Assembly: GCF_006345805.1 (NCBI RefSeq)
Contig: NC_043003.1
Coordinates: 36,890,001 to 36,954,000 of the forward strand
Direction of reading: 5' to 3'
Length of the DNA stretch: 64,000 bases
Source of the DNA: Octopus sinensis
Taxonomy: Eukaryota
In this document: piece after piece, positions 1-64,000 of the stretch
How the letters are laid out: each line of letters starts with the position of its first letter
How positions within the stretch are numbered: the stretch's first letter is position 1
Translations under genes and position numbers: made by a program
Notes under the pieces: generated by a model
Databases searched by the model: none
What the model was told of the DNA's origin: nothing
The model's input: the letters and a program-made list of their open reading frames with translations, nothing else

Positions 1-968
1 AGATGACATCAAGCTGTATCTCGAAATAAAGAGGTCAAATCCTCTACACTATAGATCTCTATTGCAAGCAGACCTGGACACAATGCAGCAGTGGATCATG
101 GACTGGCAACTCAAACTGGCTGTGGACAAATGTACCACCATGCATTTTGGGAGGAGAAACCCAGCGTCCACCTACTCCCTCCACAACACTAGTCTCAAAA
201 AGTCTTCATGTGAACGTGACCTGGGTGTTATTGTCGACAGTGATTTGCGTTGGATAAAACACATCGCTAAAATTGTCAAGAAGGCTGAGGGTGTATTAGC
301 ATCACTCACCAAATCCTTTGTGAGCCGCTCTCTGGCTATCTATCTGCGGCTTTATATAGCTATGGTAAGACCTCACCTGGAATTTGCATCACCGGTCTGG
401 AACCCCTATCTTGCCCAGGATATCAATCGTCTGGAAGCTGTTCAGCGACGTGCAACCAAAAGAATACCCTCCATCAGGCATTTGCCATATCCTGAACGCC
501 TTACTTCCCTGGGCATGGACACATTGAAACTCCGACGTCTGGCAGCTGACTTGGCAGACACCCATAAAATTATCAACCATCGTACAAACAATAACTCTGA
601 GCACCTTTTCAAACTCCACCCATCTAACACCCGTGGACATATTTACAAAGTAAGAAAACAGCACAGCTCCCATGACTTCAGGAAACATTTTTTGACGCTG
701 AGAGTTGCTGAAGCATGGAACAAACTGCCGGCATCAGTTGTTAGTTGTCGGAGCACTGCATCCTTCAAAACTTCCATGCTTCCTGAGATTCGCCAACACT
801 ACACTTGATTTTCTCCCCTCCATACACACACAAGCATGTATCTGACTCATACATTGTTCGCTTTCCAGACATTTCTACATTACTGCATGTACTTTATATG
901 CACTTTCTGACAAGTTGTGGTGCACCTGAGCACTGTATACAATTAATTTCATTGTTATTATTATTATA
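1..968 (+). mobile_element. CR1-clade LINE, 3' end (runs off the window start)
   Basis: RT C-terminus with DLGV..D, VRPHLEFASPVWNPY, LEAVQRRATK and WNKLP motifs, then a ~150-nt 3' UTR ending in (ATT)n. Confidence 0.9.
2..808 (+). CDS. CR1 ORF2 reverse transcriptase, C-terminal part
   Basis: Open frame from position 2 (DDIKLY, end of the RT YxDD motif) to the stop at 808; includes track ORF 62..808. Confidence 0.85.
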   Translation, partial: DDIKLYLEIKRSNPLHYRSLLQADLDTMQQWIMDWQLKLAVDKCTTMHFGRRNPASTYSLHNTSLKKSSCERDLGVIVDSDLRWIKHIAKIVKKAEGVLASLTKSFVSRSLAIYLRLYIAMVRPHLEFASPVWNPYLAQDINRLEAVQRRATKRIPSIRHLPYPERLTSLGMDTLKLRRLAADLADTHKIINHRTNNNSEHLFKLHPSNTRGHIYKVRKQHSSHDFRKHFLTLRVAEAWNKLPASVVSCRSTASFKTSMLPEIRQHYT

Positions 969-1194
969 AAATTAATAATATAATTTTTAAATGATTGGGA
1001 GACGGGCTTAGATTGAAAATGAAGAGCGAGTAGCCAAGAAGGATGCCGTTTTGTGGAGTAAGTCAAGATGGACGTTTAGAGTGGGTGCGCAGATGCCTGA
1101 ATCAGAATATTTGAGCACCTTAATCAATTATATGGGGATAGTAGCATGTATTAGTGTGGTGTATGAATGTATAGAGATCTTTGTCTTTGATTCC

Positions 1195-1515
1195 TTTCAG
1201 TTAAGAATCACCATGGTATTGCATCTAGAAAGTTCCTCTCCGAGACACAAGTCCGGGAAGGTTGTTTATGGAGGAACAGCAGTTGCCCATGCATACCAGT
1301 ATCCCCTCTCCACGCCACCAATGTTGTCCAAGGGAAAATGCCGATATAGCTTGGTACCAATCACGTCGCAACTCATTTCTACAGCTGAGTGAACTGGAGC
1401 AATGTGAAATAAGGGGTCTTGCTCAAGAACACGGCACACAGCCCTGTCCAGGAATCCAATCCGCTACCTTATGATTTTGAGCCCAACGGTCTAACCACTG
1501 AGTCATGCGCCTCAC
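1195..1515 (-). mobile_element. tRNA-headed SINE, family E
   Basis: Minus strand reads GGCGCATGACTCAGTGGTTAG...GATTCC (A/B boxes), then CTTGAGCAAGAC core; homologous to 35483-35680 and 36395-36572. Confidence 0.75.
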
Positions 1516-1934
1516 CTGTATATAGATATGAGGGGAAATTTTGTATTGTTGGTTTCGGGCGGTGGGGCGGTAATGTGATGTCGATGTCTCTGTATAGGTT
1601 TCATGGTTAGTGTGAAAGCCTAAGCTTCAAGCTGTTCGAGAGTACATGTGTGTGTGATAAAAAATGTCGAAGAAACCGTATTTGATTGTATGGAGAGGCG
1701 AAATCTGGTGTAATACGCATGTTACATATGTGAGTGCGTATGTGCAAAACAAAAAACATGTTCTGGGGAAAGACTTCTTGTTTTATTTTTGCTCGTGCAA
1801 AAGTGAAAGAGAGAATGAAAGCTTAAAAAGTAAATTAAGAGGTCAAAATACCCGGGATGGTAAATAGCAAAGATTATTCTAACAGTCCAAGACGTCCGTA
1901 GCGTACAAGAAGCTAATGAAATAGATGCACAATA

Positions 1935-1941
1935 TAAATAT

Positions 1942-2004
<63 letters not shown>

Positions 2005-2015
2005 TATATATATAA
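1935..2015. repeat. (TA)n microsatellite
   Basis: Direct reading. Confidence 0.95.
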
Positions 2016-2554
2016 AACGAAAAGGTATGAGCTTCAATATATACGTGCACATTGAAACTATCGAAAATGGCCGATGGAAAAAGGAGTGAAGAACAAGTGT
2101 TCTTTTCTAAAGGAGGAGCTAAAACAAAAGTAAGGAAGCAGTGAAAAATGTAAGAATGTGTAGATGCGAAGGTGTAACGGAGTGAGCATTCGTCAATCAA
2201 TCTGAGCGATAAATGGAAGGAGAGTCAAGATGTCTACATGTCTTTCCATATACGTATCAATGAGTGTATAGAAATAGCAGTGTGAATGTGTCAAACAGCA
2301 GTCTTCTTTGCGTGTAGGAAGGGGAGTAGTCGAAGAGAACAAATAGTGTAAGGGTGAATGCAGATAGTTTGAATTCTTGCATTCGAAGAATGTTAGTGTG
2401 ATATGGTGGATAGGTCTGGTTTGGAAATGAGGCGAATTTGATGTTGTGTAGTACGATTGCAATTAAGACTATTATTCTATAAGGAAATGAGAAGGGCAAA
2501 CAGCTACAGTTATGTAATTCTGGTTGGACAACGCGAGTCTGTGAGTGGAAGTAA

Positions 2555-2775
2555 GGTATATGTATGTGTGTGTGTCCTCCTGCCACCGCTTGACAACCGG
2601 TGTTGGTGCGTTTACATCCCCGTAACTTAACGGTTCAGCAAAAGCCACCGGTGGAATAAGTACCAGGCTTTAAAAATTATGTACTGCGTGCGATACAGCC
2701 GACTAAAAATTCTTCAAAGCAGTGACCCAGCATGGCTGCAGTCTAATGGCTGAAACAAGTGATAGATAAAAACGA
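2555..2775 (+). mobile_element. SINE family B, 3' half
   Basis: CGCTTGACAACC...CCCCGTAACTT...CTGAAACAAGT matches the reverse complement of the full copy at 3083-3485. Confidence 0.7.
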
Positions 2776-2776
2776 T

Positions 2777-2834
<58 letters not shown>

Positions 2835-2836
<2 letters not shown>

Positions 2837-3007
2837 TACTCCAAACATGAAAACACCAAGAGAAAACGCAACAACGCGAGGACGTGGAACAAATGTAGTA
2901 TTATTGGACGCTCAGGAAGGAAGGGAAGAAGGAGGGTTTTACGTTTCGAGTGGAGCTCTTCGTCAGAAACATAGGGAAAAAAAAGATCCAGAGAAGGGAA
3001 GACGGAT
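2835..3007 (-). mobile_element. Short Penelope-like or retrozyme-like element carrying a hammerhead motif, flanked by (TA)n
   Basis: Contains the hammerhead at 2936-2970; similar to 21840-22030. Confidence 0.55.
2936..2970 (-). ncRNA. Minimal type I hammerhead ribozyme motif
   Basis: GUUU-CUGACGA-A-GAG(CUCCA)CUC-GAAA-CGU-A-AAAC: canonical core, stem I GUUU/AAAC, palindromic ACGU stem III. Confidence 0.7.
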
Positions 3008-3082
3008 ATATATATATATATATGTGTGTGTGTCTGTGTGTGTATTGTGTATGTATGTATGTATATATATATATATATATAT

Positions 3083-3483
3083 CTTTTACTTGTTTCAGTC
3101 ATGTGACTGGACCATGCTGGTGCACCGCATTTAGTCGAGCGAATCGACCCCAGGACTTATTCTTTGTAAGCCTAGTACTTATGCTATCGGTCCCTTTTGC
3201 CGCACCGCTACGTTACGGGGACGTAAACTCACCAGCACCGGTTATCAAGCGATGTTGGGAGAGGACAAACACAGACACACAAACACATATACACACACAT
3301 ACATATATGTATTCATATATACGACGGGCTTCTTTCAGTTTCCGTCTACCAAATCTACTCACAAGGCTTTGGTCGGCCCGATGCTACAGTAGAATACACA
3401 TGCCCAAGGTGCCACACAGTGGGACTGAACCTGGAACCATATGGTTCATATGCAAACTACTTACCACACAGCCACTCCTACGC

Positions 3484-3485
<2 letters not shown>
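3083..3485 (-). mobile_element. SINE family B, full length (tRNA head plus CORE-like CCTTGGGCA segment)
   Basis: Head AGGCGTAGGAGTGGCTGTGTGGTAAG...GGTTCAGTCCC; many homologous copies in the window. Confidence 0.85.
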
Positions 3486-3519
<34 letters not shown>

Positions 3520-3525
3520 ATATAT

Positions 3526-3557
<32 letters not shown>

Positions 3558-3859
3558 TGGTACACATGTTTCTATTTTTGTGGGAGCATGTATGCAAGTA
3601 TTCCGTTATGAGTAGACTAAAAGTGAGAAATTTCGCACCGAAATACCTTTGTAAACGTCTCAGTCTAACAGAACATAAAAGTCATAGAAGAGAAAACATT
3701 ACGTGTAATTTAATAACCAAAACCTAAACTCAATAAACAACTATCTTGCACTGATAGATCTCCCCCAAAAGACAACCGTACACACTTGTGTATACCCACG
3801 ACGTGCGTCCACCATATATATGTGTATATACATGTGTGTGTGTGTGAGAAAGAGAGAGA

Positions 3860-3890
<31 letters not shown>

Positions 3891-4130
3891 TGTGTGTAAG
3901 TGTGTGTAGACATATACATGTACATACAGTTGTGATAAATACCATAATATATACGTATATATATATTATGTATATATATAAGTGAGTGTGTGTGTACATA
4001 CAATATATATGTACGCGTGTATGTATATGTACGTATTTATGTTTACTGATGTCTGCGTTTGTGTGAATGTATTTGTACGTGTTTGTGTCTGTCTGTGTAT
4101 ATCTATGCATCTATATAGGTTAACGCAACT
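3486..4130. repeat. Mixed (TATC)n/(TA)n/(GT)n low-complexity tract
   Basis: Direct reading. Confidence 0.85.
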
Positions 4131-4394
4131 AGACGGGCATGAACAAACACTTCAAGATAAAAAAAGAAATTGTTTCTCTTGCTAAACCTATGAAATATTG
4201 ACTTCACATCTACTAATCAAATCTAGTACAAGTAAACGTCAAATCTAAATGTGGACTTTTATTTGGAACTTATATATGCAAATAGAGACACTTGATCTGG
4301 CTCCGATAGTTCCTAATTTTTTGATTTTTCTTCAAAACAATCAACAACAACAACGAAGACAACAACAGCAACAATATTAATAATCATTTCAATA

Positions 4395-4783
4395 ATAGGC
4401 ACAAGACCTAGAGTTTTGAGGTGGGAGCTAGTAGATTTTATCAATACCAGTGGTTGACCGATACTCATCCCGTCGACCCCGAAAGGGCGGAAAGCAATGT
4501 CAACCTTGCGGAATTTGAACTCAGAACATAAAAACAGACGAAATACCTATTTCCTTACTACCCACAAGGGGCTAAGCACAGAGGGTACAAACAAGGACAG
4601 ACAAACGGATTAAGTCGATTACATCGACCCCAGTGTGTAACTGGTACTTAATTTATCGATCTCAAAAGGATCAAAAGCAAAGTCGACCTCGACGGAATTT
4701 GAACTCAGAAAGTAACGGCAGGCGAAATACCGCTAAGCATTTTGCGCGGCGTGCTAACGATTCTGCTAGCTCGCCGCCTTCGC
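4395..4783 (-). mobile_element. SINE family A dimer (A1 monomer plus body with A2 tail)
   Basis: Head GGCGGCGAGCTAGCAGAA, B box GAGTTCAAATTCC; junction GAAATA|GGTATTTCG at 4547/4548. Confidence 0.8.
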
Positions 4784-4863
<80 letters not shown>

Positions 4864-4866
<3 letters not shown>

Positions 4867-7800
4867 CTAGCAAATATACGGAGATATATAAACTAGCAAA
4901 TATACGGAGATATATTCTCAACGCAAAAAAAATATCAGAAATAGAAATAGAACATTTAAAAGAAAAAAATGCATCAGGAAAATGTAGATAGAAGCCACAC
5001 AACAATGCCAAATAATATAAACACTGAAACAGTAAAACACAAAGACAAACGTAACATTTCCAACAAAAACGATGTAAACAAAAAACAACAAACCCAGACC
5101 GTAAGTACACATAATAATACACAACAAACAGCAAGCCAAAACATGACAAACAAACATACGGATGAGATAGAAAGCGACACAAATCTAAAACCTGGAAACA
5201 ATGAAGGGGAGCCTAATGATTATGAAACTATAAAAAGTAGAATAATCAAAGAACTGAAAACCACAGAGATCAAAATGGACCAACGACCATACCTCCCAAA
5301 AATCAAAATAGACAAAACAACAACATCAATTATAAACAACATAAACCTAGCCGTCACGGAACTAAAAGCCACTGAAACAAAAAGCGACATCACTGAGCTA
5401 AATGACTTAGTATACGCAGCAGCCACTGCAGCCACAAAAGAAGCTGGATACTCACTCAAACCCATCCGAACAGGAGTACCACCACCCAAACAAACCATGT
5501 GGATAAATAACATCCAAAACAAAATTAAAAAATGAGAAAAGATCTGTCGATACTTAATGAAATCAGTAGACAATCAACGCTACTGAGCAACAAAAAGAAA
5601 GCAAAAATACTCCGCAAATACAACACCACAGAAAAAGATTTACCTGAGTTAAAAGAAAAGCTATAACAAGATACCCTTGCCAAAGCACAAACGATCCGCC
5701 GGTACGAGAAACGCCAACGTTTCTTTGAACAAAACAAAAAGTTCAACTCCAGCCCCAAAAAGTTCTACCAAGAACTTGGAAAAATAAAATAGAAATCACT
5801 GCAGCACCAACGGCAGAAGAAGTGGAAGAATTCTGGAGAGAAATATGGTCGGCGAACGAACAACCAAAAAAAAAAGAGTATTAAAACAACAAACTCAGCA
5901 TCTGAGCAACTTTGGACCCCCATAACAACTGAAGAGGTCACCCAGGCACTGCAATGACTAAGCAACTGAAAGGCACCTGGGCATGACAAGATCCCTAACT
6001 TCTGGTTGAAATATCTAACAGGAATGCACAAAACGCTGGCTGAAAATTTTAACAACATACTGGCAGAGCCAGAGACAATGCCTGAATGGCTCACGAAGGG
6101 GAAAACCATCTTAACTCCCAAATCAAATGAGACAGCAAAACCAGAAAACTACAGACCTATAACCTGTCTCCCTACAATGTACAAAGCATTTACTGCAGTA
6201 ATATCGCAAAGATTGAACAAGCACCTGGACGAAAACAACCTGTTTTCAGAAGAGTAGAAAGGATGCCGCAAAGGCTCATATGGCTGTAAAGATCAACTAA
6301 TGATTAATAAAGCCATAACTGAAGACAGCCACAGAAAGAAGAAAGGCCTTAGTATGGCCTGGATCGACTACAAAAAGGCGTTTGATAGTATCCCCCACAC
6401 ATGGATCCTCGAAACACTAGCCATGATCAAAGTTGCACCAACAATTATAAAATACATAGGACGCTCTATGAATAAATGGCAAACAGTGCTACAGCTCCAA
6501 ACAAAAGAGAGACTTGTGAAAACCAAAGCCATCCCCATTAGAAGAGGAATATTCCAGGGAGATACGCTCTCTCCACTTCTTTTCTGCTTGGCACTGTCAC
6601 CTCTATCGGATATGCTAAACAGAACTGGATGCGGATATAAATGTTACGGCAAAACGATCAGCCACCTTTTATATATGGATGACTTAAAACTATACGCTAC
6701 CAATGACAAACAGCTGGAAACACTACTAAAGACAGTTCATGAATTTACCAAAGAAATAGATATGAAATTTGGATTAGCGAAATGCGCCAAAGTAACCCTG
6801 AAAAGAGGGAAAATAGTTAAGAGTAGCAACATCACACTAGATAAAACCAATGAAATAAAAGAATTAGACCAAAGCCAAACTTACAAATACTTAGGAATCC
6901 ATGAACTAGATAAGACACAACACACACAAATGAAAGAGAAAATTTTTTAAAATATTATAGACGAGTTAGATCAATACTGAAAACAGAGCTCAGTGCTAAA
7001 AACAAGATAATAGGTATCAACACTTTTGCCGTCCCAGTTATAAGTTACAGCTACAATATCCTTAACTGGACACTAAATGAACTGACCAAAATAAATAGGA
7101 AAACAAGAAAAATAATGACAGGATCTAGGATGCATCACCCAAAATCTGACATAGAAATGCTATATGTACAACGTATAGATGGTGGTAGAGGCCTTATACA
7201 GCTGGAAAACTACTATAAAATAACCACCATAGAACTGAAAAAATATCTACTTCAGAAGAAAGGAAAACTGATACAAATAGCGGCAAAACACGAGCAAAGC
7301 AAAACATTGTTCTCAGTATTTAAGGAAGCTGACAAATACAAACAAGAAATCATACCACCTAACAAATATGAAGAAGAAGAAGAAGAGAAGAAGAAGAAGA
7401 AGAAGAAGAAGAAGAAGAAGAAGAAGAAGAAGAAGAAGAAGAAGAACAACAACAACAACAACAACAACAAAAAGAAACAACAAAAGCTATAAAACAAATG
7501 AAATCCAAACTAAAAATAGAACAGCAACGAACCATGATAAACGATGGCAAGAAAAGCCTCTTCATGGCAAATACTGGACTAAACTAAATGCAAAAGAAAT
7601 AGACAAAGAAAAATCCCAACAATGGTTGAGAAGCTCAGGACTCAAAGCAGAGACAGAAGGATTTTTAATTGCAGCACAAGACCAAAGCCTCCCCACCAGA
7701 AATTACCAAAAACATGTAATGAAAAGAAATATAACAAGTAACTGCAGAATATGTGGAGATGGACAAGAAACAATAAATCATATTATCTCTGGCTGCCCAG

Positions 7801-8402
7801 TCCTGGCTAAGAAGGAATATATTCACAGACACGACAGAGTTGGGACTATACACTGGAAACTATGCCAACATTATAGAATAACAACAGAAAAAAGATGGTA
7901 TAGGCACACACCAGAAAAGGTCACAGAAAATGAGAAAGCAACCATGCTCTGGGATATGCCAATACACACAGATAGAGAAATTAAGGCCAACAGACCAAAT
8001 ATAGCTGTCAGAGATCATGAAGAAAAAAAATGTTTTCTAATTGATGTATCAATACCAGCGGATGACAACGTGTCTCTAAAAGAAATGGAGAAACTTTCAA
8101 AATACAAAGACCTGGAAATAGAGGTAACCAGAATGTGGAATCTAAAAGCAGAAACAATTCCTATCATAATAGGTGCATTAGGCATGATAAAAAATATTCA
8201 GACAAATACATAACAAAAACACCAGGACTTACAAACACATATAACATACAGAAAATTGCACTACTAGGCACTGCACACATCCTACGCAGAACACTTTCCA
8301 TACAATAACCATCAGAGCATCACAAGAAATCACAACACATACCCAAGGCACACAGAGCTGTGCTCCGTAGTGAAGTGAAAGCACGATATAAAAAATATAC
8401 TA

Positions 8403-8405
<3 letters not shown>
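4864..8405 (+). mobile_element. R4/Dong-like RLE non-LTR retrotransposon (subfamily a), 5'-truncated and decayed
   Basis: RT motifs APGHDKIPNFWLK, YRPITCLPTMYK, WIDYKKAFDS, GIFQGD, LLYMDD; CCHC CRICGDGQETINHIISGC; RHD; RPNIAV...D; K..KY..L; several stops and frameshifts; (AAT)n on both sides. Confidence 0.9.
7367..7480. repeat. Compound (GAA)n(CAA)n microsatellite inside the LINE ORF
   Basis: Direct reading. Confidence 0.95.
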
Positions 8406-8470
<65 letters not shown>

Positions 8471-8474
<4 letters not shown>

Positions 8475-9523
8475 TTGCTATTGATCTCGTGCAGGATACC
8501 CAAACTGAACAACCCGAGGGAAGTACGGCAACTATTGTTGCAAAGAAGGTGAAAATGATGGCAATGAAAAAAAGCGCACGAGCAATTGGCTGATAGGTGG
8601 GAGGAGAAACCTCTGCACGGCAAATATGTGACCCGCAGCAAACATGCTGATGTTGACCAGAAGCAAACCCATCAGTGGCTACGGAGCTCAGGGCTAAAAG
8701 CAGAGAGCGAAGGTTTCATCCTGGCTGCTCAAGATCAAAGCCTATTCACCCGGAACTACCAGGCCAATGTGATGAAAAATGGGGTAGACCCAAAATGCCG
8801 ATTCTGCAACGACATGATTGAAACAGTGGACCACCTAATCTCTGGATGTAAAGTCTTAGCACCAGTGGAGTATAAATTAAGACATGACAGAGTTGGCCAA
8901 TATCTACACTGGCTAATAAGTCGGCATTACAATATCAAAACTGCCGACAAGTGGTATAATCACCACCCTGAGGCTGTAACTGAAGGAGAAAATGTAACCA
9001 TTCTGTGGGACTTTCCAGTACATACAGACCGAACCATCAAGGCCAATAAACCAGATATTGTTGTGAAAGACCAAAACAATAAAGCTTGCTTATTGATCGA
9101 CGTGAGCATCCCCTGTGATCATAATATCTCAGCGAAAAAGTTTGACAAGCTCAGAAAATATAAAGACCTACTCATTGAAATTGAGAAAATGTGGCATCTC
9201 AAGGCGGTTACAATACCAGTGATCGTAGGAGCACTAGGAATGATCAAGAAGGGAACCGAAAATTATATGAGAATGATCCCTGGCTTACCATCCATGCAAG
9301 AAGTGCAAAAGATTGTCTTAACTGGTACATCACACGTATTGAGAAGAGCATTGTCGATGTGAGAACTGTTGCTGCTCATGTATTTTAATTTTAAAAAAAA
9401 AATGAACGAACTATTGAGTTTGGTTTAATGGCCTACCAATGTATACTATGAGTTTCTTTGCCCTAGGAGTCGGGAAGACACCCGGCAAGAAATGGAAGCA
9501 AATTTGAAAGAAAAAAAAAAAAA
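8471..9523 (+). mobile_element. Dong-like LINE subfamily b, 3' fragment (zinc knuckle plus RLE), copy 1
   Basis: ORF 8586..9362: CRFCNDMIETVDHLISGC, RHD, KPDIVV, K..KY..L, PVIVGALG; ends in poly(A) then (AAT)n. Confidence 0.9.
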
Positions 9524-9539
9524 ATAATAATAATAATAA

Positions 9540-9578
<39 letters not shown>

Positions 9579-9582
<4 letters not shown>

Positions 9583-10631
9583 TTGCTATTGATCTCGTGC
9601 AGGATACCCAAACTGAACAACCCGAGGGAGGTACGGCAACTATTGTTGCAAAGAAGGTGAAAATGATGGCAATGAAAAAAAGCGCACGAGCAATTGGCTG
9701 ATAGGTGGGAGGAGAAACCTCTGCACGGCAAATATGTGACCCGCAGCAAACATGCTGATGTTGACCAGAAGCAAACCCATCAGTGGCTACGGAGCTCAGG
9801 GCTAAAAGCAGAGAGCGAAGGTTTCATCCTGGCTGCTCAAGATCAAAGCCTATTCACCCGGAACTACCAGGCCAATGTGATGAAAAATGGAGTAGACCCA
9901 AAATGCCGATTCTGCAACGACATGATTGAAACAGTGGACCACCTAATCTCTGGATGTAAAGTCTTAGCACCAGTGGAGTATAAATTAAGACATGACAGAG
10001 TTGGCCAATATCTACACTGGCTAATAAGTCGGCATTACAATATCAAAACTGCCGACAAGTGGTATAATCACCACCCTGAGGCTGTAACTGAAGGAGAAAA
10101 TGTAACCATTCTGTGGGACTTTCCAGTACATACAGACCGAACCATCAAGGCCAATAAACCAGATATTGTTGTGAAAGACCAAAACAATAAAGCTTGCTTA
10201 TTGATCGACATAAGCATCCCCTGTGATCATAATATCTCAGCGAAAAAGTTTGACAAGCTCAGAAAATATAAAGACCTACTCATTGAAATTGAGAAAATGT
10301 GGCATCTCAAGGCGGTTACAATACCAGTGATCGTAGGAGCACTAGGAATGATCAAGAAGGGAACCAAAAATTATATGAGAATGATCCCTGGCTTACCATC
10401 CATGCAAGGAGTGCAAAAGATTGTCTTAACTGGTACATCACACGTATTGAGAAGAGCATTGTCGATGTGAGAACTGTTGCTGCTCATGTATTTTAATTTT
10501 TTTAAAAAAATGAACGAACTATTGAGTTTGGTTTAATGGCCTACCAATGTATACTATGAGTTTCTTTGCCCTAGGAGTCGGGAAGACACCCGGCAAGAAA
10601 TGGAAGCAAATTTGAAAGAAAAAAAAAAAAA
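9579..10631 (+). mobile_element. Dong-like LINE subfamily b, 3' fragment, copy 2 (tandem duplicate, 1108-bp period)
   Basis: ORF 9694..10470 nearly identical to copy 1, with the same 5' end. Confidence 0.9.
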
Positions 10632-10642
10632 ATAATAATAAT

Positions 10643-10674
<32 letters not shown>

Positions 10675-11050
10675 TGTGGCTGACGATATGTGCATCGCTG
10701 ATCACGAGCAGAAGTAGTGGAGGAGCATCATAGTCATATGTTGAGAGGAATTCTTTGTGGTTAGGATAATTCCCCTTTGGAAGCATGTTTTGTTCAACAT
10801 CCTTAAACAACTTTTATTGGGGGACCTTTTGAGCGGGATGGGCTACTCGACCTGAAAGAAATTCTAACTGGGCCCCACCTGCAAGGTCATGCGCTGTTTA
10901 TCTTGATACGAGATCTCCATGTTGCACACATATGGTTGTGATGCATGTACCTGGTGTACCCTTATCAGGCGGGTAGTCATGCTGGGTATACTGGACTTTG
11001 TATAGTTACCCCAGTGTCACTTTTATGGCATGCTCTGCCCTCTCACTCAA
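10675..11050 (+). mobile_element. Repeat family C (non-coding, (AAT)n-tailed)
   Basis: Homologous to 11660-12101 and, inverted, to 30113-30560; ends CTCTCACTCAATAAT. Confidence 0.75.
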
Positions 11051-11400
11051 TAATGATAATAATGGTTACATATTTTGGCACAAAACCAGCGATTTCAAGG
11101 GCGAGGTAAGCCGATTACACCGCTGACAATATTAACTACTGTTCTATACATACGTAGAGACTGTTTTCATTCATGAATGTAGTATAAAGTCAAAAATTGT
11201 CCGATAATCTACCTACGCTACACTTAACAGGTAACCTTACCTCTTTACAACTCTGTGTTACACTCCTGTCAATGGGTGGTTGTTTTTCTGCAAATTCTTC
11301 CTTCTTCTTAACCCCTCTTTCTCTTTATGTTATTTTTCTTTTTCGTTTCAAGATTTTTGTATATCACTTCCGCAATGATAATATTCTCTCTACATCAATT

Positions 11401-12101
11401 TGATGTAGAATGAATATACATCCCAAAGTGATGTAGAATGAATATACATCTCCAGATAAGCCTGCCATGCATAGCTGAAAGTATTGAGAAGGAGAAAGAT
11501 AATTTAGTCAAGTATAGTAGAATATCCAATGAGAGACTGAGAAGATCAAACATGCAAGAAGGCCTACTGTGAAATGTTGAAGTCATAGAAAATATGAAGA
11601 ATATTAAAAAGGAATTAACTGATTGAAAGTGTTACTGTACACACCCTTTGTCTTGGTGTAAAAGATGGGCTACAACAAATATTCCGATGAACACCATAGA
11701 TTTGTTTGTATGATCTTAATCAGTTGAGCACGCCCTGTGGTGACTGACGATATGTGCATCTGTGATCACGAGCAGAGGATGTTAGTGAGCCATATGTTGA
11801 GAGGAGTTCTTTGAGCTTTGAATAATTCACATCTGGAAACAAGGATGTTTTATTCATTATCCTTCAACAACGACATTTTGGTCGGGATAGGCTACTCAAC
11901 CTAAGGAAAATTCTAACTGCACTTCTACCTGAAAGGTCATGCACTTCTTATCTTGATATGAGATAATAATATCGTACACATTTGATTGTGGTGCATGGGT
12001 CTATTGTACCCTTCTCGGACGAGTAGTCATGATGGGTATTTTGGGCTTCATATATTTGTACCCCAGTATAACTTTGATGGTGTGAGCTGATGTCTCACTC
12101 A
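11401..12101 (+). mobile_element. Repeat family C, longer diverged copy with a possible Dong-like linker remnant at its 5' side
   Basis: 11660-12101 aligns to family C; 11460-11620 translates to AESIEKEKDNLVKYSRISNERL, weakly like the post-RT linker of Dong elements. Confidence 0.5.
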
Positions 12102-12260
12102 GTAACAATGATAATGATGATTATGATGATGATGATGATGATGATAATGATGACGACGACGACGACGACGACGACGATGATGATGATGAGGATGAAGATG
12201 ATGATGACGACGATGACGACGACGACAACGACGACGACGATGAAGATGATGATGGCAATT
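12102..12260. repeat. (ATG)n/(ACG)n trinucleotide tract at the tail of repeat C
   Basis: Direct reading. Confidence 0.9.
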
Positions 12261-13061
12261 ACAGCGCATCTGAACACAAAAGCGGAAACATCTGTACGCC
12301 AATATGTTGTTTAATACATTTTGCAAGATAAATATTTTACTGTGAGAAACTTGTGATGCCGATTCCATTATCCCAATGCGAGACAAATAAAGCAAATGAT
12401 TTATTGAATTCCGACATTATATTAAGTTGTATATATTTTGTCGACCTACATTGGATAGGCTAAAAAGCTAACTCAATGTTGCTATCGTTAAATACTTAGC
12501 TGAATTTTAGAGAAATAGATACACAAGTGCATCTAGCGTGACTATATACTGACTTGGTAATGTCTACAAGCCTTACAACAACTATAAAATCCTCATTACA
12601 TCTGAACTGTATAAAAACTTTATTGTAAATGACAGCGCTAAATTAAAAAGAATCACATGGGACATAATTGACATATCTTGATTACTTTCCAATTAACTTT
12701 TCAAGACTGTCAATGTTGTACGTTGTTAGAATTTCAAACTGACCAAAAGCTAGCGTAGAGTTTTCTTACTGTCAGCAATTGTAGCTTTGTTGAAAGTAAA
12801 AAGCAACAAATGTTTCGAGACTTGTCAGACGCACGTTGACGAGTCTCGATCATGCAATACTTTCAACTGCCCACTAAATTCTGACTCTGTAGTAGAGAAC
12901 GCATTTTTTTATAATTCTGTCCGTTCCTGAGATAGTGTAAATTTTTTCATGAGCCAGGAAGGTTAAAAATTATTGGCCAGTAATAACTGTGGAAGTGTTA
13001 TAAATAATTCTAAAACTTGTTTCTTTTTTTTTTATTTTCATTTCGCTACGATGCAACATGC

Positions 13062-13362
13062 GGAGGCGCAATGGCCCAGTGGTTAGGGCAGCGAACTCGC
13101 GATCGGAAGATCGCGGTTTCGATTCCCAGACCGGGCGTTGTGTGTGTTTATTGAATGAAAACACCTAAAAGCTCCACGAGGCTCCGGGAGGGGTTGGTGT
13201 CGAAACCTGTTGTACTCTTTCGCCCCAACTTTCTCTCACTCTCCTGTTTCTTGAGTAACGCTGCGATGGACTGGCGTCCCGTCCAGCTGGGCGGAACACA
13301 TACGACACAGAAACCGGGAAACCGGGCTCATGAGCCTGGCTAGGCTTGAAAAGGGCGAAAGA
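13062..13362 (+). mobile_element. tRNA-headed SINE, family D (tail type 1)
   Basis: GGCGCAATGGCCCAGTGGTTAGG...GGTTTCGATTCCC head; GCGATGGACTGGCGTCCCGTCCAG segment resembling V-/Meta-SINE modules. Confidence 0.8.
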
Positions 13363-13769
13363 GAAAGAGACGAGGCAACATAGTGGTACTGCTCCAAATG
13401 ATCTAGTGGATTGTATCCATCCACCTATTTACTTTAGTTTCGTAATTGTTTTAACGATCTATCTTTCGATTCGCTAAATTATGGCTGTGTAGCGGTGTAG
13501 AATGCAAACAATACCGGTTTTTAGGCCGTGACAACATAATTATACAGGCACTCACATACGTGTAGGGGGGGGGGTGATTATTTAAATGTATGTGCTGGTG
13601 CTTTGAAAATCATGAATAATGTGAAACAATAGTGCCTTCAATAGTTTCTTATTTATTGATGATTACCCTGTTCAAATGTATGGATTATTATTTGTAGTTC
13701 ATGATCAGCTTTGTTACCGACAAAGACAGGAATTTTGATTCCTAATGACATATTTTCGGATTCACTCCA

Positions 13770-13894
13770 CTGCATGGCAAGTGGGGTAAATGTCTTCTAC
13801 TACAGTAACCCAGCTGACCAAAGCCTTATGAGTTGATTTGGTAGACGGAATCTGAACGAAAGCCATCTTGTATAGATAGATAGACAAATAGATT

Positions 13895-13943
<49 letters not shown>

Positions 13944-14365
13944 ATAGATAGGTATGTAGGTAGGTAGGTAGGTAGGTAGTGTTCTGACTGGTCATTTGAA
14001 GAAGCGCATGAATACAGCTATTGTTTAGTCATAGTAGTACAATATTGCGTATAATTTAGGTAACACTGATTATATATATATATGTGTGTGTGTTGTGTGT
14101 GTGTGTGTGTGTGTGTGTCTGCGTGTGTCTGTGTGTGTGTGTATAAACATATATGGAGGTGTATGTCTGTGTATACATATATATGTGCGCGCGCATGCCT
14201 CCCCCCACACACAAACCCCTTGGCAACCGGTGTTTGAGTTCCCGTAAATTAGTGGTTCAGCAAAAGAAAAACGATAGAAATTGTATCGAGCATGGAGAAA
14301 AATACGCATTGAGATCGATTCGTTCGGTCATAACACTTCAAGGCGGTGCTCATGCATAGCCGTAA
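13770..14365 (+). mobile_element. Fragmented SINE family B pieces around (GATA)n and (GT)n tracts
   Basis: 13770-13872 core (GACCAAAGCCTT...GGTAGACGGAA) and 14150-14365 3' part. Confidence 0.55.
13873..13978. repeat. (GATA)n/(GGTA)n microsatellite
   Basis: Direct reading. Confidence 0.95.
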
Positions 14366-15634
14366 TCCTGTGTTTAAAGAAAAAGCAAAAGAAAAGATAT
14401 CTGTATACATACCTAGAGAACTCAAGCATTTTCCCTGTAACGAATTTCACTCATTTGTATTAGTGAAACCAAGTCTACCACAAACGACTCTTAAAATTTT
14501 ATTGGTATCGAAGCTAGCATTACGTAGATGTATATCGAACTTTTTAATCACTTACACTTTTACTTATTTCTATAGCATAATTTAAGATACTTTGCTGCAA
14601 TTAGGGCGGAAATATTTTGCAGTCTGAACTTCAAATAAGCTGATTTCAAATATAACTGATATTGATACGGCCGTTATATTACCTTCGGTTTATTTTAAAC
14701 TGGGCATACGTTTACTTTACTATAAAGACCGTAATATTAGAAACTGTGACGTTTACGCTCCTGTACCTATTGCTGATGGCTTTAAACATCATACAGTAAT
14801 ATAACTATTGAATAACTAATGTAAAGAATGATTGAGTCCGCTTGTACCTTTTATTGCTGCTACTTGGATGACTGTAAGAGATATACATATAGGCTATTTG
14901 AGTCATTAATTGACAGTTATGTAAAGTAAAATAGCTTTAACATCGAAACGTCTTATTTAACAGTTACTTGTCTAAAGTTCGTGTTGATACCAAAAATTTT
15001 CTCTCTTAACTTAAACACAAGGACATTTTTATTCCTGAAGACGTAGAAAATAAGCCAATTCTAAAATTTTATTAGTAGTCGTTCTCTTGCTCCGAAAGTG
15101 ATCTCTTTTTTTTTATTTTCTTTCTTTGTATATCAGAGTCAATTTTTACTGCTACGTTCTCTTTATTTAGTATGCCAAACACATTGGCAACAAAGCAGCG
15201 AATGCGTGCAGTAAATAGGAAAAATAATAGATACTTTGATGTAGTTATATTCAACAAAAAGAACAAAAATACCAATAGAATCCTTACAAAGGTGTAATAA
15301 ACTTGAAAATTAACAATCTACGAATGTTTGGTGCTGAGCCATAGAAATAGATATTGTGCCTTGTGAGGCCGAAACTTATCCGGTATGGTTTTCAAGGCGT
15401 CTTCTAGGCTTGTACAAGATTCCTCCTTGAACAGGCAGCCACTCGTTCGTTGCAGGATTAAATCTGATGCCACTACTATGAATTTTCAGCTTAACATGGT
15501 GGAGCAGTCAAATAAAAGAAATTATCTTCAAAAGAGAATGCATAGCTCTATCCAAAAATCGAGCCACTTGTCGAACGAACTGGAGTCCAAATACATGATC
15601 ACTAAGCCACTGCCTTCAAAATCAAAATATAGTC

Positions 15635-16032
15635 TTTTACTTGTTTCAGTCATTTGACTGCGGCCATACTGGAGCACCGCCTTTAGTCGAGCAAATCGAT
15701 CCCAGCATTTATTCTTTGAAAGGCTAGTATTATTCTATCCGTCTCTTTTGCCGAACCGCTAGTTTACGGGGACGTAAACACACCAACATCGGTTGTCAAG
15801 CAATGCTGGTGGGGGGCAAACATAGACACACAAACATATACACACACACACACATATATATGTATATATACATCTATACGACAGACTTCTTTCAGTTTTC
15901 GTCCACCAAATCCACTCACAAGGCTTGGGTCGACCCGAGGCTATAGTAAAAGACACTTGCTCAAGGTGCCAATCAGTGGGACTGAACCCAGAACCATGTG
16001 GTTGGTAAGCAAGCTACTTACCACACAGCCAA
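15635..16032 (-). mobile_element. SINE family B, near full length
   Basis: Aligns end to end with 3083-3485. Confidence 0.85.
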
Positions 16033-17443
16033 TGTTTATTAACTTACATTGGTTGTTTTTAATCATACGATAACCCAATCTTTGTAAAATATTTGCAGCC
16101 GCCGAGAAATAAAACTGTAGAGATATTGACGAAATAGGCAATATCTACGCAGTAATATAACAAGACTCGTACACCATAGTTCCTCATTCAAATCTCACTT
16201 GTGTGAAATTTATTTTTCATATCTCAGGATCAATATGGGGAATACCAGTAATTCATGGTGGTGATCCTATCATCACTTTCACTACAATTACGCTTCCACA
16301 ATTTGAAGAAAATAAGATTGCCGTTGGTATCGTTGTCATCGTAGATATTATTGGTAGTTTTTCTGTTGTTTTGTGAAATATACTGAAGATACACCCAACA
16401 TAGTCTGAGGAAGTATTGATGCTTGCTCTTCTTTTTGTTGATGTTAACGCCGTTATATTTTCCGTTGTAACGGTTGTGAAAAAAAAAGGTGGCAGCGGCG
16501 GCCGTAGTAGCAGCAATGCTGGTGGTGATAGCGGTGACTGTGACGGTGGCGGCGGCGGCGGCGGTGGTGATGATAGCAATAGTGAGTGACGATGGTTAAG
16601 ACCGCTATCACCAGCATCGTAGTCGTTGTCACTATCTTCATTTTCATTATCTCCTGGGAAATCACAAGTATGAATATTATAGGAAATGGAAAATTATGCA
16701 GTTTTGTTGTAAGTTAATTTGGTGAGAAATATTTGCAAGTATCACAGAAGTAAATGGGACTAATATGAGAGATTGAAAATTAAATAACTTTTATGGTATA
16801 ACACCATAGAGAATAATATAATGTTTGTAACTCAACAGAAATGCAAAACGCCCCAGCAATAACAATAACATAGGTAAGTTTAAAATAGCATTCTTCTTCC
16901 CCTACCTTTGTCCCGAACCGGTTGAGCTATACACGATTCTTAACTGTAACGTTTCTTATGCTATTGTATTTTAATCAAAGGTTAAAATGTTCAGAAATTT
17001 TCATTTAGCGAATGCAGTTCAGACATACGAAATATATTCGTGAAAGAATAATGAGAGGCGACGAACCTCCTCTCCCTGTTACACTGTTTGGTCTATAGAG
17101 AAATGTCCACCATGTCGGTTTTTAATTGAGTTGATTAAATATTTCATGAATAAATAGAAATTTGCCAATTACAAAATAAAAATAAACCTACGATATTAAA
17201 AATAGAATAATATCGACCAGAAAATTCTGTGAGACCGAATTCACCGTACAATAAAACAGACGACAAACAATTTGAAATATTTGTAATTTAAACACACACA
17301 CACACATACACACCCGCGCGCACATACGGCCGCACGTGCACACACACAAATACAAGCTCACACACACAAACACAAGCACACGCTCACCCACTAGCACACA
17401 TGCATACACATATATATATGAACATATGTATCTACATATATTC

Positions 17444-17484
<41 letters not shown>

Positions 17485-17508
17485 CTACTTATATGTTTCT
17501 ATACACTT

Positions 17509-17547
<39 letters not shown>

Positions 17548-17690
17548 GCAAATAAGTGTCGTCATAATAAATCGAGAGAGTACATCTCAACTTTTCTAAG
17601 AAAACTATAACTCGTGTGTATTGGGATATATGTGTGATAGAAATTCTCGAAAATGTATATATTTATATATCTATCTATCTATCTATATAT

Positions 17691-17765
<75 letters not shown>

Positions 17766-17825
17766 TATATATAATATATATATATATATATATGTATAGT
17801 GTTTAGTCGAGACATATACATACAA

Positions 17826-17874
<49 letters not shown>

Positions 17875-18009
17875 AAACACACACATACATACGTATGTAT
17901 GTATGCATTTATTCGTGTTTGTATACACTATATAGGCCAGTTTCGATACTCCAAATTAAGGCTTCTAGTAAATAACAATTATAAAAGTGATATTAATAAT
18001 GGTTCCAGT

Positions 18010-18195
18010 TTTTGCAACAAGGTCATCCATTTTGGAGGAGAAGACGATTCCATTACATCAACTTGTATTTCATATACCCACCCGGAATGGATGTGAGGCA
18101 ACGTCGAAGTCGGCGGAATTTCAACGCAAAGCGAGATACCGCCAAGTATTTCGGCCACCACACTAATGATTCTGCCAGCTCAACGCCTTAATAAT
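18010..18195 (-). mobile_element. SINE family A (A2 tail), diverged
   Basis: TTCTGCCAGCTC head and GTCGGCGGAATTT body in reverse; next to (AAT)n. Confidence 0.6.
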
Positions 18196-18201
18196 GATGA
18201 T

Positions 18202-18239
<38 letters not shown>

Positions 18240-18524
18240 TAAAAATAATAGTAATAATAATAATAATAAAGTTTACAATATGACTGAAAGCTTGTGGAGG
18301 GAAGGTAGTGAAATATTTTCATGTAATACAGCGCATTCATTTAAATGGATTTAAAAGCTAATAAGCCAGGTGTTTTGTGGCAATGGTTTCAGGATATTTT
18401 GTGGCAGTGCTTTCATCTCTTATCCTTCACTCGCCCCAGGACTCTGGGTGTGAATCGCCAAGTGACTGTATCAAAGATGCAGATTAAAAGGAAGAAGAAG
18501 AAGAAGAAGAAGAAGAAGAAGAAG

Positions 18525-18555
<31 letters not shown>

Positions 18556-20608
18556 GCAACAACAATAAGGTTGTGTTACTTAGGCTCGAGGGATAAACGT
18601 AAAATGAATAAAGAAACCAGAAAATTACATATCTCTGATGCAGCATATAAGAGAAAATATGTGTACTAGTACTTCATAATCCTTTCTACGCAAACATCTA
18701 CTTCTGTGACTATCCACTTCATCAGACTAGCGAAAATCGAACGCTTTTCAGCAGCATTTAATGTAGTCGATATATATATATATATTTACGTTTGGGTATT
18801 AATCCAGGAGTTTACTTAATTAAACTCATCCACAGGTATTAGTTATCAGACATGATAGTAATCTGGAGATTGACTTATTAAACATGTTGAAAATTAATAA
18901 ACATCCGAAGAGTTTTATATTATTAAAAACCAGAAGAATGGAGTAAACATATCCTTTTAATACATCTATTTACAATTGTTTCATCGCAATAATATGTTTC
19001 ATTAATCTTGTTGCATTATGCAATAATATATACAACTAGAGGTTATTCTCCTGCTGGCATTGATATAACACATGCCGATTCAAAATAATCAAGATTACGT
19101 ATCAAGATCATTTGCTGAAGGAACTTGGAATTATCTAGATTTCATGCAAACACCGTGTTTGGACTGGTTACAGGATCACATTTACATATCATAAGCAAAG
19201 CAAACCACTGCTGAGCATCAAGCGGTCGCGGAAGATAAACGAAAAATATACAGGAAAAGTATTTTGTGTTTTTATGCGTTATAGTAAATTATTGGCTTTT
19301 TGTCAGTTTCCATATCAGTAAAAATAATTTTATAGTTGCGTTCTTCATATAGTTTTATGGTTCCTAAAATCACTCGTTTCATCAATTATTGAAATAAAAA
19401 AAAATTCAAAGCAAACATACATCTATATTTTTATAACTCCAAAAGTTTGTCGCCTGCCCAATTATAGCAATCAGCCATGCGTCAGCTACCTCAATAGCCA
19501 GCAATCGCCACAAACGCACACACAAATACACGCAGAAAAATACAGAAGACGTGCGCACAAATATTTTCAATGTCTTATAAGCTACGTCTTACTAAGTAAA
19601 ATATATATTTGAAAAATGAGAAAATAAGTTAATATATACGTGGACACTCACTTAAAAGATATTTGTAAAAATTCTTAATTGTAATTAATTCAGTCATTTA
19701 TCAAACTAATAGTGTATGTAATTATAAATAAATAACAACATATATAATAGTTTGCCAGTGTCTATATGTTTTCGTGATACCCAAATTTAAAAGTTTGTAT
19801 TCGTTCAAGTATAGCCCTTTTAAGTCCAGGATAAATGTACAAGTCTGTTTAGAAATCTTCCCAAGATGGGTTTTGTTATGTCGCACATTCGGATGCCTCT
19901 ACTACTCAACTTCGACTCTCTACTGCTACTCTGCTCTCGAACTCTAGGCTTCTGCCTCTATATCTACTTATTGGGCTTGCCTACTTCATTGTCTGGGGGA
20001 GGGATGTCCGCACAATAGGTTTGTAATAGTGATCGGAAAAATTAGTAATTCTATTACTAAATATATTGTGTCGTATTTATTCAAAGCTTTCCCATACTTA
20101 CGGTGGCATCTCATAAATAATTCAGTGTTAATGAAATAAATTTTGATTTATATAGTAAATACATAATATATCTAGTAAACACAGATTACATAACTTCGAA
20201 TTCCCATCATGCGAGTAAGCAGTTTCTTAGTATAGAGCAGGAAATATTGTAATGAATCTTTTTTCCGAGAACTGCTATTTGAGGTTAACCAAAGAAGTAT
20301 TATGTCTCTTCCTTATATCCCGGAATCACACGATATGGTTACGCTAACGGTCTGTGTTTAAAATCCCTCGTTGCATTTTCATATCTTATTTGTTCTTTGC
20401 ACTTCAAACAGAGCAGTATATACAATATTTTTGAGGCGACAGATATTATTCAGAGAATACACATTTCTACTTCTGGAATTGCATCTTTTAATATTAATAG
20501 TATTAATATTTTAGTATTAATAGTATTACCATTTATATAGCATTGCCAATTATAGTCTTGCCTTTATTCATGTTACTACTACTACTACTACTAATAATAA
20601 TAATAATG

Positions 20609-20670
<62 letters not shown>

Positions 20671-21835
20671 TTCAATGCCAAAAAATTCATTACGCAATGA
20701 ATACCTGGGCAGTTACTGTGGTCAGATATAGTGCGTCCATCCTCAAATGGACTAAGGAGGAAATATCAAGACTGGATAGAAGGGCGAAAAGTTGATGACG
20801 CTGCATGGGGCGCCACATCCTAAAGCAAACGTAAACAGACTGTATATTAAAAGAAAGAATGGTGGCAGATGACTTATTAGTATAGACCATTGTATAAGGA
20901 GAACGCTTGCCGAGTATTTGATAAATACTGATGAAGACCTGCTGCAATATGCCGCGAAAAGTATGAATGTAAATGCAGACGAACTTATGGCAAGGAAGAG
21001 TTTACCCAAAGACCTTAGGAGAAGAGGAAAGAAAACCTTCTTTAAATGAGAATGCATGGACAGTTTAAAAGGAATACGCTGGACGTTAAAGATAATACAG
21101 CATCGTGGGTATGGCTTGAAGCGAGGTGATCTGAAGTGTACCACCGAAAAACCTGATCATTGCTGCACAAGATTAAGCGCTCCCTACCAAGTCAGTGAAG
21201 TATAAAATCTATAAAACTTCTGACACTTAGAAATGCAGACTCTGTGGAAAGAGCGTGGAAAATGTGACCCACTTGGTAAGTCGATGTGAGAGCCTTGCAC
21301 ACAAAGAATGCAAGCGCCACCACGATAAGGTATTTGTGCATCTTCATTGGCTCTTATGCCGTAAATACCAATATGAAGTAACAGAGAACTGGTATGAGCA
21401 TGTAACAAGTAAATTTATGCAAGAGGATGGGAAAATAACGATACTCTGGGACTATGATTTTCAGACGGAGCGTGTAATTGAACACCTTCGGCTAGATATT
21501 ATCATATTGAATAAGAGACACAAATGGTGTCAGGTCATTTATGTAGACATTCCAAATCACATGAATGATGTGAGTAAAGAGGTCGAAAAATTCACCAAGT
21601 ACTCCGAATTGAAAGTGGAAATGGCAAGACTGTATGGAATGCGAGAGGGTAATGTAAAAGTGATACCAGAAGTGATCGGAGCGTTGGGCTCGATCCTATT
21701 GAAACTTCAAGACTTCTTAAGGCAACTGGAAATCCCAAGCAAGACTGATGTCGTGCAAAAAGAATCTTATTGGGCACAGCGCACATCTTAAGGTAAGTAT
21801 TATCTGTTTGAGGCCCTTCTGTGACATGACAGATG
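20671..21835 (+). mobile_element. Dong-like RLE LINE subfamily c, decayed 3' part
   Basis: NTWAVTVVRYSA...HPKANVNRLYIKRKNGGR thumb region; ENVTHLVSRC, HHD, ILWDYDFQT, K..KY..L, VIGALG; begins directly after (AAT)n. Confidence 0.8.
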
Positions 21836-21839
21836 ACAG

Positions 21840-22029
21840 AAAGGGAAAGTTTACGAAAATAAACAAAAGACGAAGGCAGGAGGTGTACAAACAAACAGAT
21901 GTATTAGTATAGCGCTCAGGAATAGAAAACGTCTGTTACGTTTCGAGCCTATGCTCTTCTACAGAAAGATACACAGAAAAAAACAAGGAGAGAAAAAAAT
22001 GTGTATAGTAGCTAACGATCTATCATGGC

Positions 22030-22030
<1 letters not shown>
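21840..22030 (-). mobile_element. Short Penelope-like or retrozyme-like element with a variant hammerhead
   Basis: Shares GCGCTCAGGAA and ACGTTTCGAG...GCTCTT...CAGAAA with 2835-3007; (TA)n on the right. Confidence 0.55.
21932..21969 (-). ncRNA. Variant hammerhead motif (CUGUAGA core)
   Basis: UCUUU-CUGUAGA-A-GAGC(AUAG)GCUC-GAAA-CGU-A-ACAGA; A6 replaced by U; one stem I mismatch. Confidence 0.5.
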
Positions 22031-22086
<56 letters not shown>

Positions 22087-22169
22087 ATATCATGGAATAG
22101 TTAGTATAAAGCATTGTGTAGAATATATATGAAATTTGTGGATAAGGCCGGAATAATGCTTATTTTCTT

Positions 22170-22362
22170 TCTAAGCGTGGTACTTTTTTACGTGCCTCTT
22201 ATGCCGAACCACTAAGTTACAGGGATGTAAACACACCAACACCAGTCGTCAAGTGCTAGTGTGGGACAAACACAGACCCAAAGACTGACAAAGACACACA
22301 TATTTACGCACGCATGTACACGCATAGACACACACTCACACACAGACGTGTGTGTGTATATT

Positions 22363-22441
<79 letters not shown>

Positions 22442-23870
22442 ACGGTTGACTAGGTGCATTTCTGGTGACCCACATAGGAATAATGGCACCATGATGTCTG
22501 GTGAAAATGTGACAGTCTTTTGTCTAATGGAGGACTGATGGGTTTTGGAATGACCTGTGACCTCGTGCGGCTGAGAAGAGGGTCAGGAGAATGTGAGAGA
22601 AGAGGACAGATTAAGGGCTGAGAGCAAATAGAGATAGAGTATAAGACTAAGGGACAGATAGAGAGGAAGAGTCTGGCAGGCGATAGAGATAGGCAGTAAG
22701 ATCAGAGAGCAGATAGAGAGGCTAAGGGACAGTAGGCGATAGCGATAGAGTAAGAGCAGAGGGCAAATAGAAAGGATAAGCAGTAAGGGACAGATTGAGG
22801 ATATAGATAGAGTATAGGGGCCAGGGCAGTTAGAGAGGGTGTGAGCGGTACAGAGGGAGATGAGGGAGTGGAAGCGAGGACAGAGACGAAGTGAGGTCTT
22901 GGCAGTCGTTGAGCGGTCGTCGAAGAACACGGACGGATCTGGCAGTTCGTGGCTGGTCGTCGAAGAAGAGAGACGGACTCTGGAGGTCAGAGCGAGTGGA
23001 TGGAACCTTGGATTTAAGGAGCAAGCGTTGGAATTCCTGGGAGCGAGCTGGAATGCGAGGAGGCCTAGGAGCAAGCGATTGGAATATGCACAGAGGGGAA
23101 TTAGCAGAGTATTCAGAGGATTTAGCAGTATTAAGAGATGAGTGCAGAATGGGACACTGGCGATTCAGTTAGGAATTAAGGTATGTGATTGTGTATTGAT
23201 ATGTGTCACGGTGTATTGAACAGTGTAAAAGAAAAGAAGAGAAAGAAGAGAGAAAAAGAAGGACTCTGTCGATGTAGTCGATAAAGAACATTGTGAATTG
23301 AGTAAAGGACTTGTTGAATTGTAACGTGAATTGTTGTGATACGAACATTGTATAATGTATCGAAGTGTTCTGATTGGACTGTGACGTATCGTGTACATTA
23401 TTTGATCTGGACTTGTTGTGTCGTTACTGAACACTGTTATATTGTTACATGCATGTTGTTAAATGCTTTGATCTGTGGTATACCGTATGATGTATTGATT
23501 TGTTGTTTGCCTTAAATGTATTTGATGTGTAGCAATTGATTGTCGTATAAACTGTTGTTTGAATATAAGCCAGTGTTGCCAGTTGTTGCCTTGCCTCTTT
23601 GGGTTGTATCTCGGGTTGTGCCTCTGTATCTCTGTGCTGTTGAGGTTGTGGCAGTATCTATCAGTACCTCTCCTCTCTCCTCTTTGGGTTCCGTGGCGAA
23701 CTTGTGCCGTTCGGGACGGGCGACGACGGGTGATTCCGTAACAATATATATATATATACGCACACACATACACGATGCTCTTCTTTCAGTTTCTGTCTAC
23801 CAAATCCACTCACAAGGCTTTCATTGGCCCGAGGTTATAGTAGAAGACAATTGTCGAAGGTGCCAAGGAT
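22170..23870 (-). mobile_element. SINE family B split by the solo LTR (pieces 22170-22330 and 23755-23870)
   Basis: 3' part lies left of the LTR and core part right of it; the LTR sits in the SINE's internal (TA/CA) tract. Confidence 0.6.
22438..23743. mobile_element. Solo LTR (probably Ty3/Gypsy), 1306 bp
   Basis: Termini TGTTACGG...CCGTAACA (8-bp inverted repeat, TG...CA); ATAT on both sides; no internal ORF. Confidence 0.75.
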
Positions 23871-25084
23871 GTATGTATGTATGCATGTATGTATGCATTA
23901 CGTATCTATACGCGTATATGTACGTATATAATACACGCACACACACACACAACACACACACACATATATATATATAATTATAGTCAAGAGAAGTCTATAG
24001 TTGTGTAATTCCCACAACTCTAAGTGACGTGGCCCCAGTAATTCTAAACATGCTTTGCATATAGGGATATAGTGCAGGAGAAACTGTAAATCAATATAAA
24101 GCAGCTTATTCAAACAGACACGTACTCTGTTTTCCCACATCGTAAAATTTATAATTGATTCCCGTTCTTTTATATTCGTATATATGCATATGTGCATATA
24201 TGTCAATATATATGTGTATATATACATGTAAATAGGAATGTGCGTGTGCGTGTGTGTGTGTGTCTACGTGTGTGTGTGCAACCTTTTCATATTTTATTTC
24301 ATTGTTTTGGTTTATTTCCCTCGTATGACAGCTAGTCTTTTAATAAATCATGAAGAAATTTTGACAATTTCCAATGTGTCTCTTAACCTACAGAAAACCA
24401 TATGTGCCCTGTCAAACTCCAGGGGAAAAAATAAGCGAGGTTTTGTTTATAGCGTAAGAGTGAGCATCTCTCACAAAAGTTTTATGGTTTTCTTTTTTTT
24501 AATACGTTTATACATTTATATATTTTGTGTTCTTAGTTATACAGTTGTTTATACATATATGTATATTCATTTATAGGGAACTTAACTCTTTTCATCTTGA
24601 CTACTACCAAACTTTAATGTATATTTCACGCCTATATGTTTTGTCCGATTTTCTCACTACTTGTCAAGTGAAACAACTTCAATGAAACATTTTACTGGTC
24701 GTAAATATCAGCGACAAGGTTTCATATTCTTGTTAATCAAACTTTACACTTCTATTCAACAAACCCGACATCTCACACTTTTCCTTTATTCTCACTGCAT
24801 TTTTCTTATTTTCCCTTCTTTTTTTTCTTTCTTTTGTGAAGATAATGTTTTATGGCCATATTTCTATTATTCCTTCTGATACATTTTATCCTCTTATTCT
24901 CCCGCCTCTGCTTTTCTTCGCTTTATATTTTTTCTCCCTTTCTTACTTATTTTTTCTCCTCCTTCCACTTCTCCTCCTTCGTCTGAATTTTATTTATGAG
25001 ACCAAAAAGAAAACGAAAAATAAGAGAGGTGGATTGATAGAATTTTTAGACCACCGGACAAACAGCCTTGCAAGATTAACTATG

Positions 25085-25230
25085 GCTCACACCGAGCCAA
25101 ATGCTTAACGGCATTTCGTCCGTCTTCTAGGTTCAGATTTCAAATCCTGCTGAGGTCTACATTCTCACTTATCTCTCGGATATCGAAAACATAAAATACC
25201 CGTCTAGTATTTAAGTCGATTTAATCGACG
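25085..25230 (+). mobile_element. SINE family A fragment
   Basis: AAATGCTTAACGGCATTTCGTC...TTCAAATCC...AGTCGATTTAATCGAC. Confidence 0.55.
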
Positions 25231-25589
25231 AACATGACTCATCTCAGATTTCAGATTTCTTGTCTATATTACTAAAGTAGAGCAGTAGATAAGGAGCCTT
25301 CACTGGCAGATCATTAAACCGCTAGAAATTTTTTAAAAAACGCATTGCTAAGTTTAGCCATAATTTTCTACATTCCAGGTTCAATTATCACCGAAATGGA
25401 CAAAGTATTTCACTCTTTTGACGTCAACAAAATAAGTGCGAATCACTTACGATCATGATATAGTAGATTGTTCCCTCCTACAATTTATCTGATTTTGTAC
25501 TTATATCATCGTCCTCTTGATCAGAGGTTACCTGTACATGGGATGCTAGGTCTTTACAAACATACTCCCATTATCTTGATTTCCACCAT

Positions 25590-25960
25590 TGAACTCTCTT
25601 TTATCACATCCTCCTCTTAGTTCTCCTCTTAGTTTCACCAACAAAAATTTTTCGCTACTCTCTAGCTCATCAAAATCATGCAGATATTGCAGTCTTCTCG
25701 AGAAACTACTCTTTATTTCTTCAATTTCTACCCCCAGAAAACCAGTTCTTTGCCATATAATACAACCTTGTCACATTCGTTGAATCGCACTGATGTGAAA
25801 TATTTATTTTCCATTTCAAACTTGATGCGGTGTTTTTTTTTTCTTCCTTACGATGTAACATTGACAAAGCGCTTCACAGTCATAGAAGCACTCAAGAGCA
25901 ATCTTCTACATTGCTTTTGATCAAAGATTTTTATTTTCAACTTTCTTTTTCCTATCTTCA
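25590..25960 (-). mobile_element. Possible highly degenerate N-terminal fragment of a Dong-like LINE
   Basis: Frameshifted remnants KIALECFY, QRM(C)DKV and AKNWFSG-VEIEEIK resemble the N-terminal domain of R4/Dong proteins. Confidence 0.3.
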
Positions 25961-26405
25961 GGTATTTTGCCTTGATATTTGGATGACGGCAGGGGGAATG
26001 CGTAGTTACTCAAGTTGCCCTCTCGTGTTCCCTTTGATACTCTCATAACCTTGGCAGATTCTTGTTTGATTGTTTCTTTCCATCATTAAGAGAATGCGTC
26101 GGTTGATATACAAGTATTTCCTCTGTAGTTTGTTTATCGTGATTTGCACCTGTTCATTGAGTTAGGACATCAGCACTAGTTGGATTGCTAACTAAGGTTC
26201 ACATAGCTATATTTACCCTGGGTGGTTTTGCCGAGCGACTATACACAGTCATTTCTGTATCTCCGCGTACATTTGTATCCATCTTCCGGCTTGTGCCAAA
26301 ATTTGAAAACGTTATTATTTACTATTATCTGCTAGTCTTGTGCCATTTCAAAAATATCATCATCATCATCATCATCATCACCATCACCATCATCATCATC
26401 ATCAA

Positions 26406-26459
<54 letters not shown>

Positions 26460-26504
26460 TATCATCACCATCATCGTTGTTAATACTATTATTATTATTA
26501 TTAT

Positions 26505-26670
26505 CGTAGGACGCCAGGTAAAACGCTTAGCAGCATTTCGTACGTCTCCACCTTCTGAGTTCAAATTCCGCTAAGTTCCACTTTTCGTTTCATCTTTCTG
26601 GAGTCGGTAAAATAAGTCAAGTGCTGGAGTTGATATAATCGACTTGCACCCTCTCCAAAATTAGAACCGA
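26505..26670 (+). mobile_element. SINE family A (A2 tail)
   Basis: CGCTTAGCAGCATTTCG...GAGTTCAAATTCCGC...AATCGACTT...CCAAAATT then (ATT)n. Confidence 0.65.
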
Positions 26671-26703
26671 TTATTATTATTATTATTAGTAGTAGTAGTA
26701 GTA

Positions 26704-26738
<35 letters not shown>

Positions 26739-26756
26739 TCATTTTTATTATTATTA

Positions 26757-28332
26757 TTGCCTTCGCACAGCTTCTAACGTTGGAGATGTACTACAGTGTC
26801 AGCTGTTCACTACCAGTGTATTACGGTAACACCTCTTATTTTTCGAGCACCTTCCGGAGTATTCGAGCGGCTCCAAGCAGTGCTGTTTTCTGCAAGCGCT
26901 CCACTCTTATTGCAGCCTCTGTTTGTTCCACGTACTTCTCGAGATTTTTGCTCACTGTTCCCAGGCCTCCGACAATTATTGGTACTACTGCTACCTTTTT
27001 GATTGACCACAACTGCTTAACTTCCCAAGCTAACTTATCATATTTCTCGACTTTTCTTTCTTCCTTATCGCATACCTTGTTGCCCGTTGAGCATGCTATG
27101 TCTATGATCCAGCATAGTTTGTTTTCTTATCTCAATCCGTCTTCCTATCTCAATCTTATGGTCGCACTGAATCAGAAAATCCCATAGGATCTTTGCATTT
27201 CTATTTTCGAGAAAGCCTTCGGGTTTGTGCTCGTACCAATTATTTTCTCCATACTCGTTGCAGAGTGTCCAATGGACAAGCCTGGTTATATTGTCGTGGC
27301 ATCTCTTCTATTCCTTCTGGGTTAGAGACGTACATCGGCTTGTAATATGCCATGAGGTTTCACTGTTTTGTCCACAATTTCTTCTGCTCTAATGCTGTCT
27401 TCGCATCCAATAAGTCCCCTTCCCCCTCGTTGTTTTGGTACATACAGTCTGTCTGTGTCACGTTTTGGCTGGAGTGACCCATATCTAGTTAGCAACTTCT
27501 TTGTCTTTCTGTCTAAGCTGTTTAGTTCGTCTACTGTCCATGCGATTACCCCTGCTCCATATCTATGGAGTGAAACTGCCCAGGTGTTGATAGCTTCGTT
27601 CTTATTCCGTCCGTTTAATTTCGACTTAAGGAACAGTCTCAGTCTGTGCAAGTTCTCCACCTTAAATTTTTCTGTCATTTCTTTCTCCATCAATTTATCC
27701 ATTTCCCAAATCCCCAAGTATGTATAGTCCATCTCTTCTACCTGCTTCATAACCTCCCCCGACGGTATCGTTAATCCGTCCATACACTTGATTGTGCCTC
27801 TCTTCAATACTAACACACCACACTTTCTCAGTCCGAACTACATTCTGATATCAGCAATAAAGGTATACACCATATCAACGAAGGAACTCACTTGGGCTCC
27901 ATCTTTACCATAAAGTTTGAGGCCATCCATGAATAACAAATGGTTGACTTTTTGTTGGCAGCTTTTGAATACATACCCAGCTTTTGCTTTCTTCAGAATC
28001 AGTGTCAGTGGTGTCAAGCACAGTACAAAGATCAATGGGTACAGGCATTCCCTTGGAGATGCCTCCTAATTTCTACTATCCCTAAACGTCTTCCGTGCGC
28101 TGTCAGGTCCGTCTTCCAATTCGCTGTGCTTTTTCCAAGCAGTCGCTCAACATTCGATGCAATCCCAAGCAGGTTCATTCACTCCATAATCCAAGAATGT
28201 GGGATCATATCGTATGCTTTACGATAGTCGATCCATGATATGGCTAAAGTACTTTTCCACTCTTGCAGTCTCTGAGTATAGCCTTATCTATCAGGAGTTG
28301 GTCCTTGCTACCTCTGCACTTACGCTGGCACT
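26757..28332 (-). mobile_element. Dong-like RLE LINE subfamily d, internally deleted
   Basis: WIDYRKAYDMIPHSW, LTPL, HLLFMDG, YLG, RGGRGLIG; deletion joins to CHDN...ILWDF...IDIAC...KYDKL...PIIVGGLG; 3' end followed by (AAT)n on the minus strand. Confidence 0.85.
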
Positions 28333-28377
28333 TATTATTATTATTATTATTATCATTATTATTATTATTATTATTAC

Positions 28378-28440
<63 letters not shown>

Positions 28441-28441
<1 letters not shown>

Positions 28442-28847
28442 TCAGTTGTTTCCATCTTTTGCCGAGAGTATTCGCAACACCTAGAGCAAAGAAACTCATT
28501 GTATACATTGGTTAGCTATTAACATAAATACACTAAATTATTCATTTACAATGTCAACTTATGTGACAGAAAAAAATTAGGAAAAGAATGATAAAAATAG
28601 AAAAAGAAATCAAAAAGAAATATAGGGGGATAAAAGGAAATAGAATTAGAAATATAGGGAGATAAAAGGAAATAGAATTCATAGCGACGTGTGACGTATC
28701 AGTTAGAACGATCTTTAACGGTAGGTCAGGAATCATTTTCAAATAAGTTTCAGTTCCTTTTTTGATCGGTTCCAAGTGCTCCTACAATCATTGATATTGC
28801 AACCGTTTAGAATTGCCACATTTTTCGATTTCAATCAACAAATCTTT
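28441..28847 (-). mobile_element. Old Dong subfamily-b-like 3' end, copy 1
   Basis: Encodes (K)DLLIEIEKMWQF...IVGALG...KIVLTDTSHV; tail similar to 9460-9520. Confidence 0.75.
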
Positions 28848-28899
28848 ATTATTATTATTATTATTATTATATTATTATTATTATTATATTATTATTATA

Positions 28900-28932
<33 letters not shown>

Positions 28933-28933
<1 letters not shown>

Positions 28934-29339
28934 TCAGTTGTTTCCATCTTTTGCCGAGAGTATTCGCAACACCTAGAGCAAAGAAACTCATTGTATACAT
29001 TGGTTAGCTATTAACATAAATACACTAAATTATTCATTTACAATGTCAAGTTATGTGACAGAAAAAAATTAGGAAAAGAATGATAAAAATAGAAAAAGAA
29101 ATCAAAAAGAAATATAGGGGGATAAAAGGAAATAGAATTAGAAATATAGGGGGATAAAAGGAAATAGAATTCATAGCGACGTGTGACGTATCAGTTAGAA
29201 CGATCTTTAACGGTAGGTCAGGAATCATTTTCAAATAAGTTTCAGTTCCTTTTTTGATCGGTTCCAAGTGCTCCTACAATCATTGATATTGCAACCGTTT
29301 AGAATTGCCACATTTTTCGATTTCAATCAACAAATCTTT
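28933..29339 (-). mobile_element. Old Dong subfamily-b-like 3' end, copy 2 (492-bp period)
   Basis: Nearly identical to 28441-28847. Confidence 0.75.
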
Positions 29340-29403
29340 ATTATTATTATTATTATTATATTATTATTATTATTATTATTATTTTATTATTATTATTATT
29401 ATT

Positions 29404-29456
<53 letters not shown>

Positions 29457-29481
29457 TAATATTATTATTATTATTATTATT

Positions 29482-30072
29482 CAGTAGTTTTATTTTTATA
29501 GCGTGCTGTCACTTCACTACCGAGCGCAGCTCTGTGTGCCTTGGGTATGTGCTGTGATTTGTTGTGAGGCTCTGATGGTTATTGTATGGAAAGTGTTCTG
29601 CGTAGGATGTGTGCGGTGCCTAGTAGTGCAATTTTCTGTATGTTATATGTGTTTGTAAGTCCTGGTGTCTTTGTTATGTATTTGTCTGAATATTTTTTTA
29701 TCATGCCTAATGCACCTACTATGATAGGAATTGTTTCTGTTTTCAGATTCCACATTCTAGTTACCTCTATTTCCAGGTCTTTGTATTTTGAGAGTTTCTC
29801 CATTTCTTTTAGAGACACGTTGTCATCAGCCGGTATTGATACATCAATTAGAAAGCATTTTTTTTCTTCATGATCTCTGACAACTATATCTGGTCTGTTG
29901 GCCTTCATTTCTCTATCTGTGTGTATCGGCATGTCCCAGAGTATGGTTGCTTTCTCGTTTTCTGTGACCTTTTCTTGTGTGTGCCTATACCATCTTTTTT
30001 CTGTCGTTATTCCATAATGTTGGCATAGCTTCCAATGTATGTAAGTTCCAACTCTGTCATGTCTGTGAATAT
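29482..30072 (-). mobile_element. Dong subfamily a, 3' fragment
   Basis: ORF 29579..29932 (RPDIVV, KLSKYKDL, PIIVGALG); 3' UTR matches 8300-8405. Confidence 0.9.
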
Positions 30073-30112
30073 ATTATTATTATTACTATTATTATTATTA
30101 TTATTATTATTA

Positions 30113-30712
<600 letters not shown>

Positions 30713-30728
30713 CATTAATAATAATTTT

Positions 30729-30905
30729 AAGGCGGCAAGCTGACAGAATCGTTAGCACGCCGGTCGAAATGCCTAGCGGTATTTCGTCCGTTCTGAGTTC
30801 AAATTCCACCGAGATTGATTTTGCCTTTCATCCTTCGGAGTCGATTAAATAAGTACCAGTAACGCACTGGGTCGATGTAATCGACATAATTCCCATCCCC
30901 AATTT
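30729..30905 (+). mobile_element. SINE family A (A2 tail) within (ATT)n
   Basis: AAGGCGGCAAGCTGACAGAATCGTTAGC head through AATCGAC...CCCCAATTTT. Confidence 0.8.
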
Positions 30906-30907
30906 TA

Positions 30908-30951
<44 letters not shown>

Positions 30952-31278
30952 TATTATTATTATTATTATCATTATTATTAATATTATTATTATTGTTATC
31001 ATTATTGCTGTTGTTGTTGGCTTATTATTATTATTATTATTATCATTATTATCATCGTCGTCGTCGTCATCATTATCATCACTATTATTGTTGCTTTGCC
31101 CTATGTAAGCGTTATTCATTCCTTGCCACATATATAGCCACCATCATGGCGCGTCACTTCTCTCTAATCATTCATATACCAATTATTACTGTGCCCTTTA
31201 CAATGCTATATAACACTTTAATCTCATCACAAATTCTTCCAATATTCTTCCCAAAATACTGCTGTCGGTACCAGTACC

Positions 31279-31504
31279 TATTTCTTTATTACCCACAAGG
31301 GGCTAAACATAGAGGGGACAAACAAGGACAGACATAGGTATTAAGTCGATTACATCGACCCCAGTGCGTAACTGGTACTTAATTTATCGACCCCGAAAAG
31401 AAGGAAAGGCAAAGTCGACCTCGGCGAAATTTGAACTCACAACGTAGCGACAGACAAAATACGGCTAAGCATTTGCCCGGCGTGCTAACGTTTCTGCCAG
31501 CTCG
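31279..31504 (-). mobile_element. SINE family A1 with 9-bp TSD
   Basis: ACCAGTACC at 31270-31278 and 31505-31513. Confidence 0.9.
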
Positions 31505-31969
31505 ACCAGTACCAACATCATCATCATAGTCATCAGCATCAACATCATTGCCATCATCAACATCAACATCATCATCATCATCATCATCATGATTACTATC
31601 ATTATTATGATCACCATCATCAACATCATCATTGTCATCGTTGTCGTCGTCATGATAATCACCTTCATCATCACCGAATTCCGATATCGTCTCGCTGTCA
31701 TCAACCCCACAACCATCATCATCATTATTATGCTTTTGTGATCTCAAATTGTTGTGTCGTCGCCATTATCATCATACCTCTATTAAACATCTTTGCATCA
31801 TAGCCAGTCACCAATATCATCGTCATCGATGCAATGGTCACCTTTCATTTTACTATATATGTGTCTATTTATATATATGTATGTACACACACATACACAT
31901 ACATATATTTTACATATATATACATATATATACATATATATTTATATAGACATACATACATATATATAT

Positions 31970-32004
<35 letters not shown>

Positions 32005-32032
32005 ATATATATATATATATACTCTTTTTACT

Positions 32033-32418
32033 CTTTTACTTGTTTCAGTCATTTAATTGTGGCATGCTGGAGCACCGCCTTTAGTCGAGCAAATCGACCC
32101 CAGAACTTATACTTTATAAGCCCAGTACTTATTCTATCGGTTCTTTCCTGAACTGCTAAGTTACGGGGACATAAACACACCAGCATCGGTTGTCAAGCAA
32201 TGTTGTGGGTGGGGGGATAAACACAGACACACAACCACACACACACCTATATATACATATACATATATAGACGGGCTTCTTTCAGATTCCGTCTACCAAA
32301 TCCACTCACAAGGCTTCGGTCGGCCCGAGGCTATAGCAGAAGACATTTACCCAAGGTGCCACGCAGTGTGACTGAACCCGGAACCATGTGGTCGGTAAGC
32401 AAGCTACTTACCACACTG

Positions 32419-32420
<2 letters not shown>
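32033..32420 (-). mobile_element. SINE family B, full length
   Basis: Aligns with 3083-3485. Confidence 0.85.
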
Positions 32421-32450
<30 letters not shown>

Positions 32451-32455
<5 letters not shown>

Positions 32456-32697
32456 TCTTTACTACGCACAAGGGGCTAAACACAGAGGGGACAAACAAGG
32501 ACAGACAAACGGATTAAGTCGATTACATCGACCCCAGTGGGTAACTGGTACTTATTTAATCGACCCCGAAAGGATGAAAGGCAAAGTCAACCTCGGCGAA
32601 ATTTGAACTCAGGACGTAACGGCAGACGAAATACGGCTACGCATTTCGCCCGGTGTGCTAACGTTTCTGCCAGCTCATACACATATATATAGAGATA
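32451..32697 (-). mobile_element. SINE family A1 between (TA)n tracts
   Basis: Complete body plus A1 tail. Confidence 0.85.
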
Positions 32698-32701
32698 GAC
32701 A

Positions 32702-32743
<42 letters not shown>

Positions 32744-33269
32744 ATATATAATATATATATATATATATTTATATATATACATATGTATTTATGCATATGC
32801 ATATATATATGTATGTGTGTGTGTGTGTGTGTTAGGTATGTGACTTTCCAACACCAGCGTAGAAACAACTGCAGCAAAAAACAAACAACAGATGCAGCTT
32901 TCACGTGATAAAACAAACACTAGTACAACCAAGTCTATCGTAACTAACATTCTAACTCCACCACTTCGACGCGTAAATATTACATAGCATCACATCTGCC
33001 ACCCAGGCTAGCAATAAAATTCCCTTATATCATCATCAACGCCATCCGTGGCAGAAAAAAGGAGAAGAAGAAAAAAGACAGATAAACGAATTACCAGACA
33101 AACAAATTAACAAACAAAGAAACAAAGAAAAAAACAAAAAAGTCAGCAATGGACAACAATAATGATAATAAAAAAAAAAACAACAAAAAGGGCAGGGTGT
33201 AAACATTAGCTACCGCAGTAGAAACTGCGATAAAACATCAGTACTGCCAATTAATTATCCTAAAGCATT

Positions 33270-33377
33270 ATACAATAGTCGTCATCATCGTAGTCATCAT
33301 CATCATCATCATCATCATCGTCATCGTCATCATCATCATCGTCATCATCATCATCATCATCGTCATCATCATCATCG

Positions 33378-33409
<32 letters not shown>

Positions 33410-34183
33410 GTCATCATCATCATCGTCATCATCATCATCATCATCGTCATCATCATCATCATCATCGTCATCATCATCATCATCATCATCGTCATCATCA
33501 CCATCATCACCGTTGTTGTCATCGTCATAATCAACATTGTCATCCTCATCATTGTGATTGTCATCATCGTCGATATTATCATCATCATCGTCATCATCAT
33601 CGTCGTCGTCGTCGTTGTCTTAATCATCACCATTGTCATCATCACCATCGTCATCATCACCATCATTGTCATCATCGCCGTCGTTGTCGTCGTCGCCATC
33701 CTCATCAGCATCAACATCAACATCAGCAGCATCAGCAGCAGCAGCAGCAGCATGACGTTGTCATCGTCGTTGTCGACGTCGTCGTTACCACCAACCAACT
33801 TTGCCACTAATTTAACCATCAACAAATCATCGTAGCTATCAGTGGCAGCAGCAGCAGTGTCAGCATCATAACCGTCATCAACATTATCAGTTCATCACCA
33901 TTCTCATTACTGTCACCATTCGTATAACCATACTCGTCAGCATCATCATCATTATCATTATCATCATCATCCTCATCATCATCATCCTCATCCTCATCAT
34001 CATCATCATCCTCATCCTCATCATCATCATCATCATCTCATCATCATCATCATCATCATCATCCTCATCATCATCATCATCCTCATCATCATCATCATCC
34101 TCATCCTCATCATCATCATCATCCTCATCCTCATCTCATCATCATCCTCATCCTCATCATCATCATCATCATCATCCTCATCC

Positions 34184-34220
<37 letters not shown>

Positions 34221-34339
34221 CATCCTCATCATCATCATCATCCTCATCATCATCATCATCCTCATCCTCATCATCATCATCATCCTCATCCTCATCATCA
34301 TCATCATCCTCATCATCATCATCATCATCATCCTCATCC

Positions 34340-34380
<41 letters not shown>

Positions 34381-34719
34381 TCTCTCACAGTCGTCATTGT
34401 CATCATTATCCGTATTATCAGCAGCAGCAGCAGCCGCAGCAGCAGCAGCAGCAACAGCTGCAGTGTCACCATCATCACCGCGCTCATTACTGTTGCCATC
34501 CCTATAACCAAAGTCATCCTTACCACCATTCCCCTCACAACCCCTCTCACAACTCCCTTCACCACTCCGTTCCCTATAACCATAGTCGACGTTGTCATCA
34601 TCATCATCATCATCATTATCATCGACATGATGACACCGTAGTCGTCATCATCTACATCATCATCATTATCATCATCAACTTCATCATCATCAACACTACC
34701 ATCACACATGTAGTCGTCG

Positions 34720-34750
<31 letters not shown>

Positions 34751-34990
34751 AATCATCATCAATGTCATCATCATCTTCATCAACGCTACCATTACATTGT
34801 AGTCGTCGTCATCATCGTCATCATCGATATGATGATACCGTAGGCGTCATCACCTTCATCATCATCATCTTCATCATTATCATCATTACCATCACCGTCA
34901 TCATCATCATCATCATCATCATCATCAACGCTACCATCACACCGTAGTCGTCGTCATCATCATCATCATCGCCATCATCATCGCCACCAC
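33270..34990. repeat. ~1.7-kb compound (CAT/CGT/CCT/CAG)n trinucleotide array with higher-order units
   Basis: Direct reading. Confidence 0.95.
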
Positions 34991-35482
34991 CATTACCATT
35001 GCAATTACGATCAACAGGATCAGAATCAGGACCGCCACGATAATAGTAGTATGACAAAGAATAAAACCTAGAAAGTACAAAGCCTACAACAGTTCTCAGT
35101 TCCGCAATAACAACAAAACACAATTGCGACAACGACGCCGAACTCCAGTGATTCTGACAACAACTACAATAGCAGAAATATAACTCACGATCATCAATAA
35201 TCATGGATTATCCCCTAACAGGTTGATCTGGGGTTAAAGATCAACTTGATCACACTAGCATTTCCAATAAACCCTTCCAAATGAGAATGTACATTATGGT
35301 TCTCAACCAACCAGAAGTATGGCAGATTCGAAACTAAAGATATATGGGCTACATCTAAATTTTCGGCCCGTTCTATATGTTATATGTACTGGAAGTCTGT
35401 TTTGTCAGAACTAACCTGAGGTTTACACAGCGACAAACCAGTTTTATTCTGCATTGCACTACATTGTGCTCAATACTAATGT

Positions 35483-36572
35483 AAAGACGTTTGGCTCAGT
35501 GGTTAAAGAGTCGGGCTCACAATCATGAAGTTATGCGTTCGATTCCCGGAACGGTCTGTGTGTGTTGTGTTGTGTTGTGTCGTGTTGTGTTCCTGATCAA
35601 GATATTTTATTTCTACTTTGCTCCAGTTTACTCAGCTGTAGAAATGACCTGCAACATCACAGGTACTAAGCTGTATCGGCGTTGTTCTCACGATGAATAC
35701 AGAATTACCGTTTGATCGTAATTAAACCATCATTTTGGCTGCTATTTCTGAAGAAAAAAAGGCGGTGAGCTGGCAGAAACGTTAGCACGCCGTGCGAAAT
35801 GCGTAGCCGTATTTCGTCTGCCGTTACGTTCTGAGTTCAAATTCCGCCGAGGTCGACTTTGCCTCTCATCCTTTCGGGGTCGATTAAATAAGTACCAGTT
35901 ATGCACTGGGGTCGATATAATCGACTTAATCCGTTTGTCTGTCCTTGTTCGTCCCCTCTGTGTTTAGCCCCTTGTGGATAGTAAAGAAATAGGTATTTCG
36001 TCTGCCGTTACATTCTGAGTTCAAATTCCGCTGAAGTCGACTTTGCCTTTCATCCTTTCGGGGTCGATAAATTAAATACCTATTTCTTTATTACCCACAA
36101 GGGCTAAACATAGAGGGGACGAACAAGGCCAGACAAATGGATTAAGTCGATTATATCGACCCCAGTGCGTAACTGGTACTTATTCAATCGAACCCGAAAG
36201 GATGAAAGGCAAAGTCGACCTCGGCGGAATTTGAACTCATAACGTAGCGGCAGACGAAATACCGCTAAGCATTTCGCTTAATTTCGATAAATTAAATACC
36301 CGTAACGCGCTGGGGTGGATGTAATCGACTTAATCCCTTTGTCTGTCCTTGTTTGTACCCTCTATGCTTAGCCCCTAGTGGGCAATAAAATATTAAGCTC
36401 TATCGGCCTTTGCCTTTCCCTTGGATAAAATCGCTGGAGAGTGTGGGGCTGATATGCATGGGTGACTGCTGATCTTCCATAAACAACCTTGCCCGGACTT
36501 GTGCCTCGCGGGGTAACTTCCTTGGTGCAATCCCATGGTCATTCTTGACAGAAGGATGGGCTTTACTTTTAC
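35483..36572 (+). mobile_element. SINE family E interrupted by a SINE A cluster (5' half 35483-35680, 3' half 36395-36572)
   Basis: The halves match the two parts of 1195-1515 and overlap at AAGCT(G/C)TATCGGC. Confidence 0.65.
35760..36392. mobile_element. SINE A1 dimer (+) containing an antisense A1 insertion (36081-36283) with 17-bp TSD
   Basis: TCGATAAATTAAATACC at 36064-36080 and 36284-36300; dimer junction at 35991/35992. Confidence 0.85.
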
Positions 36573-37160
36573 TTTACACAATAGTAATCTCCAAGAGGAA
36601 TGTCAGTGTTAAATATTTCCTTTACTTTCTATTCATATTTCTACAATATTATTTACAGCAAGAATAACAACGACAATAACGTCCTCAATAATAATCTAAT
36701 ATAACAATAACAGAAATATATATAAATTTGCAATTACAATACCACCGCAAAGAAATTAGCACAATCTAAGGAAAACAACAAATAAGAACAACAAGACGAC
36801 AACAAAAGCAACAAAAACGACAGAAATAACAAACAGAACATGAACGACAAAAACAACAACAAAAGCAACAATTCCACAGTAAGCTGACAGCAGTGAAACC
36901 GTCATTTATAAGTTACCAACTCCTAAACATAGCAACAACATCAACAACGGAAGGATCATCAACAGCAACAACGACAACGAAACTTTACAGTTGTTGCTGT
37001 TGATATAGTTAAAGCTCCAATAACGATAGTAACAACAGCGAAATCTATAAACATCAAAATCAACAATGACAATCGTTGCAGCCATTGTTGAAAAATATAA
37101 CGCCATCAACGTACGCCATCTTACTACTACAAGAACATCTACCACCACCACCAGCACTAG

Positions 37161-37204
<44 letters not shown>

Positions 37205-37804
37205 TTACTGCTGCTACTACAACTACTACTACTGCTTCTATTATAAATCTCCATGCCTTCCTTTCACTATTAACGGCAACACGTACATGAATACACACTC
37301 ACAATTACAGGCACACATACACACATACAAATACACATACACACGCACAACAATGGCTTGCATAAAATCGACAGACACATCCATCTACACTCGTAAAAAT
37401 CGACAACGCTCCCATGTCTCTCGACACACCAGGCAATTTTATCCTCTATGTAGACCATAAATTATTACTATATTTAAAAAATTTTTTTTTAATTTTCTTT
37501 CCCTCGTTTTGCCACCATATATCTTTGTTTCTGTTTTCTGTTTTTATTTATTTATACTTTTCCTTTTTTTTTTGTCATCTGTAACAAGTAATTTCGCGTT
37601 CAGTGAGAAAACAGACGTGGCACGCTAGCACACAAAGCCGCATAAATATACGAACTGACACACATGCTCAAAGAGATACCTCTACCCATCTTCCATTTTG
37701 CATTTTCGCTTCCAGAAATGACAAGAGTTTTCATGGCATCGAATTCAAATGCAAGCATCTTTACAAATACTCATACACAGTCACACAGAGTTATGCACAT
37801 GCTC

Positions 37805-37836
<32 letters not shown>

Positions 37837-37887
37837 AGGTATATGTGCTCGTAGGTAGTATATAGCAACAAAGTATGTATGTATATA

Positions 37888-37976
<89 letters not shown>

Positions 37977-37979
<3 letters not shown>

Positions 37980-38660
37980 TACATGCGTGTAGGTATGGAA
38001 AGTTTTACAGTTCCAGGGATCTGTAACTTTCGAATCAACATTTAAGAATCCTGAATTCTCAGGATTGGTATTTAGTGAGTGTATTACATATCCCAGTGTT
38101 CCAATAATTACAGGCATAAACCTAAAATTGTAATCTAGATAGAGTCCCTACAAATTTCTCAATAGTTCAGTGTAGGTATTTTCTTTTACGCTGATCTTTA
38201 TTTCTAGGTTAACGTCCACTGAACAGCTAATTTCCTCAACTGTGCACAGTTTCTCTTCTCTATCCCAAATCACTATGTCAAGTCTATTACGCTTACATTT
38301 TATTGATGTTTTCACTGGGACATTCCACCAGTACTCCTTTTTATTGTGAGTGGTTATGGCTTCTAATATACTGTGGGTTCTTATTTCTTTGGTCTCACGC
38401 TTATGCTTCCGACGGATCTCATTATACGGTGTGTCCTTGCCACATCATATTTCATCGGTAGATAATACCGTGAGAACATTTTCGGATAACTGTTTATGAT
38501 GTGGGTGATATCTCCGGTGTTATCTCCACAAAGTCTGCATCGGGTGGTGCAAACATAAAAACATAACTCAAAACACGAGTACTTATTATTTTTATTATTG
38601 ATAACCGGCAGAATGACTCGGGAGCCGGAAGTTTCTTGCATTAGCATTTATTAAAGATTG
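37977..38660 (-). mobile_element. RLE LINE 3' fragment (subfamily e) ending in (TA)n
   Basis: [50 protein letters not shown]. Confidence 0.8.
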
Positions 38661-38699
38661 ATAAGGGCCAATGCATGAAAAGCAACAATGTGCCACTTG

Positions 38700-38702
38700 A
38701 TT

Positions 38703-38797
<95 letters not shown>
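38700..38797. repeat. (GATA)n microsatellite
   Basis: Direct reading. Confidence 0.95.
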
Positions 38798-38813
38798 GTT
38801 TACACATAATATA

Positions 38814-39383
38814 CAGGGGTCGGAAACACCTATCATCAAAGCATCATAATTTTATATCTATAAAACCGCCAAAATCTTGATTATTTTTATGTTTTCTGAT
38901 TTATTATTAGAGTTGCTTAATATGTTTTGCTAAAATTGCGGTTTCTTTTCAGATATCATCAGAAAGAGGTAATTAAAATTCATTAAAATTACAGATCTAT
39001 CGGACTTTCAAAGAGTTCAAATTGTTGGTGCTCGTATGGCAGGCGCTAGCGTGACGAAAACTGCCGAAGTTTTGTTTATCTATCTAGAAGTACTGCCTCG
39101 AAAGTAATGACAGCCTTTGAGAAAACCTCCTCGTGGAAACAAAATTCCGGAAGAAAACCAAGACTTTCAGATAGGGAACGTCGGACTCTTACGCGAATTT
39201 TTAGAAAGGATCACAAAAGTACAGCTCCCATAATTACTGCAGAGCTTAATAACCACTTCGAGAATCCAGTTCCCACAAAAACTGTTCACCGGGAGCTGCA
39301 CAAAGTCGAATTTCACGGAAGGGCTGCAACCAGAAAAACACTACTTCCAAAAACAAACGTTGCAAAGTGTTTAGAGTGAAGTA
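38814..39383 (+). mobile_element. Tc1-like transposon, 5' fragment (DNA-binding region)
   Basis: DLSDFQRVQIVGARMAGASVTKTA, SGRKPRLSDRERR, ITAELN, TKTVHRELH; catalytic domain absent. Confidence 0.75.
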
Positions 39384-39384
39384 A

Positions 39385-40846
39385 AAACTTCTGGCAGATT
39401 CGTTGGCGCTTCGGGCAAAATATTTAGCAGTATTTCTTCTGTCTGTACGTTTGTTGCCCAAAATCCGCCAAGGTCAACTTTGCCATTCGGCCTTCGGGCT
39501 TGCACACTGGGAGCCCATGTAATTGACTTCTCTTCTGAAACGACTATACTTATACTATAGGGCAATGGATTAACAGAATCCATAGAGCATCGGACAAACT
39601 AGTATGACGTATTACTTTCGATTCTTACTGTCCATGATTTCAATTCCTACCATTGCTAAAGCTTTCTTTCATCCCTCCATTGTCGGTAAACAGAAATAAC
39701 AATCAAGTAATGGGGTCGATGGTGTCGACTAACCGTCTCTCCTATAAAATATTGGCCTTGTGCCTAAATTAGAAACAATTCTTAGTAGATTCGTGTTATG
39801 CAACCAATAATTTATAGGCAATAATGTCACTTTTAGAGGTGGTAACATCTCAGCTGTTTAAACTGTGAACATGAAAGTTTCAGAATCTGAGGTTAATAAC
39901 TAACGAAATATTTACAGAAAGCGTCTTGTTTGTTTGGAGTTTTAGCTTTTTGCTGTTTTTTTTTTGTTTTTGTTTTTTACTGTGGTGCCTTTTAGTCACT
40001 AATTTTATGTTAGAACCTGATTTGGTAATAAAATTATATATAAACCAAGTGTAAATGGACATATTCATTGAAGATCCAGGAACGTAAATATCGGATAATA
40101 ATTATTTTGCTGACAAACAATGAAGTGAATAACCGATTGAACTGACTAGATGTTTCTTTTATCAATAGCGGAAGGATGAAAGACGAAGTACGTTTATTAC
40201 TTTGTTACAATGTCATAAATGTAGTTTTACAGTTAGTTAGAGTTAAATGAATTTATTTATTTATTTACAGTATTCCTCGTCCCCATCTCTGAAACAAAGT
40301 TCGGAGTAGTTTTACAGTTAGTTTGAGTTCAGCAAATTTGATTACAGTACTACCCTTATTCATCTCTGAATATTGAAAAAAAGGTTTGCCGATGTAGTAT
40401 TAGAAATATTTACTAAAAATAAGGAAGAATGGTCAAGCTGGAATGCTCAGAGCTTCTTGAATCAGGCTTCGTGATCTGAGTCTAATCAACAACAGCATAG
40501 ATCACAAATAAATAATTATACAGGTATATTATTAAATACTTAGGCTCGCTGTGAAATTAAGATTCGCCAGGACAACTTTGGCAGTTTGAAATTACACGCG
40601 AATTGATTACTTAAACTATGTTTAATTTTTTTTAGTTTTGATAAATCGCAAATATTGATTTCAAATTTTGGTACAAGTATAGTAGTTTCAGAAGAGAATT
40701 CAATTACATGGGCTCCCAGTGTGCAACCCCGAAGGCCGAATGGTAAAGTTGACCTTGGCGGATTTTGGACAACAAACGTACAGACAGACGAAATGCTGCT
40801 AAATATTTTGCCCGAGGCGCTAACGAATCTGCCAGCTCGCCGTCTT
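39385..40846. repeat. Inverted pair of a SINE A variant (39385-39556 +, 40677-40846 -)
   Basis: Track ORFs 39371..39583(-) and 40655..40852(+) translate almost identically; the copies share non-consensus sequence. Confidence 0.8.
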
Positions 40847-40859
40847 ACATAGCCCACGA

Positions 40860-41045
40860 ATATTTTTTTCTACTCTAGGCACAATGTCCGAAATTGTTTG
40901 TGGAGGGGACCAGCCGATTAGATAGACCCAAGTATGCAACTGGCACTTAATTTATCGACCTCGAAAGGATGAAAGGCAAAGTCGACCTCGGCGGAATTTG
41001 AACTCAGAACATAAAGACAGACGAAATACTACTAAGCATTTCGCC
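40860..41045 (-). mobile_element. SINE family A (A2 tail)
   Basis: TAGGCACAA...TTTATCGACC...GGCGGAATTTGAACTCAGAAC. Confidence 0.7.
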
Positions 41046-41225
41046 CTTATAGCCCCCAATGACTTCCAGCGACAAGCCATCAAACTCGTGGTGATGCGTT
41101 AATAAGCTGTGCCTAAGACTATTATTTCCATTTTCATAAACGGATTTCTACAACAATCGCATTGCAACCTGAGATAAGATATAAGGGAAACTGCGAACGT
41201 ACAACCTGGCTCATTGTTTCCATCC

Positions 41226-41277
<52 letters not shown>

Positions 41278-41280
<3 letters not shown>

Positions 41281-41578
41281 CGTCACCGACCAGGCTATCA
41301 AATGTTTCTACACATCGCTGGTCACAATGCGCATTGTTTTAGCCTTCAAATGACGCCACCCCGCTGGCTAAGTGAGCAGGCCAACAGAAGAAAGAGTGAG
41401 AGAAAGTTGCGGTGAAAGAGTACAGCAGGGATCGCAACCCACCCCTGCCAGATGCTCGTGGAGCTTTTAGGTTTTTCGCTCAATAAACACTCACAACGCC
41501 CGGTCTGGGAATCGAAACCGTGATCCTACGACTACGACGCGAGTCCGCTGCCCTAACCACTGGACCATTGCGTCTCCA
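41278..41578 (-). mobile_element. SINE family D (tail type 2)
   Basis: 5' ~185 nt match 13062-13245; 3' part differs. Confidence 0.8.
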
Positions 41579-41640
41579 TATATATATATATATATTATAT
41601 ATACATACATACATATATATATATATATTATATACATATA

Positions 41641-41685
<45 letters not shown>

Positions 41686-41904
41686 ATAATATATATATAT
41701 ATAATATACACATAGCTTACATGTGCTTGTGTAATTGAATTCGTCTCATCTCAGAGAAATCTTACACTGGCAAATGTTTACTTCGTGACATGCAGTCAGT
41801 TATGCTATAGCACGTGGCCCGGACCGACATTGCACCAACAGACAGTAGCTAAACTTAATCCAAAATGGCGACGATCATCTTCGATGTGGCATTCATTTTT
41901 TCCT

Positions 41905-42163
41905 TTCTTTTAATCTTTTATCGGTTTCAGTCATTTGACTGCGTCCATGCTGGAACACCACCTTTAGTCGAACAAATCGCCCCCAGGACTTATTCTTTGT
42001 AAACCTAGTACTATTCTATCGATTTATTTTGCCGATCAACTAAGTTACGCAGGGCCGTATGCACACAAACGTCGGTTGTCAAGTGATGGTGGGGGGACAA
42101 ACACAGACACACAAACATACACACACACATACCCACACACACACACACATATATATATATATT

Positions 42164-42206
<43 letters not shown>

Positions 42207-42385
42207 GTATATATATATATGTATGTCTATATATACGATGGGCTTCTTACAGTTTCCGTCTACCAAATCCACTCACAAGGCTTTGGTTGACCCGAGGCTA
42301 CAGTAGAAAGCACTTACCCAACTTCTGACGCTGTGAGACCGAACACGGAACCATGTGCTTAGTAAGCAAGCTACTTTATTTCATG
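41905..42385 (-). mobile_element. SINE family B with expanded internal microsatellite
   Basis: Aligns with the other B copies. Confidence 0.8.
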
Positions 42386-42699
42386 AAATGTGCCATGAAG
42401 GCTTTACAAAGAGGGGACGAATAAAGACGAACACACAGCCACTCTTGCGCCTATTATATATATGTATTTCCGTCATCAACATTTTTTCTTTCCAACATCA
42501 TTTACTCGTTCCTTCTTTTTTCTTTTCCTTTTCAGCAGTAGTGTCGTTTTCCTTGTAAATTTTCTCTCCAGAAGTAGATTCGGCTTTTGATTAATGACGC
42601 GATGAAAATTAAAATCCTGATACAATTAAGTATTCCGCACTGTATAAATGTAGAGTTTGCGATCTATCATCCGATATTGGTTTGATCTGAATGAGACCG

Positions 42700-43023
42700 T
42701 ACTAAAAAATACTGGCATTTCGTCGTCTACGACGAGGAGGGTGACGGTTGACCCGATCAACCGAGCAAACTGATCGTGAAATTAACGTGCAAGTGGTTGA
42801 GCACTCCACAGACACGCCTGCTCTTAATGTAGTTCTTAGGGAGATTCGGCGTGACTAAAAATGTAATAATTCTGGCTCTTTGAAATACAGATGCTTCTTA
42901 ATTGTGCCTGCTAACTGGACTGGAGTAATGTGAAATAAACTGTCTTGCTCAAAGGCACCGGAAATCGAACTGACGGCCCAAATCGTGAGCCGAATACCCT
43001 AACCGTTAAGTCACGCGCCTTCA
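42700..43023 (-). mobile_element. tRNA-headed SINE, family F (a 3' fragment also at 45770-45885)
   Basis: Head GGCGCGTGACTTAACGGTTAGGG...GTTCGATTTCC; TTGAGCAAGAC core as in family E; tail GTGTCTGTGGAGTGCTC shared with 45770-45885. Confidence 0.65.
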
Positions 43024-43440
43024 GACCGAACTGAATCCTATGAAATATGATTTCTACTTCGAGAAACTTTTTAAAATTTAGTTGAAAATTTCATATTCAT
43101 TTACTCAGATCTTTCACTGCATTTTCTATTCTGAGTCATCTATACACGACTTTGAACATATTACTTAAGTTCACTAATAATATAGCTATAATTGTTCATA
43201 CTTTATACTGAAGATTTATAGATCTAAAAACGCACCTAGAAACAACAGAAAGAATGATTTCGCATCCATATGATATAAAGTACTGGACTTTGATGCAAAT
43301 CTTACACTTGACAATAAATATTAGCGAATTCTATTTCTGACAAAAAGAGGTGCAAACGAAAACAAAAACGAAAAGCATGTGTAGCTTAGAAACAACAGAG
43401 ATGTACGTGTATGGGTGAATGTGTGTGTCTGTGTGTGTGT

Positions 43441-43480
<40 letters not shown>

Positions 43481-43849
43481 CTGTGCGTGAGCGCGCGATT
43501 ACCTGCGTACATTGAAAATGTGGCTGTGAATTGCACACAAATGTCCCAAAATAACAATGAAAACAGAAACTCGGAAGTCAAACTAAAAATCTAACTGATT
43601 ATCAAATTGCTGGATGAAGAGAAACGAGGCTAGTAATTTTTGTTATTTTTCCTCCTATATCTGAAAGAATTTTCATGGTTAACTATTCTGTTTGATAAAA
43701 CATGAGCTAGCTCCTATATAGAAATACTCTTCGACTTCTGAGATAACTTTGCACCTGTAAACAACATTTTTAGTTTTACATCGGCAATTTAAAGAGCATC
43801 GTCTACTCTATCACAAATATTAGTTCTAATTCTATTATTATTTACTACG

Positions 43850-44640
43850 TTGGTTTCATTCGGATTAATTTCTAAAATATTTTGCCAAAATTTGGCATCT
43901 TTGTATTGCAATTCTTCTCCACTGTTCGTCGAATTTTGCGATGACTGAAACGAAGGAACAACGCGTTTCAGTGAAAGTCTGTTTGCTACTGGGGAAAACG
44001 GCAGCCAAAACAGTTGTCACTACAAACAGCTTACAAGGACGCTGCAATGAGTAAAACAGAAGTATACGAGTGATTTTCTCGCTTTAAGAATTGTCACTTG
44101 TCGCTTTAAAACCAGCCTCACTCAGGGCCTCCATCGACCGCCCGGACGAATGAAAATATCACGAAAATTCATGAACTGATCTTGGCGGACCGTTGCTGAA
44201 CAACTGACGAGCTTGTTTGTTCTGGAGCTCCTACCAACGAATTTTGAGCGAAGAACTGCGAATGAAAAGTCTTGCAGCAAAATTTGTGCCTCACTTGCTC
44301 ATGGAAGATCAAAAGCGGTCACGACTGAATGCATGTTGTGAACTGAAATAACAGTTGGAAGTTGATCTCGACCTATTTTCAAAGGTCATCACAGGTGAGG
44401 AAGTCTGATGCTACGGAATTTCCAGATATGGAAGAGGTGAAGAAAAAAGCGACAGAGATGTTAAAAGGTATAACTTTGCGAGAGTTCCATCACTGCTTCG
44501 AAAAGTGATAAAACGCATCTGGGTCAAACATTGCTTCAAGTGTAGAAAACTTTGAAGACGATAAAAGAATAAACATGTAGTACTAAGTGAATAAAATAAT
44601 ATTGAAAACATTCGGTTTCTTTTGGGATTCTCTCTTGTAT
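43850..44640 (+). mobile_element. mariner transposon relic with internal deletion
   Basis: EQRVSVKVCLLLGKTA, AKFVPHLL, KVITGEE; then jumps to FPDMEEVKKK, so most of the DD34D domain is missing. Confidence 0.8.
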
Positions 44641-44779
44641 GCGATAATTATTAAAACTACCAAATACAGTGTTAGACTAATCACTGTACTGGAAGCTGAC
44701 TGTATAATGATAATCTACATGGGGCTCTAACTCATATAGGAACAGTCATACATCTAAGTGTACACAGAACAGAATCTAT

Positions 44780-45030
44780 GCATGAATGTATGTATGTATG
44801 TATGTATGTATGTATGTATGTATGTATGTATGTATGTATGTATGTATGCATGCATGCATGTATGTATGTATGCATGTATGTATGTATGTATGCATGCATG
44901 TATGTATGTATGTATGTATGTATGCATGTATGTATGTATGTATGTATGTATGTATGTATGCATGCATGCATGCATGTATGTATGTATGTATGTATGTATG
45001 TATGTATGTATGTATGTATGTATGTATGTA
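44780..45030. repeat. (ATGT)n/(ATGC)n tetranucleotide array
   Basis: Direct reading. Confidence 0.95.
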
Positions 45031-45361
45031 TTGAACTGATTTATGAAAAGTTCATGCGTATTACGGCACACTTCATTAGAGTATATTGCCGTTATCTGAT
45101 GTGCCGATTGAAATTTCGCAGGGCGATTAGGCAATCCGAGAAATATTCCTAAATCTGCTTAATCGAGTGTACGCCTTATCTCGAAACTTATCCAGGTGCT
45201 AAAATGTATTATTTATAATTACTTTTAGTTTAAAGCATCCAGAAATTGGACTATGTCTAGTCTTATATTTCGATATGTGTCCAGCCAGTCAGTTTGTTTG
45301 TATCTTCACCATAATATATCTTACATTCAATAGGTAATTTGATATATTTCGTTTCCTCCTC

Positions 45362-45435
<74 letters not shown>

Positions 45436-46054
45436 GAGAGAGAAAGAAAGATAGAGCGAGAGACAGCCAGAGACAGACGGACAGACAGAGACAGAGAAAG
45501 ATAATATAGAGTCTAAATGTGATCTAATCAAAGGACTAGATTTCACTGTGCAATTAAATATATATACATTTGACTCTATACACATATTTATGTATTTCTC
45601 TATGATCATACTCATGATCACCAGTTACGTATTGATGTATATTCCATGCAATTATCTATATTCTAATAGAAATATCTCCACTCTGAGATTCAAAAATAGT
45701 ACTTATAATATTTGGAAAATAATAATGCTATCATTAGAAGTATATCTCTCTATAACGTGGAACTCCGTCGGTTACGACGAGCGGGGTTCTAGTTGATCCG
45801 ATCAACCGAACAGCCTGGTAATGAACGTGCAAGTGGCTGAGCACTCCACAGACACGTGTAGCCTTAACGTAGTTCTCGGGGGAGACCACCACCTCCTGCC
45901 GGGGCCTCACTCTTTCTATATGTACATACATATATATATATATATATGCATTGATATATGTATCTATACTTACATAGAGAGATAGATACACAAATACATA
46001 CATACATATATACATACATACATACATACATACATACATACATACATACATACA

Positions 46055-46088
<34 letters not shown>

Positions 46089-46167
46089 CATACATACATG
46101 CATGTATTGCATACAGACATATATACATACATATAGTGTATATTTATATATAGTGTATATTTATATA

Positions 46168-46391
46168 AGGCGGCGAGCTGGCAGAAACGTTAGCATGCCG
46201 GGCGAAATGCTTAGCGGTATTTTGTCTGCCGCTACGTTCTGAGTTCAAATTCCGCCGAGGTCGACTTTGCCTTTCATCCTTTCGGGGTCGATAAATTAAG
46301 TACCAGTTCACTGGGTCGATGTAATCGACTTAATCCGTTTGTCTGTCCTTATTTGTCCCGTCTGTGTTTAGCCCCTTGTGGTAGTAAAAAT

Positions 46392-46392
<1 letters not shown>
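46168..46392 (+). mobile_element. SINE family A1, full length, followed by (TA)n
   Basis: AGGCGGCGAGCTGGCAGAAACG...GAGTTCAAATTCCGCC...AGCCCCTTGTGG. Confidence 0.9.
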
Positions 46393-46440
<48 letters not shown>

Positions 46441-46445
46441 ATATA

Positions 46446-46507
<62 letters not shown>

Positions 46508-46741
46508 ATATATATATATATATAACATATATAATATATATATTATATATAGTGGGTATTTATACGAATCTTTATATACAAGAAACTATTAAACTACTAA
46601 AGAATTTCGCACTATATCTATTTATTTACATCTGTGAGTATATCTATTTATCTGTATTTGCACATATCTATTTATACATACACATATACATGCACACATA
46701 CACAACACACATACATATATATATATTATATATTATATATT

Positions 46742-46789
<48 letters not shown>

Positions 46790-48219
46790 ATTACATATTA
46801 TATATATATATATATACTATATCTATAAATAATAATTATATATATCATATATATATATAGTATAACGATAAACACACACGCTCGGTATATACGCATATAC
46901 AGAAAGATACAGTTTTGTACGTAAGTATAAAATGTAGGTATGATTTTGGTGAATGTATTCGTATATGAAAGTCGTAAGCAGCAACACATTATCGGAGAGG
47001 CGAGAAAACTCTCATAAACAACACATTGTAACATACGTCTGAACATTGCCAGTATCATAAATCATATTATAATGTTTGTTTTTCCATTTTTGACTTTTTC
47101 CTTCTTCAAATGTCAATGAAACGGTATCCATTTTTGATGCTTTAGCGTCTCAAAAGATGGCGGGCAACAAAAGAAAAAAAAATAAACATACTATTGATTT
47201 CTGCAGCTTAGCACTGTTGTCTTATCTTCAGAAATCTTTTCCTAAAGTTTGCAGCGTGATAAAAATCCATATGTGTCGAATATTATGATGGATTCCGTCT
47301 TGTCAACGTCAACAACGTCGGCAACAATGGCAGAAATATTTAGGAATAAACAAATAAACAAATAAAAGGAACAAAAAAAAAATAAATCTACAAAAACAAC
47401 AACAACAACAACATCTCAGTGTTTACGATAAGAAACTGCTAGCCTGGACCAAACAGTTATCAGTTTATCTTAGTCGTGTTGTTCTATTTGTTATTATTGT
47501 TGTTATTGTTGGTGATGTTGTCACTTTGTTTTTGTTTTGTTGGCGCTGGTGCTGGCACTAATGGAGGTAATATGCTGTCGTCGTTGTTGCTTTATATTTA
47601 TCACCAATTCTTAATGATTTATGTTAGGTCGATTTCCTGCATGAAAGCCGGTGCTTATTTACTGTTCTTTATCATCAGAGACATCGCTGACGTACTAGAT
47701 TTGACCTATGTTTCAGTCATGAATTAATTCATTTGTAACCTAACACACCAGATATTTGATTTAGGGGAACAGTGCGTTTGTCTCAGACGACAATTCTGCA
47801 CGTAAAATAGGTTACGTTTGCTCTTACTTAGATTCTTCTTAATTTGACCCAATTCAGGAAGTGTTTCAGAAATGTCCTGTTCTATATATTTTGAAGAAAC
47901 TATGACAAACGCTTCGTTACTTATTTTAACTATATACATACATACATACGTACATACATACATACATACATACATAAATATAAATAAATACAGATAGATA
48001 GATGGATAGATAGATAAATATTGATAGATAGATAAATAGATAGATAGATAGATAGATAGATAGAAAGATACATAGATAGATGTGCATGTATACGGATATG
48101 CATATATGCATATATATAAATACATGTATATATGTGTGTGTGTCTGTATGTATGTATGTATAGATATATATGTATGGATATGTATAGATAGATATGCATA
48201 TATATATATATACATGTAC

Positions 48220-48250
<31 letters not shown>

Positions 48251-48409
48251 ATATTTCGGAATGGTCATATTGCCAGTTTAGCCAATAAAAACACACGCAC
48301 TATATATTTGGTGTTATTTTGCTTCAGTGATATTTATTTTTTACATTAATCTTAATCTTATTTCGGCCAAAGTTCTTTCGTCACACTCCTGTATGTATAT
48401 ATATGTATA

Positions 48410-49065
48410 TATATATATACATGTATATATTCTTTTCTTTTATACTTTTACTTTTATCAGTCATTTAACTGGTGCCAAGCTGGAGCACTGCCCATAGACG
48501 AACAAATCGACCCTAGGACTTATGTATATATGTATATATAAATATATATATACATATATATATATACATATATATACATATATATACATATATATATATA
48601 TACATATATATATACATCAATATACATATATATATATATATATATGCATATATACACATATATATAAATATATATATATATATATACATACATATATATA
48701 TATATATATACATGTATATATTCTTTTCTTTTATACTTTTACTTTTATCAGTCATTTAACTGGTGCCAAGCTGGAGCACTGCCCATAGACGAACAAATCG
48801 ATCCTAGGACTTATGTTACGGCGATGTAAACACACTAATATCGGTTGTCAAGCGATGGAGGGTCGACAAACAAAGACACACAAGCATGTATATACATATA
48901 TATATACATACGACGGGTTTCTTTCAGTTTTCGTCTGCCAAATCCACCCACAAGGCTCGGTCCGAGGCTATAGCAGAAGACACTCGCCCAAGGTGCCACC
49001 CATTGGGACCGAACCTGGAATCATCTAGTTGGGTAGCAAGCTTTTTACCACACAGCCATGCTTGC
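48410..49065 (-). mobile_element. SINE family B (internally deleted) with a tandem-duplicated 3' end
   Basis: ~48420-48525 repeated at ~48711-48816. Confidence 0.8.
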
Positions 49066-51025
49066 AAAAATACAGGCAGACAGATAGATAAATAGCTAGA
49101 TACATACATATATACATACATACGTAGACCTTTTTCGTAAAGTTTCTTTTATATAAAACCTTATATAACTAAGCATACACGCACACACGCATGCACACAC
49201 ACACACACACATACTCGCACAAACGCACACACACACACATACACTGACTTGTCGTGAGACATTGTTACCTGTAATCTGATGCCGCTGCTTAACATCTCCA
49301 GTGAATTCGCATCATTTTCATTGGTTACTTGTTCGTAGTTTTCATATATGTCGATATTCAATAATACACTTCAACACAATAGAATGTGTGTGTACTACAT
49401 AAGTGATGAGCGTTTCGCTTGGATACTTTACAATGTAATTCGTTAATAGATTAAGATTTACAGGCGTTGTTATTCAAGGGAAAGCCATATTCTGCATCTG
49501 AGTGACATTTTCAAACCTGTTGTATTTACGTATAATGAAAGATTTTTCCACATAATTTAGATATCCACAAAAGATATTCCATAAATTCTCTTTCATTTAA
49601 CCCATGCTTACGACTAAGATTAAAAACTTCGCTTTTGTATTTGGCTTGCAAGATTCTTTATGCGAATCCGTGTGTTGGAACAAATTTTGTTGTATCCAGG
49701 TAGAGTCATTATTTCTGTTTTACACACACAAACATATACATGTATATGTGTGTGTGCGTATGTAAACCCGCGGTATGTGTGTGTATGTGTGTAAAACAGG
49801 CTTACGCACAGTTTCTGTCGACCAAATCCACTTACAATACAATGGCCGGTTCAGAAGGTACCCAAGCTATTGGTTAAATAGATACTATGTATCAGTAAAA
49901 TCTATTTCTTTATGAACAGAGAAATGCACATAATTAATCAAAAACTGCTTTCTTAAATCGCATCGGTCTTTTCGATACCAATTATGTACTGACGGATTTA
50001 TGCTACATCTTTCACTCCACTTCAGTGAGTTTCAATAAGATTTGCCTTGAGATTTTAGTAGAGGAGCACTTGGTTTGATCAGGGATTGTTTGTAATATTT
50101 TATCGATATCATTCTAGTAATACGGAGTCCGATATCAAGAGGTGTGTATGCGGTCATTGCGGAATCATTCGTTCGGACCTTTGGCATCTGGTCTTGTAAT
50201 CTGTCATCCATAGTTGGACAATTACTAGATTCTAATAATAGAATGTTTGTTATTGGAATTCACGTAACTTCTTTCAAGAGTTTCATGATTTCCATCATTC
50301 CAAGCCATATTACCCATGCTAGATATGTTCTACATTGGCATTCCTAATCTTTGGCGGTATTTTTTTTACTTCTATAAACGAGGAGACGCGAATAGTGTAA
50401 ATTAGATTGTGAATCTTTGCAATTATCAATATGGCATATTGGCAGACATAATGTAAGTGCTACTTTCATATTCTAATATAGAATTTGGTTCATAACTATT
50501 AGCAGAACACGATTAAATGTACAGAAATTCTCTTAATATCCCTATGTTGAGTAAATCAATATGTGTAGGTTTTAGGGATCCGTAGATAATTACTAGTATC
50601 TCAGGAGATGTAGCGTATATATTATATATTTGATTATTTCATTTTTCGTCTACTGACTCATATATCCGCGTATAAATTAATTAATTTAATACATTACTTC
50701 TGAAGTATCACAAGCATTAGATATTGTAAAAACATCTCTAAACAAGAGATGATTTCCTTGGTGACAAGGGAAGGGTGTGTGCTCTCAATGGAATAGATTA
50801 ATCTTTAGAAAATATTGATAAATAGGAGCATTATTTCGCAGAATTATTCGTCGTTTAAACATACATTTATCCCCCTCATAAGATAAGCAGTTTCTTCTCG
50901 CAGCTCTAAACAATAGCAACTCTCTTATTATATGTGACATTGCAGGTGGCATTCAGAAGAATGCGTAGTATATGTAGTATTTGACAAATACTATCTGCTT
51001 TTATATATATATATATGTTTGTATA

Positions 51026-52212
51026 TTCGGTCATCCCATAAACTATGCGATTTTTTACTCAATTGCATAAGCTAAAATTCGGAGGGGGATGGGATAAACT
51101 GCCAGCATCAACTTGATATAAAAGCGGGTAGTTGTTTTACCTTGTCTTATTCTTAGTGCAAGTTTTGAAGAGTGAAATTCGATTTTAACAGTTATTTTTT
51201 TCAAAGCTAAAACGGAACTGACAAATGAGCATGTTCTGCATATTTTGCTTCGAGTTCAATAAAGGCAACAACACAAAAGAAAGTGCGTGGAATATTAATG
51301 CAGTGTCAACGGTGGTTCCAGAAATCCTGAACCGGAAACTACAACCTAGAAGACGAGCCTCGTCCTGGAAGAAATGAAGAGCTAGACGAGGACGTCCTGC
51401 AAATCCTGGTGGAAGCAAATCCCATCGTACCTGTTGAGGAACTAGCAGAGAAGCTTGGATTTGGTCATTTAATCATTCATTGACACCTGTGTGCCATCGG
51501 AAAAGTCAGCAAATTCGGTCACTGGATTCCTCACAAACTTTCTGAGTCTAATCGTATACAGAGAGTGAATGTGTGCTCTTCTTTGCTGTCACGTCTCACG
51601 AATAAACTGTTTTTGGACCGAATAGTGACTGGTGAGGAGAAATGGGTGCTCTATAAAAAAAATGTCAAGTGCCGAAGACAGTGGGTAGGGAACGGAGAAA
51701 TACCGGCACGCCAGGCTAAAGAAAGTTTTCACCCAGGTAAAGGTCTGTTTGGTGGGATATTAAAGGTTTAGCCAACTTTAAACCAAACAATAGCAAAGAC
51801 ACCGCTAGAAGAAAAACAACCATTTTTGGTTTCAAGACGAAAGGTGGTCTTCCATCAGGATAATTCTCGGCCACATAGAACAATGATGACATTCCAAAGG
51901 CTGGAGCAGTTTGAATGGGAATCGATGCCCCACCATCATATTCGCCGGTCATTGTCCCATGTGGTTATCATTTATTCCGCAGGCTTCAAAATTATTTGGA
52001 CAAAAAAATATAAATTCTGTAGACGTGGTCAGAACAGTACTGGAGGAGTATTTTTCGTCACGGACAAGTGAAGTTTGGTAGAGGGGCCTTGCAAGTCTAC
52101 TAGATAGATGGAAGAGCATTGTACAAAAGTGAAGGAGAGTATATTTTAGGTTTAAAAAGAACTTTGTTTATCTCAATTTTGATAAATATAAGAAGTGTTA
52201 AAAACCGCATAT
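51026..52212 (+). mobile_element. mariner transposon, near full length, decayed
   Basis: WIPHKL, RIVTGEEKWVLY, HQDNSRPH and YHLF motifs; partial TIR match (ATGCGATTTTTT vs AAAAACCGCAT). Confidence 0.85.
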
Positions 52213-52229
52213 ATATGTATATATATATA

Positions 52230-52282
<53 letters not shown>

Positions 52283-53405
52283 ATATATATACGTACATAT
52301 ATAAACTGTAATACGCTTTATTGCTAGTGAAATTTATGTTGGTATTTTGAATATTACACATTGTATAAACGTGAAACTCAGATCCTCGGCAGTGATCATT
52401 TCAATGGCAATGATAAGCTACATGCAAAGCTATATTGAGTTATGTATTTTGAAGTATTTCCAAATCTATTATGAAATGCCCCTAAAACGAAGTGTCTGAC
52501 AACAACAGAGAAGACGCGGCTTATCCCAAGAGAATTATCCAAAGAGTTTGGTCGAGATACAAGAACATTGAAGGCGTAAGTGGAAAACTCTTTCACCAAA
52601 GCAAGATAAAGGTACGAGAAGAAGTATATTCCAGCGTGACATCTGAAAAATAGGTAGACAAGTAAGAAAATACCTCATTAGCACAAGTGCTGCCATATTT
52701 GAAAGTCCTGGGGTTGCTCCTTTGTCCAGAAGCACCTGGTTTAGGATCCTTAAAGAGACGGCCAGAAGTGTTAAGTGCATCGCTAAACCCATCCTAAGCA
52801 AGATCCACAAAGAGAAGCGTATTCATTGGTCACAGAAGTACATGGAGATAAATTTCCAAGATGTCCTCTTCACGGATGAGGCCAGAGCTACTCTGGATGG
52901 CCCCGATTTATGGGCCAAAGCTTGGATATCTTTCGAAGCCTCTCACCCACATCGCATTCGGCGTCAACAACGTGGTGGCGGTGTCATGTTTTGGGCGGGT
53001 ATCATAGGAAATGAACTTGTCGGACCTTTCCAAGGAGCCAGAAGGTATCAAACTCACTAGCTGCGCTTCTACACCGCGTTTCTGGAGGTGCATTTTGCAG
53101 TATGGTTAGATGATTTGCCACTCTCCCGTCGACAGTGATTGATTTTTGTACATGACAATGATCCTTGGAATTCCGCCAGGGCTACATTTTCGTACCTTGT
53201 AACTTTGGGAATCGCAGACCAATCACTCGTGACTTGGTATCCCTGTTCTCCTGACCTAAACCCTATCGAACAGCTCTGGTCGATCTTAAAGAGGTAAGTG
53301 TATGAAGGAGTCATCCAGTTTTCATCGAAGGAGGCCCTGTGCGAAAACATCAAAACAGCTGCTGATAACATAACATGTTCTCAGATTAGTCGGCTAACAG
53401 TTTCT

Positions 53406-54343
53406 TATTTCTTTATTGCCCACAAGGGGCTAAACATAGAGGGGACAAACAAGGACAGATAAAGGGATTAAGTCGATTACAACGACCATAGTGCGTAACA
53501 GGTACTTAATTTGTCGAGCCCGAAAGGATGAAAAGCAAAGTCGACCTCGACGGAATTTGAACTCATAACGTAACGGCAGACGAAATACCTATTTCTTTAC
53601 TACCCACAAGGATTAAGTCGATTATATCGACCCCAGTGCGTAACTAGTACTTATTTTATCGACCCCGAAAGGATGTAAGGCAAAGTCAACCTCGACGGAA
53701 TTTGAATTCAGAACGTAGCGGCAGACGAAATACCGCTAAGCATTTCACTCGGCGTGCTAACGTTTCTACATGACATGCATAAGATCTGGTCATCAACTCT
53801 AAGTAGAGACTTCAAACTTGAAATCTTCAAAGCCACAGTCGAACAAATTCTGCTATATGGCTCAGAAACCTGGACATTATCAAAGAAGATTGAGAGGCGG
53901 TTGGATGGAACCTACACTCGCCTCCTTATGAGAGCTCAAAATCTCTCGTGGAAGCGTCATCCAACCAAAATGCAAATATATGGGAAACTACCACTTGTGT
54001 CATCTCTTGTGAAAGGTAGGAGAGTCCAGTTTGCTGGACATTGTTGTAGAGCTGAAAAAGAGGTAATTTCTACTCTTCTCCTCTGGAAGCCATCTACTCG
54101 CAATACCAAAGAGCGCACACTCTCCTACCCTGATGTAATCTCCAGGGATACAGGCATCCAGCAACAGGACCTCCGTAATGCCATAATGGACCGTGAAGTC
54201 TGCCGTAGCATGGTAAATTCCATTGTCTCGACCACGGTTGAACAATGATGATGATGAAGGTTTCTACCAGCTCGCCGCCTGAGATAGGAGCGAAGGGAAA
54301 TCGTCAAGACATCAGTCGATCCACAAGATCATCATCCTCCTTT
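53406..54343 (-). mobile_element. SINE A1 dimer with a 63-nt 5' extension and 19-bp TSD
   Basis: TAGTCGGCTAACAGTTTCT at 53387-53405 and 54344-54362; dimer junction at 53589/53590. Confidence 0.9.
53770..54259 (+). mobile_element. RTE-clade LINE 3' fragment with 8-bp TSD
   Basis: ILLYGSETW, RRLDGTYTRLL, FAGHC motifs; (TGA)n tail overlapping the stop; GTTTCTAC at 53762-53769 and 54260-54267. Confidence 0.9.
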
Positions 54344-54868
54344 TAGTCGGCTAACAGTTTCTGTGGACAAAAGACTGTTTGATGTATTTTCTAAATAAGG
54401 AAGATACGTAGACAAATAAAATATAGCATCAACAATTTAATTGTGTTTGTTCCGTATCTTTTGGTGCTATTTTCGGTTGCGTGTTTTGCCAATAAAATGG
54501 TAATATAACGATAATATTTTGTTCATTACCTTAAATTGTCATTTTCGTACACCGGCAATAAAGCGTGGGACCTCAAAAGTTGAAAGCACCTCAAAATACA
54601 TAACTCAACATAACTTTGTATGTAGCTTATCAATACCATTTAAATGTTTACTGCGTATGTATCTTCCTAGGATCTTTCAGTTGATCAAGCTTCACGCTTG
54701 TACAGTGTCTAATATTTAAAATATCAACAAAAATTTGACCTACAATAAAGCGCGATGCACAGTTTTTATATATAGAGATAGATAGATAGATAGATAGATA
54801 GATATACATGTATATATATACATGTACATATATATATGTGTGTGTGTGTGTGTGTGCGTGTGTGTGTG

Positions 54869-54900
<32 letters not shown>

Positions 54901-55008
54901 GTGAGTTTGTGTATGTGTGTGTACGCGTGTGTGTGCGCGCGTATCCGTGTGTGTCTCTGATGTCATTTCATACTGAAATTTACACATACACACACACACA
55001 CACTCATA

Positions 55009-55099
<91 letters not shown>

Positions 55100-56301
55100 T
55101 AATATACAAAATAGTTGACACTATGTATTATCTTTGTTATTTTTTTTTTCAGTTGTTTGTTTTATTGTATTATTCACCCTTGCTGTTGTTTTCGTTGTTT
55201 TTTTTTTACCATGTAATGGTCCTTTTCATGAAAAAGGTTCTGTCTCCAAAAGTTAAATACCCTTGTGTTTTCCTTCTTCCAGCGTATTTTCTCCTCCTGT
55301 ATGACTTTATTAAATGTTCCTCCTCGAAAGTCTTTTAGTTACTAAAACCCTGTGATTTAAATCTGGCTGGAAAGGGTGTGACATTTTAGCACCTTCAACT
55401 GCAACACAGTTTGGAGATTTCCATAACTTCCATTTCGAAAGCCTGATGCCAGCCTTCACCAAACCTGTTACTGGTCATAGTGCTAGTTTCTCGATAGCTC
55501 TGTATCCTGTGGAATAGATGTCAAATGGTTTTCGCTTATATATAACGAAGCCGCCTATCAATATGTTATGAATTTCTCACCTTTAAGAATCTAGTTGAAT
55601 GTTACTTACTCGGTCGCTTAGTTTTTATGGCTTGACAGCTGTTAAACAACCGTTTAGTTATAACTTATAAATATAGTATGAGAAAATTAAAGTATAATAG
55701 AGTGTGGCTCTAGTATTTGTGTAATTAACTACCTTTAAATGTCGTATTGTTTCAGACTATAAACACTAAACAAGAGTTTAATTGTTGCGACTGTTTTACA
55801 CTGTATAGCCAGAGGAGTAAGATGGCGCACAGAAAGATACAAACATACCAGAATATAGAAAGGTAGAAAGATAGATCTAGCGATTAATAAACTGAAGGAT
55901 AAATTAAGATGAAATAGCTAACAACTTAGCAAATAGAGTTGGACTGGCCTTGTTAATGGACTAGCAGTTAATTTCTTTTAACGGGTTTAAATATTGATCC
56001 GTCTTGGCAGAGTAAATGGGTGCAAGGATAGAAGAAAAGGTGAATAAAGACATAGAGAGATAGGTTGATTGTTAAATATATGTTCATGTTTGTGTTTATG
56101 CTTGTATGTATGTATGCTTGTGTGTATGTATGTATGTATGTGTGTACGTATGTAAATATGTATGTGTGTACGTATGTAAATATGTATTTATATAGAAATT
56201 CGGGGTGAGTACTTGATAATTATAAGCACCTGTGTATACCGTTTGGTGGTGTAGGTGGTGGAGTAAATTGATCAAAATAAAAACATGATGCGAAGGATTC
56301 A

Positions 56302-56379
56302 GCGGTACATATGTTTCGGGCCTTTATTAGACAGATTTATAACAATGCATAATGTATGTCTGTGGCCTTCTTCAGCCGC
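56302..56379 (-). ncRNA. Type I hammerhead ribozyme with canonical core
   Basis: GCGG-CUGAAGA-AGGCC-ACAGA..UCUGU..-GGCCC-GAAA-CAUAUGU-A-CCGC: stem I GCGG/CCGC, stem II GGCC/GGCC plus ACAGA/UCUGU, palindromic ACAUAUGU stem III, GUA cleavage triplet. Confidence 0.8.
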
Positions 56380-56861
56380 GCACAACAGCTTCCACAAGGA
56401 CATGTGTTATGTATATGTGTACTATAGATAGGTATATAGATAGATAGATAGATAGATATGTTTCTTTATTAGCCACACAGGGCTGCACACAGATAGAACA
56501 AATTACAAGGTAGAGCTTTTCTTTTGAAGGTATTAAAAAAAAAAAAAAAAAAAAAGGAACGGGGAGGTTCGATCAAAAGGGATCGTAAAAGGAGAGAAAG
56601 AGGACAAAAATAAGGGGGGTAAAAAAAAAAAAAAAAAAAAAGGGGGGGAGAGGAAAAAAAATGATCAATAGGGATCGTTATCACAGAAATGTCAATATGA
56701 AGTGTAAAGGGGAGGACAGGTGAGGTTTACCCGTGAGAAGAAAAGCCTGCGGAAAAGACCACGGTAACCTCGGTCAATGAAGTCACATTTTATATTTCTT
56801 TTTTTTTTTTTTTTTTTTTTTTTTTTGCAAATAAGCAACTCTCTGTTTTCGATTTCTGGGT

Positions 56862-59800
56862 TCATAGGACTATGCTCAAGGTGGCTTCGTCATTCATACG
56901 TGCCATTCTTGCTACATTCACCCATCTTTTTTTAAAACATTCGCTAGACAAAACTTGCCTCTCTACTCTCACTTTCCTTTTCAAGTGGTACTTGAAGAAG
57001 TTGATGAGAGATTGACCAGAGAGGAAAGTGTTTGTCTCCAATCCTTTCAGACGCGTCCACCAGATACATTCTTTCGCCATAGCCACAAGGATGATGAAAA
57101 TAGCTCTTCCTTCCCGTTTGAAGGAAGGAGGCGTGACAATATTGACGATAGACTCAGCTGATAAACCGACTCGTCCCACACGTGACAGCAGTTGTTCGAC
57201 ATAAGCCCACAGGTCGGAAATTGTTGGACACTGAACGAGTGCGTGCAGAACGGTTTCGTCGCTCTGACCGCATCTCGGGCAGGTCGGCCCCGTGTTTCTC
57301 GAGCCGTGTCTGTAGAGCTTATCCCGAACGGGTAGCGCTTCTCGGTAGCACTGCCAGGCCAGGGATCTCTGGAAGTTGTCCATGGGCCCTGGCCCGAAAG
57401 TCGTCCCGAACAGGCGGGTCAGGTACTCCTCGTCGACGTCCAGGTTCGCCCCGAGCTCGTCGTCGTACCTCCCCTCCACTAAACCCCTATAGAATGCTTT
57501 GGTTGTGTTGAAGTCACTTAAGGTCGACCCAGGACGGCAGAGTTGCTTGAGAGCAACGCGACACTCGCGGTGCCATTCGCCCTTCCTCGGCCTCTTTTTA
57601 ATCCACGACTGCAGTTCGGTCATGGAGACGAGCTGCGGGAAAGCGTGCCTCACAACGGCGACCACACCTGTTCACCGTCGTCTACATAGAGCCAGAGATG
57701 TCGCAGTCTCAGCGCGTGTCTGCGCATCATCAACCACGGCATCCCAGCCCTCCTTTTAACGGGTGTTGACAGCAAATGGATCGCCTGACCATCGGGACGC
57801 ATCCTTTCCACAAGAAGCGAAAGAGGATGCGTTGTAGTTTGGTGATGGTAGGGTCGGGACAAGGTACGACGGTCAGGCGGTAGTAGATGACGGACGCGAT
57901 GTACGTGTTCGCCACCTCCGCTCGACCTTTTAGGGACAGTTTCCTCTCGGCCCATTGCCGGGCGAGAGTGACCACCCTACTCGTTATCTCGTTCCAGTTC
58001 TTCTCCACTTGGAGGTCCGGACCAAACCAGACCCCGAGCAACTCAACCGGGCCGTCGGTCCAGCGTCCCACGACGGAGGCGCTGGTGGACGGCATGGGCT
58101 TGCTTCTCCAGGTGCCTAGTCGCAAGCCCACTGACTTTTCCCGGTTGATTTTCGCTCCTGTCACCGCTTCGTAGTTTTTCAGTGTCTCGCCGACCAGCTC
58201 GATGTGCTCGTGGCTAGACACTATGACGGTGACGTCGTCCGCGTATGCAGACACGCTCGTCCCGCATCCCAATTCTCGCGGGATGCCCCTTAGAGTCGCC
58301 AGCTTCCGCAGTAGTGGCTCAAGAGTCAATACGTATAGAAGCGCCGAGAGGGGGCATCCCTGACGGACCGAACGTGCAATGTCGAAAGGTCTCGATAGAT
58401 GTCCATTTACGCGAATTACCGAACGGATGCCTCTGTACAAGGCAGCTATCCAGCCGCGGAAGACGGGACCGAAACCAGCCGCTCTCAGGACTGCCTCCAA
58501 GTATCGATGGTCTACCCTATCAAAGGCTTTTGATTGATCCAAGTTGATCAGGGCCCCACCCATGCCAGGTTCGTTAACTACCCTGTCTATGATGTAGCGC
58601 ATCAGATGGAGGTTGTCATGGATGGTCCGGCCTGGCACGGCGCATGTTTGCGCCTTGTCGACCAGTTTCTCGATGACAAGCGCCAACCTCTTGGCTAGCA
58701 CCTTGGCCAAAATTTTCAAGTCTGCATTAAGCAGAGTGATGGGCCTAAAGTTATCTATTACATTTCCCTTGTTTAGATCTTTCTTCAGCAGTGTTACGGC
58801 TCCTCGGCTCACAAAACCAGGAATGCTCCTGTTTTGCTGCCAGTTGCAGTACACCGCCGCCAAGAGATCTCCAAACAAGTCTGGCATACAATTGTAAAGC
58901 TCGTAGGGTAGACCATCCAAACCCGGTGATTTGTCCCTCGAGCATTCTGCCATCGCTTCCCGCACTTCCGCCGCCGTGATGGCACCTTCGCAGCACCCTG
59001 CCTTTCTTGTCGAGAGTCGTGGTAGGCTATGTAGGTAGGCACTGAAGTCCACCCTACGTTCTTGCCCTCCACTCGTTCCGAACAGTCGGGCAAAATGCTG
59101 CTGAAAGGCCTCACACATTTTACTTGGCTCGAGCAATTCGCGCCCCTGTTCATCTACCAGTGACCGAATGGTGGCTTTGTTGCCCTGTTGCGCCTCTGCC
59201 ACCCGGGCCTCTCTCGCGGCTCCAACACCTTCGTTCCTTAGAGCACGCATCCTAGCTCTGACAGCACATCCTTCGTGTTTGGCGTTGAAGTGTTGGTCGA
59301 GGGCCAACCTCGCCGCCAAAACGTCGGATGCGATGCCGCTTCTAATTGCCTCTTCTAGCTTCTTAACTAGCTCACCCTCTACTCTATTTCTATCTATGGC
59401 TAGTGCTTTGCTGTACCTAATCGCTTCTGCTTTTACTGCTCTCTTGAGGGCAAACCACCATTTGTTGTTGATGATGGCTCCCGTCAAAGCCCTCTTTACT
59501 AGTGTGCTAATCCGGTCTCTGAAAACTTGTCTCGATGGGAAAGACGCGTTTAGTTTCCAGTATCCGGGACCCTGCCTAAGTGTCTTACCTAAGTCTAGCG
59601 TACATGTCACAAGTTTGTGATCCGTGTAGCTGACTATGTGGAATTGTGGACATCCTATGCTATCTCTATCTACTGTCCTACACAGTATCCTATCTAGATA
59701 CGATCTCGACGACCCGATGCGGTTGCTCCATGTCCACGTTGGCGCATTCGGTGGTCTAGTCGAAACCTGTCAGACAGTTGAAAGCGTCTGAGCAGGTCTC

Positions 59801-60296
59801 TGAGGCATTTGCATCCCCGTCTATTCCTATCTCTACCCACGTAGTCTACATGCGTGTCCAAGGTAGCATTCCAATCCCCCACTAAGAGTAAAGGACGAGA
59901 CGTTCCCAAGAAAACTTCTAGACGTTGAAAGAAATCCGCCCGACCTGTTAAGGGCGGTGCGTAAACTGATACGAGCCGAAAAGCGCACCCATTGCTGCCG
60001 TCGACATCCAGGACGACCAGTCTACCCTCCGGGTCTACGAATATTGTCCTTACATTGAGATCCAGACTCTTGTGAAAAAGTACCGCGGTGCCACTACCGC
60101 CCATTCTCGGCAGACAGGGGGAAAAATAAATGTTGAACTGTCCGCCAAACATGGTCTTTAGGGCCCGCGGATTGTGGAGTCTGGTCTCGCTTATGGCTAT
60201 GATTTCTAACTTATGTGACTTTATGTCATTTAAGAGGTACCCTTGTTTCCAAGGGGACCCCAAGCCACGCGCATTTACACAACCAATCTTGATCAT
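56862..60296 (-). CDS. Tx1 ORF2: APE endonuclease, reverse transcriptase and C-terminal zinc finger (3 single-base frameshifts)
   Basis: NARGL, ISET, GDWN, YLDR, TDHKLV, YWKLN, KSPGLDG, FRPITLLNAD, DQSKAFDRV, QGCPLS, YADD, CPRCGQSDETVLHALVQC. Confidence 0.9.
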
Positions 60297-60327
60297 AGTT
60301 CTAATGAATTAGAATACAGAGGGTTAC

Positions 60328-62328
60328 TTACTGCTCGAAAGTTTTTGCTTTCTCCTCCGTTGGTTTGTCCTCGAGAAGATCCCAGTACAGTTTCTTTGTG
60401 AGATATTTTTGGCATTTACCAACCGCACTGGGGAAAATGCCTTTGAGTGTGTGGTGCAGACTTTTGGAGATGTGTATTATTTTGATGTGGTCTGGTGGTG
60501 TTGTGTATGGGTGGTTGTTTGTTTTTATGTCATCTTCTGTTATGTTTGTTTTTGATTGGATGTATTCCATCAAATTGTGTTTTTGGTGTCTATGGCTGTG
60601 AGCATGTTTGCTGTATATGTTTTTGTGGTGTTGGTGTGGCTGTTGTTTGCGTTGGGTTTTGAAATGTCTTCGGGAGATGTATTTCCCCCTGCTTTGTTCG
60701 TGTTTGCATTTGGTTTGGTTGTGTTTCTGCTCTTTATTTTCCTTCTTTTTGTAGCTATTTGCCATTCCTCACTGGTTTCGTCTTCCGACGAAATTTCTGA
60801 GGAATCAGAAGGGGGTAGGGGTATGTTGTGGGCTTCTATGTATGTCTGTGTAAGTGGTTGTGTTGTTGTTTTCGTTGTTGTTGGTTGTTGAGTGTTTGTG
60901 TGTGTTGAGTGCGGTATAAGGGATGGGGGATCAGTTTGTGTGTGTTTTCTTTGTTTTTCTGTTCCTTGGGTTTTGCTGTTGATGGTAGTGTTGGTATTTT
61001 TCCAGGTGTCGAGTGGTTTTTGGTTGATGACGGATTAGCTTGGTGTGCTTCTCTTGTCGTCTTCTGTGTTGATGGTGGTGTGGGTAGTAGAGCTTTTTTT
61101 CCGGAGTGCTTTGGTTGTGGTAGTGGTTGTTGTTGTTGCTCTTGGTGTGCAGTGGTTGGGCACGTCTTTTTCAAGTGTGTTTCGCTTCCACACAAATAGC
61201 AGCGTGGTCGCCTGCCCTCTACCACTATATAGAGTTTGTAGCCTCCTGGCAGTTCTATAGCGGTGGGTATCTTCTCTCTTGCTGCTTCATCCAATTGAAG
61301 CAGGAATTCGATTGATTTGCCCACATAGTCTTTCTCTCCTAGAACCGCGATTTCCAGGATGTTTGTCTCTGACATTGTCTCTGACATTTCAAAGCAGATG
61401 GCAGAGACCACCCATTGTGTTTCGACATCAAATGGTATGTTTTTTATTTGGACTTTCGTGACCCTTTTGTTTAAATAGACTGGTATCATTACCAAGTCGT
61501 CCGAATGTAGCTCCAATGTGGAAAAACGTTTTGCTAAACTTTCGTTGAGGAAACGTACTTGGACTGTACCAAATTTGTTTCCCCAACTGATATATTCCTT
61601 GGAGTCCCATACAGGACGAAGGCATTTATCGATTTTTTCCTGCGGTGCATTTTCTGTTCTTCTTGTTTTTTGTTTATTACTTTATAAATTATTGTTTTTT
61701 TTTGCGTGTTTTCCACGATGTGTTGTGGAATATGAAGGTGCAATTTGTCTCCTTCTTTGGAGAAGAGTGCCTTTGTGCGGTTTATCTCTTGTGTGGTGAA
61801 TGTTACAATTGTTCTTTTTTGTTTTGTTACGTCCGCAAAATTCGTTTTGAATTTGGCAGTAGAAGTGTTAATTGTGGCAGTGTTAATTGAAGTCATGGTA
61901 GTGGTGTTGGTGTTGGCGGTATTAGCAGCAGAAGGCTTGGATGTAGCATTTGACGTCGTAGTAGTGGTGTTGGTGTTGGCGGTGTTGTCTTTGGTAGGCG
62001 GCTTTGTGCCAATTTCGTTGTTGTTGTTGTTGGTGGTGATGGTGGTGGTGCTGGCATTCATGTTTTCGTTTGTATTCATTTTTGAAATCCCTTTCTCTGT
62101 CCCTTTATCATCAACAAGTGGTGTGGGGAGTGAGGGAAAATCTAAGTTAATGTCTTTGGTCGCGGCGATGGTGAATGCGACGTTAGATTTGTTGTTGTTG
62201 TTGTTGGTGGTGGTGATGGTGGTGACAGCGGTGTTCACGCTGCGATGTTTAGCAGCTAGTGGTAGCAATAGTGTTTTGCTACCGTTCTGCATGACTGGCG
62301 GGCTAGCCACGTGGTTTCTAGTTGCCAT
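60328..62328 (-). CDS. Tx1 ORF1 (gag-like RNA-binding protein), about 3 frameshifts
   Basis: ATG at 62328; Thr/Asn-rich N-terminus with internal duplications; [14 protein letters not shown] (CX2CX4HX4C); [11 protein letters not shown]; stop at 60328, 31 nt before the ORF2 ATG. Confidence 0.8.
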
Positions 62329-62547
62329 TTTCAAAATGAAAAATGGCTAAAAAACCCACGAAAGTTTTGAAAGTTTTTTTTGTAATTTCGCCCATACAGG
62401 GGCGGAATTCTACGTGAATAATTCTCAGGTTTTTTAGTGAATGAATTTGCACAACGATTAAAACAAAATATTTGACAACAAGGAGTTTTAAACATGTAAA
62501 AGTGGCCAACTTACTTGGAGCCGATATGACTAGCGTCCGTCCATTGT

Positions 62548-62560
62548 GATAGAGATAGAT

Positions 62561-62603
<43 letters not shown>

Positions 62604-62604
62604 T

Positions 62605-62652
<48 letters not shown>

Positions 62653-62661
62653 GTAGGTAGG

Positions 62662-62718
<57 letters not shown>

Positions 62719-62730
62719 GATAGATAGATA
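62548..62730. repeat. (GATA)n microsatellite at the Tx1 5' junction
   Basis: Direct reading. Confidence 0.95.
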
Positions 62731-63512
62731 GCCTTAAATGCAAATAATTTTGAACTGTACCTTATCGCTGAATGGTTTGTTTGTTCATTATGCGCTTTCG
62801 GATTCACGATCCTTCTTGTTCGTGCACGTATCTATGTTTATGCCTCATGTTGGTAGAGAACACATCTTGGAATTATTATTGTTCTTGTTCTGAGAAGCAA
62901 CTGTTACGTTTCAGGCTCACGGACAGTCCAATGATGTTTCGTATGTACCTTAGTGCATAGTCAATCCAATTCTATTTTATAAGGTTGTTAATTAATGACC
63001 CTTGATTTAACCATCTATCTGTCTATCTACCAGATTATTTTTCTGCCTTTTTATTAGTATATCTATCTATCTTTCTAACTTTCTATAGTTGAACCTTTCC
63101 ATCCGTTTCTCTACTTTAAAAATGCGGTTAAGCATTGAAACCACTAACAATAACTAAACTCTTATTTTTCATTGCCTGTCACTCTGTTCTGTTATATGAC
63201 ACTTAAAAGCACTTAACTTCAAAAAAGTTATATCCATATTTTAACCGTGTTGCTTGAGATACGCCGACGTATCAAAAGTGAAATAAACTTCGGAGATGCT
63301 TTACCATATGCATAAACTGCAGAAGTATAGCAACCTCTTCTTTTGGATCCATCACGATGTCAGATATTCTTCCATGTCATCAGCAAGTATCTCGAGATCA
63401 CAAACGTTGTTCCCTTTGGCCTGTACGCTTCGCCTGAGTAGGGCAGCGAGGACTGAATTAGGCTTCGTCTGCGGAAGGATTCCACTTGCAGTCTCTTCTC
63501 AGCGACACTTAC

Positions 63513-63585
63513 CGTGAGCTGGTTTCAGCTACCATGCTGAGCTCCTTGTTGGCTTTATTCAGTTGTTTGTGTTCCAGACGATCTT
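63513..63585 (-). other. Candidate 73-nt host exon
   Basis: CTGTTTCTTGCAG acceptor and CG|GTAAGT donor; one open frame (EDRLEHKQLNKANKELSMVAETSS); no recognised homology. Confidence 0.2.
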
Positions 63586-63759
63586 CTGCAAGAAACAGTG
63601 CACCGAACAAAGTGGGAGTAATTTTAGTTGCGGAGTAGGCAGCATGCCACGTAATATGCAAAAGTAATCTATTTAAGATTAATTTATTTACTATTAAACG
63701 AATGTAAGCATCTGGTTGAAACAAAACTATTGTTCTGAAATAACATTGGTTTCAACTTT

Positions 63760-64000
63760 GGGCACAAGGCCAGAATTTTCGGGGCAGGAGTTAAGTCGAT
63801 TACATCGATCCCATTGATGGAGTAGTACTTATCTTATCGACCCCGAAAAATAAAAGGCAAAATCGACCTCGGCGGAATTTGAACTCAGAACGTAAAGACA
63901 GACGAAATACCGATAAACATTTAAGTTTTAGCACAAGACCAGAATTTTCAAGGGAGGAGTTAAGTCGATTACATCGATTCCATTGATGAACTAGTAATTA
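63760..64000 (-). mobile_element. SINE A (A2 tail) tandem unit, ~168-bp period (runs off the window end)
   Basis: GCACAAG(G/A)CCAGAATTTTC...GGAGTTAAGTCGATTACATCGAT at ~63762 and ~63930. Confidence 0.75.

What the first reader, a model, noticed from the sequence alone, without database searches (positions are those of the whole stretch)
56459..56510. The most abundant SINE (A1) shares its 3' end with the Tx1 LINE
Tx1 end: CCTTGTAATTTGTTCTATCTGTGTGCAGCCCTGTGTGGCTAATAAAGAAACA. SINE A1 end (53406 copy): CCTTGT---TTGTCCCCTCTATGTTTAGCCCCTTGTGGGCAATAAAGAAATA. My manual count is 38 of 49 aligned positions, co-terminal and including AATAAAGAAA. Shared 3' tails are the established signature of SINE/LINE pairs, but L1-group partners usually act through poly(A). 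A sequence-specific tail shared with a Tx1 element would be unusual and would identify the likely engine of a very abundant SINE. The imperfect match and different target suggest a sister Tx1 family.
Basis: partly seen in the sequence, partly recalled or inferred. Interest (0 to 1): 0.8.

Follow-up and report, generated by a model that had tools for sequence, protein, structure and literature searches.

The report
Octopus SINE shares LINE's tail
The last ~50 bases of a broken L1/Tx1-like LINE in this octopus window are the true, conserved end of that LINE lineage, and the window's commonest SINE carries the same end, so this lineage probably copies the SINE; this is a new example of a well-known kind of partnership.

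Summary
The reverse complement of 56459-56510 aligns with the 3' end of the SINE copy at 53406 at 38 of 49 positions. It is co-terminal, and its score (25) lies far above 5000 shuffles and 9176 genomic 52-mers (maximum 19 in both).

The segment is not a stray SINE remnant. It ends a ~6.1-kb, frameshifted L1-superfamily LINE on the minus strand (ORF1 with a CCHC knuckle, then APE endonuclease, RT and zf-RVT) that sits inside a (TATC)n microsatellite. The closest relative found (81% aa) has no upstream A-run, and its 3' UTR runs on into the segment. Seven further LINE 3' ends from Argonauta hians and other samples of unknown species finish with the same module, ...GCCCTTGTGGCYAATAAAGAAAT. An eighth carries the core motif with a different end.

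Two of these tails are closer to the SINE than the window copy is (Argonauta, 44 of 53 columns). Other short elements in Argonauta, including a tRNA-like SINE, carry the same tail. SINE and LINE copies end at the same nucleotide with no poly(A).

Not shown: Tx1 membership by RT phylogeny, the exact partner family, and the proposed 3' stem-loop, whose support is weak. I found no published octopus SINE/LINE tail pair. Verdict: a new member of a known kind.

The parts
56459..56510 (-). 3'-terminal ~50-nt tail module of the LINE, shared with SINE A1: ...CCTTGTAATTTGTTCTATCTGTGTGCAGCCCTGTGTGGCTAATAAAGAAACA
   Evidence: 38/49 identity to the A1 tail, score far above controls; aligned with 7 other LINE tails and 13 SINE or short-element tails
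56463..56493 (-). Predicted 3' hairpin within the tail: UCU.UGU..AGCC[CUGUGU]GGCU.AUA.AGA, followed by 4 unpaired nt (tentative)
   Evidence: same architecture predicted in most tails, but z-score only -0.7 here; 86.5% of cells paired against ~50% in slid controls; one pair seen as GC:6, CG:4, AU:1
56511..56861 (-). Rest of the LINE 3' UTR, with an internal A28 run, two T21 runs and a ~90-nt internal duplication
   Evidence: collinear with the L001 3' UTR beyond the A-run
56862..57665 (-). ORF2 C-terminal piece with the zf-RVT zinc-binding motif (reading frame differs from the RT piece)
   Evidence: Pfam PF13966 E=2.7e-8; frames
57730..59610 (-). ORF2 reverse transcriptase piece
   Evidence: Pfam PF00078 E=4e-31; best solved-structure match is human L1 ORF2p at 6e-40, against R2 at 2e-19
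59694..60296 (-). ORF2 APE-type endonuclease piece
   Evidence: Pfam PF03372 E=1.4e-11
60836..61516 (-). ORF1-like reading frame with a CCHC zinc knuckle ([14 protein letters not shown])
   Evidence: translation; no Pfam hit at E<=0.01; collinear by tblastx with the Argonauta copies
61534..62334 (-). Low-complexity N/T-rich upstream reading frame of the LINE
   Evidence: a comparable low-complexity region lies upstream of ORF1 in Argonauta L004
62335..62547 (-). Probable 5' UTR; the LINE 5' end is at about 62545, next to the microsatellite
   Evidence: the exact boundary is inferred
62548..62731 (-). (TATC)n microsatellite flanking the LINE 5' end (read on the minus strand)
56423..56458 (-). 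(TATC)n microsatellite flanking the LINE 3' end, in the same orientation; the likely insertion target
53406..53590 (-).
35761..35991 (+). Full-length SINE A1 copy (231 nt), from GGCGGTGAGCTGGCAG... to ...AAAGAAATA
4548..4778 (-). Full-length SINE A1 copy (231 nt), preceded by (ATT)n
36081..36263 (-). 5'-truncated SINE A1 copy with a 17-bp target-site duplication, GGTATTTAATTTATCGA, that fixes the exact 3' end (no poly(A))
31279..31503 (-). SINE A1 copy with target-site duplication GGTACTGGT
32452..32676 (-). SINE A1 copy lying in an (AT)n tract

Best explanation
Window 56459-56510 (minus strand) is the genuine 3' terminus of a ~6.1-kb, now defective L1-superfamily LINE. It is probably of the Tx1 group and is inserted in a (TATC)n microsatellite. 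The last ~50 nt form a module conserved across this octopod LINE lineage: a pyrimidine-rich stretch, the motif GCCCTTGTGGC, then TAATAAAGAAAT. The ~231-nt SINE A1 carries the same module at its own 3' end, and so do other short retroposed elements in Argonauta, at least one of them a tRNA-like SINE.

Inferred mechanism: the ORF2 protein of a LINE of this lineage recognises the tail on the SINE transcript, perhaps as a small hairpin whose loop is CUUGU. It nicks the target with its APE endonuclease and starts reverse transcription exactly at ...GAAAU(A/C). Copies are therefore made without a poly(A) tail (the 'stringent' type of SINE/LINE partnership).

The window copy is not the driver. It is frameshifted, matches the SINE tail at only 78%, and sits in a different kind of target. 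The driver should be a sister family whose tail is closer to GCCCCTTGTGGGYAATAAAGAAATA.

Shown: the similarity, that the tail belongs to the LINE, its conservation across LINE copies, its presence on several kinds of short element, the shared exact end, and the absence of poly(A). Inferred: recognition in trans, the hairpin, and Tx1 membership.
For: 1. Similarity. 38/49 identity, co-terminal, score 25 against a maximum of 19 in 5000 shuffles and in 9176 genomic 52-mers. It is the best non-SINE match in the window.

2. The tail belongs to the LINE.
- ORF1(CCHC), APE, RT and zf-RVT lie collinear on the minus strand immediately upstream.
- The 3' UTR of L001 (81% aa) has no A-run and continues into the segment.
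- LINE copies L004 and L010 (Argonauta hians, near full length by tblastx), L011, L013 and L005, plus UTR-only fragments L004b and L010b, end in the same module; L003 has the core motif with a divergent end.
- L004, L004b, L011 and L013 share LINE-specific sequence just upstream of the module (TGTAAACC.../...TGTATCGTCC) that SINE A1 lacks.

3. Sister tails fit A1 better. L004 gives 44/53 columns, and L013 has GTGGGTAATAAAGAA as A1 does.

4. Several kinds of short element use the tail. These are A1 in this window (10 tails), a ~150-nt element in Argonauta with a tRNA-like head (sub-threshold Rfam tRNA hits on all three tandem copies), and further short elements. The two Argonauta loci hold 25 tails in 24.8 kb.

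5. Exact shared end and no poly(A). Target-site duplications of 17 and 9 bp start directly after ...GAAATA. LINE tails are followed directly by (TATC)n or (ATT)n.

6. Target preference, as expected of Tx1-type elements. The window LINE has (TATC)n on both sides. L004, L004b and L011 sit in (ATT)n. Five of nine A1 3' junctions are followed by GGTAYT.

7. Hairpin. The same three-part stem is predicted in most tails. 86.5% of cells pair, against ~50% when partners are slid, and one stem position occurs as G-C, C-G and A-U. The stem arms seen (AGCC/GGCT, GGCC/GGCC, GACC/GGTC, AACC/GGTT, GCCC/GGGC, ACTC/GGGT) show compensating changes.

8. L1 group. The RT matches human L1 ORF2p at 6e-40 and R2 at 2e-19. 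Published counts of recently active O. vulgaris LINE families list L1-Tx1 and no other L1-type class (PMC13282606). Type I RRM/CCHC ORF1 proteins in non-mammalian animals are described as consistent with Tx1 (PMC5203782).
Against: - No LINE from the window's own species with a near-identical A1-type tail was recovered, so the actual partner is not in hand.
- The closest copy (L001) is cut by its contig end 24 nt into the segment.
- The species behind L001, L003, L005, L011 and L013 are unknown.
- The hairpin is thermodynamically unremarkable: single-sequence z-scores run from -2.6 to +1.2, and RNAalifold on the MAFFT alignment kept only 2 pairs.
- The covariation counts come from related sequences and from a structure derived from those same sequences.
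- ARAGORN and Rfam do not recognise a tRNA in the A1 head, so its Pol III origin rests on box-like motifs read by eye.
- Tx1 membership was not tested by phylogeny.
- A cuttlefish relative (48% RT identity) has no such tail within 13 kb, so the module may be confined to octopods.
- Three of the five GGTAYT junctions are the same SINE-in-SINE context and may not be independent events.
Confidence: 0.75

Rival explanations
1. The 52 nt are a 5'-truncated, diverged SINE copy that happened to insert at the end of the LINE. The LINE itself would end at the upstream A-run (window 56798-56827).
For: An A28 run lies about 35 nt after the ORF2 stop. SINE copies are dense in the window and often nested.
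Against: L001, the closest LINE copy, lacks the A-run and is collinear with the window's 3' UTR on both sides of it and into the segment. LINE copies from other sources carry the same module at the end of their own, otherwise diverged, 3' UTRs, with LINE-specific sequence directly upstream that the SINE lacks. No SINE body precedes the segment, and no target-site duplication surrounds it.
Confidence: 0.04
2. The direction is the reverse, or there is a third source. The LINE lineage captured the tail from an abundant SINE (or both took it from another element), and A1 is mobilised by some other LINE.
For: Template switching can move tails in either direction. No LINE with an exact A1-type tail was found. 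Octopus genomes also hold active RTE, CR1 and Dong-R4 LINEs (PMC13282606).
Against: The module is present on LINE lineages that differ by 40-50% in ORF2 amino acids and come from at least two octopod genera, which points to long residence on the LINE. Short elements with different bodies, one with a distinct tRNA-like head, carry it, which is what repeated capture from a LINE would produce. Even if the direction were reversed, a shared functional tail still implies use of the same enzyme.
Confidence: 0.12
3. The resemblance is chance plus a shared polyadenylation-signal-like AATAAA, with no functional link.
For: Ten of the 38 identical positions lie in AATAAAGAAA. The sequences are pyrimidine- and T-rich, which inflates matches.
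Against: The score is about 11 sd above dinucleotide shuffles and above every genomic 52-mer tested. The similarity extends about 50 nt upstream of AATAAA. The same module recurs on 21 aligned LINE and short-element tails.
Confidence: 0.02
4. A LINE of this lineage copies the SINE, but recognition is not of an RNA hairpin. Priming would rest on base-pairing between the nicked AT-rich or microsatellite target and the A/U-rich 3' end or read-through sequence, with the conserved tail serving another role such as 3' processing or transcript stability.
For: The hairpin's thermodynamic support is weak. LINE copies sit in (ATT)n and (TATC)n, and the tail ends in A/T-rich sequence. Other target-specific LINEs are known to use read-through target sequence (my knowledge of R1/R2-type elements, not tested here).
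Against: A1 copies insert at GGTAYT and other non-repeat sites yet still end at the same nucleotide. Compensating changes in the upper stem are hard to explain without pairing.
Confidence: 0.15

Closest known systems
UnaL2 / UnaSINE1 of the eel (stringent-type SINE/LINE pair; Kajikawa & Okada 2002, as cited in PMC4494074 and PMC4824008)
   Same: SINE and LINE share a conserved 3' tail; a 3' stem-loop is proposed as the recognition element; reverse transcription starts at a defined end rather than on poly(A).
   Different: UnaL2 belongs to the L2 clade and ends in short tandem repeats. The element here belongs to the L1 group, ends in AATAAAGAAAT, and its hairpin is untested and only weakly supported.
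Tail-sharing L1-clade pairs in plants and algae: LINE1-1_ZM with maize/sorghum SINEs, and L1-1_CR with SINEX-3_CR (Ohshima 2012, PMC3472496)
   Same: An L1-clade LINE shares a specific 3' end, with a stem-loop in the maize/sorghum case, with a SINE. This shows that the L1 clade is not limited to poly(A) recognition.
   Different: Those are plant and algal lineages. The Chlamydomonas pair ends in poly(A) repeats and most plant L1-clade LINEs carry 3' poly(A). The octopod elements have no A-tail and are animal, Tx1-like and linked to microsatellite targets.
SINEU / Tx1-Mar of crocodilians (Kojima 2015, PMC4494074)
   Same: A Tx1-group LINE is proposed as the driver of a SINE, and target preference is shared between them.
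   Different: That pairing rests on a shared target (Mariner-N4_AMi) and shared snRNA-derived 5' heads, not on a shared 3' tail. Here the shared feature is the 3' tail.
Kibi and Koshi, Tx1-clade LINEs specific for (TC)n and (TTC)n microsatellites (Kojima & Fujiwara 2004, as cited in PMC4494074)
   Same: L1-group LINEs with an APE endonuclease found inside particular microsatellites. Here these are (TATC)n for the window copy and (ATT)n for three relatives.
   Different: Different repeat units and hosts (teleost fish). The cited source mentions no SINE partner for them. Target specificity here rests on four insertions only.
Human L1 / Alu (relaxed, poly(A)-dependent mobilisation)
   Same: An L1-group ORF2 protein (APE + RT) copies a Pol III-type SINE in trans. 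The RT here is most similar to human L1 ORF2p among solved structures.
   Different: There is no poly(A) on the SINE or the LINE; a specific shared tail takes its place. ORF1 is of the CCHC type, not the Transposase_22 type.

Membership tests
SINE/LINE pair with a common 3' tail (stringent type) | Significant, co-terminal sequence similarity between the SINE and LINE 3' ends | tested here: met
   38/49 identity; score 25 against a maximum of 19 in shuffles and in genomic background; ends fixed by target-site duplications and microsatellite junctions
SINE/LINE pair with a common 3' tail (stringent type) | The tail is an integral, conserved part of the LINE and not an inserted SINE fragment | tested here: met
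   L001 is collinear through the UTR into the segment; L004, L010, L011, L013, L005, L004b and L010b end in the same module and L003 has the core motif
SINE/LINE pair with a common 3' tail (stringent type) | Copies end at the tail without a poly(A) tract and are flanked by target-site duplications | tested here: met
   Target-site duplications of 17 and 9 bp start directly after ...GAAATA; there is no A-run after any of the 8 complete A1 tails
SINE/LINE pair with a common 3' tail (stringent type) | The short element is a true SINE with a Pol III (tRNA-type) promoter head | tested here: inconclusive
   ARAGORN and Rfam find no tRNA in A1; only box-like motifs are visible (GAGTTCAAATTCC, box B-like). 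The Argonauta SINE heads give sub-threshold tRNA hits of 18-22 bits, E 0.04-0.45, at all three copies
SINE/LINE pair with a common 3' tail (stringent type) | A conserved 3' stem-loop that serves as the recognition element | tested here: inconclusive
   Common architecture; 86.5% paired against ~50% slid, and some compensating changes. But z-scores run from -2.6 to +1.2 and RNAalifold keeps only 2 pairs
SINE/LINE pair with a common 3' tail (stringent type) | The LINE protein mobilises the SINE in trans, dependent on the tail | not testable with these tools
   Needs a retrotransposition assay
Tx1 group of L1-superfamily LINEs | ORF2 with an APE endonuclease, an L1-type RT and a C-terminal Cys/His motif | tested here: met
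   PF03372, PF00078 and PF13966; best solved-structure match is human L1 ORF2p at 6e-40
Tx1 group of L1-superfamily LINEs | RT-domain phylogeny places the element with Tx1 references rather than with L1 proper | not testable with these tools
   No Tx1 reference sequence could be reached: hits are unnamed and no supplement is held. The only indirect support is that the published tally of recently active O. vulgaris LINE families lists L1-Tx1 as its only L1-type class (PMC13282606)
Tx1 group of L1-superfamily LINEs | Target-specific insertion | tested here: inconclusive
   The window copy has (TATC)n on both sides; L004, L004b and L011 are in (ATT)n; L010 is in AT-rich repeats. The pattern is suggestive, but only 4-5 insertions were seen
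Tx1 group of L1-superfamily LINEs | Type I ORF1 protein (RRM plus CCHC knuckle) rather than Transposase_22 | tested here: inconclusive
   The CCHC motif [14 protein letters not shown] is visible in the translation, but there is no Pfam hit for zf-CCHC or RRM at E<=0.01

The most novel reading that the evidence does not exclude
One octopod lineage of Tx1-like L1-group LINEs uses sequence- or structure-specific recognition of a ~50-nt 3' module ending in AAUAAAGAAAU, with no poly(A). It would be the common engine behind several independently formed SINE families in Octopus and Argonauta, and so behind much of the octopod-specific SINE expansion. It would also pass its endonuclease's target preferences (microsatellites, GGTAYT) on to those SINEs. 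This would be the first animal L1/Tx1-group LINE documented to share a specific tail with its SINEs.
Probability: 0.45. Interest if true: 0.7.

Novelty: new member of a known kind. Interest (0 to 1): 0.5.

Why it matters
SINEs make up about 8-12% of Octopus genomes, and their expansion is specific to octopuses (PMC13282606, PMC8967140). The searchable literature lists most of them as unclassified and names no LINE partner. A tail shared with a defined LINE lineage gives a concrete candidate for the enzyme that built this fraction of the genome. It also gives a simple marker, the motif GCCCTTGTGGSYAATAAAGAAAT, for annotating related SINE families across octopods. Finally, it adds an animal example to the few L1-group LINEs that appear to recognise a specific 3' end instead of poly(A). 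That bears on how relaxed, poly(A)-based recognition evolved in mammalian L1.

Tried and rejected
- **Metagenome scan.** The gapped pattern TGTAAACCYCN{20,50}CCTTGTGG was too loose.
- **Other collections.** The search for related loci with a C-terminal ORF2 alignment found no relatives in bacterial/archaeal genomes or in viral contigs.
- **Protein searches.** They gave few close relatives and almost no names, so no Tx1 reference could be obtained for an RT tree. The supplement of PMC4494074 is not held.
- **Look-ups that added nothing.** P0004 is not on record. L002, L009 and L012 have too little 3' flank to reach a tail.
- **RNAalifold on the MAFFT tail alignment.** It kept only the two innermost pairs, because 1-nt register shifts between families misalign the arms. 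I scored a hand-written structure instead.
- **tRNA detection.** ARAGORN and Rfam, at both gathering and E<=1 thresholds, find no tRNA in the A1 head.
- **Global MAFFT alignment of the window and L001 UTRs.** It misplaced the truncated 3' end, so I used a local alignment.
- **Literature searches.** They found no octopus SINE/LINE tail pair and no Tx1/SINE tail pair. Albertin 2015 is not held.
- **Rejected readings.** The upstream A28 run as the LINE's end, chance similarity, and a SINE remnant (see the rival explanations).

Full report
**What is at the coordinates**

The window is cephalopod-like, AT-rich DNA full of repeats. On the minus strand, 56459-56510 reads CCTTGTAATTTGTTCTATCTGTGTGCAGCCCTGTGTGGCTAATAAAGAAACA and is followed directly by (TATC)n. 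Upstream on the same strand lie these reading frames:

| Window coordinates | Content | Support |
|---|---|---|
| 61516-60836 | ORF1-like frame with a CCHC knuckle ([14 protein letters not shown]) | translation, |
| 60296-59694 | APE endonuclease | PF03372 |
| 59610-57730 | reverse transcriptase | PF00078, E=4e-31 |
| 57665-56862 | zf-RVT C-terminus | PF13966 |

The three ORF2 pieces are in different frames, so this copy has at least two frameshifts and is dead. Among solved structures the RT is closest to human L1 ORF2p (6e-40), with R2 at 2e-19. The element therefore belongs to the L1 group. Its 5' side abuts about 180 bp of (TATC)n in the same orientation as the 3' flank. The ~6.1-kb element thus sits inside a (TATC)n microsatellite.

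- Against the consensus of six A1 tails the local score is 25. 5000 dinucleotide shuffles give 7.8 +/- 1.6 (maximum 19), and 9176 genomic 52-mers reach at most 19.
- Scanning the whole window with the A1 tail, the LINE end is the best hit outside SINE copies.
- A1 is a ~231-nt element running from GGCGGCGAGCTGGCAGAAACG... to ...CCCCTTGTGGGYARTAAAGAAATA. The window holds 8 complete and 2 degenerate tails.
- Target-site duplications of 17 bp (GGTATTTAATTTATCGA) and 9 bp (GGTACTGGT) begin immediately after ...GAAATA. The SINE therefore ends there without poly(A).

**Does the segment belong to the LINE?**

I fetched relatives of the ORF2 C-terminus and RT from public assemblies.

- The closest relative, L001 (81% aa), has ordinary sequence where the window has the A-run. 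It shares the block ATTGACYGAGGTTAACCGTGGTCTTTT...CACGGKTAAACCTC downstream of that point. It then aligns on to window 56487, 24 nt into the segment, where its contig ends.
- More distant LINE copies end their otherwise diverged 3' UTRs with the same module:
  - Argonauta hians L004: ...GTATCGTCCCCTCTATGTTTTTGCCCTTGTGGCTAATAAAAGAAATA, followed by (ATT)n.
  - Argonauta L010: ...GTCAGCCAGGTGGCTAAGAAAGAAAT, plus a UTR-only copy ending ...CGGCCCTTGTGGCTAATAAAGAAATC.
  - L011: ...GGGCCCTTGTGGCCAATAAAAGAAATC, followed by (ATT)n.
  - L013: ...GTATCGTCCCCTTTTATGTTTAACTCCTAGTGGGTAATAAAGAATTC.
  - L005: ...TTTAACCCTTGTGGTTTGAATAAA (contig end).
  - L003...GTCCTCTTGTGGCCAATCAA....
- L004 and L010 are near-full-length copies collinear with the window LINE.
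- Several of these tails share LINE-specific sequence just upstream of the module that A1 lacks.

The segment is therefore the LINE's own conserved terminus. The A-run is an internal peculiarity of this one copy.

**Which LINE fits the SINE best?**

The window copy gives 38 of 50 columns. The Argonauta L004 tail gives 44 of 53. L013 shares A1's GGGTAAT. No copy with an exact A1-type tail from the window's own species was recovered.

**Other elements use the tail**

The two Argonauta loci (24.8 kb) contain 25 copies of the motif. Among them are three head-to-tail copies of a ~150-nt element. Its head has canonical tRNA boxes (AGCTCAATTGGTAGAGCG, GGTTCAATCCC) and sub-threshold Rfam tRNA hits at all three copies. 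There are also elements with an A1-like body and other short elements. A cuttlefish relative (48% RT identity) shows no such tail within 13 kb.

**Targets**

- The window LINE lies in (TATC)n. L004, its neighbouring fragment L004b, and L011 lie in (ATT)n.
- Five of nine A1 3' junctions are followed by GGTAYT. Two of these have target-site duplications. The other three fall at the sequence GGTATTTCG inside another SINE, which produces tandem pairs.
- This is the behaviour expected of target-selective APE endonucleases, as in the Tx1 group (Kibi and Koshi in microsatellites, as described in PMC4494074). The sample is small.

**Structure**

Most tails fold into the same three-part hairpin, UCU.UGUU..NNCC[CUUGU]GGNN-AAUA.AGA, followed by 3-4 free nucleotides. 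On an 18-sequence alignment, 86.5% of cells pair, against about 50% when partners are slid. One position occurs as G-C (6), C-G (4) and A-U (1). The arm pairs AGCC/GGCT, GGCC/GGCC, GACC/GGTC, AACC/GGTT, GCCC/GGGC and ACTC/GGGT show compensating changes.

Against this, single-sequence z-scores are weak (-2.6 to +1.2). RNAalifold on the raw alignment keeps only two pairs. The sequences are related, and the structure was derived from them. I treat the hairpin as a hypothesis.

**Mechanism**

Shown:
- A shared, conserved, co-terminal tail that belongs to the LINE.
- Several kinds of short element bearing it.
- No poly(A).
- Target-site duplications.

Inferred:
- ORF2p of a member of this lineage binds the tail on SINE RNA.
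- It nicks the target and starts reverse transcription at ...GAAAU(A/C). This is the stringent mode established for UnaL2/UnaSINE1 and proposed for some plant and algal L1-clade LINEs (PMC3472496).
- The tail contains AAUAAA, yet integrated copies carry no A-tail. Initiation must therefore occur at a defined internal site of any polyadenylated or read-through transcript.

**What is known**

- Shared-tail SINE/LINE pairs are a classic finding: 58 pairs were listed by 2012 (PMC3472496, PMC3747384).
- L1-clade examples were reported only from maize/sorghum and Chlamydomonas in those surveys.
- Tx1-driven SINEs (SINEU) were inferred from shared targets and heads, not from tails (PMC4494074).
- Octopus repeat papers report 13 recently active L1-Tx1 families and abundant, mostly unclassified SINEs, but name no partner (PMC13282606, PMC8967140).
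- My searches found no report of this pair. Repbase annotations could not be checked.

**Verdict**

It is a new member of a known kind, with some added interest because the LINE is from the L1/Tx1 group and the SINE fraction concerned is large. Open points are Tx1 placement by phylogeny, the exact partner family, and experimental proof of tail-dependent mobilisation.

Noticed in passing
window 4472-4778, 35761-36084, 53406-53734: Three tandem SINE pairs. An A1 tail (...GAAATA) is followed directly by GGTATTTCG..., the internal part of a second A1-like unit that lacks its head. With the target-site duplications GGTATTTAATTTATCGA and GGTACTGGT at two other copies, this suggests insertion at ...|GGTAYT, a motif the SINE itself contains, possibly with homology-guided 5' joining.
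   Followed up: partly
window 30731-30893 (+), 40814-41029 (-), 63791-63914 (-): SINE copies with the A1-type head and body but different 3' ends. The first ends CCCATCCCCAATTTTAC plus (ATT)n and lies inside an (ATT)n tract. These may be subfamilies carrying tails from other LINEs.
   Followed up: no
window 56511-56861 (-): The 3' UTR of this LINE copy carries an A28 run, two T21 runs and a ~90-nt internal duplication (GATCCCTATTGATC... and GATCCCTTTTGATC...). The closest relative, L001, has none of the homopolymer runs.
   Followed up: partly
window 51826-53300 (+): Reading-frame pieces that look like a Tc1/mariner transposase (e.g. VFHQDNSRPH and SPDLNPIEQLW read by eye), followed directly by the A1 SINEs at 53406-53734.
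   Followed up: no
window 53754-54248 (+): A 164-aa reading frame (…ILLYGSETWTLSKK…) that resembles the C-terminal part of the RT protein of another non-LTR element.
   Followed up: no
L004 900-1357; L004 and L010 overall: Argonauta hians DNA is saturated with the tail motif: 25 copies in 24.8 kb. They include three head-to-tail copies of a ~150-nt tRNA-like SINE placed between an (ATT)n tract and the 5' end of a full-length LINE.
   Followed up: partly
P0004 (NCBI protein named for a Herbaspirillum sp. MAG); L001, L003, L011, L012 (metagenome assemblies): Octopod-type LINE ORF2 fragments turn up in metagenome assemblies, and one is deposited as a bacterial MAG protein. This looks like host DNA contamination.
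   Followed up: no
L134 (Acanthosepion pharaonis, 13.3 kb): A cuttlefish relative of the LINE (48% RT identity, zf-RVT present) shows no copy of the octopod tail motif within 13 kb, so the module may be octopod-specific.
   Followed up: partly
window 42391-42450 (-): A weaker tail-like stretch (TTCGTCCCCTCTTTGTAAAGCC, score 17 against the A1 tail). It could be a degraded or different tail.
   Followed up: no
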